Positions 1 through 64,000 of a stretch of DNA of 64,000 nt are shown piece after piece (position 1 is the stretch's first letter; every line of letters starts with the position of its first letter). The notes beneath the pieces were generated by a model that saw only the letters and a list, made by a program, of their open reading frames with translations, had not been told where the DNA came from and searched no databases. Position numbers and translations under genes: made by a program. Location of the stretch: NCBI GenBank assembly GCA_964016885.1, contig OZ024743.1:163494001-163558000 (forward strand). Reading direction: 5' to 3'. This stretch comes from Eledone cirrhosa (taxonomy: Eukaryota).

Positions 1-207
1 ACAACATAATCATGTCAGTAATATTAGAATAACAATGATTCATTAATTCATTCTTTCATCATCATCACCATCATCATTAATTGACATTAAATTATGATGA
101 TCGTTATGAATGATTCAAAGATATCACCAGTCTGTGACCAATACAAAAATTGCTGATAATTTACAAATAAAATTGTCATTCAAATATGCAATGACCTAGA
201 ATACATA

Positions 208-530
208 GCCGCAGCATGGCCAAATTGTTAAGAAGTTAGATTTGTAATCATTAGGTCTTGAGTTTGATCCAGCTGTGTAGCATCTTGAATAAGTATTGGT
301 TACCATAGCCTGAAGTAGACCCAAGCCATGTGAGTGAAATTGAGCAGACAGAAACTGTTTGGAAGCCCATTGGATGGACTGTATCTGTAATTGAAAAGGC
401 CAGTTTTGTCACACAGTGTTATGTTGAATCTCCTTGAGAATTACATTATGGGTATCCATATCTGTGGAATGCTCAGCCACTTATATGTTAATTTCATGTC
501 CTGTTGTTTGGAACACTCATTGTCAAAACC
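208..530 (+). mobile_element. Degenerate tRNA-head SINE
   Basis: A/B-box-like head (tggccaaattgttaag...gagtttgatcc); body similar to the copy at 15995-16260. Confidence 0.55.
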
Positions 531-1098
531 AATGGTGGATCATTCTAACCTAGAACAAAAGGTTTAGTTTAACCCTTTCATGATCATATTTCTAATGACT
601 ACATTGCCTGTGTGTTCCTATTCATTTTGAAAATAATCAAGAATTCTGAGTGATTTATTCAAATAACTAATATTTACATTATTTGTAGATCAAGCTGGTA
701 AATAGACCATGATTCTTTAAAAGTTTTTTTTCATAAAATTCTGAGAGAAAGTTTTCATTTACATATGTTGGTGATATGAATGGCATCCAGGCATAGAAAC
801 CATACCAAAACCGTAATGTAAGTAATCAAGATGTGGGCTCTTGGCCTGCTTGTGAGAGAATAGTAACTGACTAGGTCCATGACAATCCATCTACCCTATG
901 CCAGCATGGACAAAAAGACATTAAAGGATGATGATGATGGTGATGGTGATAGTGAAGTACATTTTAAAATAGGCAATTCTGTACTCAAGAACCAAAATCA
1001 GTTTCAGACTGGTTAGCTTCAATAGTGTGTTGAAGAATTGAAATGTGGTCCAGGAACCCTTAACTCCTGGAGGAGATGCAGGGGTACTTTTGGGCATT

Positions 1099-2057
1099 TT
1101 AACCCTTCCATTGTCATATTTCTAATGAAAGACAATGCCTATGACTTTCAAATAATTTTGAAAATAACTAACAATTTGGAAGGATTTAGTAATATAGCAA
1201 CTGTTCTTATTATTAAGTTGGCATGAATTGGCAGTATTGGTAGAGGGTTGGACGCCATGCCTTCCAGCACAGTTACATCCCTTTACGGTCTGAGTTCAAA
1301 TTCCGTCGAGTTTAACTTTGCCTTTCATCCTTACGGTGTCGATAAAATAAAGTACCAGTAATGTACTGGGTAATTGCTGGCCTTGTGCCAAAAGTAGAAA
1401 CAATTATTAAGTTGGCATCTAGAGCAGTAGGTTGGTAATAGATCAGGAGAGCATCTGACAACATGCTTTGCAGCATATAGTTATGTCCCTTTATGTTCTG
1501 GTTTCAAATCATCCTTCTGAGGTTGATAAAATAAAGTACCAGTAACGCATTGGTTCACTTTAATTGACTTTTCCTTCCCCCAGAATTATTGGCCTTGTGC
1601 CTAAATCAGAAACCATTATCAAGTTGACATCTAGTCGGTGGATTAGTAGAAACGTTTTGGAGTATTGGATAAATGCTTTGCGGTATTTGTTTGATATCTT
1701 TACCTTCTTAGGTCAAATCCCATAGAGGTCAACTTTGCCTTTCATCCTTTCAGGGTCAATAAAATAAAGTACAGGCCAAACCAACTGGCAGGAGACCCAG
1801 GGGAAGACACTGAGCAAGATGATTTGATAACATCCATGAGCTCGGCTGGTCTCACCCATGGATCCAACTAAATCAGGAGGAGGAGGAGGAGGAGGAGAAG
1901 GACTTTCTTATTAACAAGCTGATGTTTGGAAAACAACAAATGTTCTTACATAAAATTATGATAAAAGGTTTTGAGAGAAATGTAAACACTTTAAAACAAA
2001 CAACTTTGTATCATAGAAACAGAAATGGTTTTATGTGATTTGATATTAAAAGGGTTA
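1099..2057. mobile_element. piggyBac-like MITE (TTAA-CCCT...AGGG-TTAA family) interrupted by SINEs
   Basis: Starts ttaacccttcc, ends aaaagggtta. The same ~300-bp body recurs near 570, 11880, 14880, 15540, 36920, 38100, 48240, 49890 and 51620. Confidence 0.55.
1225..1775 (+). mobile_element. Three adjacent SINE copies with a Nin/Deu-type core
   Basis: Repeated core ttgcctttcatcctt-cgg-gtcgataaaataaagtaccagt; a near-identical copy lies at 3108-3290. Confidence 0.7.
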
Positions 2058-2619
2058 CTTGAACTGGTTTGGGACAGGCTAGTGTTTAAAGGATTAATGA
2101 ACAACAGATAAAGTCTACAAATAGGTGCAGCCTAAAAGCTGAATCTGTGGCCCAGTTTCAATTCTCTTGGGTTTTAACCAGCTTCCCTTTATTTTTCATC
2201 ATTCATGCCTCTGAGAAAAGGTGGACATGACCCTCAAACAACCTACTTACCCACTTATCCTAAACCCAACTCTTTAAATCAACAAGGCTTATTAATTACC
2301 CATTTAATAAATACAGCTAATTGCAAATAGGCCAACAGGAAGTATACATATTTGATGTTTCACTCTTTCTTATTTAATTCACTTGTGTGTGTATGTGTGT
2401 GAATATGAGTGCGTATGTATGTGAATATGTGTGTATGTGTATGTATGTGTGTGAAAGAGTGTATGTTAATTATTATTATTACTATTATTAATCTCTCTAC
2501 TACTCCCTAGCAAGAGATAATATCTAATGTAACTAAGCCCAACAACTAACATTCTAAGATGAGAGAAAAGTATGCACCACCCAGAGCCTTTACTTTACTC
2601 TTTTATTACAAAACCAACT

Positions 2620-3040
2620 GAAACCGGAAGTTTAGGAATGAAGGGTAGACTGTACAATACCTGCATGCAAACTGCAATGCTATATGACAGTGAGACATGT
2701 GCCTTTATTGCAATGGCTTGAAATAAATAAAATGAGTAAGCTTTGATGGATGTGTAACATTAGAGCACACGAATGACATAGCCTAAGAGAGCTGAGAGAA
2801 AAACTTGGCATAAAAGGAATTGGATGTGTTGGTATGGATATATGATGTATGTGGAAGATGCTAGCTGCATAAAGAAATGCCGAGAACTTTTCATGGTTGG
2901 GATTGTATCCAGGAAGACATGGGATGAAGTAATGAAGACTGATCTTAAGAAGCTGAATGTGACAAAGGAGATGCTAAAGGACTGCATTGAATGGTGATAT
3001 GCTGTATTGGTGAAGGCCTGCCTACCAACATAACATGTGA
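2620..3040 (+). mobile_element. RTE LINE 3' fragment, degenerate
   Basis: Remnants of MKGRLYxxC..AMLY.SET and PRKTWDEV motifs with stops. Confidence 0.7.
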
Positions 3041-3107
3041 CTTGACCCATCCCCATGATCCCTCTCCACTAGCACTCCTTAGTAGTTATCCTTACCCTTA
3101 TTGGATT

Positions 3108-3290
3108 GTCAGTATCGGTAGAGGGTCGGACGCCATGCTTTGCAGCATAGAGTTACACCCCTTTATGATCTGAATTCAAATCCCGCCGAGGTTAACTTTG
3201 CCTTTCATCCTTACAGGGTCGATAAAATAAAGTACCAGTAATACATTGGGGTAATTGCTGGCCTTGTGCCAAAAGTAGAAACAATTATTA
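3108..3290 (+). mobile_element. SINE, Nin/Deu-type core
   Basis: Near-identical to 1228-1405. Confidence 0.7.
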
Positions 3291-4309
3291 TATACAAAGG
3301 CCCCCTTCCCTGTCATTCCTTTGCTATTCCCACAATCCCTACACCACTTTCTAAAATCCTGAGGCACCAGTGAGTACTTCCCCTATAATATCAACCACTC
3401 CATCCATACCCCTTCCACTATTACTCCATAGTAGCTATTCTCAACCCTCTGAACCACCTAGTACATGCTGTGTAGTGGTTGGTGATAAGAAGGGAACCCA
3501 GCCACAGAAAGCATGCCAAACAAAGGGTTGGAAGAACCCTTCACTTGTGTCAAAGAAATGACAACCTCCCTGGTGTTGGTGATCTACATGATAACACACC
3601 TAGTACATTCTGTAAAGTGGTTGGTGTTAGGAAAGGTATCCAGTCATAGAAAACCTACCAAACAAAGGGTCAGAAAGACCATTCAGCTGTGTCAAATACA
3701 TAACAACCTCAATAGTGGTAGTGTCATGAAAAAATGCACTTAGTAGTGTATGGAATGTAAAGGGTCAGTAGCTTCACTTGAGTACTGATTCTGTCTGTGA
3801 AGGACTGTTACCCAGGAAAACAAACATTAAAGGAGGAGGAGGATAATATATGTATATATGTGTGTGTGTGTGGGTATTTCTCTTATTTCTGCTACATACT
3901 GGAACTCTTTAGAATATATAGTATTCTCTAAAGTATACATCGACTGTTTAGCCTAATTTGCATACCGAGTGATTTTACACGATCTTGATAAGGAGGAATA
4001 ACCCCGAAACAATTGTAGATTGTTTTACTCTCTGCTACCGCTGGAACAAAAGGATGACATTAGTCGTCTTGAACACATAGTGTAATGAGGCTGTTTGCTT
4101 TGCAAATGGATCAAATATACATAATATAATTATAATATTGTTATTCACTCACAAATGCATATATATATAAATATATTATTTTATATATACATATACAATT
4201 GTCGCCTTTTTTCTGTCTCCAACTTTTTCGGTTGTATATATATTTATATATATGTATGAGATTTGTATATGATAAAAATGTGTGCCTATAAATATGTATG
4301 TATATGCCA

Positions 4310-5180
4310 TTTCCGTTGGCACTCTAACAGATAGATCTGGTGAGATAGTGGAGATGCTGGAGAGGAAACAGGTGGATGTGTGCTAGAGGTGAGATGGAGA
4401 GGTGCCTCTGCAAGACTAATCGCAGGCAAACATCTTATTTATAAGCTTTTCTTGGTGGGTAATGATGATGGGTTAGGTAGGGTGGGCATTTTACTGGCTG
4501 AGAGATGGATCAATAAGATAATAGAGGTAGTTAGAGTTAGTGATAGAATAATTAAGCTTAGATTAGTTGTAGGCAAGAGACTGCTGACAATCATCTCAGC
4601 CTATGCAGGCCTAGGTAAAGAAGAGAAAGACTGCTTTTATGAGCAACTTTTAGAAACAGCCGCAATGACAGAGGACAGAGACATTGTTCTGTTAGCAGGG
4701 GACTTCAATGGTCATGTTGGACAGCTCCAGGATGGGTTACATGGTAGTCATGGTTATGGCTCAAGAAACGAAGAAGGAGTGAGGCTTCTTGAATTTTGTG
4801 ATGCAAATGCACTAATCATTTGCAACACTAACTTCAAGAAACCTACCAACCATCTAATAACCTACAAATCAGGCGAGCACATAAGCCAGATTGACTTCTT
4901 GCTAGTTAGGCAGCGAGACAGACAGATGGTGTCAAACACTAAGGCATACTCCGGGGAAGAATGTACACCACAGCATAAATTAGTGACATCTCAATAAGCA
5001 AGAGACAAAATGAGACAACAGGTGTGGAAAAGGAAGATCTGGAAACTAAAAGACCTTTCACTAAAATATAAATTTAGGAAAGCCCTTCAAGATGTGTATG
5101 ACGAGAAAGATGTTTCAGAATCGTATGACATAGATGACAACTGGAATTTCTTAAATGACAACTTGTGGCTGGACCAGAGC
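4310..5180 (+). pseudogene. RTE LINE AP-endonuclease fragment
   Basis: ORF 4380-4997 has EVRWRG, ISAYA, GDFNGHVG, SQIDF and QHKLV APE motifs. Confidence 0.85.
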
Positions 5181-5499
5181 TGATACAGGGTAGAGAGGAT
5201 ACTTCAGTGAGGTAAGACAATCTCTCTAGTGCTGATGACATGAATAATGCACCCACTCCATGCTGTAAAGTAGTTGATGATAGGAATGTCAGCCAGCCAG
5301 TAAAACTTTGCCAAAACTATGCAAAGTACAACACATAAATCTCTCAGTAATTGCATATACAGAACGAACAGTAATCATGTTAGTGCTGCACATGGTATGG
5401 GGTGGCTAACTTAGGCCATGTGTGAGTACCCCTTGACCATCATCAAACAATCACACACTCTTATTCAATTCCAGGTGCAGAGAACCATAAAGGAACCAA

Positions 5500-7380
5500 A
5501 TCACCATTACTAGGTAACTCATCTCAGAGCTGCTACACTTAATGTGGGCACACTGAAAGGCAGATCAGGTGAAATTGTGGAGTTGCTTGAGAAGCGGTGA
5601 GTAGATGTATGCTGTGTTCAGGAGGTGAGATAAAGAGGCGCCTCTGCAAGACTTCTCACAGGAAAACAACATAGATACAAGCTCTTCTGGGTAGATAATG
5701 ATGAATTGGTGGGTGGAGTAGGCATTTTACTAGCTCAGAATTGGGCAGATAAAGTAATCAAAGTAGTTAGAGTAAGTGACAGAATTATCAAACTTAGAAT
5801 AGTCATAGGCTATAGAATGACAACAATTATCTCTAGCCCTGCATCATAAGTAAGGAACAATAGGACCACTTTTATAAACACCTAAACTCAATCCCAGCTA
5901 TTGATGACAAAGGCAACTTTAATGGACATGTTGGATAACACAAGGATGGCTACATTGGTGTATATGGTGGATATGGCTATGGCTAAAAAATGAAGAGGGA
6001 CTGAGGCTCCTGGAATTCTGTGATGCAAATGATTTAACAATTTCCAATACTAACTTCAGGAACTGGCCAGCCACCTGATCACCTACCAGTCAGGTGAACA
6101 CGTGAGCTGGATTGACTCTAAACTTGTTAGAAAACAAGATAGACAGATGGTTAGAAATATTAAGACCTTCTCAGGAGAAGAATGCACTGCCCAACATAAG
6201 TTAGCTATTAGAGACATCAAAATAAGCTCAAGACAAAAAAGAAAACACAGGAAAATCTGGAGGAGGAGAGTTTGGAGTCTAAATGACCTTTCTGTTAAGT
6301 GTAGGTTTAAAAAAGCTTTATGTGAGGCATATGAGAAGGAAGACATATATAACATAGAGAACAATTGGAAGTTCTTACATGATAACCTATCGAAAAGACT
6401 TGTGGCTAGAGCAAAGTACTAGCCAGACAGTGGGTGACCAGATGGTAGATAGAGCCATTAGCCAGAAAGAGATGGGCTGGGAAAGCCTGGAAAAATGAGG
6501 ACAGCTGTAGTTAAAAGCGAGGCTAGATGACAGGTATACAATGCATGAAAGGAGGCTGAAAGAAGGTTTGCCAATGCAACATGAAGACCAAAGACGTGAG
6601 GTGACCTACATTGCAAGGCAGTGTGTCTGTGTAAATTAGTATATTGTTGAAGAAAAGTGTGTTTGAAATGACACTGGTGCACTTAGCATCACTGATACTC
6701 AAAAGAAAGAGGCCTGGAAATGTTACTATAAAAGGTTAATGTATATGGAAACTGAATGGGATAAAGGGAGACTACTACCTACCAATCCAGCAGAGGGACC
6801 AGCTGTCAAAAATGGTAGTTGTAGCGTCAGTCAAAGAAGTAATCAAGGAAATGAAAAATGTTAAAGCCACAGGACCATCTGAGATAGTCGGTGAGATGCC
6901 AGGGAGGAGCACTACAGAACTACTAGAGAAGTTCTTAACTAAGGGTAAGTCTCTATATCTAACTTTTGTTGATCTAGAGAAATCCTTTGATAGAGTACCC
7001 TGATCGGTCATCTGGTGGTCCTTAAGGAAAGTAGATGTAAAAGAGTGGCTTGTCAGAGCAGTGCAAGCCATGTACAGATGAGCTGTAAGTAAAATGAGAA
7101 TATAAACTGAGTTTAGTGAGGAATTCAAGGTACAGGAAGGAGTGTATTAAGGTTCAGTTCTTAGCCCATTCCTAATTATCCTAGTCCTCCAGGCCATAAT
7201 AGAGGTGTTTAATACTGGTTGCCTATGGGAATTCCTGTATGCCAATGATCTGGTTTTCAGAGCTGAATCTGTGGAAGAGCTTGAAAATAAGTTCTAACTA
7301 TGGAAATGGAATTTGAAATCAAAATGGCTTAGAGTAAATTTAGCAAAAACTAAAATATTAATAAGTAGGAAAGATACACT
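5500..7380 (+). pseudogene. Degenerate RTE LINE (endonuclease to RT)
   Basis: LRAATLNVGTLKG start, FVDLEKSFDRVP, CLWEFLYANDL remnants; many stops and frameshifts. Confidence 0.85.
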
Positions 7381-8116
7381 GAGGTACATGGTGGGCATGG
7401 TTACTGCTCAAGAATTGAAGAAGGAGTGAGACTTCTTGAATTTTGTGATGCAAGACCAAGATACATATATAAATCAACAAAAAAATATATAGTTCATGGA
7501 ATGTGATTTATTGATCAGATTTGTTTGATAATAAAATATAGAATGTTTACAGTATAATGATAATCTTTATTGATAAAGCATTTGTTAAAAATTATATTGC
7601 AAATAATGTGAGATTGGAATCAAAGTGTATATAATAAATATTGGGACAAAATTCTTGATTTGTTGCAGAAGGGTAAGATCAATTTTTGTATATTTAGATT
7701 ATTACTGGTACTTATTAAGTTGTTGCCCTGCACCCAGGGATGAAAGACAGAGTTGACCTTTATGAGATTTGAAATGAAAAGAAAATTACAGCTCACACCT
7801 ATGCAGGATAAGTCGGTTTCCTGAGGTTTTGCCAAACAAAGGGTCAGGAGGACTCTTCAGCTGTATCAAAGACACAGCAAACTCCCTAATGTTGGTGCCA
7901 TGATAAAATACACTCAATAGAGTGCAGCAATGTATGTAAGTGTGATGTGGGCCTCCCCAACTCATCTCAGAGGTCTGTAGCTCTGCTGGAGTACTTGTCT
8001 GATAACCAAACATTTGCCAGCAGGGAAAATGGATGTTAAATGATGATATTCATGTATATGTATATTTATATACCTAAATATATATATCGAGTCGATGAAC
8101 TTTCGTCAAATCGGAT

Positions 8117-8302
8117 CTAGGAAACAATGTTTCTGTTGGTCTTTCCAGTTGCTAATACTCTCGATCGGTCGCAACTCCAGGTAGAATGAGCAACATGAAA
8201 TAAAGTGTCTTGCTCAAGAACATAACGCATCACCCAGTCCAGGAATCGAACTCGCGACCTCACGATTGCGAATGCAATTCTCTTATCACGCAGCCACATG
8301 CC
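8117..8302 (-). mobile_element. tRNA-head SINE
   Basis: Minus strand tggctgcgtgataag...gagttcgattcctggactggg...cttgagcaagacacttt. Confidence 0.7.
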
Positions 8303-8549
8303 TTCATTCCTATCCTACTTGTTTTTTTTTAACCTCTAAAACAAAATAGCACAAGGAATTCTTTTTTTTTTAGAATGTGTAATTAATAGTATTTATTTCA
8401 TCAACGTTGGAAATATGAAAGGTCTATTTTTCTTTCATCATCCATCAGATCAATGAAATAATTAATTACCAGTAATTACTGGCCATCAAGACCTCTGATG
8501 TCCTCAGTCCCTGGACTGCCATATTACCCTCACCAAATTGGGAGGAGGG

Positions 8550-8913
8550 TGTAGCGGTTGTCTCCCTTGTTTGGATCTAGACGGGAAGTGGAACCCTTTC
8601 TGCAACTTCCGGTCAGAACCCTGTAAAACTAACAACTTTAAGCTCCCTTTCTCTCATTGCCTTTTCGGCACCAGGTCAAGAGTCTCTCATTTGGCTCTGC
8701 CAAACATTTGGCCAACAGGCGCCTGGCCTTAGCCAGGCGGCCTCTGCCAGCCGCGTTTGCCTGGCAATCAAAACGGTAACTACTAACTTTGCTTCATTCT
8801 AACATCTATTCCTTTGACATGTCAAAAATACTATCTACCATTGTTAATTAAATATTATACACACAAACAATGTATTCCTTGTTACATTCATACAACCCAG
8901 TATTCTCGCTATA
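8550..8913 (+). repeat. 5' LTR
   Basis: TGTAGCG...CGCTATA; direct repeat of 10234-10597. Confidence 0.92.
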
Positions 8914-8914
8914 T

Positions 8915-8946
8915 TGGTAACCCTGATGTGATACGAACACGCAGCC
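8915..8946 (+). promoter_or_regulatory. tRNA-Trp primer-binding site, extended to 32 nt
   Basis: TGGTAACCCTGATGTGATACGAACACGCAGCC versus recalled metazoan tRNA-Trp complement TGGTGACCCCGACGTGATTCGAACACGCAGCC. Confidence 0.85.
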
Positions 8947-10233
8947 GTTCATCGCTATAAGTGGTCACCCCAAAAAAAGAAAAAGATAGCACATCTGGTT
9001 TCGTGTGAGTAACATTACGAATACACAGTAAATTTATCGACAAACTATGAAAATACTCAGTAAAAGAAACAAACGCACACACGCACATGTGGAATTCGCG
9101 TTCAGACAGACTTTTTTCTCTCACGCATCAACTAACTGTCGCATTTCACGATATATATATATACATGTTTCTCGTTTCTTACAACAAACTCTTTCAAAAC
9201 ACAAAAAAAAAAAAAAAAAAAAAATTTGATATTCTTTAAAAAAACATTTCAACAGGAACATTTATTTTCGATGAACCATTGACTTTTTGTTCATCGTTTT
9301 CTTCATCGTTCAAGTTTTTTTTCTTCCCAAAGTTCACACCAATAATTATGCTGAGTGAAGCCTTTCTTTTTCATCATTGTCACTTTCAAAATTGCACTAT
9401 CATTTTCTCGCGCGTTAGAAATATTATTTTTTTCAACTTTGTATTGGCACGTGTAGGCAGCACAAATTCTCGATTCACAGAGATGTCTCTACTCACAGAC
9501 ATAGCCGCACGCCAGAGATAACACTTCTCGCCAAGGATTCTTCAGCCTTAAGCTATATTCTTCTATTTGCCGGTTTATAAATTTACAATGTAAATTTACC
9601 GTTGATAACCGCGCATTTATTAAGAATGCTTATTTCTCTGGTCGCTGGCCTCTTGACCCTTCCAGGTCAACGCATTCTCAACATCGACCATCAACTTCGG
9701 CTGCTATTTCTAGCACTTTGCGCAACTCATTTTTTCTAAAAAAAAAATTTTTTTTTTACTGTGAATTTAAACACCGAATACGCTCACTCAGCGAGACAAC
9801 AGCAGCAGCAATACATCAACACAGCTTCACCAACAACCAAAGCCAGAGAATTTATTTTTGCAGCACTCTTCCTGTGAGAAAATCCATTCGGAGGTTGGAA
9901 ATTTCACGATATACCACAGAACAGAAACCACCTGCATTCATTCTCTGGAACACACTTTCTTTCCTGCTGTCATGTGATTGCACACCTGTGAACTTTATTT
10001 TGTACATTTGAACTTTGAGCTCTTCTCTTACTTTATTACATTGTATCTTTGGGTGATGGATAGATAGATGTCCAGTCGTTCTCTGGCCAAGAGCGGTTGG
10101 CTACCTTGATATCTATCATTGATTTTTGCAAACATTCTTTTGACGTAATTTTCATGCCTGTTACAACATTCTCGCCAACTTGCTACATATTTTCATTTCG
10201 ATTTTTATACACTAAAATTCTGGCGGGAGGTTA

Positions 10234-10597
10234 TGTAGCAGTTGTCTCCCTTGTTTGGATCTAGACGGGAAGTGGAACCCTTTCTGCAACTTCCGGTCAG
10301 AACCCTGTAAAACTAACAACTTTAAGCTCCCTTTCTCTCATTGCCTTTTCGGCACCAGGTCAAGAGCCTCACATTTGGCTCTGCCATTCATTTGGCCAAC
10401 AGGCGCCTGGCCTTAGCCAGGCGTCCTCTGCCAGTCGCGTTTGCCTGGCAATCAAAATGGTAACTACTAACTTTGCTTCATTCTAACATCTATTCCTTTG
10501 ACATGTCAAAAATACTATCTACCATTGTTAATTAAATATTATACACACAAACAATGTATTCCTTGTTACATTCATACAACCCAGTATTCACGCTATA
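10234..10597 (+). repeat. 3' LTR
   Basis: Direct repeat of 8550-8913. Confidence 0.92.
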
Positions 10598-12349
10598 AGG
10601 GTATCATGCCCAATGAAGGAGAATGACAGATGCAGCAGACATCACTGCCAGTTTTCTGTTGAACATACAAATTTCACTAAATGATGCTCTACCAATTCTT
10701 CCATTCCATTAACCTTGATTTCTAACATTATCACAAGGCCACACATTGATGGAAGGGCTGTACTGCATTTATTCGGATTCAGTATATTACTGACATATTG
10801 CCTATCCCCAAAAGGAGGACAGCCAGGATTTGAACTCAGAATGTAACAAAATATTGTAAGATATACTTTCTACCTTCTAGCATTTGTGCTTCTTTACATA
10901 TCTCGTTTAGAATAAATACACTGCAACTCCATGTGTTGTAAGAAGTAACGAAAAGGTTTGGCATCAGGATATCTGGCTGTAAAACACTGTCTCAAAAAAG
11001 CCCCCATGATCAATACTAAGTCTGTTAAGACTAAACTAAACCCTGCTTTAGCAAGAAAAAATGGACTTAAAACACTTGTTGGATAATGATATGTTGGTCT
11101 TGCTGGCAGGAAAAGTGGCCGTTACAATGATGATCCTTAGTATCTGTACCATCCAACCACTTAAAATCATAAATATTTCTCTCATTCAAATAACGTGTAA
11201 AGGTAACAAAAGTTATTTCCCTTAGTTCACAAATACTGTGAAGAGCAAGAAAGAGGGGCATTTTATTTCCATCCATTTTCCCAAGCTGGCAGCAGCATTG
11301 AGATAGATTCTGCATATTACTATTGTAGCAAGTGATTTTATGGCTGGATATCTGCTATTGAGAAACTAATACAGTTTTGAAATAAGAATGGTAGCTATTA
11401 CCAACTTAGCTGAACAGAGTAAGGCAAGCTGTCTCTAAGAATTATGTATTACAAACTAGATACATCCATCTAACAAAACACCATACCATACCATACATTT
11501 CTACCTTTTTTCTAGCAAGATATGAAGCAGTTATTATGCATAACTGGCCTTAGGAAGTGTCAGGCCCCTACTGAATATTGCATATATATTGCAATTTCAT
11601 GATTTATCAAGCTGGCCACTTTTTCCTGTCCCTAAAGATATTTAACTTGATTTTCTAAAGATATTATTATTTGTAGCAATTTCTGTATTTAGCTGGCCCC
11701 TTTTTCCTATCCTTAATAGTACCCTATTTTCTAAAGCTATTATTTATAGTGATTTCTGCTATGGTGTTGTGTGTGCTTGACTAGCTGAGGGTAAATTACT
11801 CAAGTGCGGGGGCCTAATTGTTTTAAGTTTGGCTCTGTTACTATGAATACAGTATATAATAAAAACCTATTCTAAAACCCAGGATACATACCTTCCATGA
11901 TAATTTTCTGTAAGAACCCTTGTTAAGTTATGTTCCAACAACTAGCTTAATAATGAGAACGTTATTTTACTAAATCCTTCCAAATTCTTGATTATTTTCA
12001 AAAAGATTTGAAAATCATAGGCAATGTCTTTCATTAGAAATATGGTAAATAAAGGGTTCAGGTGGCTATTAGCTTCAGAAGTAACTGGACCTCTCAGTGG
12101 ATTGAGATTTTTGAACCTAAAGGATCATATGTGAAAACAGCTATATGTGAAGACAACCTTAACATACAACAATGGAGATTACAACTCTAAGATTCATTTG
12201 CCATCGTTCTTGTCAATGCCCCGTTTAGTTGGTATTTGTTGGTCTACAGTTAGATGAATGGCGCACAAAGGGTTAATGTTTATTAGCAAGAAGTGCAACT
12301 AGGCTGCCTTGCCTCACTTATATTATATATTAAAATAACAGATTAAAGT

Positions 12350-12799
12350 TTAAGCTAAGAATTGCTGCTTTCACCCTTAACGGGATCTTCTGAAACTAAA
12401 AAAATCAATCTGTGAACGCAGAAGTAAATATTTTGAAAAACGTTGCAGCCAAAGGAAAACAGGAAGACGATACTTTGCTTTGTGAAGACGTTCCCTGGCA
12501 ATGAACGGAAAATAGCGAACATAATACACCATTAATGTTTGTCAGAATGTCGTAATGCAGACAGACAGGCATACATACAGATATTATAAGGGTGCGACGG
12601 AGATGGCTAACCGGCGCCTAACACCCCTTTAACAACAGAAAATTGAAAAATAAAAGCTGCAGTTAATATCTTTAGACCGCAAAGAATATATAAATGCAAG
12701 TTTGAAGTCAATCGGAGTAGAAATGTGGATTTGTATAGACTTTGCAAAAATGAGGACACGCACACACAGATAACTACAGGTTTATATATATGTATAGAT
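12350..12799 (+). mobile_element. Possible Helentron/DINE-like non-autonomous element
   Basis: 3' end caagtttgaagtcaatcggagtagaaatgtggatttgtatag...tttatatatatgtatagat resembles that class; 5' boundary uncertain. Confidence 0.35.
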
Positions 12800-12906
12800 C
12801 CTTAATAACTATTTTTGAGAGTAAATGAAACTGATGGACAAAGTAGCAATGAACCTTGTTCCTAGAGCATAACACAATAGTTGTATGAAGGTTTGAACTC
12901 ATAATC

Positions 12907-13139
12907 TCATAGCCATTACTGGTCTTTTAAATGAGCTGGTATTGGTGAAGGCACATTTGAAATAATTCATAATCATTACCAGTCTTTTAAATGAGCTGGT
13001 ATTGGTGAAGGCACATTTGAAATAATTCATAATCATTACCAGTCTTTTAAATGAGCTGGTATTGGTGAAGGCACATTTGAAATAATTCATAATCATTACC
13101 AGTCTTTTAAATGAGCTGGTATTGGTGAAGGCACATTTG
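12907..13139. repeat. 60-bp tandem repeat, about 3.9 copies
   Basis: Unit attcataatcattaccagtcttttaaatgagctggtattggtgaaggcacatttgaaata. Confidence 0.95.
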
Positions 13140-13833
13140 GCAATCTAATTTGAGCAAAGTAATGTAAAATGGCTACAAAGCCAGCACATGAAATTAGTTC
13201 TCTTTAACTCTATAGTGCTCATCTGAACTGTTAATTGTTCATAGTTAGGTTATACAGTTACAGGTCTTTAAAGGTTGACAAAATGTGTGTTTCTCAAAGG
13301 ACATTGACAACATGAGAGAAGGGAAATGAAGTAACTATAGCCAACAGGAATAGAATCTGGTTTGTAGCAGACCTGGCTTACAAGAGATAATTTATAGTGA
13401 TTGCTGTGAGAATCAGTCATGTACTTTAACTCTTAACATTCTGTAATGATTTAGCATAAAATATCTAAAAACAGGTTTCTAAATTCAAATGTTTATAGTT
13501 TCTTTACTAATGTATAGGTCATTGTGAAGATTTGCAGTAAACTAAATTAAAGACTTAAAGACTAATTTTTAATATTGATGCCGTAATAGTGCTGTTTCGT
13601 AGTTTTCCAAAATATCTTACTAATGCAGTTTCATGTGGTACATAACATTAAAAGTTACATAGGAGCAGATTGCATTGTCAGGATTTTTGTCAGAGGCTTG
13701 GGGGGGGAGGTCTTTTCATTAAAAAAAAATTATCTTTCCCTATCCCTCCAATTTTAGGCAAGACAGGACAGGATGTAAATTAAATTAAATTGGATTAAAT
13801 TAAAGTGGATGGACTGGAATGCAAAATCTGGTT

Positions 13834-14033
13834 TCATGGTCGCATTAGAAAGAAATATGTAAGAGTAGCCACAGAAATGTACAAAGTGATACTAGAGATG
13901 TACTTTAGTGGAGCTGAATTACAGTAATCTGTATTGCAGACACAGGCTGTCACAGCAATCTTATTGTATGTTGAAGAATAGCAGGAATCCTTTTCTTGCT
14001 TGGAACACATTCTGTTCATTTCAGCTTTGTTGT
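13834..14033 (-). CDS. Ly6/uPAR (quiver/sleepless-like) GPI-anchored protein, coding exon 3
   Basis: Acceptor attacag|, phase 1; encodes (D)NKAEMNRMCS...CY...ACVCNTDYCN, then a hydrophobic GPI signal and TGA. Confidence 0.88.
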
Positions 14034-15121
14034 CTGTAATGAGAAAATGAGAGAGAGAGGTAGAAAGAAAAAGAGGCATACAGAGATAGATAGAGATAAA
14101 GAGATTTAATAAACAGTTAATATTTTCATTATTAATTTGGTATTTTCGACCCTTGTGGCCAATAAATGAAATCATTATTAATCTGGAACATAACTAAAGA
14201 TTCTTACATAAAATCATGTTAGGTTTTTATTTCAATAAAATCCTTTTGTAATCATATTTCCAATGAAATACCAATTATCATCATCATCACCATTTAACGT
14301 CCATTTTTCCATGCATTTGTCCCATTGTGAGTCAAGTCAGGTTAGATGACCATGTCTTGCTCATACAGAACTGTTTCTGACTTGATCCCTTTTCTAATGC
14401 CAACCATATTTACAGTGTGGACTGGGTGTTTTTTATTATGGCACCAAAACGACCACTTTACAGTGTGGACTGGGCACTTTTTGTGATAGCACTGGGAACG
14501 ACCACTTTACAATATGGACTGGGCACGTTTTGTTGTGGCACCAGAATGACCACTTTACAGTGTGGACTGAGATATATGGACCAATGTCCATGTATTTCAG
14601 TTAATCTTGGAAAAAAATAAAAAATTAGAAGGATTTGGTAAAATAACTAATTTCTGATTAAGCTAACAAAACATTCTTACATAAAATTATGACGAAAGGT
14701 TTTTAGATAAATATAAACACTTTAAACAGTTTTGTATTATAGAACCAGGGGCAGTTTCAGGTGGTTTGGTATTAAAAGGAGATATGATATAAGAAAGAAA
14801 AAAAATGAAGGCAAAAGTTGCAAGCTATAATATATAGGTAGTGAGATAAATTGAAGTTAGTGAACACTTTTGATCTCAAACTGCCTGAAACTGCCACTGG
14901 TTCTATTATACAAAACTGCCCGATTTTAAAGTATTTGTACTTATATTAAAATCTTCTATCATAATTTTATGTAAGAAATTTTTGTTATGTTTCAAACACC
15001 AACTTGATAAAAAAGTTAGTTATTTTACTAAATTCCTCTAATTATTTTTACTTTTTAAAAAATTAACTGAAACTCATTGGCAGTGTCTTTCATTAGATAT
15101 ATAGCAACAAAAGGGTTAAGC

Positions 15122-15502
15122 CAGTGGTTCTCAACTGGAGTCCATATAATAAAATGATAAATTGGGGTTCCACAATAGTATCTTAGGGGTCCATGAAAAA
15201 ATTTTGCTTTTAAAGAAAATACCTTAAGCCTTAGAGAAAGAACACAAATCAAACAATTAAGCAGTTGATCAAAAATTCCCAAGGGAATTAAAAGAAATCA
15301 AAAGAAACCACAAAGCTTGGGTTGAATGAAATAGCACTAATGTTTTTTGTATATTTATGACATGTTTTAATTGTGAACATTCATTTACCATGGAATTTAG
15401 TTGTTAAAGTTTATGTGCAATAAATTGATATTTCAAGAATTTTTTAATACAATTCCTGATATCTATGAGGGTCCATAGGTAAAAAAAAGTTGAGAACCAC
15501 TG
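15122..15502. mobile_element. hAT (Charlie/Buster-type) MITE, 381 bp
   Basis: Perfect 14-bp TIRs CAGTGGTTCTCAAC/GTTGAGAACCACTG; 8-bp TSD ggttaagc/ggttaaac. Confidence 0.9.
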
Positions 15503-15761
15503 GGTTAAACAATAAAAAGGTAATGTTTTTAGAAACTGTTTTCCAGAACATTCCTTTAAGTCATTGATAATCTAGTTCTGGTTCTATGAAATGAAATCAT
15601 ACTTTTTAATTAAATAAAATGTTCCAACATAGTTTTATACAAGAGCTATATCTTAGTAAATCCCTCATAATTAATTAATTGAAATACAGTGTGTAACTCA
15701 TTAGAAATACGATCACAAAAGGGTTAAAGGAGAGTTTTTAGAAAATATTTTGTTACATTAC

Positions 15762-15890
15762 CTGCATTCAATCCTCTTGCTTTTTTACAAGATCCTGAGC
15801 AGTCATAAACTTTCACATGTTGAAAGTCAAATGCATCTCCGCAATTTAAATTATCCGATAGAGAACAGGAATAACACTTGATGGCACTTG
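15762..15890 (-). CDS. Ly6/uPAR (quiver/sleepless-like) protein, coding exon 2
   Basis: tttgtag| acceptor, |gtaatg donor, 129 nt, phase 1-1; SAIKCYSCSLSDNLNCGDAF...DCSGSCKKARGLNA. Confidence 0.88.
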
Positions 15891-15994
15891 CTACAAAACA
15901 GGAAATATGATATTTGTTAGAAGTAATTCTACAAGTATGTGGTACACCTAACACACTACTTGCACCACCACCACTACCACCATATTTATTGTGA

Positions 15995-16260
15995 AGGTGT
16001 GTGGCTTAGTTGTTAGGGACGTTCAGCTCACAATTGTAAGGCTGTGAGTTTGATTCTTGACAGGACATTGTGTCCTTAAGCAAGACATTTTATTTCATGT
16101 TGCCTTGTAATCCAAAAGGCCAGCCTTGTCACATACTTGGTCATGCTGAATGTCCATGAAAACTAGGTTAAGGGTACACATGTTTGTGGATTGCTTAGCC
16201 ACTTGCATATTAATTTCATGAGAAGGTTGTTTTGTTGATTACGAATTGATGGAACTCCAA
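15995..16260 (+). mobile_element. tRNA-head SINE
   Basis: gtggcttagttgttagg...gagtttgattc...ccttaagcaagacatttt. Confidence 0.65.
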
Positions 16261-16309
16261 CACACACACACATGGTCATTGTGTCTTTAGTAGTTTCCTT
16301 TATTACAGA

Positions 16310-16981
16310 CATTTCTTCACATCATCTGCATCAATCTCAGTAGTCTGAGAAGAGATGGCTCAAGGCCAGACAATTTGGTAGAAAAGTATAGGAAGACTTG
16401 GGATGAGGTAATAAAAGCTGATCTTGCACAATTACACCTCTCAAAGGCAATGACTCAGGACCCCGACCTTTGGCGCTATGCAATTTTATGGAAGACCCAC
16501 CCTCTATTGTTCTCGGGATGAGGCTTATACCTAGTAGGCAACACCTTTCTCAACCTGCTACTCCTCTCATCCACCTCCCTTAGCGGTAACCATACCTACT
16601 ACCCTAGTCCCCACTGTGTTGTGTCGGTGACACAACAAAGGTGCCCAGTCCACACTGTAAAGAACATCCAGCCCACACTGTAAAGTGATCATGTAGGTGT
16701 CACAACAAAAAGTACCCAGCACACACTGTAAATGTGGTTGGTGTTAGGAAGGGCATCCAGCCATAGAAAACAAGCCCACACTGTAAAGTGGACGTGTAAA
16801 AGACATGGCAAAAAACACCCAGCACACACTGTAAATATGATTGGTGCTAGGAAAGACATCCAGCCATAGAAAACCAGCCAGAAATTCTCCTATATGAGCA
16901 AGAAACAGTCACACGACCCAACTTGCCTCTAATAGGGACAAACCCGTCTAACTCGGAAGATAGGCTTTAATTGATGATGAT
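16310..16981 (+). mobile_element. RTE LINE 3' end
   Basis: RKTWDEVIKADL, repeated cacactgtaaa 3'UTR motifs, gatgatgat tail. Confidence 0.75.
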
Positions 16982-19316
16982 CAATTGACACCCGTATATG
17001 CCTAGAGCAATGACTTCCAAATTTATTTCACTGCAGAACCCTTATACAATTTTCCTCACCAACTAAATTTTAATAAAAAATTAAATGAAATGAAAATTTT
17101 AGAAAGAGAGAATATAAAAAGAAGAAACAAATTTTAAATAAACAACATCTGATCTTATAGAACCTTAGACATTTTTTACAGGGCATTGTCACCACTTTAT
17201 ACCTTTAAAGAAGTGTTTTTCAATGTGGGGCATATATACTATGCTATAACCTATGAGCATGGAGGGATGAGGCATGTTTTTTGTGGGGAAGGGAATCAAA
17301 CAGGAGTTTGAGATTAAAAAAGTTGAGAAACACTGGTTCAAAGTAAGCCAACAACAAAAATTCAAATTTCAATTTCAATTCACAGTAACATATATTTAAA
17401 GTATATTTGTCAAAGACTAGTTAGATTATACCAATTTAAAATAGAACATTACAAAGGATTTCGTTTTACACTGTTTATTTAGTTACTTATTTTTAATGAT
17501 TTGGGATTGGAATATTTCAGAGGGTCAATGCGGAAACCTCTTACGTTGCGCTTCTGAAAACCTATGTCCTCGTGTTTAGTGTTGAAATTACAATAAGGTC
17601 ATGGGTTTGATTCCTAGACCACATAGTACATTGTTTTCTTGAGCAAGACACTTCATTTCACATTGAGTACTCTTTCTCTTGACTGACAACTATATATGGA
17701 TATATATATGCTAGCATGGAAAAGCAGACATAAAAAAGATGATGATGATGATAAAGGAAGACAATTAAATAGAATGTCATGAAGAATGCCAAACCAACAA
17801 AAAGGAAATATTTTGTTTTAATATTTTACCTGACTAATTAATACAGTAATCTTCATATGTGCTACATATGCTATTTTTTATATATCATTTTCTTTACATA
17901 TTATGCTAACTAACTATATGTACCTGCCACTGCTTTTTTACAAACATTTCCTACAACTTAATTAACACATTTTATTCTACTGATATAAAAGAAAAATAAT
18001 AAAATTCTAAATAAATAAACAGCACATAAACCCATTCACTACAATCTATTAGATAAGTTTCCACTCCTGGAGAGTCACCCAACATATTTCAATCTAACTA
18101 TATAGAAAAACTAACTAACAACTCTAAATTGTAATAACATAGAAATCACAGGTAAACATGGCTTGTTAAAAACATTCTATCTGCAAAACATGTCTTTGAA
18201 TCTAACTGCTTGCTGTATGCTAAATGGTTTTGATATTTTTTTTTTTTTGTTCTTTAAACTTGCAAGGTTGTTAAACCCTATATATTCTCTGTAAATTTCC
18301 TGGGGATATACGGATTATAGGTAATATGTATGGTGTAGTTAATTGTTAACTAATAATTTCCAGTTCTTCTACAAATGCAAATGCCATTATATCCACTAGC
18401 AGAAAATCACCCTTCGGGTGGTTTTCTGCTAGCATATGTAGTGTGTATATTGATATTATACGCAAGTATATATACATGTAGATATGATACATCAAATAAA
18501 ATCGTAATTGACAATATACACAGAAATTGAACGAAGACTGCATTACACTATCTTATGTAATCAGTATCGTAATCCATAATACATTAAAAAAAGACGATAT
18601 TATATATAAACTAAATCGATAAAATAAAGTACCAGTAATGCACTGGGTAATTGCTGGCCTTGTGCCTAAAGTAGAAACAATTATATATAAACTGCATTAG
18701 GAGAAAATTAGTGACAGAAAATTAATATGTTTATTTAAGCGATCGCCACCGGAAGTGTTGACATTTGAAAATTTTAAAGAAGTGAATCTTTAAATAAATA
18801 AATAATAAAATATATTTAATGAACAGCCACAAAATTTAGTAGATACATTATGTAATATTCATTCATTATTTATTCAAAGTAATCCAACTTATTTTACTAA
18901 TGGGATAAAAAATTATAAACCGTACGCAGTCCTGCACTTCTACCTTTATTATAGTTTAGATAATGAAACAAATGTAGAAATGAAGGAATAAATGTCAATT
19001 AATAACCTTGAATTTTTTTCTAATATTCATCATCATCATCACTGTTTAACATCTTATTTTTCCATGCTTGCATGGGTTAGATGAGTCAACCATATTATGA
19101 GACAACTGGTTAGTTGGCCGCTCCATACCTTGCTCAAACAGAACTGTATTTTGGCTGGGTACCCTTCCTAACACCAACCACATTTACAGTGTGGAACTAG
19201 GTGGCACCATTATGAGGAGGGTCTAGCCAGTTGGCCACACCATTCCTTGCTCATAGGCCGTTTACAAACGAATCAAATATTATTATCAATGTTCGATATA
19301 ACCCATACGTATATGT

Positions 19317-19370
<54 letters not shown>

Positions 19371-19640
19371 GTATATATATGTGTGTGTGTATGCACACTT
19401 ACAATTATGAATCAGCTGTGCTAGGGCGAGAAATATAATTCTAATTTTAGTTTTAGTTTTCAGCAAGGCCAGCCGTAACTTGCTCAGTATGCAAATCAGC
19501 CTACACATTATTAATGTTCGATATAACCCATACATACATATGTATGCGTATATGCATACTTACACACACATATATACATATACATATAAAAAAGTTAAGA
19601 ATAACATGGTTGACAAAACAAATAAGTGTATTTAATTATA

Positions 19641-19743
19641 GTCTTACAATTGTTTCCATTGTAGAATTGTCTATAAATTGCTAAATACTGGAGATGTACA
19701 AATCAACTTACAATACATATAAACATACCATTTCATCAGAGAT
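19641..19743 (-). ncRNA. Putative type I hammerhead ribozyme (Penelope-like element end)
   Basis: Minus strand: tct-CTGATGA-long stem II-GAAA-caattg-TA-agac; palindromic stem III. Confidence 0.55.
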
Positions 19744-20369
19744 CCAAAGTAAATATAAATATATGCGTAACGGTAAACTCAAAAATTCAAATTATTACGT
19801 TAATACTAATATTAATGATAAATAAACAGAGGAAGGGAGTTATTTGGAAATGATGAAGAACGAGAGGAAGAAGGAACTAATATATAGTTAAAAGTATAAC
19901 CGGCAACTATACGAAATCAACCTATCGTATTAAATATGATATTAATAATAATAATAAAGATATGTGTAGAGAAGGAGGGAAATATATCATAGGCGATGTG
20001 GAAAGATAGGTAAGGAATATGAACAAGAAATAGAGAAAAATCAGGAGGGATGAGGGAGTAGAGAGGTTTGAAATTAATCAATAATAAATGGATGAGAGGA
20101 GAAAAAATAATAATATATGGATTTGAGGAATAGAAAGATGAGAAAAAATTAAGGTACGGATGAGTATGCATTACTATGTAAAATAGTTTGATATATAATT
20201 GTTTCTACTTTAGGCACAAAGCCAGCAATTATCCAGTACATTACTGGTACATTACTGGTACTTTATTTTATAGACCCCGTAAGGATGAAAGACAAAGGAT
20301 ATATATAATATTTTATAAGATGAAGTGATCTAATGAGTAAGTATGAGTGGAGAAATATAAAGACATTTA

Positions 20370-23300
20370 GGCAGGGTGGTCGTCGGTCATCCCGTCTAAT
20401 TGGTTATTGTTTACTGGCTGGCATATCATCAAACAAAAAAGAACATACCTCAAGATTATATTACGTGAACATTTTAATTAAAGCAAATCATAATACTGGT
20501 TAACACATCAGTGCTCCAAGGTTGGGTAGTGGTTCATTATCGTATTATGCCACGACCGCATGGTGTGATGTCGCTGCATGGAACTGCATGGGGATTAGCA
20601 CGTCTGTTGTCTACGAGCTGTCATGGTCAGAGTGTTGTGGTGTCAGCAACTGACGTCAGAACTAAGGGCAGTTAATCGACTGGCTTCACAGTCAACGCTA
20701 GATGGCGTGATCTTCTACATGGCCGCCCACCAGATTTTTAGAAAATTAAATAAAAATCGGTTCATCGCATCATGTACGTAGAAAAACCGATTAGCAACCA
20801 TCAAAAATCCCAAACCAAGGAGCAATCAGCCCAACCGAGCATGAAGGGCACAACAAATTTCAAACGTACATATTAAAAAAGCATGCAAGAACGTGAAAGG
20901 AAAAAAAAACAAAAAAAACAATGTAATGAGATATAATTACAATTTCCTAAAAGTTCCAAAAGTCACTACAGGATTAAAGCACCGCACAATAGCAGTTTAA
21001 AAATATACCGTGCTACACAGTTTTTTTGGCTAATGAACCCTCCAACCGGAACGGGTCGTAGTCTTATATCTTGGTGATGGGGGTGACGAAGAAGCAGGTG
21101 TGTGTGCGAAAGAAAAAGACGGAGGCGTTTGTGGCTCAGGTGCGATAGCATCTGTATCCAAATGTGTTCGTTTGAAACCATTTCTCTGGAACCCTTAATG
21201 TCTACAGTGAAATGTTTCTCTGAACGAGCTAATACACGGTAGGGTCGAGAGTATGGTTGTGTGAGAGGTGGTTTCATGGCATCGTTTCTCACAAACACAT
21301 GGGCCCACGAGGCAATATCCCTCGGGACTGCAGATTTTACAGTTTGCTTCCTCGTATCCATCGGTGGCAGGTCCTGAAAATAAGAACGCAGACGGGATAT
21401 GTAGGAAAGCGGATCTTGTTCAGCAAAATCGACAAGGGCAAGCATTTGCCCAGGTAACGCTAGAGGAGCACCATATAACAAGGTCCTCCTTTATTGTTGA
21501 CCGAATCCCCAACAACACAATAGGGAGGTACTCGCTCCAGCGTGTAGTCAGGAGAAGTCCGTAGAGCGGCTTTCAGTTGTCGGTGGAAGCGCTCCACCAT
21601 TCCATTAGAGGCAGGATGATATGCTGTAGTTCGGATGCGTTTAGCGCCGATGATCTTCGTCAATTCATGGAAGAGGTTCGATTCAAACTGCCTTCCACGG
21701 TCCGTGGTAATTGACGTTGGCACTCCATATCGAGCGATCCATCCAGACACAAGGGCACACGCTGTGGTCTCAGCCATGATATCCCTCAAGGGGATGGCTT
21801 CAGGCCATCGTGAAAAACGATAAATTACAGTCAATAAGTAATTGTAACCACCGCTGATGGGCCAAGGTCCCACGATGTCCACATGGATGTGGCGAAACCA
21901 GGCGTCCGGGTTACTAAAAGTACCTAGAGGAGTCTTAACATGCCTGTGAACTTTCGATTTTTGGCAAGCAACACAGGAACGGCACCAGACAGTAATATCA
22001 CGTCTCATATTTGGCCAGAAGAATCTAGCCGTTATGAGTTTTACTGTGGCAGAAGATCCTGGATGTGAAATGCCGTGTAAAACAAAAAACACAGTTCAAT
22101 GGAACAAAAGGGCGTGACGCATCCAAAGAGACGTCGCAGAGGATCCGTCCGTCTGCGGTCGGTAAAGATAGGTATTTCATCCTGCAATTCACAAATTCAG
22201 GCGATGTAACATCCAACGATTCGAGGGTAGGCTGATCGGCTGCCAAGCGATTCAAATCTATGTCATCGGACGACGAGATCAAAGTAATCGGCAAACGAGA
22301 CAGGGCATCGGCCGCTGTATTCATAGAACCCAGAATAAGTCGAATATCATTAGTAAATTGAGAGATGAGGTCGAGATGTCTAGTTTCTCTAGGTGAGTAT
22401 TTGTCGGCCTTTGCTTGCAAGGTGAATGTCAACGGCTTGTGATCCGTGAAGATGGTGAACATTCTTCCTTCAAGCATGTGCGAAAAATGCTTCACCGATA
22501 AGTATATAGCTAACAACTCCCGTCCAAAGGTGCTGTAGCGGGTTTCAGCAGGTTTCAGCTTCCTGGAGAAAAATTCCAATGGTTGCTGTTGATCGTTTCT
22601 ACTTTGCTGCAAAACCGTGCCCACGGCAGTATCCGACGCATCAACACAAAGCGAAAGCTTAGCGTTGGACACTGGGTGAGCCAGCAAAGATGCATTGGCT
22701 AGAGCAATTTTCGCATTCTCAAAATCTTGGAGCTGAGTTTCATTCAAAGAAATGTCTCTATTTTTCTTTCGACAATTTTTCAAAATTTCCGTCAAAGAGA
22801 AAAGTAGCTTTGCACAATTAGGCACAAAACGCCTATAAAAATTCATCAGTCCCAAGAACTGGCGTAACTGACGTAGTGAGGATGGTGGAGGCAAATCCTT
22901 GATAGCCTTAACCCGCTCAGGAAGGGGCCGAATACCGTCAGCATCAATGACGTGGCCCAAAAAAGTCAGTGACTCAGCACCAAAAACTCATTTTGATGCA
23001 TTTATCCAGACATTACACTCCTTCAATCAGCGAAAAAGGAGATCCAAATGTTGCATATGTTGTACTTGAGAAGAACTAGCAATGAGAAGGTCGTTGATAT
23101 AGATATAGACGAAATCAAGACCATGAGTGACTTCATCCATGAATCGCTGAAAGGTGCTAGCAGCATTCCTTAACCCGAAAGACATGTTCAAAAATTCAAA
23201 CGATCCGAATGGAGTAATTATAGCCGTTTTCGGGATATCGTCTTTATGAAACAGGAATCTGGTTGTAAGCACGTACCAAGTCATTTTTTGAAAAAATCCT

Positions 23301-24046
23301 GCATCCCTGCAACGAAGATGCAAAATCTTGCAGATGAGGGATAGAGTAACTGTCCGGCTCTGTCATGGAGTTTAGCCTCCGGTAATCTCCAGTGGGTCTC
23401 CAATCGCCAGACGATTTTGGTACCATGTGTAACAGAGACGCCCACGGGCTCGTGGATGGGCGAATAATCCCGAGCTGCAGCATATGATCAAACTCGGATC
23501 GTGCTGCTTTGAGTTTGTCCGGAGGTAAACAACGGGGACGAGAAAACACGGGAGCACCGGTAGTGGTAATGAAATGCTCCGTGGTATGACTTGGCTCATC
23601 GACTCGAAAATTTCCTTGCGTCTGTTGCGGAAACGATTTCAACAATGCATGGTACGGATCTCCAGAGTTAGCGAGAAAAAACGTCGGGCTAACCGTAGGT
23701 ATTTTTGCCGCTTTGCTGACACTAACCAAACCAGTTATATCATCGACTAGGCGTTTGCGATGGAGATCCACCGTCAACGAAAAGTGGTGGAGATAATCCG
23801 TGCCTAGAATCGGATATGGCAAGTCGTGCCGCAGATTACGGAACTGCAAAGGAAGCGAGATTTGTCCAAAGGTCCGGATCGGTGAACAATTGACTGCCTG
23901 CAACTCAATCGGTGACTCAGGGAGAGTCTCTTTCATACAATTCAGAGGCCAAATAGAACAAGAGGCACCTGTGTCAACCAGAAAGGCTCTACCAGATAGT
24001 AGGTCCTCAATAAAGAAATGGCGGCTGGGCAATATGTCACCAACAT
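20370..24046 (-). mobile_element. 5'-truncated Ty3/gypsy retrotransposon
   Basis: PR-RT-RH-IN order; putative PPT ggtgggcggcca then TGTAG LTR start at 20719; gag and 5' LTR absent; left boundary uncertain. Confidence 0.85.
20966..24046 (-). pseudogene. pol: Gypsy pol (protease, RT, RNase H, integrase), frameshifted
   Basis: FLVDTGAS; GDYRRLN, FGLRNAASTFQRFMD, YIND(D); VDASD, TDHKPL, ADALSR; [30 protein letters not shown] across several ORFs. Confidence 0.93.
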
Positions 24047-24433
24047 TATATATATACATATATATAGAGAGAAAGAGAGAGAACTATACATCTTATGAGA
24101 ATACATAGTATATTGTATATATACAAAGCACATATTTCAAAGAAAAATAAGTAATATAGATGGAATCAATAAAATGTCTTATAATGCCGTTTCATGATCT
24201 GTAGTACCAAGACTTAAAATCAATCTAAGTAATCTATCATCGATCACAAACTATTGATTTTGGCAAAGCTATGGGAGACGCAAATGAATCATCAGAGGAA
24301 TCGTCAATTATATAATTTGAAATAAAATATACAGTTGCAATATAGTATATAATACAATATACCTGTTTATATCTGAAATATGTGATTTGTATATATATAA
24401 GATATTCTGTATTCTCTTTAATATATAGTCCTT

Positions 24434-24435
<2 letters not shown>

Positions 24436-24512
<77 letters not shown>
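24436..24512. repeat. (CT)n(AT)n microsatellite
   Basis: Visible dinucleotide runs. Confidence 0.95.
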
Positions 24513-24515
<3 letters not shown>

Positions 24516-25525
24516 TTTCAATCATTATTACTCTGGACAAACGTCCAGAAAATGAGACAGTGTGTCTGTTATGAACACTAAGTCCCCCTTGCGCAGAATG
24601 CACCTCCCAACATAACTTAATAGTTAGTGATCTCATAGTCAGGGCCAGATGTACTCGTCGGGAGAGGAATACCTAGAGGAGAAGATTATGGAAGTTGAAG
24701 GACCCCACAGCCAGTAACAAATTTAAAAGCATATGACTTGATGCTTTTGACAGTAAGGAAGAGCAATTAGGGACATACAATATAGAGGAACAGTGGGAAT
24801 TCCTGAAAATTAACCTGCTGAAGGCGACAGATGAAATCTGTGGCTGGAGCAGACTGTTAGGCAGGAGAAGAGTGAAATGATGGTGGAACAGTAAGGTGGA
24901 GGAGTTAATCAAGGGCAAAAAGTAGGCTTGGAAAGAATGACAGGATGTGGGTAGCAGAGAACTCTATCAGGTAGCCAGGGGAGAAGCTAGACAGCAAAGT
25001 ATACTTCGCAAAGAGGGAAGCAGAGGATAGTATGTTCAAGCATATTCTACAACGAGGATAGTATATTCAAGCATATTCTACAACGCGAGGACCCAAAACG
25101 TGAGGTGTTCAGGATTGCTAGTCAAGGAAAACCACGATATTGTCGAGGAGACGTGTGACCGTAATGACGATGGTATACTTGCCCTCACTGATACTGACAA
25201 GAAGTTAGCTTGGAAGTGTCACTACGAGAGACTACTAAATGAGGAGAATGAATGGAAGAAAGATAGCCTGCCCCACATTGATCCAACAGAAGGACCAGCG
25301 GTGCAGGTTAATGGTAGTATAATAAGTAAGGCAATCAGAGATATGAAGACAGGTAAAGCAGCTGGGCCTTCAGGGATAGTTGCTGAAATGTTGAAGGCAT
25401 CTGGAATGGTGGGACATCCTATGGTCACCTGGATAGTAAGCCAAGTAATACAGAATGGGGTCATACCAAATGACTGACGTAGCAGCATCATCATTAACTG
25501 CTACAAGGGTAAAAGGGATGCTCTA

Positions 25526-25795
25526 TGTGGTTAGAAAAAGCTATCTCACTTACCGCTTTTCATAGGCGCCGCTAAATCCCATTGCTGGTTTCTCCTCTTC
25601 CACGTGCGTCCAACTCATTAACACCGGGAGCTGCCAAAACTCGCGTCCACACCGTTCCTGGTCACTACTAGAGAGAGGCCGATCTGCTGGCCCTTCCGGT
25701 CGAGCACCCTTCTGGCCAAGCACCCTTCTGGTCAAGCACTCTTCCGGTCGAGCACTCCCCAGCTTCCAGCCACCGCACGCCACACCATACCCACA
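25526..25795 (-). repeat. 3' LTR
   Basis: Direct repeat of 29448-29717. Confidence 0.95.
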
Positions 25796-25808
25796 CGCCC
25801 CCCTGATC

Positions 25809-28616
25809 TCAGGGATCAATTTCCCCCTCATCCTTCTGCATATGAAAGTCTGCTGTCCAGGTTGGTGGTTTGCGACTTCTTTGTGATCTCCGCAGTGTTG
25901 GGGCGGCACTTTGGGTTTCCTCTTCCACGGAGTCCATTGACACAGTGATTCTATGGACATCCAGGACATGACGTGGTACTCCGTCCACGGACACATTGTT
26001 CTGGGAATTTACGGCCGTCACCGTTCCCCTTCCCCATTGAGATGTGCAACGTGCATCTGGGGGCTTAACCCAGACTTCTTCGCCCACCTGCACGAATGCA
26101 CTCTCTCCCCCCACTGGGCGTTGTGGTGGCGTGCACGGGTGCCGCCACTCGTGTCTGAATACTGCTCTGTGTGGCACCGATTCCTCGACCTGTCCCACCC
26201 GAAGCTCCATTGGTGAGATATGGCCCCGCTCCGCCATTGCCTTGATCGTCCGGTGGTGTTGCTCCACAATTACATTCCCGCTCGGCCTCTACGCTGCTCT
26301 GAAGAAACGGTCCACCTTCCATCCATCGAGCATCTCCCTCAGCGCCTCCAAGTGGAATGCTGTGCTGTTGTCCATCAGCAGTTCGACCACAGTGCCCCGC
26401 TCCAAGAACACCTCTCTCAACATCCGCATGATTTCCTCGGCCGTTCCAGTCTTCATCTCCCTCCATATCGCCATCCGTCCTGGTCCACAGTCGACCATCG
26501 AGAGGTACGTTCCCTGTCGGTAGTGCGTTACATCCACCGCCAATCGCTTCCAGTCGCGATCCACCGGGAGGCTTCCCGTTTCGTGCACACCCGGGCCGGG
26601 ATCAATGGACTGACATCGGACGCAGCCTCTAATCACCCTTTGAACACTGTGTCTGTTAACGTCCGAGTCGATTCTCCTGGCTAGGAACAGGCTCCTATCC
26701 ACTCCCATGTGGTGCATGTCATGCAACCCTTTCAGATCCGACTCGGTCAGCCGACACACGGCAGCTATCTCATCTTCTACCTCCTCCAGCGCTTCCATCC
26801 AGGTTTTCTTCACCCTAGTTAAGACGTCTGCCCTATTTTTCTCTGAGGGCACGAAAACTACGCTCAGCCTCAGGTCGAACTCGGTGGTCAGCTCTCCTAA
26901 AGTTCCCAGGCGGCGCTTTATTCGCACTCTCTTCTCACTGGTGAGCACTGATCTCACCCATCCGAGTACAGTAGCCGAGTCGGTGCGTATCTCAATGGTG
27001 CGCAGTCCCCACCTCAGGGCGAGGTTCACCGCTCTCAACACTGCGTCCAGTTCGGCCACATTGATGTGGTTCAAGTCGTCCTTCTTCCTAAGCCAGGCTG
27101 CATCCTCGACCTCAACACCTCCTATCTCCAACGTGACACCCAGCGCTATGCTGCTGGCATCGCACCATACGGTCCCGCTCTGCGATTTGGGAACATACCA
27201 GCGTCCCCGCACTGGGTCGTCGGCCTTCACCCACTCTACGATCTCCTGCATCATGGCCACCATCCTCTCTCCCACTCTGTCACTCCAAGTCACCCCTTCC
27301 GCTCGTCTCTTGACATAGCTGCATGCCGTCCGGAGCCACCCAGCAACCGAGTAGTGACCCACCAACTTCCCACACACCGAGAAAAGCTCCCGCCTACTCA
27401 TACTTGGGCCCAGTTCTGGAACTTCATTTCCCCTCTGGAATACCAAGACGCCTGTCCTGTCTCGCCGTAGCTTAAGTCCCAGTGCGGCTCCTCCTTCCAA
27501 CGCTTCTGATGGCTTCGCAGCCAGTCCATGCCACTGTAAATGGCTCATGACCTCCGCCGCCGACACCACAGACTCGTCCGATAGGATGTCGTCAATGTAG
27601 GAGTTAGTGGCCCTCTTCTTCTTGTCGGCCTTTCCCAGAATGGTCTTGAGGACCGCCGCCATGATCTTCGGTGCGGGGCTCAGCCCGAAACCGAGCCTGG
27701 TCAGGCAATATGTCCGACCCTTATACCTGACCAGCTGATACTGCCAGAGCTTCTCATCTATATGCAATTGCAAGTATGCCGACTTTAGATCTACGATTGC
27801 TGAACCCCCCGTCACGCGTCTCCACTCACGCAGGGTTTCCCCACAGACATCCGTGACCTCGCCACCCGTGTGACATGACACGTGCTCGTTCAGCTCCTGA
27901 AAGTCCAGCACCGGCCTCACCTTGTTCTTTGTGGGTTGCGCCACCGCCATTAACGGCAGCACCCCACACTTCACCTCCTTCCAGGGAACCAGTATGCCCT
28001 CCTTGATCCATCTCTCTACCTCTCGCTCAAACTCACTCCTAGTGTCTCCTTTCAATGTGTGCTGATAGCAGCACACTTTGTTTTTCAGTGTTGGTGGTTC
28101 TCCCTTCCAGTACCACTCAACAACCCATTGCTGCCCATCGAACACGGCCTTGAAGTCTTTGTCCTGCACAGTGTAAGTGGGGTATTTCTCCTCGTGGGCC
28201 TTCTGGTTCTCCTGTCGCGTACTCAGAGCGCACACCGATGCAGCGCTGCCAAACGACACACCGACGTTGTTCACTGTGACGGCTCCTAGACGGCCAATTG
28301 CGTCCATGCCCGTAACCACGCCGATCCCATCCACCACGTTGTCAACTACGATGGCAGAAAGCCTTATTTTCCTTCCCCGTACCGCTATTTCCATCTCGCT
28401 GCGACCTCGGCATTCAATTTTCCTGCTGTCGACTGCCCTTACGCTGCTCATCCCTCTCCACCTCTGCGCCACCCCCACGGTCACCAGTGTCATCGTACAG
28501 CCCGTGTCCACGAGGGCTCGCTATAGCTTTCCCCTCACGAAGACTTCCACCACGGGCAGCGCCTCTACTTGTAAGGGGCAATTACCGGCACAGTAGTTCC
28601 CCTTGGATCGTTTCCC
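25809..28616 (-). pseudogene. pol: pol (PR-RT-RNase H-IN) with in-frame stops at 28521-28523 and 26289-26291
   Basis: ALVDTGC; RPVLDFQELN, LGFGL, YIDD; WCDAS, HINVAELDA, RTDS, ADVLTR; HHCC motif, AVDVTHY, MDNSTAF, IVEQHHRTIK. Confidence 0.92.
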
Positions 28617-29326
28617 TGGTCGCAGTTAGTAGTGATGTGGCCTGGTCGCTTACACCGGTAGCATATTATTTCCAGCCTTGATTCTCTACAGTCTCTAGCC
28701 ATGTGCGGGCCCTGGCACCTAAAACAGCGACCTCGAAACGTTCGCGGGCTACAGCATGCCGTGGTTGCCTCCCTTTCACCATTTCGCTGCCAGCTGTCTT
28801 GAGCCTCTGTAGTTGCTATCGCCGCGACACTCTTCTTGGCATCTTCTGCTATGATCCGGGCTGGTTCCACCAGTGAACGCATTTCCATTTCTTTGTAATC
28901 CAGGACTTGCTGCAGTTTCACCGCTATGTCATTTGGAAATCCATTTATGAACGCCAACCTCACCATGCGTTCGCATTCCACCTGATATCCAGCCAGCATG
29001 GCCAATCGCCGTATTTCCGCTGCGAAAATGTCAACACGTTCACCGTTCCATCTAATTCTTGCCAGCTTAGCAAAAGCAGCTAACGGTCCCTCTGCGAACG
29101 CTTCCATCATGCGCCTCTCAATCTTTTGCGCATCTCTTTGGCTGTGTTCATCCAACTCAAGGAAGAGTACCAACGCGTCCCCCTCGAGGTGCAGTGCCAT
29201 GAGGCCAGCCACATCTTCTATCTTCTGTAAGCTTGCGACCAGCCGGACTTTTCGCAGCCAAGCGACAACATCACCTTCACCGGTAAATGCCCTAATCGCT
29301 TCGCTTGTTCGTAGTCTCGTCGCCAT
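28565..29326 (-). CDS. gag: Gag with two zinc knuckles
   Basis: Intact 253-aa ORF; CFRCQGPHMARDC and CYRCKRPGHITTNC. Confidence 0.9.
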   Translation of the reverse strand: MATRLRTSEAIRAFTGEGDVVAWLRKVRLVASLQKIEDVAGLMALHLEGDALVLFLELDEHSQRDAQKIERRMMEAFAEGPLAAFAKLARIRWNGERVDIFAAEIRRLAMLAGYQVECERMVRLAFINGFPNDIAVKLQQVLDYKEMEMRSLVEPARIIAEDAKKSVAAIATTEAQDSWQRNGEREATTACCSPRTFRGRCFRCQGPHMARDCRESRLEIICYRCKRPGHITTNCDQGNDPRGTTVPVIAPYK

Positions 29327-29435
29327 ATCCTAATTTGTCTTGTGGTACGTGATAGAAAAAAACAACAGACTCCTCGCTGTTTTTCCAGTAGCTTTTTTTT
29401 TTTTTTTTTTTTTCAATCAGATCTCAGTTTCCAGT

Positions 29436-29447
29436 GCCGAAATAGCT
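29436..29447 (-). promoter_or_regulatory. Atypical PBS complementary to tRNA-Phe nt 1-12
   Basis: Minus strand AGCTATTTCGGC abuts the 5' LTR; + strand GCCGAAATAGCT equals the recalled 5' end of metazoan tRNA-Phe(GAA). Confidence 0.65.
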
Positions 29448-29717
29448 TGTGGTTAGAAAAAGCTATCTCACTTACCGCTTTTCATAGGCGCCGCTAAATC
29501 CCATTGCTGGTTTCTCCTCTTCCACGTGTGTCCAACTCATTAACACCAGGAGCTGCCAAAACTCGCGTCCACACCGTTCCTGGTCACCACCAGAGAGAGG
29601 CCGATCTGCTGGCCCTTCCGGTCGAGCACCCTTCCGGCCAAGCACCCTTCCGGTCAAGCACTCTTCCGGTCGAGCACTCCCCAGCTTCCAGCCACTGCAC
29701 GCCACACCATACCCACA
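29448..29717 (-). repeat. 5' LTR
   Basis: Direct repeat of 25526-25795. Confidence 0.95.
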
Positions 29718-31297
29718 CTCTAGATAGGGGAAACTATAGAGGCATTAAGTTAGTTGACCAGGTCATGAAGGTCACAGAAAGAGTTATTCCACAACTAATT
29801 AGAGACCGAATTGATCTAGATGAAATGCAGTTTGGGTTTGTGCCAGGTAACTACAGGAGAAGTACCAAGCTAAAAGTAAACCCCTATATTTAGTTTTTGT
29901 TGACTTGGAGAAAGCCTTTGACAGAGTCCCACGCACCTTAATCTGGTGGGCTCTTAGAAAACTAGGAGTAGATGAGTGGCTTGTGAGAGCTATACAAGCC
30001 ATGTATAGAGGAACAGTCAGCAAGGTTAGAATTAACAATGAATATAGTGAAAAGTTCAGCGTAATAGTAGGTATTCCTCAAGGCTCCGTCCTTAGCCTCC
30101 TCCTATTTATTATTGCCTTACAGGCTATAACAGAAGGGTTTAAGACCGGCTGCCCATGGGAACTTCTATATGCAGATGATCTAACTCTCCTAACTGAATC
30201 TATGGCTGAACTAGAGAAGAAATTACAAACATGGAAGCATGGCTTAGAATCAAAAAGGCCTTAAAGTTAATTTGTCTAAGACTAAAGTTCTAGTATGTAG
30301 AAAGGAGAATAGGTCACAGGTGCCCTCTGAGAAATGGCCATGCTCAGTGTGTAAGAAAGGGGTAGGTAGAAATTCCATTCTATGCCCCAAATGCAAACTA
30401 TGGGTACATAAAAGATGTAGTGGGATCAGAGGTAAGCTATCTAAGAATGTAGATTTTATATGTGGCCGATGCTCAGGTGCAGTAAGTAGCAAGGGCCCAT
30501 TGAATGCTATCTCCTTCAACTGCCCAGATGGTTCTATAGAAATAGTAGACACTTTTCGTTACCTGAGTGACAAAATCAGCAGTGGAGGAAGGTGCTCTGA
30601 AAGTACAGTAGCCAGAGTTAGAACGGGATGGAACAAGTTCAGAGAGCTAATACCGCTGTTGAGAGAGAGCCTAAACCTAAGAGGTATCAAATATTGTGTT
30701 CTGGAGAGGAGATGGCGTTGGTATGGGCATGTAATGCATATGAGGGTCAACAGCTGTATGAAAAAGTGCAGAGCAATCAAAATTGATGGAAGCAACGGAG
30801 TGAGTAGACCAAAAAAAACCTGGGCCGAGGTGATAAAAACTGACCTCTCTAAGACAATGTTACTGGATTGAGAACTTTGGCACTATGCAGTTGCACAGAA
30901 GACTCGCCTTCCCTTGCATACAAACTTAAACCTACAGTCAGCAGGCACCTCTTAACCCAATATACACCCCACCCCACTGTAGAGTGGTCATGTAGGTGAC
31001 ACGACAAAAAGCACCCAGTCCACACTGTAAAGTGGTAGTGTAGGAGACACAGTAAAAAGGCTCCCAGTCTAAACTGTAAATGTGGTTGGTGTTAGGAAGG
31101 ACATCCAACCGCAGAAAACCTGCCAGGGACAGTTCTGTATGAGCGAGATATGGTCTCCCGACCAATCCCGCCTCAAGTGGAATAAAACCGTCTAACCCAT
31201 GCTAGCGTGGAAGATGGACGTTAAACGATGATGATGATATATATATTCTCATTAATATTCTACTGAATTAAATTAAGACATATAACGGCGATACTTG

Positions 31298-31669
31298 CAG
31301 TTATTAGCTCCACCCACTACACGATACGTCATCAGCTGCTGCTGCTTGATTTTTACATATTCATGACATTGCGCCATCGCCACGCAAACTCCCTTAAATA
31401 CGACTGAAATAGTGGTCGGCTGGTACCATTGATGCGTTTCATTTTTTTTGGCATGAGACCACATCCCCTCAATATTTTGCGTGTGTGTACTTGATATGGG
31501 ATCAACGAAATGCTGCGAATTTCAAAAATCTAATTTTCTCTGTTAATATTTTAATAAATATTTATTATAAAAATTCAATGTTTTTCCGCATCTAAGATAA
31601 TGAATATGTAAAAATCAAGCAGCAGCAGCAGCAGATGACGTTTCGTGTAGTGGGTGGAGCTAATAACTG
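31298..31669. repeat. Fold-back element with ~67-bp terminal inverted repeats
   Basis: 31298-31364 is the reverse complement of 31600-31669 (2 mismatches, one GCA indel). Confidence 0.85.
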
Positions 31670-32179
31670 ATTGTCGATGATGATAATTTAGGACACTAAA
31701 ACCAAGTATTAGAATGTAGTGTTGATATGAATATCCAATTGAATCACAGCAAAATCTATGTGTGCATAGGTAGTATCTTATTACATGTTGTTGAGTATTC
31801 AAAAACTACAGGGTCTGAAATATAATGTTAAACAATGAAATAAATAAGAGTAAATTGATAGAATACCCACCTCGATTTCATGCGCTATCAACTAATCTAA
31901 CATTCAAGATGCTAACAATCGACTTTTTCCAGGAAAACAGAGGGTGTGGGATGGGTCCCCTACCGTAGTTTTCTCTACGATCTTTTCTTTCGCGTATTAA
32001 TAAATATGAACTCCAAACCAGTCGGAAACGACTAGATTTGTAGAAAACGCCCTCACGTTTGGTGGGAAATAATTATTTTTGGACTCAACGTTATATAGAT
32101 TGTCAAAACACGAACAAACAGCAGAGGTGTATTAGTATAACAACAAAGGTGTATTAGTATAACAACGGACTATACTTAC

Positions 32180-32237
32180 ATTTATTTACAAAACACAATA
32201 TTAAGAAAAGAGGACCAACGAACGTATAAAAGTCCAT
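32180..32237 (-). CDS. Ly6/uPAR (quiver/sleepless-like) protein, coding exon 1 (signal peptide)
   Basis: ATG-MDFYTFVGPLFLILCFVNK-T|GTAAGT; phase 1 joins exon 2 in frame (...NKSSAIKCYSC); not in the ORF track. Confidence 0.8.
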
Positions 32238-32572
32238 GCTTTTAAAAAATTCCTTTTTGTTTTGTTTCCTCGATAATTAAATATTATGAAAGAAATTTAC
32301 TTAATGGAAACTGACAATTAGTTTCTCAGGTGTGTTAGTACGAGGACACATGCGCAGTGAGACTGCACAATTAGGAAGAACTTTTTTGGTCGTCACCGCC
32401 TACACACGTGATATGCGCGCGTTATTTCATTTACAAGCGTGAGAAGTGAAACTCAGATTTGAGTTTTGTTTACTTTCAAAAGAAGTGAAACTACAGAAAA
32501 GAACTTGGAGAAAAAAGAACCCACTACTTATTGTTTTCTAGTTAATGTTCCTGTGAAGTATTAAAGAAAACT
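32238..32572. promoter_or_regulatory. Putative bidirectional promoter
   Basis: 335 bp between divergent ATGs; locally CpG-rich; catgcgcag (NRF1-like) at 32349, CACGTG at 32405-32410. Confidence 0.6.
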
Positions 32573-32989
32573 ATGGCCAGTGGAAACGACATAGTATATA
32601 TTCACCAGCCTTGCTCTTTACTTGAAAGTCTTTTACCAGCTTCTCCGAGTTGGTACACCTCTTACAGTTGTGACGGGAACGAAATTGGGATATTTGTGTG
32701 CGCTTCTCGTAATTACCTCAACGTTTTTAAAGTAAATGACCTGAACACCACAGCAAGAGAATCGGCAGAGGATTCGGGCATAGCACCTATCAGTAATGAA
32801 TTAATAAGTTACACTTTACTCGCATGTCTCTCGCATGCGGAGAAAGTGCAGGTTACGGCTTTAGGACCTCGACACAGAATAATCAAAGATGACGACCAGA
32901 TCCTCGCTGTTGCATGTTGTGATGACGGAACCGTCCACGTCTGGGACGTATTCAGTCAAAAAGAAATACAATATCATGATAAACATAAA
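32573..32989 (+). CDS. GEMIN5: Gem-associated protein 5, coding exon 1
   Basis: LPASPSWY...DDGTVHVWD matches recalled human LPPSPNWY...DDGTVKIWD; donor gtatgt, phase 0. Confidence 0.92.
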
Positions 32990-33203
32990 GTATGTATTTT
33001 ATGGTAATGTGTTTCACGTTACAGCCGTCACCACCCAACTAATATATCACTTAATATATATAATACATATCTTTTAATTTATATAAAGATATTTCCCTTC
33101 AAAATATTTTTCATATCCGTTTCTTCATTTTAAGTCTCTTTTAATTAGCTCATATATTCTTCAACAGTCGTATATATTCATTTTATTAAGGCTAAATAGT
33201 GAG

Positions 33204-33253
33204 TCTTGTTACTCCAGAGTTTCGCCTGTTTATCACAGGGTCATCAGACAAGA
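33204..33253 (-). ncRNA. Minimal type I hammerhead ribozyme (Penelope-like element)
   Basis: tcttgt-CTGATGA-c-cctgt(gataa)acagg-c-GAAA-ctc(tg)gag-TA-acaaga; all three stems pair. Confidence 0.75.
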
Positions 33254-35475
33254 ACAGTTTTTGTCTGATTACTCCGTGATAAACAGGCGAAAATGAATAT
33301 TAAAACTCTACTTCGGTATTGAGTACTCTTTTCTCTCAGCCGTCAACCACATACGGATATATGTATATGTGTGTGTGATTGTATATCTGTCTGTTAAAGA
33401 CATAACTGTGTCCTTTAAAGAAATATGAAAAATGTTTAATAAAAAAGATTACTAGTGTCTTTAATACATGTTTGAAAGAAGTGTCCTATTTACCCGGTTG
33501 AGCTGGGATTAAACAATATCGAAATTAGGAATAAACAGGATCTTTTCTTTTATACAGATAAGATATTCATATTTTACAGATACAAAGTAGTATATTACAC
33601 AATCGACCTAATCCTTTGCCTCATTTAATACCACAACCTGGTCGAGAATTTAACTCTACTGTAAGCATACGTTATTTGCAATTCTTTCAGAATGAAAATA
33701 TAGACAGCATATAAATAAATTTACAGTAGAATAACATAACAAATATGTTTTAAATATATACATAAATAACATTACAAATGCTTAGATAACATTATAAATT
33801 GCTCACGATTCTTTCAGAAAGATGTGTGCTAATTTAAATAAAAGATTTATGTAAAAGTTTATTAAGCAACCTAAATTGCTTGAAAATACTCTGTTGTTTG
33901 GTTGAAAGTAAGAAAAATGTTTAATAGAAAATTAAAATATAAAAATTACTGTAAGCATTCAATTCAAATTAACTATATACTGCTTCCTATTGTAGCATAC
34001 TGTGTTGTCACCCAACCTCTGTGTCCGTGGATATGCAAACGCCTTGGGCTCTCATTTTATCTAATGTTAATATTTTAATAGGAACTACTCCAATCAGTAA
34101 AGCAATAAAGAAGCTTCTGCACTGTCGTTGGACCTGCTAGAAATACTAGTCAAAACTCTGAAATCACACCATAGCATAATTGTTACATGGATAAATATTT
34201 CTCTCTTAATTATTATTCTCATTGTATAATAATCTAGGAAGGGAGTAGTCGTAACCTTGGGTCAACGAGAAGGTTTATATAAAAGAGGTCGTTGGTAGTG
34301 GAAAGGCTGAGAAGCACTGCCTTAGCATCTTAAAAAAGGAAACACATTGATTGATATTCTACATTATAAACAAAACAGACGCCAAAGTCAATCACATCTG
34401 GAATGTCTTAGCTATAGTGGCGGCTATCTAAGGGCTGAATTACAACCAACAACTTGGTAATGTTAGTAGGGTCCAGTGTGAACGTTTTCCAGGTTGATTG
34501 TGGTTGTGGAGGAGAGCATTAGCAAAGGAGGTAGTTTCGTGCAATGTGTTCAGTAGGGTGGGAAGGTATACTGTCAGGAACTTTAGCATGGGCTAGTTGT
34601 TAGGACATTGGATCTTAAGGTTCAATTTCTGGACCAGGTAGTCCATTGTGTTCATGATCATGACACTTCATTTCACATTGCTTTTCTTGATAGGACTGCT
34701 GCCTCTATCATTAAAGCATCCCCAAAACCTATGAGATGCAAACTTGTAGGAGGCCACATAAACCTGCATAGGTTTGAGATATAAATTTAACTTTTTTTAC
34801 AATAATAGAAGAGGTGGAGGGCAGATGTGAAATATTAATAATAAGAAGAATGAAGCATTGGTTGCAAAATTTACCATCTCTCTCTCCCTTGCTTGAGGTA
34901 AAATAAAAGCATTCTGTATGGGTAGAAGCAGATATGTGAATTAAAGCACAATTAACAGGATGCTGAGGAACCAATGTCAGGATATATTTTTAACCTTGTT
35001 TCAGTAAATATATGGATTGTATATAGAATCATTTTGGAAGGTTTAAATAAAAACCTTTAAAATGGGTGGCTTTGTTTCATTGATCTAAAGCTGATTTTGT
35101 CTGAGTTGGGCAAATGATTCAGTTTACTACAAGGTGTATATACTAACTGCATTGTATCTTATAAAGTATAAACATCTTTTCTGTAGAAAAAAAATTCTTC
35201 TTATCTCATTATCTTTAAATGGCTTACTGTTGAACTTGTTTAATACCACATCTTGAGCAGATTTATGAACAAAGACATTCGAGCTGTGATCATTTTGGCT
35301 TTGTTTCAGGTACAATGTATCCATGACTACATTATCCCAGATACATGTCTTCAATTTTAAGGTGGTTGGGTGTGATTTTGAGAATGATTTGCCTTGGCTG
35401 TTAAAACAGAATTAATTGGTTTATAGAAAAAAATGTATAAATTAAATATTGATTTATATCTATTTCTGCTTTCAG

Positions 35476-35660
35476 TCAAAAGTTACTGCTGCAGCATGGT
35501 CATTGTCAGAATCTGATTTTATTGTTACTGGAGATGAACGAGGCTTTATTGCATTATTTCAATTTGATACAAGTAATTCTTTAAAGCTACATCACCCTGA
35601 GAAATGTCAAGTTTCTTGTTTGGCTTTTTCTCCTCACAATTTTGATATGTTGGCTGTTGG
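35476..35660 (+). CDS. GEMIN5: GEMIN5 exon 2
   Basis: ttcag|...|gtgagt; WSLSESDFIVTGDERG...FSPHNFDMLAVG; phase 0-2. Confidence 0.92.
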
Positions 35661-35797
35661 GTGAGTGAAATATTTTATTTTCCTTTCTTTCATAAAATAT
35701 GAATTTAATATTCTTTTCTTTGTGGACACCCCCACGACCCCAAATAAAAGAAATATGCCATGATGAGTTGCTAGTCCTCATGTTCTTTTTCTTTAAG

Positions 35798-36100
35798 GAA
35801 TTAGAAATAAGAGGGATCAGATGTTGTTTACTCGAGAGAAGACTACGTTGGTATGGTCATGTGATGCGCATGAAAGACGACAGCTGTATAAAAATGTGCA
35901 GGGCAATAAAAATAGATGGTAGCCACGGAGTAGGCAGACCCAGAAAAACCTGGGACGACTTGATAAATTTTGACCTCACACACTTACACCTCTCCAAGAT
36001 AATGTCACTGGACCAAGATCTTTGGCGCTACACAGTAATACAGAAGACCTGCCTTACCTAAGTACAAAGTGAAACCTACTACAGTCAGTAGGCACCTCTA
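35798..36100 (+). mobile_element. RTE LINE 3' fragment
   Basis: ERRLRWYGHVMRM...GRPRKTW. Confidence 0.85.
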
Positions 36101-36430
36101 ACAAAGATGGTGCCCTTAACAGGTTGAGTGTAGTTTCATTGTGTATTGATTATTAATTAAAGAAAATCTCCAATTGGCCTACTTGTCTTTAATTCAAATC
36201 TTCACATCTCAGTTCAGCTAGTTGTTGACAATTTCTGTCAAATTTCTTCCAAATTTAACTCGCAAGGCATTGGTCAACCCAAGGCTGTAGTAGAAGACAG
36301 TTGACCAAGGTTCCATGCAGTCGGACTGAACCAAAAACCATATAGTTGCAAGACAAACTCCTTAACCACACAGCCATACATTCGCCTGTGCAAAATATCC
36401 TAAAAGTTATGCATTTCTGTTATTTTTCAG

Positions 36431-36588
36431 CTATAAATCAGGAAACATTGTTTTGATGAATGTATCTGGAACATCATTGACAGTTATGAAGAAATTTCCA
36501 GGTCATCATGATGACATAACATCATTGGTGTGGTGTCCACAGCCAGGGGAACAGTTTTGTGCACAGAAACCCAATGAAACAGATACAG
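36431..36588 (+). CDS. GEMIN5: GEMIN5 exon 3
   Basis: YKSGNIV...GHHDDITSLVWCPQPGE; phase 2-1; ag/gtaag sites. Confidence 0.92.
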
Positions 36589-37642
36589 GTAAGATTTTAT
36601 TTCCTATTCTCTATTCTTTCGTCATGGAGAAAGAGAAGATCAAGAAAGACATGGCTAAAGGAGGAGGAAGTAAGTCAGGAGGTTGAAGTGGGAATGCAGA
36701 TGATAAAGCAAAACAAAGAAGCTTGTCATTGAACCTGCGAGGCTAACCCTTCCTTTAGCAAGGAAGATGGCTTTAAAATGCTTATGGTGTTGATGGGATT
36801 AGAGCCAGTGATGAATGCTATGAAGAGAAATGGAATGAGATGGGTCTTGTGTTGAGGAAGGGTGAAAGTGGGTGGGTGAAAGGAATGATAAAAATGAATG
36901 TGGAAGGGGAATTGGTCTAAACCCTTCCTAATCGTATTTCTCATAAAATACACTATTTGAATTAATGAAGAATCCTGAGGTATTTATTATTATTAACGTG
37001 GCATTTGTAATATAACAAAAAGTTTTTATAACAATTTATGTGAGAGATTTTAATTTTAATAGAAACCTTTTAAAATAGGTGGTTTTGTCTCAAAACCAGA
37101 GTTGGTTTGGGGTGGGTTGATATCAAAAGTTTTAAAATGCTTGTTGTCTCTTTTCTCCTTTCAACCAAAACTATTACCACAACATAGATGTGGGATGTTT
37201 TGGTTTTCTATGGTATATATGAACAGAACAAAACCTTCTTAAATGAATGCACAATATTTATAGCTGGCTTTCTTCTATGCATATAATGTGTGTGCTCATA
37301 TAAATGTGTATTTGACTAGCCTGGAGTTATATTATATCAAAAACTCCATATAGGACTGTGAAACATAACAATTAAACTAAGTATTGTGGTTTTCATTGGA
37401 GTTCAGTGACAGAATACAAGACTTCTCCCGGGACAGAATGCTTGTTCATCGCAGGATTAACTTTTTTAGCTGAGGGTACAGAAGCAACGTGAAATGAAGT
37501 GTTTTGCTCAAGAACACAAAACATCACCCTGTCCAGGAATCAAATCTACAACATGATGATTGCAAGTCCAACATCCTAACCACTATGTGTGTCTGTGTGT
37601 ATTTATGTTTATTAATTATTTATTTTTTCATTTATTTTTCAG

Positions 37643-37868
37643 ATAGTGAGATTTCCCCAACTACAGTGACTAGTTGTTTATTTGCTTCAGGCAGTAAAGA
37701 CCAGAAAATCTGTATTTGGAGTTCTACAAAAGACTATTGTTTAACTTCAATCTCCCTACCAAATAATGTTGGTACAAAACGAGAGAAGTTATCAGAAACT
37801 GTGCGGCTGTGGGTAGCTTTACACTGGCCTCGAAAAAATCCTCACTCTTTAGTTTCTTCTGCATTTTC
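37643..37868 (+). CDS. GEMIN5: GEMIN5 exon 4
   Basis: ASGSKDQKICIWS...RLWVALHWP...LVSSAF; phase 1-2. Confidence 0.92.
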
Positions 37869-38843
37869 GTAAGTAGGATTCTGACTATCTTGTTATCTTA
37901 GTTTAATCTTTTTGTGATTAGTGGTTAGGGTGTTTGACTCACAATCACAAAGTCATGGGTTCAAGTCCTGGACTTGGTGGTGCATTGTGTTTATGAGCAA
38001 GATACTTCATCTTGTGTTGCTTTTCATAGGAATGGAGCTTGTATCATTGAAACACCCCAGAAACCTTCTCTAAGATGCAATCTCTTAGGAGGCCAGCTGA
38101 ACCTTCATTTCGTATTCCTTATGAAATACACTCTCTTTCAATTAATTAATGAAAAATTTGGAGGGATTTGCTAAAATTATTATTTGATTATTAAAATGGT
38201 ATTTATAACAATTTAACAAAACGTTATTCTATCAAATTATGTTGGAAGATTTTAATTTAAATTGGAACCTTTTGAAATAGATTGCTTTGTTTCATAGAGC
38301 CAGAGGTGTGTTGTTATCAAAAGGGTTAATCAAACATGATCTTGTTCTTTCCCTGAAAATTACATTAAAGGCACATGTTATTTCATGAGTGGGCTGTTCC
38401 TTTGATCACACTGGAACATTCATCGTTAAAACTGATGAAGGTCTATTCCTCATCTCACAACTGGTGACTATGGCAGGATTTGAACACCAGCACAAAGAGC
38501 CAGAACAAATATTGCAGGTCATTTTGTTCTATGCTCAAATGTATATGTCTATGCCTGTATATTGTTCATTTCAGTTCAGTTACAGTACTTTGAATACATT
38601 CAGCATCATCGTTTTAACTTGCATGGGTTGGACAGGTTTTCTCCACCTACTGTGTACTTTTTGTTCTCCCCTATGAGGTTCAGGAGTTTGAGATCAAGTT
38701 TAACCACTTCAGTCCAGGTTTTATTTGGTCATTCACTTTAAAAGCATGCTTCCACTGATCTCATGGCACTTCTTCACCTATCCATAGATTTATATCTCAT
38801 TATTCACTGCATATTATATTTATTGTTGTTTTTATCATTTCAG

Positions 38844-39000
38844 AGGTGTGATGTTAAAGTGGGATCTTAGTTGTCCTGGGAAGAAGAAGTTTGTTCTTTT
38901 CAGTGCACCATCAAATTGTTCCCATAATCGTATTGTTTTTAATATTACTTCACTTGGGCTTGACTACAACCTCTTGCTGACTAATTCACAAGATAGAAAT
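38844..39000 (+). CDS. GEMIN5: GEMIN5 exon 5
   Basis: KWDL...HNRIVFN...LLTNSQDRN; phase 2-0; gtgagt donor. Confidence 0.92.
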
Positions 39001-39639
39001 GTGAGTACATTTTCATTGTTGTTATTGTGTTAACGTTTAACATTTTAGAATGATTTAACAGAAAATATTTTTAAATGGGCCTGTTAATTCAAATGTTTAA
39101 AGTATCTTTATTAGTAGACAGATTGTTGTGAAAAATTTGCAGTATTAAAGGCTCAAAATTTTTATGTGATGCAATCAGAGTTTTGTTTTGTACGTTTCCA
39201 GAATGTCTTGCTAATTTAGTTTCATGTGATTTGTTAATTTGAATATCTATAGTATCTTTACTGGTGGACAAATCATTGTGAAAATTTGGAGTAAACTAAA
39301 GACTTGAATTTTTTAATATGAAGTAGTCATAGTGCAGTTTTTTCCTTTTCAAGAATATCTTGCTAATGCAGTTTCATGTGGTACAGAACGTTTAGTGATA
39401 ATACTGTTATTAGTAAAATAACGGTTTTGATCCCAGATCAACTCTGATCATTTAGTGTATTTTCAGGCATGGTGCCTCTATAACTATAGTACATAATGTA
39501 CCACTCCCTTTCCTTTAAGACAGTAGGGTGTGATTTTAAGGAGATTTGAATACTATTTCTAGAGTGTTGGAAGACCACAAGACAACTATTTCAGGTTCCT
39601 GCCTTCTTTCTTACTTATGAATTTTTGTATCACCTTTGC

Positions 39640-40530
39640 CATTTTAGAACTTTACAATGATACTGTTGCGCCAGTCATTAAGTATGATACCAACCTGTAC
39701 TACTTGATTTACCATGCACCTGATTAGCTTGTAACCTACCATGTCGGATAGCCTGGCAGCCTACTCTACTAACATGTTCTTAATTGCTTTGTCTATCACT
39801 ATACTGTCAACCTCTATGGCTGGTCCCTCAGGTGGTTCTACATGTGTAAGTCTTCACTCTGCATTTCTCTTTCTTTTCAATGTTAGTCAGAGTAAGTACT
39901 CTACTATTGTTTCAAACACTTTTCTCCAGCCACATCATGACTTTCCCTGGCACACTGTCTCACAATTCAAAACATTTCACTGCCTCTAATACTCATGTAG
40001 ATGTGCAAACATCTTTTCTGCTTCTCCCCTTGCTAAGTTTGCCTGTCATTTAATCTTTCTTCTAGCTATTAAGCATTGCTCTCTGTGTCTAACTTTCCCC
40101 CAGTCTTTCCAGGTATGTCTCTTGGCTTTTGTTGCCATATCTACCCTATCAATCTACTGCCATGTAGGCTGGGAACTTGCAGCCTTTGATCTGGTCTGTG
40201 ACCTTCAGAAGATTGTTACTTAGAAATCTCCATTTTCTCTTCCTTACTGATAATCAATTTGTGTTGAAAGGTACATTCTTCACCCGGAAAAGATTTGGCA
40301 TTTATGACCATTCATCTGTCCCATTTCCTTGTGAGGATGTAGTCTATCTGGTTGGTAGGTGATCATGTGGTTGGCTGGTTTCTTAAAGTTTGTGTTGTAG
40401 ATGGTTTGGTTGAGGGCATCACAAAACTCCAGAAGCCTTGAGCACTTCTTATTTCATGAACTCTACCCATAGCCTCCATGCACACTGAGAAAACCATTGT
40501 GGTGTTTCCCAAGATGTCCATTGTAGTCAT
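39640..40530 (-). pseudogene. Highly degenerate RTE LINE fragment
   Basis: Remnants of DYNGHLG, LLEFCD, NTNFKKP, GEECTF on the minus strand. Confidence 0.6.
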
Positions 40531-41598
40531 ATAATTATAAACTACATAAAGTAAAAAAAGGGGACTTATAAGATTGGGAACGAATCAAGCTTTCCTCAGG
40601 AAATGAGGTGAAGGGATGGGTTAAGGTGGGTTAGAAATATTTTTAGGCGCTAATGAAGCAATTTTAATAAGAAAATATATTTTGTAAATGAGATTGCTAC
40701 CTAACAACTTAACAGGGTAAATACATTTCATAAGTAGATTAATTTTTCTCCATGCAAGCGTGGAATATGGACGTTAAACGATGATGATGATAACTAACTA
40801 CAACTTAACAGAAGATAGAGATTTTGATTCTCTGTAGTAACTGCTGCTCACTTATTTTTTGTTTTTAAGGTTATTTTACCTGATTTTCTAATGCTATTAT
40901 CATTGTAGTTATTCTGTGTTTGGATTTTAACATATTCAAATATCAAATCACCCAAAAGCTGTTATATATAGTTCCTAATTTGGACAGAAAATATTGTCAG
41001 CTGCCATTAGGCTGGAATTGAAGAGATATAGTGCTGGCTACATATTGTTTGTCCCTAAGAGTATTTTACCTGATTTTCTGACACTATTATCACTGTTGGA
41101 ATTCCACTGTTTTCAGAAGGTAAAATTTTGTGAACAGAAGTCAAATATTTTGTAAACATAACTATCTAACAACTTCACAGAAGTTAATGAATTTCACATA
41201 TAGAAAATTTAGCTGAGGTGGTTGTTACATAGTAACCTAATTTTTTTTAAGACTCTATAAAATTTTATATATTATATATTAATAAATGAACTAGTGAAAA
41301 CAACTTCTACTTCCCTTGGATTACTTTCGGATTTGGGAGCCATTAAATACGGACTATCTTCATTCGTGGTTCATGTAATTGAAATTTTGGTAGATGGAAA
41401 TTGCAGAAGCCATATCTATATATATATACCATATTCTATGTGCAACCGCCGCCCCCCTTATGTAGTGTTTTCACTCTGGGTTCAGGTTTTCATGGTCCCA
41501 TGTTCAAATCTTGTCTCATTGAGTGTGTAATGAGAACAACTTGGGCCATAATGAATATAATTCCTTTGGCTGTGATTACCTATAAATATATATATTCA

Positions 41599-41930
41599 GA
41601 GGCACATGGCTTAGTGGTTAGAGCATTGACCTTGCAATCGAAAGGTTGTGAGTTCAATTCTAAGACTGGGTGATGTGTTGTTTCCTTGAGCAAGACACTT
41701 TATTTCACATTGCTCCAGTTTACTCAGCTGTAGAAATGAGATGATAGGACTGGGGTCCTTATCATTCCACTGTATAGTGGTCGTGGAGGTGCCACGGCAA
41801 AAAAGTACCCAGCACACTGTAAATGAGGTTGGTGTTAGGAAGGGCATCCAGCTGTAGAAATCAAGCCAGAATCAGTTCCCGTCCCACCCTTGCAAGCAGG
41901 GAAAAGCGGACGTAAAATGCTGATGATGAT
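41599..41930 (+). mobile_element. tRNA-head SINE with RTE-derived 3' tail
   Basis: A box tggcttagtgg, B box gagttcaattc, core ccttgagcaagacactt, tail shared with RTE 3'UTR, gatgat end. Confidence 0.85.
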
Positions 41931-42159
41931 TTGGATAATACAGTCCGTGTGGGAGAGCAATTACTACAAATAAAACAAAACAAGACTGCTCAAAACAGAT
42001 GTGTTCCATAAGACAGGTGAAGCCAGCTAGGCTATAATAAAATGAATAGACTCAACATATAATAAAATGAATCAGCACAGAGCAGATGTGGGCTCCATAA
42101 GCCATGCAGAAAGCAGCCCATCTTGGAGGGTAGAGTAAGTGACAGAATTATCAAACTTA

Positions 42160-44247
42160 CTGATACTGATAAGAAGGTAGCTTGGAAGTGTAACTACGAG
42201 AGACTACTAAATGAGGAGAATAAATGGAAAAAAGATAGTCTGCCCCAAATCGATCCAATAGAGGGACCAGCAGTGAAGTTAAAGGTAGTAAAATAAGTAA
42301 GACAATCAAAGATATGAAGACAGGCAAGGCAGCTGGGCTTTCGGAGATAGTTGCTGAGATGTTGAAAGCATCTGGAATGGTGGTAAATACTATGGTCACC
42401 CGGATAGTAAACCAAGTAGTACAGAATGGGGTCATACCAAATGACTGGCGTAGCAGCAGCATCATTAACTGCTACAAGGGTAAAGGAGATGCTCTAGATA
42501 GGGGAAACTATAGAGGCATTAAGTTAGTTGACCAGGTCATGAAGGTCACAGAAAGAGTTATAGCACAACTAATCAGAGATCGAATTGATCTAGATGAAAT
42601 GCAGTTTGGGTTTGTGTCAGGCAAAAGTACCACAGACGCTCTTTTCATTGTACGACAACTACAGGAGAAATACCTAGCTAAAAGTAAACCCCTATACTTA
42701 GCTTTCGTTGACTTGGAGAAAGCATTTGACAGAGTCCCCCACTCCATTATCTGGTGGGCTCTTAGAAATTAGGTGTAGATGAATGGCTTGTGAGAGCTAT
42801 ACAAGCCATGTATAAAGAAACAATCAGCAAGGTTAGAATTAACAACGAATATAGTGGAGAATTTAGCGTAAAAGTTGGTGTTCATCAAGGCTCTGTCCTT
42901 AGCCCCCTCCTATTTATTATTGCCCTCCAGGCTATAACAGGAGTTTAAGACCGGCTGCCCATGGGAACTTCTATACGCAGATGATCTAACTCACATAGCT
43001 GAATCAATGGCTGAACTAGAGAAGAAATTCCAAACATGGAAGCATGGCCTAGAATCAAAAGGCCTTAAAGTTAACTTGTCTAAGACTAAAGTTCTAGTAT
43101 GTAGAAAGGAAAATAGGGCACAGGTGCCCTCTGGGAAATGGCCATGCTCAGTGTGTAGGAAAGGAGTAGGTAGAAATTCCATTTTATGTCCCAAATGCAA
43201 ACGATAGGTATATAAAAGATGTAGTGGGAATACAGGTAAGCTATCTAAGAAGGTAGATTTTATATATGGCCCATGCTCAGGTGCAATAAGTAGCAAGAGC
43301 CCACAGGATAGTAGCTCCTTCTATTGCTCAGATGGTTCTATAGAAATAGTGGACACTTTCCGTTACCTGGATGACAAAATCAGCAGTGGTGGAGGGTGCT
43401 CTGAAAGTACAGTAGCCAGAGTCAGAACGGGATGGAAAAAGTTCAGAGAGCTGTTGGCAACAAAAGGTTTCTCTCTAAAAATGAAAGGCAGATTGTATGA
43501 TGCCTGTATACGAACAGCAATGCTACATGGCAGTGAGAGATGGGCATTGTGTGCAGAGGACCTGCGCAGACTGGAAAGTAATGAAGCATGCATGCCCCGT
43601 TGGATGTGTAATAGTAATATACACGAATGGCAAAACATAAATGAACTAAGTGAGAAATTAGGAATAAGAGGGATCAGATCCTGTTTACTTGAAAGAAGAC
43701 TACATTGGTATGGTCACGTGATGTGCATGAAAGGCGATTAAAATTAATGGAAGTTACAGAGTAGGTAGACCCAGAAAAACCTGGGATGATTTGATAAATT
43801 CCGACCTTACACACTTGCATCTCTCTAAGACAATGTCACTGGACCGAGATCTTTGGCGCCACGCAGTAATACAGAAGACCCACCTTACCTATGTACAAAG
43901 CAAAGCCTACAGTCAGTAGGCACCTCTTAACCAAATATACACCCCAACCCACTACTACCCCTTCTCCATCCTCCCACTCCCACCAACACCACCCTTTCTC
44001 TGTAAAGTTATGTTGGTACCACATCCAGTCCAAACTAATTAGGTCGTGTAGGTGTCACAACAAAAAAAACACAGTTCACGCTGTAATGTGGTTGGTGTTA
44101 GGAAGGGCATCCAGCCGTAGAAAACCTGCCAGATAGTCCTATACGAGTGAGACACGGTCACCCGACAATCTTGCCTCAAGTAGGACAATTCCTGTCTAAC
44201 CCATGCTAGCGTGGAAGATAGACGTTAAACGTTGATGATGATGATGA
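42160..44247 (+). mobile_element. 5'-truncated RTE LINE nested in an older RTE
   Basis: NYRGIKL, QFGF, FVDLEKAFDRV, LYADD, PHD and RLHWYGHV motifs; (gat)n tail. Confidence 0.92.
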
Positions 44248-45235
44248 GAATAGTCATAGGCTATAGAATGACAACGATTATCTCTAGCCCTGCATCACAA
44301 GCAGGACTAAGTAAGGAACAATAGGACCACTTTTATAACACCTAAACACAATCCCAGCTACTGATGACAAAGTCCTTATCCTAGTAGGCAACTTTAATGG
44401 ACATGTTGGATAACACAAGGATGTCTACACTGGTGGATATGGTGGATATGGCTATGGCTAAAAAATGAAGAGGGACTGAGGCTCCTGGAATTCTGTGATG
44501 CAAATGATTTAACGATTTCCAATACTAACTTCAGGAACTGGCCAGCCACCTGATCACCTACCAGTCAGGTGAACACGTGGGCTGGATTGACTCTAAACTT
44601 GTTAGAAAACAAGATAGACAGATGGTTAGAAATATTAAGACCTTCTCAGGAGAAGAATGCACTGCCCAACATAAGTTAGCTATTAGAGACATCAAAATAA
44701 GCTCAAGACAAAAAAGGAAACAGGAAAATCTGGAGGAGGAGAGTTTGGAGTTTAAATGACCTTTCTGTTAAGTGTAGGTTTAAAAAAGCTTTATGTGAGG
44801 CATAAGAGGACAATTGGAAGTTCCTGCGTGATAACCTACTACAGACTACTGAAAAGATTGTGACTGGATCAAAGTACCAACCAGGCAGAGGGTGACCTGG
44901 TGGTAGAACAGCACAGGAGATAGAGCCATTAAAGGCAAGCATGATTCGATAGATGTGTAATGTTAATGTGAGAATGACAAAGCATGGATGAACTGAGGGA
45001 GAAACTAGGTATAAGAGGAATCAGAAGTAGTGTGCAGGAGAAGAGACTGCATTGGTATGGACATGTGATGCGCATAGATGATGAGCACTGGGTGAAGAAG
45101 TGTCAAGTAATTCCAGTGGAGGGAGGCCATGGAGGAGAGGAGAAAGAACTGTGACAAGTGCAGAGATCCTGTACTGAGAAGGCCTATCCAACCCTTGGAA
45201 GCATGGAACAATGGATGTAAAATGATAATGATGGT
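44248..45235 (+). pseudogene. Old RTE LINE fragments
   Basis: 44248-44930 closely matches 5797-6460; RT C-terminal remnant follows. Confidence 0.8.
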
Positions 45236-45240
45236 ATATA

Positions 45241-45813
45241 TGGTGGCTGCCAACTCGTTTTCGAGTACGGCCACTACTTTATATCCATGTAGGAGAACCC
45301 CTACCGATGCGCTGAACGAGTGTGACTTTTTAGTCCAGCCAGCGACTTGAAAACTCTGGTACAAACACTACACTTGTGACAATTACTGACACATAGTGCT
45401 GGGCCCATGGTACCATGTGACGACAAGTGCAGAGAGATCTCCAGATATAAAGCAATGCCTATGCCGTGAAGCTTTTATAGTGAGCAAAGGCACTGCACAA
45501 AGCCAGTCCCACTCTCTTAACCAAGATGATATTTACCAAAAAGAAGAACAAGTCAACATCATTGGATACCATCAGAGTTGCAGGTGTTATATCAGAGTTT
45601 TCCTTCTCCTAGAATTCTGCCTTGACAAAGGCTAAGGGGTCATCTCTCCCAGTGATTTTGGATGGCCATTGACTCTTAAGAGCTCCTTTGCCCTTTGACA
45701 GGTTTTGTTTTTAGTCCTGCAGGATGTCCAAAGTCACCCTCCTCACCAAGAAAACTTGGTGGGGTTGCCAGTTTAGTCGCCAACGACCCGACCATGAGAC
45801 AGGTTGTACTGGG
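45241..45813 (+). mobile_element. Unclassified 573-bp non-coding interspersed element in a (TA)n context
   Basis: Second highly similar copy, inverted, at 62455-62964 with the same 5' end. Confidence 0.8.
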
Positions 45814-45883
45814 ATATATATATATATATATATATATAAACAATGGCCTTACTAAATTTGTAACTCCCAATCTATATATGTGT

Positions 45884-47487
45884 CATCATCATCATCATCA
45901 TCATCATCATCACCGTTTTACGTCCGTTCTTCCACGCTAGCATGGGTTAGACGGGTTGTCCTGTTGTGTGCAGTGTCTGGTCGGCTGACCATGCCTTGCT
46001 CATACAGGAACTGATCTGGCTTGATTTCTACAGCTGGATGCCCTTCCTAACACCAACCTCATTTACAGTGAGTGCTGGGTGCTTTTTCGTGGCGCCTACA
46101 CGTCCACTTTACAGTGTGGTGCTTTTTTGTGGTGCTTTACAGTGGGTGCTTTTTTGCCGTGGCACCTCCACGACCACCTTGCGGTGGGGTGTGTGGGGGC
46201 ATATTGTTTATATGCTTCAGCATGTACCCATGGGAGGTTGGGTACTCTGTATTACTGCGTGACGCCAGAAGTCACGGTCGTGTGTCATTGTCTTTGAGAG
46301 GTGTAATTGGGTAAGGTCGGCTTATATCACCTCATCCCAGGTCATCTTGGGTCTCTCCACTCCGCGGTTTCCATCAACTTCTAGTGCTCTGCACCTTTTT
46401 ATGCAGCTGTCATCCTTCATACGCATCACATGTCCATACCAGCGCAACCGCCTCTCCTGCACACAGCATTTGATTCCTCTTATGCTCAGTCTCTCTCTCA
46501 ATTCATTTATGCTTTGTCGTTCACGTATATTACTGTTACACATCCATCGGAGCATGCAGGCTTCGTTTCTCTCTAATCTACGTAAGTCTTCCACCTTCAG
46601 CGCCCAGGTCTCACTACCATGCAACATCGCTGTTCGGATACACGCATCATACAGTCTGCCTTTCATTCTGAGGGAGAAGCCTTTTGCAGCTAGCAGTGGT
46701 AGTAGTTCCCTAAACTTCTTCCATCCTGTTCTTACCCTAGTTATTGTACTTTCTGAACACCCACCTCCGTTGCTAATTCGGTCACCTAGGTAGCAGAAGC
46801 TGTCTACTGTTTCTACAGGGCCCTCCCAGAGATTGGTGGTACTTGTTTCCTGTGGCTGTTTGCTGCTTGCTGTTTCAGCACAGCTGCTGCATGTGAATCC
46901 TACATTCTTAATTAAGCTTCCTGAGATCCCGCTACATCTCTTGTGTACCCATTGTTTGCATTTGGGGCAGAGAATGGAGTTCCTACCTACACCTTTCCTA
47001 CATACTGAGCAAGGCCGTTTCCCTGAGGGGATCTGGGTTCTGTTTTCTCGTCTACTTACAAGGACCTTAGTCTTTGTCATGTTGACTTTGAGACCCTTTC
47101 TCTCTAGTCCCTGCTTCCAGGTTTGGAATTTATTCTCTAGTTCTACCATAGATTCAGCTATGAGTGCGAGGTCATCAGCATACAGGAGTTCCCATGGGCA
47201 TCCGGTCTTAAACTCTTCCGTTATTGCCTGCAGGACTATGATGAACAGGAGAGGGCTAAGAACAGAGCCCTGGTGGACCCCAACCTGTACGCTAAATTCC
47301 TCGCTATACTCATTGCTAATCCTAACTTTGCTGACTGCTCCCCTATACATGGCTTGTACCGCTTTCACAAGCCATTCATCTACTCCTCGTTTTCTAAGAG
47401 CCCACCAGATTACAGCACGTGGAACTCTGTCAAAGGCTTTCTCAAGGTCGACAAATGCCAAGTAGAGTGGCTTACTTTTAGCTAGGT
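45884..47487 (-). mobile_element. 5'-truncated RTE LINE with an open RT C-terminal ORF (46322-47461)
   Basis: FVDLEKAFD, GVHQGSVLSPLLF, LYADD, PHD finger, RLRWYGHV; (gat)n tail. Confidence 0.93.
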
Positions 47488-47824
47488 AAATGTGTGTGTA
47501 TGTTTATGTCCTATGATAGAATAAATACCAAACTTGAAAAATTCTATATTGGGGTTATGATCAACTGAACCCCACCTGACCCCCACCCCTTTAAGGCAGT
47601 GCCTGAGCATGACCACAGTCTAATGACTAAAACAAGTAAAAGAATACAAGTGTGACATGAAGTTCACAAGCTGCACCCAGACTACTGGACTAGGAGGGAA
47701 CCAAATATGAATACAGATTGATACAGGGTTGAAGGGATTAATACTTGACTTGCTTTCCAGGGACTTCATAATTCTGTGTTTTTCTCTTCTAGTGAAATAT
47801 TATTTCTTCTCTTTTGATTTTCAG

Positions 47825-47921
47825 CTGATCTTTTGGGATGTGGATAAATGTAAAAGCATTCAAATTGTATCTACTTTTGGAGGTTTTGTTTATGATATAC
47901 ATGCTGTTCCATTGGACCCTG
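47825..47921 (+). CDS. GEMIN5: GEMIN5 exon 6
   Basis: LIFWDVDKCK...FGGFVYDIHAVPLDP; phase 0-1. Confidence 0.9.
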
Positions 47922-49724
47922 GTAAATGGCTTTTCTCACAGTTTCTAATATTGCTAATTTTAAAACTCCATCATAATTGTAGTGTAACAAACTATTTTAT
48001 TAAATCATTCCACAGTGATTATTTAACCCTTTAGCACTTACATTATTCTATATTTACTATTGTATTTTCACGGTAAACACTTTATTTCACATAATATCGA
48101 ATCTATGAGATTTTGATATTATTTATTTTGAGAACAAAACCTTAACATAAATATGAGCAACCCATTATGGCTGGTTTGAACAGAACAAATTTTGAAACGC
48201 ATAGTGGATTTCTAGTGACACTTGATATCAAAAGGGTTAACAGTTTTATTGCCATATTTCTAATGAAAGACACTACCTATGTGTTTCAAATAATTTTTTA
48301 AATAATTTTAAAAATTTAAAGGTATTTAGTAATATAACTAACTTCCTCCTTATTAAATTAGTGTTTGGAGTATAACTTAACAAATGGTCTTATAGAAATT
48401 ATGATGCATTTTAGATAAATATAAACACTGTAAAGTGGTTGACTCTAGAAAGGGCATCTGACTATAGAAACCACTTCAGACAGGAACATATGGGCAAGAT
48501 GTGGTCATCTGACCTGTTTAGTCTAGAATGTCACAATCCTTCCAACACATGCAAGCATGCTACAAGTACGTGAAACTGATGATGATGATAAAAGACTTTA
48601 AAATATACAGTTTTATATCATAAAACCAATGCTAGATTTAGTCAGTTTGATAGCAAAAGGGTTATTGCAGCATCATGGTTCTTCACTTTATAAATGCCCA
48701 TGGTTATAATGGGATTTTCTTTTTCTTTTTTTTTTTATTTAATCAGGAAGAAGGAGGGGAGGACCTTTTAGTTGTGTCAAGGAAATGTTGGTGTTTTACA
48801 CAATAAACGCACCCAGTACATGTTGTAAAGTGGTTGGTGATAGGAAGGGCATCTTGCCATAGAGAACTCGCCAGACAAAGAGTTGGGAGGACCCTCAGTT
48901 GTGTCGAAGATATGACAGCTTCACATGAGCACTCGATGGAAAGTGAGACCGTACATAAACAAGACACATATCCCTGGCCTGTCTGAGAGATCAGTGGCTC
49001 CGCAATGATGATAATGGGCAGTGCCCATGGTCCTTTACAGAAGCATTGTAATGTGTGCCATAGAAATTAACATAATGACCTGCATGCTGCATGCTGTCCC
49101 ATGTTGAACATATACTATTTCTGACATGACTTTATTAAAGTTGAAATTGCATATGAGGTTGAGAGGTCTCTTCAGTTGTGTCAAGAGCATGCCAACCTCC
49201 CTAGTACTGGTTCCATGATAAAATGCACACAGTGCATTCTGTAAAATCAAGTAATATATGTAAACAAGATGTGGCTTTCAGCCGATCTCAGAGGTCAGTA
49301 ACATCATGTAAGTTCTGACTTGGTCTGTAACAACTCATCCAACCTATGCTAGCATGGAAAGTAGACGTTAAATAATATTGATGATGAATTTTTATATACA
49401 GACGTGCATGACAAAATAAGAGCAGGTTTTAAATGTATATATATATAAAGTGGCTGGTAATAGAAAACTTTCTAAACAATAAATCATGAGGACTCATCAG
49501 TTATATCAAAGACACAACAACCTCCCTAATGTGGGTAGCATGATGGAACACACCCAGTCACTCTGTAAAGTGTGAAAATGTATGTAAACTAGATGCAACC
49601 CCTGCTTGTCTATGAGGTCATTGGTATCAATTACATATTTACTTGGTCTGTGACAACCCATCCAACCCCTGGCAGCAGGGAAACTGGACGTTAAATGATA
49701 ATTTTATTTGTTGTTTTTTTACAG

Positions 49725-49837
49725 GACGAATTGCACTTGGGGTTGGTGATAATACTATTAGAATTTGGAACCGTACCAAAGAGTCTAACCGATTTCTTGT
49801 ACAAATTTGGCAGAAAATTAAATCCAAAGTAACTGTG
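49725..49837 (+). CDS. GEMIN5: GEMIN5 exon 7
   Basis: IALGVGDNTIRIWN...WQKIKSKVT matches recalled human LAIGVGDGMIRVWN...WQGVKSKVT; phase 1-0. Confidence 0.93.
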
Positions 49838-51203
49838 GTATGTAATGTTGTACATTAAAGTAAATCTTCATTTCAAATTAGTTCCTTATACTTTAACCGT
49901 TTTGATATCAAACTGCCTGAAGCTCTTTGTTTTAAAGTGTTTATATTTATCTAAAAACCTTCCATCGTAATTTTATTAAAGAATTTTTATTGTTTATCCT
50001 TTAAACACCAGCTTAATATTGAGAAAGTTAGTTACTTTATTAAATCTCTTCAAATTCTTGATTTTCAAAAGTCATTCTAAATATGGTAATGAAAAGGTTA
50101 ACAGGCTGGAAAACTTACCACTTGATCATAAATTTGATTTTTGCTTCAACCACTATGCATTGGCTCATGGCAAGATTCATTACGGTAATTACTTCACTAT
50201 ATTAAGCAAATAACTAGTACCACTGCACTTCTTCATTGTTGGTCTCAGGACAGCAAAAGGGAAAACAGACATCTGATTTAGAAAAAAAAAATTTTAAATT
50301 AAACACTCCAAAAATGGAACATTCCATTTAATGCTAGCATGGAAAAATGAATGTAAAACAATTGTAAAACCTGAAAAATAAAGAAAGGAGTTGATTTTAA
50401 TAGCCTGTCACAACTCTTAACAGAAGAAGCGACATGAAATACAGTATTTTGCTCATGAACACAATCTGCCACCCAGTTCAGGAATTGAACTGACAAGCTT
50501 ATAATTGTGTGTCCAACACCCTTACGACTGATATAAAGTTCATAAGCTTTTGGAATGTAACCTGGTCAATCAATTTGATGCCTCCTTAATTGCTGCTCTC
50601 TACTGTGTCACTTTTGCCCTTGTAGCAGTTGACAATGCTGCTGCTATGGCAGTTATTGTGTGTGACACCTTGTATTACCCAGTTAACTATGCAAGTGACT
50701 GGCCTGGGCTCTACACCTCCAAATACTTCAATCATCTCAGCGACTATCCCTGATAGGTCAGCTGCTTTCCTTGTTATCGTCTCCTTAATTGCACTTGCTA
50801 CGATACTATCAATGTGGATAATTGGTCTCTTAGTGGGATCTACTTTGGATTAGCCCTCACTCTCCCATGCATTCTTCTCATTCAGCAATGTTAGGACATA
50901 TGAACAAGATGTGGGCCTCTGATCCATCTAGGCAAACAGGTGCTCCAAATAAAAACTGACTCAAACCATAACAACATGGAAGCATATGTAAAATGACAAT
51001 GGTAATAAGCCACACATCTAATGAGTATGGGTTACTAAAACTGAATTTAAGTTCTATGAAGTAAAACTCTAGAATTCAAGGTGGACTGCAGCATGCATTG
51101 GGGAAAACGAGTAGAGTTAAGTTCAGTAATTATATGTGTTGTGAAAGAAAGAATAAATATTGAAAATAAGGTACTTGCTGAATATGTTGTCTTTTATTTG
51201 CAG

Positions 51204-51289
51204 ATTCGATGGCACCCAACTTATGAAGGTCTTCTTGCTTATGGTACTGATGATGGAAGAGTAGCTACTGTAGAAGTTAACTCTCACAA
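51204..51289 (+). CDS. GEMIN5: GEMIN5 exon 8
   Basis: WHPTYEGLLAYGTDDGRV; gttagt donor; phase 0-2. Confidence 0.93.
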
Positions 51290-52563
51290 GTTAGTCAGAT
51301 TTACCAGCAACACATAAAAATATTCTGTCTCATTTCAATGTTTCTGAAGTCTCACCAACTTACAAAGTATTGGGGAATTTGAAAATATAGTCACCACAAT
51401 GCAGATAACTATAATAATAGAATAAGAGAAATAGTTGATTATGTTGACCCAAATACTTGACTGGTACTATATTTTATCAACCCCAAACTGCTGGATTTGA
51501 ACTCAGAACATAAAAAGCCATAAATAATTATGGCAAGGCATTTTGTCCAGTTGTTCTAGTTATAACCATACTATCTTTCTTTTCAAGCAGTGTATCAAGG
51601 AATACTTTATTTAATGTGGTTCTTTGATACCAAACTGCCTGAAACTAGCTGTGCTTCTCTGACACAAAGTTGTTTATTTCAAAGTGTTTATATTTATTTA
51701 AAGAACCTTTGTTAAGTTATGCTCTAGACACCAGCTTAGTAATGAGAAAGTCAGTTGTATTTCTAAATTTTCTAAACCCCTCCAAATTATTGATTATTTT
51801 CTGAAGGATATGAAAATCATAGTGTCTTTCGTTAGAAATAAGGTAATAAATGGGTGTTCTTTTTTTTTTTAAGGCAGTAGGATATAATACAAAGGTTGTT
51901 TGGTTGCTATTTCTAGCAAGCCAAGCAGTCATATAGAGGCTTCTGCTAACATAAGCCTTCTGACTAGCTGCACAATTCTTTCTTTATACAATGTAAAGTT
52001 ATCAAGTAGAGAATTGTGCAGGGCTGGTATTACCATTAAAGTCAACTAATGAGCAGACCTCAGGGAGTCACATTATTGAACCTTAAAGGATCACAGTTTT
52101 ATACAAATTTGTATAATTGTATTAAATATATAATAATATCTTGTGATCGATAAAAAAAAATCACTAAACATCTTTGCTGCATAGCAACATTCCGGAAATA
52201 ACTAAAACTGTGAAGAAGGTTGTATGGTATTGTGACCTGTCGCATGATTTGGCATGGCTGAGTATGAACTGTGTAGTGGAGAATGCAGGCTTAGTTATTT
52301 TCTTAGTGTGGTCAGAGCTAAAAAGTGTGTAAAACTGGGTTTGTCAACTTACTAAACTAAGTTTAAATTATGTTATGTGGGAGAATGGGGAAAATAATAG
52401 GAAGAATGGGACACATAACTGGGAGGATGTGGTGTACATTATAGTGCTAGCCTGCAGTGCTAAATACCCAGGTACAGGCTCCGGATATATGCCTTAACTG
52501 TGTTTCTTTTAATGTTTTCCAGTTTTTTTTGTTATATTATATATTGTCAATTTAATGTTGTAG

Positions 52564-52640
52564 GCCTCCATCTCTATGTCCAAGTTACCACTCCAAAACT
52601 GTGTACTGTCTTGACTGGGGAAAACCAACATACAAAGCAG
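52564..52640 (+). CDS. GEMIN5: GEMIN5 exon 9
   Basis: (K)PPSLCPSYHSKTVYCLDWGKP versus recalled human [22 protein letters not shown]; phase 2-1; not in the ORF track. Confidence 0.9.
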
Positions 52641-52719
52641 GTAGGGCAATATTTCTTTTAGCATCTATTTTCTTTCCATTTTTCAAATTCAAGGTATTTT
52701 GGTTTTAGTGTTTGGGGAC

Positions 52720-54259
52720 CACGATAAAATGCACCCGGTCAACTTCATAAAGTGGTAGTACAGGTGATATGATAAATTACACCGACTCTACCCTGTAAAT
52801 ACACCCACCCCACTCTGTACAGTGATAGTACTGGTGCTATGATAAAATACACCCACCCCACTCTGTAGAGTGGTAGTACTGGTGCTACGATAAAATACAC
52901 CCACCCCACTGTAGAGAGGTAGTACTGGTGCTATGATAAAATACACCCACCCCACTCTGTAGAGTAGTAGTACTGGTGCTATGATAAAATACACCCACCC
53001 CACTCTGTAGAGTAGTAGTACTGGTGCTATGATAAAATACACCCACCCCACTCTGTACAGTGATAGTACTGGTGCTATGATAAAATACACCCACCCCACT
53101 CTGTAGAGTAGTAGTACTGGTGCTACGATAAAATACACCCACCCCACTCTGTACAGTGATAGTACTGGTGCTATGATAAAATACACCCACCCCACTCTGT
53201 AGAGTGGTAGTACTGGTGCTATGATAAAATACACCCACCCCACTGTAGAGTGGTAGTACTGGTGCTATGATAAAATACACCCACCCCACTCTGTAGAGTG
53301 ATAGTACTGGTGCTATGATAAAATACACCCACCCCACTGTAGAGTGGTAGTACTGGTGCTATGATAAAATACACCCACCCCACCCTGTACAGTGGTAGTA
53401 CTGGTGCTACGATAAAATACACCCACCCCACCCTGTACAGTAGTAGTACTGGTGCTACGATAAAATACACCCACCCCACTCTGTAGAGTAGTAGTACTGG
53501 TGCTATGATAAAATACACCCACCCCACCCTGTACAGTAGTAGTACTGGTGCTACGATAAAATACACCCACCCCACTCTGTAGAGTAGTAGTACTGGTGCT
53601 ATGATAAAATACACCCACCCCACCCTGTACAGTAGTAGTACTGGTGCTACGATAAAATACACCCACCCCACTCTGTAGAGTAGTAGTACTGGTGCTATGA
53701 TAAAATACACCCACCCCACTCTGTACAGTGATAGTACTGGTGCTATGATAAAATACACCCACCCCACTCTGTACAGTGGTAGTACTGGTGCTATGATAAA
53801 ATACACCCACCCCACTCTGTAGAGTGGTAGTACTGGTGCTACGATAAAATACACCCACCCCACTCTGTACAGTAGTAGTACTGGTGCTATGATAAAATAC
53901 ACCCACCCCACTCTGTAGAGTAGTAGTACTGGTGCTATGATAAAATACACCTCCCCTTGTAGAGTGGTAGTACTGGTGCTATGATAAAATACACCCACCC
54001 CACCCTGTACAGTAGTAGTACTGGTGCTACGATAAAATACACCCACCCCACTCTGTACAGTAGTAGTACTGGTGCTATGATAAAATACACCCACCCCACG
54101 CTGTAGAGTAGTAGTACTGGTGCTATGATAAAATACACCCACCCCACTCTGTAGAGTAGTAGTACTGGTGCTATGATAAAATACACCCACCCCACTCTGT
54201 AGAGTAGTAGTACTGGTGCTACGATAAAATACACCCACCCCACCCTGTACAGTGGTAGT
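52720..54259. repeat. 48-bp minisatellite, about 31 copies
   Basis: Unit ctggtgctatgataaaatacacccaccccactctgtagagtagtagta, with 46-bp variants. Confidence 0.97.
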
Positions 54260-54432
54260 TTGGACCAGGCAACACATTGTTTTTAAGCATGGCTCTTATT
54301 AAACTAACTGAAAATCATCCTATGAAATACAACCTCATAGAGGCCAGCTAAACTTGCATAGATATGAGCTGTTAATTAGAATTTTTTTTTTTCAATTCTG
54401 GAGCAAGTGACAAATGTTTTGTTTTATTTCAG

Positions 54433-54563
54433 GATCTGTCATGGCCAACCGGTCATTATATAACTTGTATAGCCAAGGTGAAAACACAATTCTTCAGCAT
54501 AACTTTAATTCCACAGAACCTGCCACTAATGTTAATCATATAATTCAGCATACCAATGGAAAA
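54433..54563 (+). CDS. GEMIN5: GEMIN5 exon 10
   Basis: LYSQGENTILQHN...NVNHIIQHTNGK versus recalled human LYSCGGEGIVLQHN...DINKLIRDTNSIK; phase 1-0; gtaagt donor. Confidence 0.88.
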
Positions 54564-54799
54564 GTAAGTTCTTTTTTTATATGTACTAGCTGACCCTGTG
54601 GAAATTCTATGCCTTAATTAGAAACAACCACCAAGTATTAAAGATCAGTAGGACATTTTAAATGTTTTATATATATATATATATTGCTGAAGATAAGTTG
54701 CTTATATGTAGTTGTTACGTTGTAACTTCTTGAAGTCGCATGCATAACTGTGTAATAGAAATATATATAATGCAATTATGGTGAAATAATCTCATCTTC

Positions 54800-55377
54800 A
54801 TCATTCATCATCATTTCATTTTACGTCCGCTTTTCCCTGCTTGCAAGGGTTGACGGGAACTGATTCTGGCATGATTTCTACAGCTGGATGCCCTTCCTAA
54901 CACCAACCTCATTTACAGTGAGTGCTGGGTGCTTTTTTGCCGTGGCACCTCCACGACCACTTTGCAGTGGAATGATAGAGACCCCAGTCCCTATCATCTC
55001 ATTTCTACAGCTGAGTAAACTGGAGCAATGTGAAATAAAGTCTCTTGCTCAAGGAAACAACCTATCACCCGGTCTGAGAATTGAACTCACAACCTTTCGA
55101 TTGCAAGGCCAATGCTCTAACCACTAAGCCATATGCCTCCATAACACCAACCTCATTTACAGTGAGTGGTGGGTGCTTTTTTGCCGTGGCACCTCCACGA
55201 CCACTTTGCAGTGGAATGATAGGGTCCTTATCATCTCATTTCTACAGCTAAGTATACTGGAGCAATGGGAAATAAAGTATCTTGCTCAAGAAAACAACAC
55301 ATCACCTGGTCTGAGAATTGAACTCACAACCTTTCGATTGCAAGGCCAATGCTCTAACCACTAAGCCATGTGCCTCC
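54800..55377 (-). mobile_element. Two tandem tRNA-head/RTE-tail SINEs
   Basis: Reverse-complement copies of 41599-41930; junction near 55140. Confidence 0.85.
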
Positions 55378-55398
55378 ATCTTAGCTACTCTTATTTGA

Positions 55399-55409
<11 letters not shown>

Positions 55410-55487
<78 letters not shown>
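55410..55487. repeat. (TA)n microsatellite
   Basis: Long pure TA run. Confidence 0.95.
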
Positions 55488-55493
<6 letters not shown>

Positions 55494-55746
55494 AAGGATA
55501 AAGATCCCATAACTCCTTGTGGAGTTGTAGAGGCACAGTAATATGGCACATCTAGGGCACTTTTAAACTTTGCGGAGCCCAACCCTCTCCAGGTCTGAAC
55601 ACAGCTGGTTTTTTCTATAGATGAAGGATTGACCCCAGTACTGGATTGACACTTTTTATATTGACCTCGAAAGGGTGAAAGGCAAAGTTGACCTCGGTGG
55701 GATTTGCACTCAGAACACACAATGAGGTAGGACGAATACTGTAAAG

Positions 55747-57930
55747 CAGGCATGTCAAACATTTGACCCTTTACAAGCACTTGCAGCCCACACAAATGAT
55801 TTTACAGTGCGAGCATATTTTATCTTCATAATATAAAATTAAAAAATTTTCGAATCCATTGTTTTTTGTGCGATTTATGTCAACAACTTTTAACTTCCAG
55901 CAAATCACGCGCAGCTCATTAACAGTTGTAAACAGAAAACTTTCTTTTAAAATTTCAAAAGTTTTTGCTTTTAAAATGGCTAGTGCTCCTCTAATTAAGA
56001 GAAAAGGGAAATTGAATGAAGAAAGGCGAATGTTTCAAGAAAAGTGGGAATTACTGTATTTTTGCACAATAGTGAACGGAAAGATACATTGTTTAATTTG
56101 CAACAACTGCATCACCACGCCAAAAGAGTACGACTTGAATAGATATTATCAAACGAACCATCAATCTTACTATAAATATGAAGGCCCAATGTGTGTTTCA
56201 AGGCTCAAGGAATTGAAGGTTAACTTGACACAGCAACAGACCTGTTTTATGAAATTTGAGGAAGCGAATGTCGCTCCCGTTACTGCAAGCTATGAACTCA
56301 GCCAAATGATTGCCATGAGTGTGAAATCTTACAGTGAGGAGATTTTGTAAAGTAATGCCTTGTAAAAACAGCTGAAATTGTATGTCCAGAGAAAGCCCAG
56401 TTATTCGAAGATATTTCATTAACCAGGAACACTGTTGCTGAACGGATTGATGAAATGTCAGGTGATCTGAAACAACAGTTGAAGGCTGTATCATCAAGGT
56501 TTGAACATTTTTATATTGCTATTGATGAGACTGTTGACATCACTGGAATAGCACAGCTTACATTCTTCATCAGGGTCTGTGACAGTGAATTTAATATTTA
56601 TGAAGAACTGATTGAACTGGTCCCTATGCATGACACTACAACAAGCCAGAACATCTTTGAGAAAGTCGAGCAGGTTCTGCATGACTATGGTTTTGATTTG
56701 ATTAAACTTGCATGCTTATCTACTGATGGTGCTGCGAATATGGTCGGCAGACATAATGGTGTTGCTGCCAAGTTACGAACAAAAATAGAAAACTCACATC
56801 CAGATTCATCATTTGCACATCTTCACTGTATTATTCATCAGCAAAATTTGTGTTCAAAGATTTTAAAATTGCATCATGTGCTTAGCTTGGTCACAAAGAC
56901 AGTGAACTATATCAGGAGCCATGCTCTCAACCACCGTTGGAAGATATGGATAATCAGTTATATTCTACACAGAAGTCCGCGGGTTGTCATGTCACAAAGT
57001 GCTGAAAAGATTCTATTTGTTGAGACAAGAAATAATTATGCTTTTGGAGATAAAAGGTCAAAACACAGATGAAATAAAAGATGAAAGTTGGCTCCAAGAT
57101 CTGGATTTTGCTGTGGATATTACTGCACAATTAACTGATCTTAATTTGAAATTACAAGGTAAAAACAAACTCGTCACTCAGTTGCATGATGACATCAAAT
57201 GCTTCATTACAAAACTAAGCTTATGGAAGTCACAGTTGTCAAATGAAATTTTAGTTCATTTTTCTACATGCAAAGAGCTGAAAAATACTGCCAATACTTA
57301 GCTTTGCTAAGTATGATAGTCACCTGGAATTGTTGTCAGGAATTTCAGGAAAGATTTTGTGATTTCTCATCCTTTGAACATCAGATTGCATTATTCACCT
57401 TTCATGTTGCTAAGGCAGAAGAAAGCCTGCAGATGGAACTATTGGAAATGCAGTCGGATTCTACACTCAGAGAAAAGTATGTTGAAGTGGGGATACCTGG
57501 TTTCTTTTCATATCTTCCTGAAAAGTTTAAAAACTTCAGAAATTTTGCCACAAAGATTATGGCAATGTTTGGTTCTACATATATGTGTGAACAACTATTT
57601 TCCTTCATGAAATTAACAAAATCTTCTCAGCGAACAAGGCTGACTGATCAACACTTATCATCTCTGATCAAATTCGGAACTGAACAGACATTTCAGCAAG
57701 ACATACCAAAAATTGTCAGCAAAAAGAAATGTCAAGCCTCAAGACAAAACACTAAAAATGATTGAATAGTAGCAAATAAACGTTCAGTTTTGAACTGTTG
57801 TAATTTTTGTACAATGTATTTGTTGCTGTTGTAAACTGCAAGTATATGTTGCCATTTTATTTTTTTTGTCAAACTATTTCATTACTTTGTATTAATGAAT
57901 GCTGCTGAAACATTTGTATGTACATTGTGC
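55747..57930 (+). mobile_element. hAT (Buster/SPIN/GTF2IRD2-like) DNA transposon, 3' TIR missing
   Basis: 5' TIR CAGGCATGTCAAAC after the nnnTAnnn site ctgtaaag; transposase follows. Confidence 0.88.
55976..57765 (+). pseudogene. hAT transposase, frameshifted
   Basis: FQEKW..CLIC zinc finger, IAIDETVD, STDGAANMVG, HCIIHQQNLC, MFGSTYMCEQLFS, RTRLTD over four ORFs. Confidence 0.92.
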
Positions 57931-58159
57931 AACAACAACAACAACACCATTGTCTGTGTTGAATGTGTGTGTATGTATGAATTTATATATATGCGACTAC
58001 AATAGCATCAACAGCATCGGTGAAATGAAGAACAACAACAATGGCGGCAGCAACAACAACAACAACTGCAACAACTGCAACACCACCATTGTCTGTGTTG
58101 AATGTGTGTGTATGTATGTATTTATATATATGCGACTATATACATATTTATACATACAT

Positions 58160-58455
58160 ACTAAGAGGGATCAGATGTTGTTTACTCGAGAGAAGGCTAC
58201 GTTGGTATGGACACGTGATGCGCATGAAAGTCGATAGCTGTATAACAAAGTGCAGGGAATAAAGATAGACGGTAGCCACGGAATAGGCAGACCTAGAAAA
58301 TCCTGGGACGAGCTGATAAACTCCGACCTCACACACTTACACCTCTCCAAGACAATGTCACTGGACCGAGACCTTTGGCGGTACTCAGTAATAGAGAAGA
58401 CCCGCCTTACCTTAATACATAGTAAAACCTACTACAGTCAGTAGGCATCTCTAAC
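58160..58455 (+). mobile_element. RTE LINE 3' fragment
   Basis: ERRLRWYGHVMRM...GRPRKSWDEL. Confidence 0.85.
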
Positions 58456-58473
58456 AAAAAGGTGACGTGGTTG

Positions 58474-59318
58474 CTCAGGTTGGTGCGAACAACGGCTAAA
58501 AAAAGTCGTTGGGACACGTAAACAAAGGGGGACGCTAGAGTAACAACTTTTTTTTAGCCGTTGTTCGCACCAACCTGAGGCATATGGCCCTTAAAGCGAT
58601 GAAATGCCGAGGACGGTTGGAGGGTCACTGATGAAGGACTCACTTTTTCATATGTATCCCATTCGCAACGCCGCAGCTCCATTATTATCATATTTACACA
58701 TATATTTTTTCCATGCTGCCTTCGTCTGTTTCGTTCCTTGTATCTTTACCACTTCTAGCAGTCTCCCTCTCTGTTAGCCTCCTCCTCAACTTTCACTCAC
58801 TCATTCTCTGTCACTACCTCTCCTCCTCCTCTTTCCTCCTCCTCCTTCAAGTTTGACCTGTGTGTAATTCTTTTCTCGCGCGGTCTTGACCAAGCTGGTA
58901 TGGAATTTTTTTCTCTCTCTCTTTCGTCTGCGACTTCACAAAACTTGCGTTTACCGAATTCGTAGACCAGACCCCTTTATCTTCTTCTTCTTCTTCTTCC
59001 TCTTCTCTCTTTTTCCCCCCCCGTCAAACTTGGGCGAAATTCTTTCCTTGCTCACATTTCAACCAGGTTTGATGGTCTTTCGTCTCTTGTTCACGATTTC
59101 ACAGAGTTTATATTCATAGAGATCTGGGACTTGTCTATTTCTACTCACTTTCCGTTGCTTAAACTTTTTTGTTGTTACTCTAGCGTCCCCCTTTATTTAC
59201 GTGTCCCAACGACTTTTTTTAGCCGTTGTTCGCACCAACCTGAGGCATATGGCCCTTAAAGCGATGAAATGCCGAGGACGGTTGGAGGGTCACTGATGAA
59301 GGACTCACTTTTTCATAT
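58474..59318 (+). mobile_element. Probable Penelope-like pseudo-LTR with inverted and direct terminal duplications
   Basis: 58474-58547 is inverted relative to 59171-59244; 58547-58653 is a direct repeat of 59213-59318; pyrimidine-rich body; ends in (TA)n. Confidence 0.55.
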
Positions 59319-59427
59319 ATATATATGTATATGTATATATATATATGTATGGATATATATATGTATATGTATGTATATATGTATAGTATGAATATATGTA
59401 TATATATGTGTATGTATAGTATGAATG

Positions 59428-59462
<35 letters not shown>

Positions 59463-59486
59463 AGTATTAATGTATGTATATATATA

Positions 59487-62454
59487 TCATCATCATCACC
59501 ATCGTTTAACGTCCATACTCCATGCCTGCATGGGTTTGGACGGGGGTTTTCCCACTTGAGGCAAGAGTGGTTGTCTTGCTCGCATAGGACTGTCTGGCGG
59601 GTTTTCTACGGCTGGATGCCCTTCCTAACACCAACCACATTTACAGTGTGGAACTGGGAGGTTTTTACCGTGTTACCTACACGGCCACATTACAGCGTGG
59701 ACTGTGTTTTTTTGTCGTGACACCTACACGACCTCATTTGTTTCGGCCTGGATGTTGTGGTACCAACATAACTTTACATTGAAAGGGGTGGTGTGGATGG
59801 GGTGGAGGTAGTGGGACAGGGTGTATTTTGTTAGTGTTGCCTACTGACTGTAGTAGGTTTTACTTTGTATTTAGGTAAGGCGGGTCTTCTCTATTACTGT
59901 GTAACGCCAAAGATCTCGGTCCAGTGACATTGTCTTGGAGAGGTGTAAGTGTGTGAGGTCGGAATTTATCAAGTCATTCCAGGTTTTTCTGGGTCTGCCT
60001 ACTCTGTGGCTACCGTCTATCTTTATTGCCCTGCTCTTTTTTATACAGCTGTCGTCTTTCATGCGCATCACTTGACCATACCAACGTAGCCTTCTCGCGA
60101 GTAAACAACATCTGATCCCTCTTATTTCTAATTTTTCCCTTAGTTCGTTTATGCTTTGCCGTTCACGTATATTACTATTACACATCCAGCGGAGCATGCA
60201 AGCTTCGTTCCTCTCTAGTCTGTGTATATCCTCTGCACACAATGCCCAGGTCTCACTGCCATGCAACATTGCTGTTCGTATGCAGGCATCATACACCCTG
60301 CCTTTCATTTTTAGGGAGAACCCTTTAGCGGCTAATAGTGGTATAAGCTCTCTGAACTTTTTCCAACCAGTTCTGACTCTAGCTATCGTACTTTCAGAGC
60401 ACCCTCCCCCACTGCTGATTTTGTCACCCAGGTAACGGAAGCTGTCCACTATTTCTATAGAACCATCTGTGCAATTGAAAGAGCTAGTATTTTGTGGGCA
60501 CTTGCTGCTACTTATTGCACCAGAGCACCGGTCACATATAAAATCTATGTTCTTAGTTAGCTTACCTGTGATCCCACTACATCTTTTATGCACCCATACT
60601 TTGCATTTGGGACATAAAATGGAGTTTCTACCTACTCCTTTCCTACACACTGAGCATGGCCATTTCCCGGATGGGACCGGCGCCCTATTTTCCTTCCTAC
60701 AAACTAGAACTTTAGTCTTAGACAGGTTAATTTTAAGGCCTTTTTGATTCTAGGCCATGCTTCCATGTTTGGAATTTCTTCTCTAGTTCGGCCATTGATT
60801 CAGCTACGCGCGTTAGATCATCTGCGTATAGGAGTTCCCATGGGCAGCCGGTCTTGAACGCCATTGTTATAGCCTGAAGGGCAATAATAAATAGTAGGGG
60901 GCTAAGAACGGAGCCCTGATGAACACCAACTTTTACGCTAAACTCTTCACTATATTCGTTGTTAATTCTAACCTTGCTGACTGTTTCTTTATACATGGCT
61001 TGTATAGCTCTCACAAGCCATTCATCAACACCTAGTTTTCTAAGAGCCCACCAGATAATGGAATGGGGGGGACTCTGTCGAAGGCTTTCTCCAAGTCGAC
61101 AAAAGCTAAGTATAGGGGTTTACTTTTAGCTAGGTACTTCTCCTGTAGTTGTCGTACAATGAAAAGAGCGTCTGTGGTACTTTTGCCTGACACAAACCCG
61201 AACTGCATTTCATCTAGATCAATTCTCTCTCTGATTAGTTGCGCTATTACTTTTTCCGTGACCTTCATGACCTGGTCGATTAATTTAATGCCTCTATAGT
61301 TACTCCTATCTAGGGCATCTCCTTTACCCTTGTAGCAGTTAATGATGATGATGCTACGCCAGTCCTTCGGAACAACCCCATTCTGTACGACTTGGTTTAC
61401 TATCCGGGTGACCATGGTGTGTCCCACCGTTCCAGAGGCTTTCAGCATTTCAGCAACTATTTCCAAAGGCCCAGCCGCCTTACCCATCTTCATATCTTTG
61501 ATTGCCTTACTTATTATACTACCTTCGACTAACACTGCTGGTCCCTCTATTGGATCGATGTGGGGGAGACTGTCTTTCTCCCATTTATTCTCCTCATTTA
61601 GTAGCCTTTCGTAGTGACACTTCCAAGCTACCTTCTTATCAGCGTCAGTGATGGCAAGTACACCATCGTCATTAAGTACACACTTCTCCCCGACAATATC
61701 ACGGTTTTCCTTGACACATTGCCTAGCAATCCTGAACACCTCACGTTTTTGGTCCTCGCGTTGTAGAACATGCTTGAACTTTCTTTCCTCTGCTTCTCTT
61801 CTTGCGAAGTACACTTGTCTCCTAGCTTCCCTCCTGGCCACTTGATAGTCTTCTCTACTTCCCCCATCCTGCCATACATTCCAAGCCTGCTTTTTGGCCT
61901 TAATTGACTCCTCCACCTTACTGTTCCACCACCATGTTACTCTCCTCCTGCCTATAGGCCTGCTCCAGCCACAGACTTCGTCTGCCGCCATCAGCAGGTT
62001 TGCTTTCAGGAATTCCCACTGTTCCTCTATATTGTACGACTCTAAGTGCTCTTCCTTACTGTCGAAAGCATCAAGTAATATGCTTTTAAATTTATTTCTG
62101 GCTGTGGGGTCCTTTAGCTTCCATATTTTTCTCCTGAGGATAGTCCTCTTCTGTTGTCGAATAATTCTCGTCCTGACTATGAGGTCGCTAATTATGAGTC
62201 TATGTTGGGAGGTGCATTCTTCATGGGGGAGGGATTTAGTGTTTACAACAGACACTCTGTCACGTCTTCTGGTAAGGATATAATCTACCTGGCTGGTATG
62301 TTCACCTGATCTGTAGGTGATCAAGTGATTGTCTCGTTTTTTGAAGTTAGTGTTACAGATAGTTAGGTTATTTGCGTCACAGAATTCCAGGATTCTGGAG
62401 CCTTCCTCATTTCTAGTACCAAACCCATAGCCTCCGTGGATTCCACCATGGTTA
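59487..62454 (-). mobile_element. RTE LINE (partial endonuclease + RT + PHD), two frameshifts
   Basis: ORFs 61032-62510, 60733-61014 and 59871-60650; (gat)n tail near 59490. Confidence 0.95.
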
Positions 62455-62964
62455 CTTGGTGAGGAGGGTGACTTTGGACATCCTGCAGGACTAAAAACAA
62501 AACCTGTCAAAGGGCAAAGCAGCTCTTAAGAGTCAATGGCCATCCAACATCACCGGGAGAGATAACCCCTTAGCCTTTGTCAAGGCAGAATTCTAGGAGA
62601 AGGAAAACTCTGATATAACACCTGCAACCCTGATGGTATCCAATGATGTTGACTTGTTCTTCTTTTTGGTAAATATCATCTTGGTTAAGAGAGTGGGACT
62701 GGCTTTGTGCAGTGCCTTTGCTCACTATAAAAGCTTCACGGCACAGGCATTGCTTTATATCTGGAGATCTCTCTGCACTTGTCGTCACATGGTACCATGG
62801 GCCCAGCACTATGTGTCAATAATTGTCACAAGTGTAGTGTTTGTACCAGAGTTTTCAAGTCGCTGGCTGGACTAAAATGTCACACTTGTTCAGCGCATCG
62901 GTAGGGGTTCTCCTACATAGATATAAAGTAGTGGCCGTACTCGAAAACGAGTTGGCAGCCACCA
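62455..62964 (-). mobile_element. Second, 3'-truncated copy of the 573-bp element
   Basis: Reverse complement of 45241-45750. Confidence 0.85.
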
Positions 62965-62969
62965 TATAT

Positions 62970-63362
62970 ATGCGACTACAATAACAGCAACAGCACCATT
63001 GTCTGCAGTATCAGTGAAATGAAGAAGAAGAACAACAACAACGGCAGCAACAACAACAACAACGGCAACAACAACAACAACAGCAGCAGCAACTACAATA
63101 ACGACAGCAACAACAACTGCCACCACCATCACTGACCATCCACCACAACCACCATCACTGGCACCATCCACCATCAACGCCATTCACCACCATCCACCAC
63201 CTTCACCACCACCACTACTACCACCGCCACCATCAATAGCACCATCCACCACCATCACCATCATTGACATCATCCACCGCCTCCACCACCACCACTATCA
63301 CTGACACCATCCACCACCATCATTGGCACTATCCACTACCATCACCACCACCACTATTACCA
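62970..63362. repeat. (CAA/CAG)n then (CAC/CAT)n low-complexity tract
   Basis: Trinucleotide runs; its start resembles 57985-58085. Confidence 0.85.
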
Positions 63363-63669
63363 GCGTAAAGCAAACAATTATTATTATTATTATATAAAAA
63401 CTGAACTGGACTGGGAAAAGTCAACAGTTGACATGATTTTGATTTTGTATCAGTACTGCCGGTAATATATGTATATGTGTGTGAGTGGTGTGTGTGTTTG
63501 TATGCATGAATGAGTGTTGGTGTGTGAGTGGCCTGTGTGTTTATAGTTTGTATGCATGAGTGTTGGTGTGTGTGCGTGTGGTGTCAATAAGTTTTTTTTT
63601 TTTCTTTTTTTATGACCATGCTGTAAAATGGAGGGGTAGAGAGGGCTCTTGAATCTAGTAAGACATCCT

Positions 63670-64000
63670 CTCTAGTGCTGGTGGCACAAATAAAAGCACC
63701 CAGTCCATGCTGTAAAGTGGCGCTGGTGTTAGGAAGGGCATCCAACCAGTGTATCAATGCCAAAACGCTTATCAACACAGCAACAAATAGGAACAACAAC
63801 AAAATATGAAGACGTCGCATCTCAGAGTTGCAACACTTAATGTTGGCACTCTCAGAGGTAGTTCTGCTGAAATAGCGGAGATGCTAGAGAGAAGGCATGT
63901 GGATGTGTGCTGCGTGCAAGAGGTGAGATGGAGAGGTGCCTCTGCGAGACTAGTCGTAGGCTAACATCTTAGCTATAAGCTTTTCTGGGTAGGTAAGGAT
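63670..64000 (+). mobile_element. 5' end of an RTE LINE (endonuclease start at 63806)
   Basis: MKTSHLRVATLNVGTLRG...DVCCVQEVRWRG; stop near 63962; runs off the window. Confidence 0.85.

Follow-up and report, generated by a model that had tools for sequence, protein, structure and literature searches.

A 32-nt tRNA-Trp complement between two LTR ends in a non-autonomous retrotransposon of Eledone cirrhosa: a probable trace of read-through at tRNA position 58

A short non-coding LTR element of Eledone cirrhosa carries, between two copies of its LTR end, a 32-nt complement of tRNA-Trp. This arrangement probably arose when the reverse transcriptase (RT) read through a predicted m1A58 of the primer, likely put an A opposite to it, and the product realigned on U5. 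Over-extension followed by realignment is a highly probable part of this reading; that the A at position 19 of the complement stems from misincorporation during read-through is reasonably likely. A first-pass annotation of this DNA had proposed that read-through past m1A58 and an aberrant plus-strand transfer were fixed in the genome. This proposal was supported by the match to the host tRNA, a surviving insert-free sister group, independent tRNA-Trp over-copies with an excess of changes at position 19 and three further copies of the same layout, m1A58 itself being predicted.

The element and its match to the host tRNA

The window is the whole stretch of DNA analysed, i.e. 64,000 nt of assembly GCA_964016885.1 (OZ024743.1:163,494,001-163,558,000, forward strand), with positions counted from its first letter. 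Positions 8550-10597 form a 2,048-bp non-coding LTR element in which the tRNA-Trp complement lies directly 3' of the 5' LTR. Its parts are as follows.

8546-8549 (+): left target-site duplication AGGG, the same 4 letters standing at 10598-10601
8550-8913 (+): 5' LTR, 364 bp, differing from the 3' LTR at 9 of 364 positions
8914 (+): 1-nt spacer between LTR and primer-binding site (PBS); the older-looking subgroup and the sister group have 2 nt here
8915-8932 (+): PBS, complement of tRNA-Trp nt 76-59 including CCA, 15 of 18 positions matching
8933 (+): position 19, opposite tRNA A58; A, not T
8934-8946 (+): over-extension, complementary to nt 57-45 of tRNA-Trp (T loop, T stem and variable loop), 13 of 13 matching
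8947-8959 (+): repeat of the LTR's final 13 nt (U5 tip), its last 8 nt identical to this copy's own LTR end
8960-8971 (+): 2-nt spacer and relic short PBS, 9 of 10 matching here and 12 of 12 in the sister group
8972-10221 (+): non-coding internal region with a 168-aa open frame
10222-10233 (+): polypurine-tract-like run, recognized from its sequence, and 3-nt spacer preceding the 3' LTR
10234-10597 (+): 3' LTR, 364 bp, as compared with the 5' LTR
10598-10601 (+): right target-site duplication AGGG, equal to the left copy

The last 8 letters of segment 10222-10233 recurred 5' of the 3' LTR in nearly all copies having a 3' LTR in range, and a matching 4-bp target-site duplication was found in 7 of the 12 family copies with both LTRs in range. 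With paired LTRs, a target-site duplication, PBS and polypurine tract at the inner LTR edges and no coding capacity, the element is an LTR retrotransposon of the non-autonomous type. Its 168-aa open frame gave no Pfam match, and tblastn comparison with the coding regions of autonomous families matched only a nested copy of the focal family. No helper element was found by blastn and tblastn against 13 loci of other tRNA-Trp-primed families; this search gave PBS-sized matches, nested focal-family copies and one 76% LTR match (in L144).

Some minor features of the element and its surroundings were also recorded. The five to six letters just inside the LTR 3' tip (8900-8913 and 10584-10597 in the window, and likewise in family loci) differed markedly from copy to copy and, within one copy, from one LTR to the other. 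Four of 46 LTR-LTR substitutions in seven pairs sat 8-13 nt from the LTR end, where 0.76 were expected (p 0.007), and this variability could bias LTR-pair dating. Elsewhere, a 48-bp tandem array of about 30 units (52750-54300) was akin to dispersed repeats at 16653-16812 and 30952-31056, and stop-free frames of up to 743 aa in repeated regions (26289-29329, 46322-47503 and 59871-62525) probably belong to other retroelements.

The host reference was the tRNA-Trp(CCA) gene at locus L050, called by ARAGORN (as were such genes in 7 of 12 submitted loci), to which CCA was added before alignment. Segment 8915-8946 was complementary to nt 76-45 of this tRNA at 28 of 32 positions and the match stopped after nt 45. 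The coordinates, letters and 32-nt complementarity given at first pass were thus borne out on the host gene, as was the A at position 19 (8933) in place of T opposite nt 58, followed by 13 matching nucleotides. The remaining mismatches had been described as one G>A and two CpG transitions, and this description is correct (position 5, 8919, G>A; position 10, 8924, C>T in a CpG; position 13, 8927, C>T in a CpG). As decay of this particular copy, only position 13 stands, its change occurring among 91 tabulated copies in L001-L003 and L073 only. The change at position 5 was common to 409 counted copies and that at position 10 was present in nearly all listed copies. The 32-nt pattern had 609 matches in the genome and its reversed control had none, so the segment is neither a chance match nor an assembly slip. 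When four runs with other organism codes were compared to 8600-9130, one contig covered 8927-9059 and another 8780-8941, position 8933 lying within 10 letters of both ends at a depth below 5.

Two objections had been foreseen in the first-pass annotation. One was that host tRNA-Trp would fail to match beyond nt 18; the match extends to nt 32 of the complement. The other was that a genomic tRNA-Trp or SINE already bearing T58 could explain the sequence. More generally, the 32 nt could stem from an event at the DNA level or from a captured tRNA gene, pseudogene or SINE. A pattern search recovered 69 tRNA-Trp-like matches in the genome, 63 of them with A58. Five of the six others were 5'-truncated fragments ending in CCA; the sixth (L123), a gene copy of full length from within a tRNA cluster, provides one T58 source for such a capture, but it has A57 where the element has G57, and lacks CCA. 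The element's combination, G57-T58, occurred in none of the 69 matches. Neither was CCA encoded by any full-length tRNA-Trp gene inspected, and since the complement includes CCA, the template was most likely a mature tRNA. Furthermore, the tRNA part starts exactly at the PBS position and is antisense, ARAGORN called no tRNA gene in the window, and Rfam found no RNA family in 8000-11000. Capture at the DNA level is thereby largely refuted and very improbable. The tRNA complement is instead contiguous with the PBS beyond nt 18 and derived from a CCA-ended template, as is characteristic of an over-extended strong-stop product.

Large tandem tRNA-Trp gene clusters were seen at 353.39-353.49 Mb and 277.40-277.45 Mb of one contig (G000:C4), and locus L107 displayed a nearly full-length, diverged tRNA-Trp complement behind an LTR-like end.

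The insert-free sister group and the proposed mechanism

The first-pass annotation had reported a second LTR end (8952-8959) and a second PBS start (8962-8971). Both were found again, the latter with 9 of 10 letters matching, and comparison with other copies extended the LTR end to 13 nt (8947-8959). A search for an LTR end followed by a short PBS and an A-run returned 82 matches at 81 places. Of the 20 matches fetched, 19 had no insert, and displayed the LTR end, a 2-nt spacer, a 12-nt PBS and the A-run ahead of a homologous body (about 70-80% blast identity). By its sequence, this sister group would represent the state expected without the insert. The twentieth (L256) was considered as an insert-free copy with a relic-like LTR end and discarded, the insert being present.

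L256 belongs to an older-looking insert-bearing subgroup, together with L213, L222 and, with small changes, L203 and L205. In this subgroup, the same LTR end, spacer and perfect 12-mer flank the tRNA copy on both sides, which defines the insert as 47 nt long (tRNA copy, 13 nt of U5 tip and spacer). In L213, a 22-nt direct repeat composed of LTR end, spacer and 12 nt of PBS stands on both sides of the insert. Junction homology at the insert was only 1-2 nt. About 500 copies carry the 47-nt insert, and insert-bearing copies outnumber insert-free ones by about 6:1. In the main group, the relic downstream PBS displayed a change at its fifth letter and growth of its C-run.

A tree of 47 of the 83 insert rows and 19 of the 20 new rows, unrooted and without outgroup, did not reject the placement of insert-bearing rows on one side of a branch (p-AU 0.59). 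Insert-free rows were the more diverse, with a mean distance of 0.081 against 0.046 in the main insert group. On this unrooted tree, the data lean towards gain of the insert rather than loss; loss through the 22-nt repeat in the insert-free group is possible. The 46-47-nt unit was also found tandemly duplicated in L121 (608-700 and 1455-1500), L122 (585-680), L244 and L246. In L121, the 3' LTR itself ends in an extra 46-47-nt unit, i.e. the LTR boundary has moved.

The following course of events is proposed. On an element with a 12-nt PBS, RT would have made plus-strand strong-stop DNA and passed the predicted m1A58, likely placing an A opposite to it, before halting at nt 45, the foot of the anticodon stem. 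The over-long 3' end, presumably unable to pair with the 12-nt PBS, would have met 1-2 nt of homology about 13 nt inside U5 and annealed there. So realigned, it would have recopied the LTR end, the spacer and the short PBS and run on into the body. The upstream, longer site would now be the working PBS, leaving the downstream short one to decay. Plus-strand synthesis would usually stop at 18 nt again, so that position 19 would be inherited from the element RNA and not rewritten at each cycle.

Position 19 in the focal family, in one-off over-copies and in autonomous families

Tabulation of the position-19 base across family copies, a check already suggested at first pass, required the family's next three letters after the 32-nt pattern. 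It yielded A in at least 481 copies, of which 409 carry the family-type PBS and 72 a tRNA-perfect PBS, G in eight scattered copies, and T or C in none. Thirteen of the 72 form one tandem run, some other counted places are tandem duplicates, and no separate count was made for copies in which position 5 alone is restored. Such uniformity indicates that the A is one inherited state going back to one event; inherited once, it amounts to a single observation for the focal family alone.

In roughly one of every seven copies, the 18-mer PBS is tRNA-perfect. These copies were scattered on the internal-sequence tree (83 of 91 rows, eight being left out for short internal matches, and L016 having been missed by the tabulating pattern), with 12 changes for 26 rows, at least four of which were forced by starred branches. 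The scatter fits an occasional renewal of the first 18 nt from the tRNA that would leave position 19 untouched. In L110, L116 and L187-L190, the tRNA-perfect 18-mer is followed by a jump into other sequence of the element, with 3-5 nt of homology at the junction, which indicates that the usual stop before A58 still operates. G at position 19 was not significantly enriched in tRNA-perfect copies (2/74 versus 4/413, p 0.23). Fold-back copies were encountered in L116, L186, L187 and L189, where a tRNA-perfect 18-nt PBS is joined to the insert's reverse strand on 3-4 nt of homology, forming a palindromic LTR-PBS-LTR. L235 is a three-LTR chimera with one GTAG target-site duplication and G at position 19 in both PBS units.

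Independent events were sought as CCA-ended tRNA-Trp copies of at least 36 nt, one mismatch being allowed. The 41 matches, at 40 loci, comprised 31 unique junctions, seven copies of one family and two of another. Among the 31 one-off over-copies, position 19 was T in 24, A in three, G in three and C in one. At their other positions, 24 of 1085 letters differed, for a background of 2-4% per site; even at 4.2% per site, the value corrected for the mismatch limit of the search, the excess at position 19 was significant (p 2.5e-4). Two points weigh against the A as a product of misreading. T was the commonest letter and A a minority outcome, and the A57-T58 gene copy L123 could have supplied three of the seven non-T events; when the three A events are credited to it, 4 of 28 remain non-T (p 0.03).

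Twenty-two of the 31 over-copies lay behind an LTR-end-like motif, against a background of 1.4%. They ended at tRNA nt 35-41 (23 cases) or 25-29 (eight), with none at 30-34; the first cluster partly reflects the 36-nt search minimum, unlike the gap and the second cluster. These ends adjoin G37 and G26 of the host tRNA-Trp, both G being present in the gene, and m1G37 and m2,2G26 are described as RT stops (PMC5066629). Likewise, m1A is reported to cause both RT arrest and misincorporation (PMC5066629, PMC7144921). Taken together, the 18-nt stops and the position-19 excess suggest that the host primer carries m1A58. The earlier view of the A as a likely record of a tRNA modification is supported by the excess of non-T letters in one-off over-copies; the focal family's own A, a single inherited state, adds one observation.

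In three of the 31 (L149, L173 and L181), the element's own LTR end is repeated (12, 16 and 24 nt, respectively) right after the tRNA copy. They display the focal layout of tRNA copy followed by LTR end and arose separately. A target-site check of the three found one matching 4-bp flank pair, one case in a TA run and one without match. Regarding the length of the over-copies, vertebrate tRNA-Trp is reported to have pseudouridine, not T, at position 54 (PMC6380271), and a second RT stop has been described for tRNA-Lys3 (PMC8599865). By analogy, a second stop of this kind may be missing in tRNA-Trp, which would favour long over-copies. Within the one-off set (L146-L185), T at position 20 accompanied 6 of 7 non-T letters at position 19 but 7 of 24 T letters (p 0.012); this link may stem from a difference between isodecoders, from sequence context, from decay of CpG sites or from the gene copy with A57-T58. 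L158 (identical to L124) is an over-copy that reaches tRNA nt 27 and then, after a fold-back through the anticodon stem, continues as a copy of itself; both arms of the resulting palindrome have A at position 19.

Inherited extensions were also present in three coding families, B, D and E, which displayed a CX2HX9CX3C (CHCC) Gag motif, a protease and RT motifs, and whose tRNA-Trp complements measured 32, 40 and 33 nt, respectively. The focal LTR did not match theirs. In family B, position 19 was T in 28 of 29 copies, which demonstrates that a long extension needs no misread base. Three of its 18 inspected copies had an extra G exactly at the 18-nt stop site, so errors at the 18-nt end also become fixed. 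In family D, position 19 was T in three copies and A in four on a fixed 40-nt extension, and in family E it was C and A. Across these families, long extensions thus appear as a recurring, tolerated outcome with a labile position 19. From their sequences, this lability would support a link to A58, but it would also support an A that entered at the stop once the extension was fixed. Copies of the focal family were seen nested in two of the four family-D elements fetched, L238 (3828-5948) and L239.

This last possibility leads to the main alternative, in which over-extension and slip-back took place with the correct T and the A came later. It could be a wrong or additional base that was introduced at the 18-nt strong-stop end and became fixed at plus-strand transfer, or the result of an ordinary mutation at an early stage. 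In the former version, the A is still a scar linked to m1A58, though one not left by misincorporation during read-through. The stable T and stop-site insertions of family B, the T/A flips of family D and the eight scattered G copies of the focal family speak in favour of this alternative. However, no T was found at position 19 among about 500 focal copies, the older-looking subgroup included, and the one-off events, in which position 19 and extension come from one pass, already display the excess. A later origin of the A is accordingly unlikely, and misincorporation at read-through is the preferred reading.

Maintenance of the extension and comparison with known systems

Whether or not the A was misincorporated, the extension may have been kept by selection, either as a longer stretch for pairing with the primer or, in the manner of the lentiviral primer over-extension sequence, as a place where over-extended strong-stop DNA can land. 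Such selection bears on maintenance rather than origin and can be compatible with read-through. The predicted duplex with tRNA-Trp reached -54.3 kcal/mol for 32 nt, against -26.2 for 18 nt and -13.5 for the relic 10 nt, and the 6:1 predominance of insert-bearing copies and the three autonomous families with inherited extensions point in the same direction. Also, at position 30, 4 of 74 tRNA-perfect copies versus 0 of 413 family-PBS copies had the letter found in a second tRNA-Trp isodecoder (p 5e-4), although these four may share descent (two are in the older-looking subgroup, one is a tandem unit and one a three-LTR chimera). On the other side, the extension was no better conserved than the neighbouring relic LTR end (1 of 13 variable sites each; p 0.19 versus flanks), that of family B is in decay (a change at position 25 in 8 of 18 copies), and copy number may be owed to one fortunate master copy. 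Across the whole unit 8934-8971, 3 of 38 sites were variable versus 47 of 171 in the flanks (p 0.01), a hint only, the 29 copies having been chosen by similarity. Selection is considered with reserve, as a rather doubtful addition to the preferred reading.

The closest known counterpart is the delayed second-strand transfer of HIV-1. Hardy et al. (2025, PMC12657518) described 44 defective proviruses with 7-54 nt of tRNA-Lys3 past the PBS, 5 of which had A for T opposite position 58. The order of LTR end, 18-nt PBS, further primer-tRNA nucleotides and a jump is shared. Yet the HIV-1 jumps are directed downstream with deletion, in dead-end somatic proviruses, while in the focal element the jump went back into U5, duplicated the LTR end and was followed by about 500 germline copies. 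In that report, the change at 58 is treated as a sequence mutation, not as a record of modification. HTLV-1 priming is described as depending on m1A58 too (PMC11251516). Over-extension including a change at 58 is thus known from defective HIV-1 proviruses; its fixation in a replicating germline retrotransposon appears to be new, as the main texts of the mostly open-access literature searched gave no account of tRNA over-copies that became fixed in a family of LTR retrotransposons (long PBS matches in CsRn1 elements may be visible in the alignment that supplements PMC2582038).

The interest of the case lies in germline fixation, in the surviving insert-free sister group and in a genome-wide record of how RT deals with modified positions in tRNA, rather than in any new enzyme or pathway, none being revealed. 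If the preferred reading is right, a type of product deemed a dead end in HIV-1 is able to persist and to give rise to a large family, and it offers a possible route to primer over-extension sequences and longer PBSs. A broader and still speculative idea, which we hold as possible though not probable, is that the leaders of animal LTR retrotransposons act as fossil tRNA-seq, one-off over-copies recording how RT misread the germline primer at m1A58 and halted at its m1G37 and m2,2G26. In the focal element, the accident would have given a longer working PBS (12 to 32 nt); this PBS would lie at the origin of the element's largest lineage and would now also catch over-extended strong-stop DNA. If true, assembled genomes would hold a readable record of germline tRNA modifications where a species has no tRNA sequencing, and of the handling of m1A58 by retrotransposon RT in vivo.

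Lentiviruses and spumaviruses display a primer over-extension sequence just 3' of the PBS, which pairs past tRNA nt 59 (Muthuswami 2002, cited in PMC13191261; Fukuda 2021, PMC8599865). The focal extension resembles it in its complementarity past nt 59 and its putative ability to accept over-extended strong-stop DNA. The lentiviral sequence, as described in these sources, reaches only about nt 55, whereas the focal one runs for 14 nt to nt 45, with a mismatch at 58 and a relic LTR end next to it.

Helenus TRIMs (Kojima 2024, PMC10886601) are likewise non-autonomous LTR elements with tRNA-like sequence. However, theirs is described as a tRNA-derived promoter inside the LTR, unrelated to priming, unlike the antisense 3' tRNA piece with CCA at the focal PBS. 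Assignment to Helenus/TRIMp3 was rejected, the focal tRNA part lying outside the LTR, antisense and limited to the 3' half, with no tRNA-like gene recognized by ARAGORN or Rfam.

The CsRn1 clade of Ty3/Gypsy (PwRn1, AgCR) is characterized by a tRNA-Trp PBS, a 4-bp target-site duplication and a CHCC Gag motif (PMC2582038). The first two are shared by the focal element, which, unlike CsRn1, has no coding sequence; the CHCC motif was present in families B, D and E, whose LTRs do not match the focal one.

In Ty1 and Ty3, primer sequence is reported not to be inherited normally in plus-strand transfer (PMC5371799). The short 12-nt PBS of the sister group and the persisting PBS mismatches fit a similar transfer through U5 rather than a tRNA-copied PBS, and most copies would keep their mismatches for this reason. 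Unlike in Ty1/Ty3, tRNA-copied ends are sometimes kept, as seen from the tRNA-perfect 18-mer of about one focal copy in seven.
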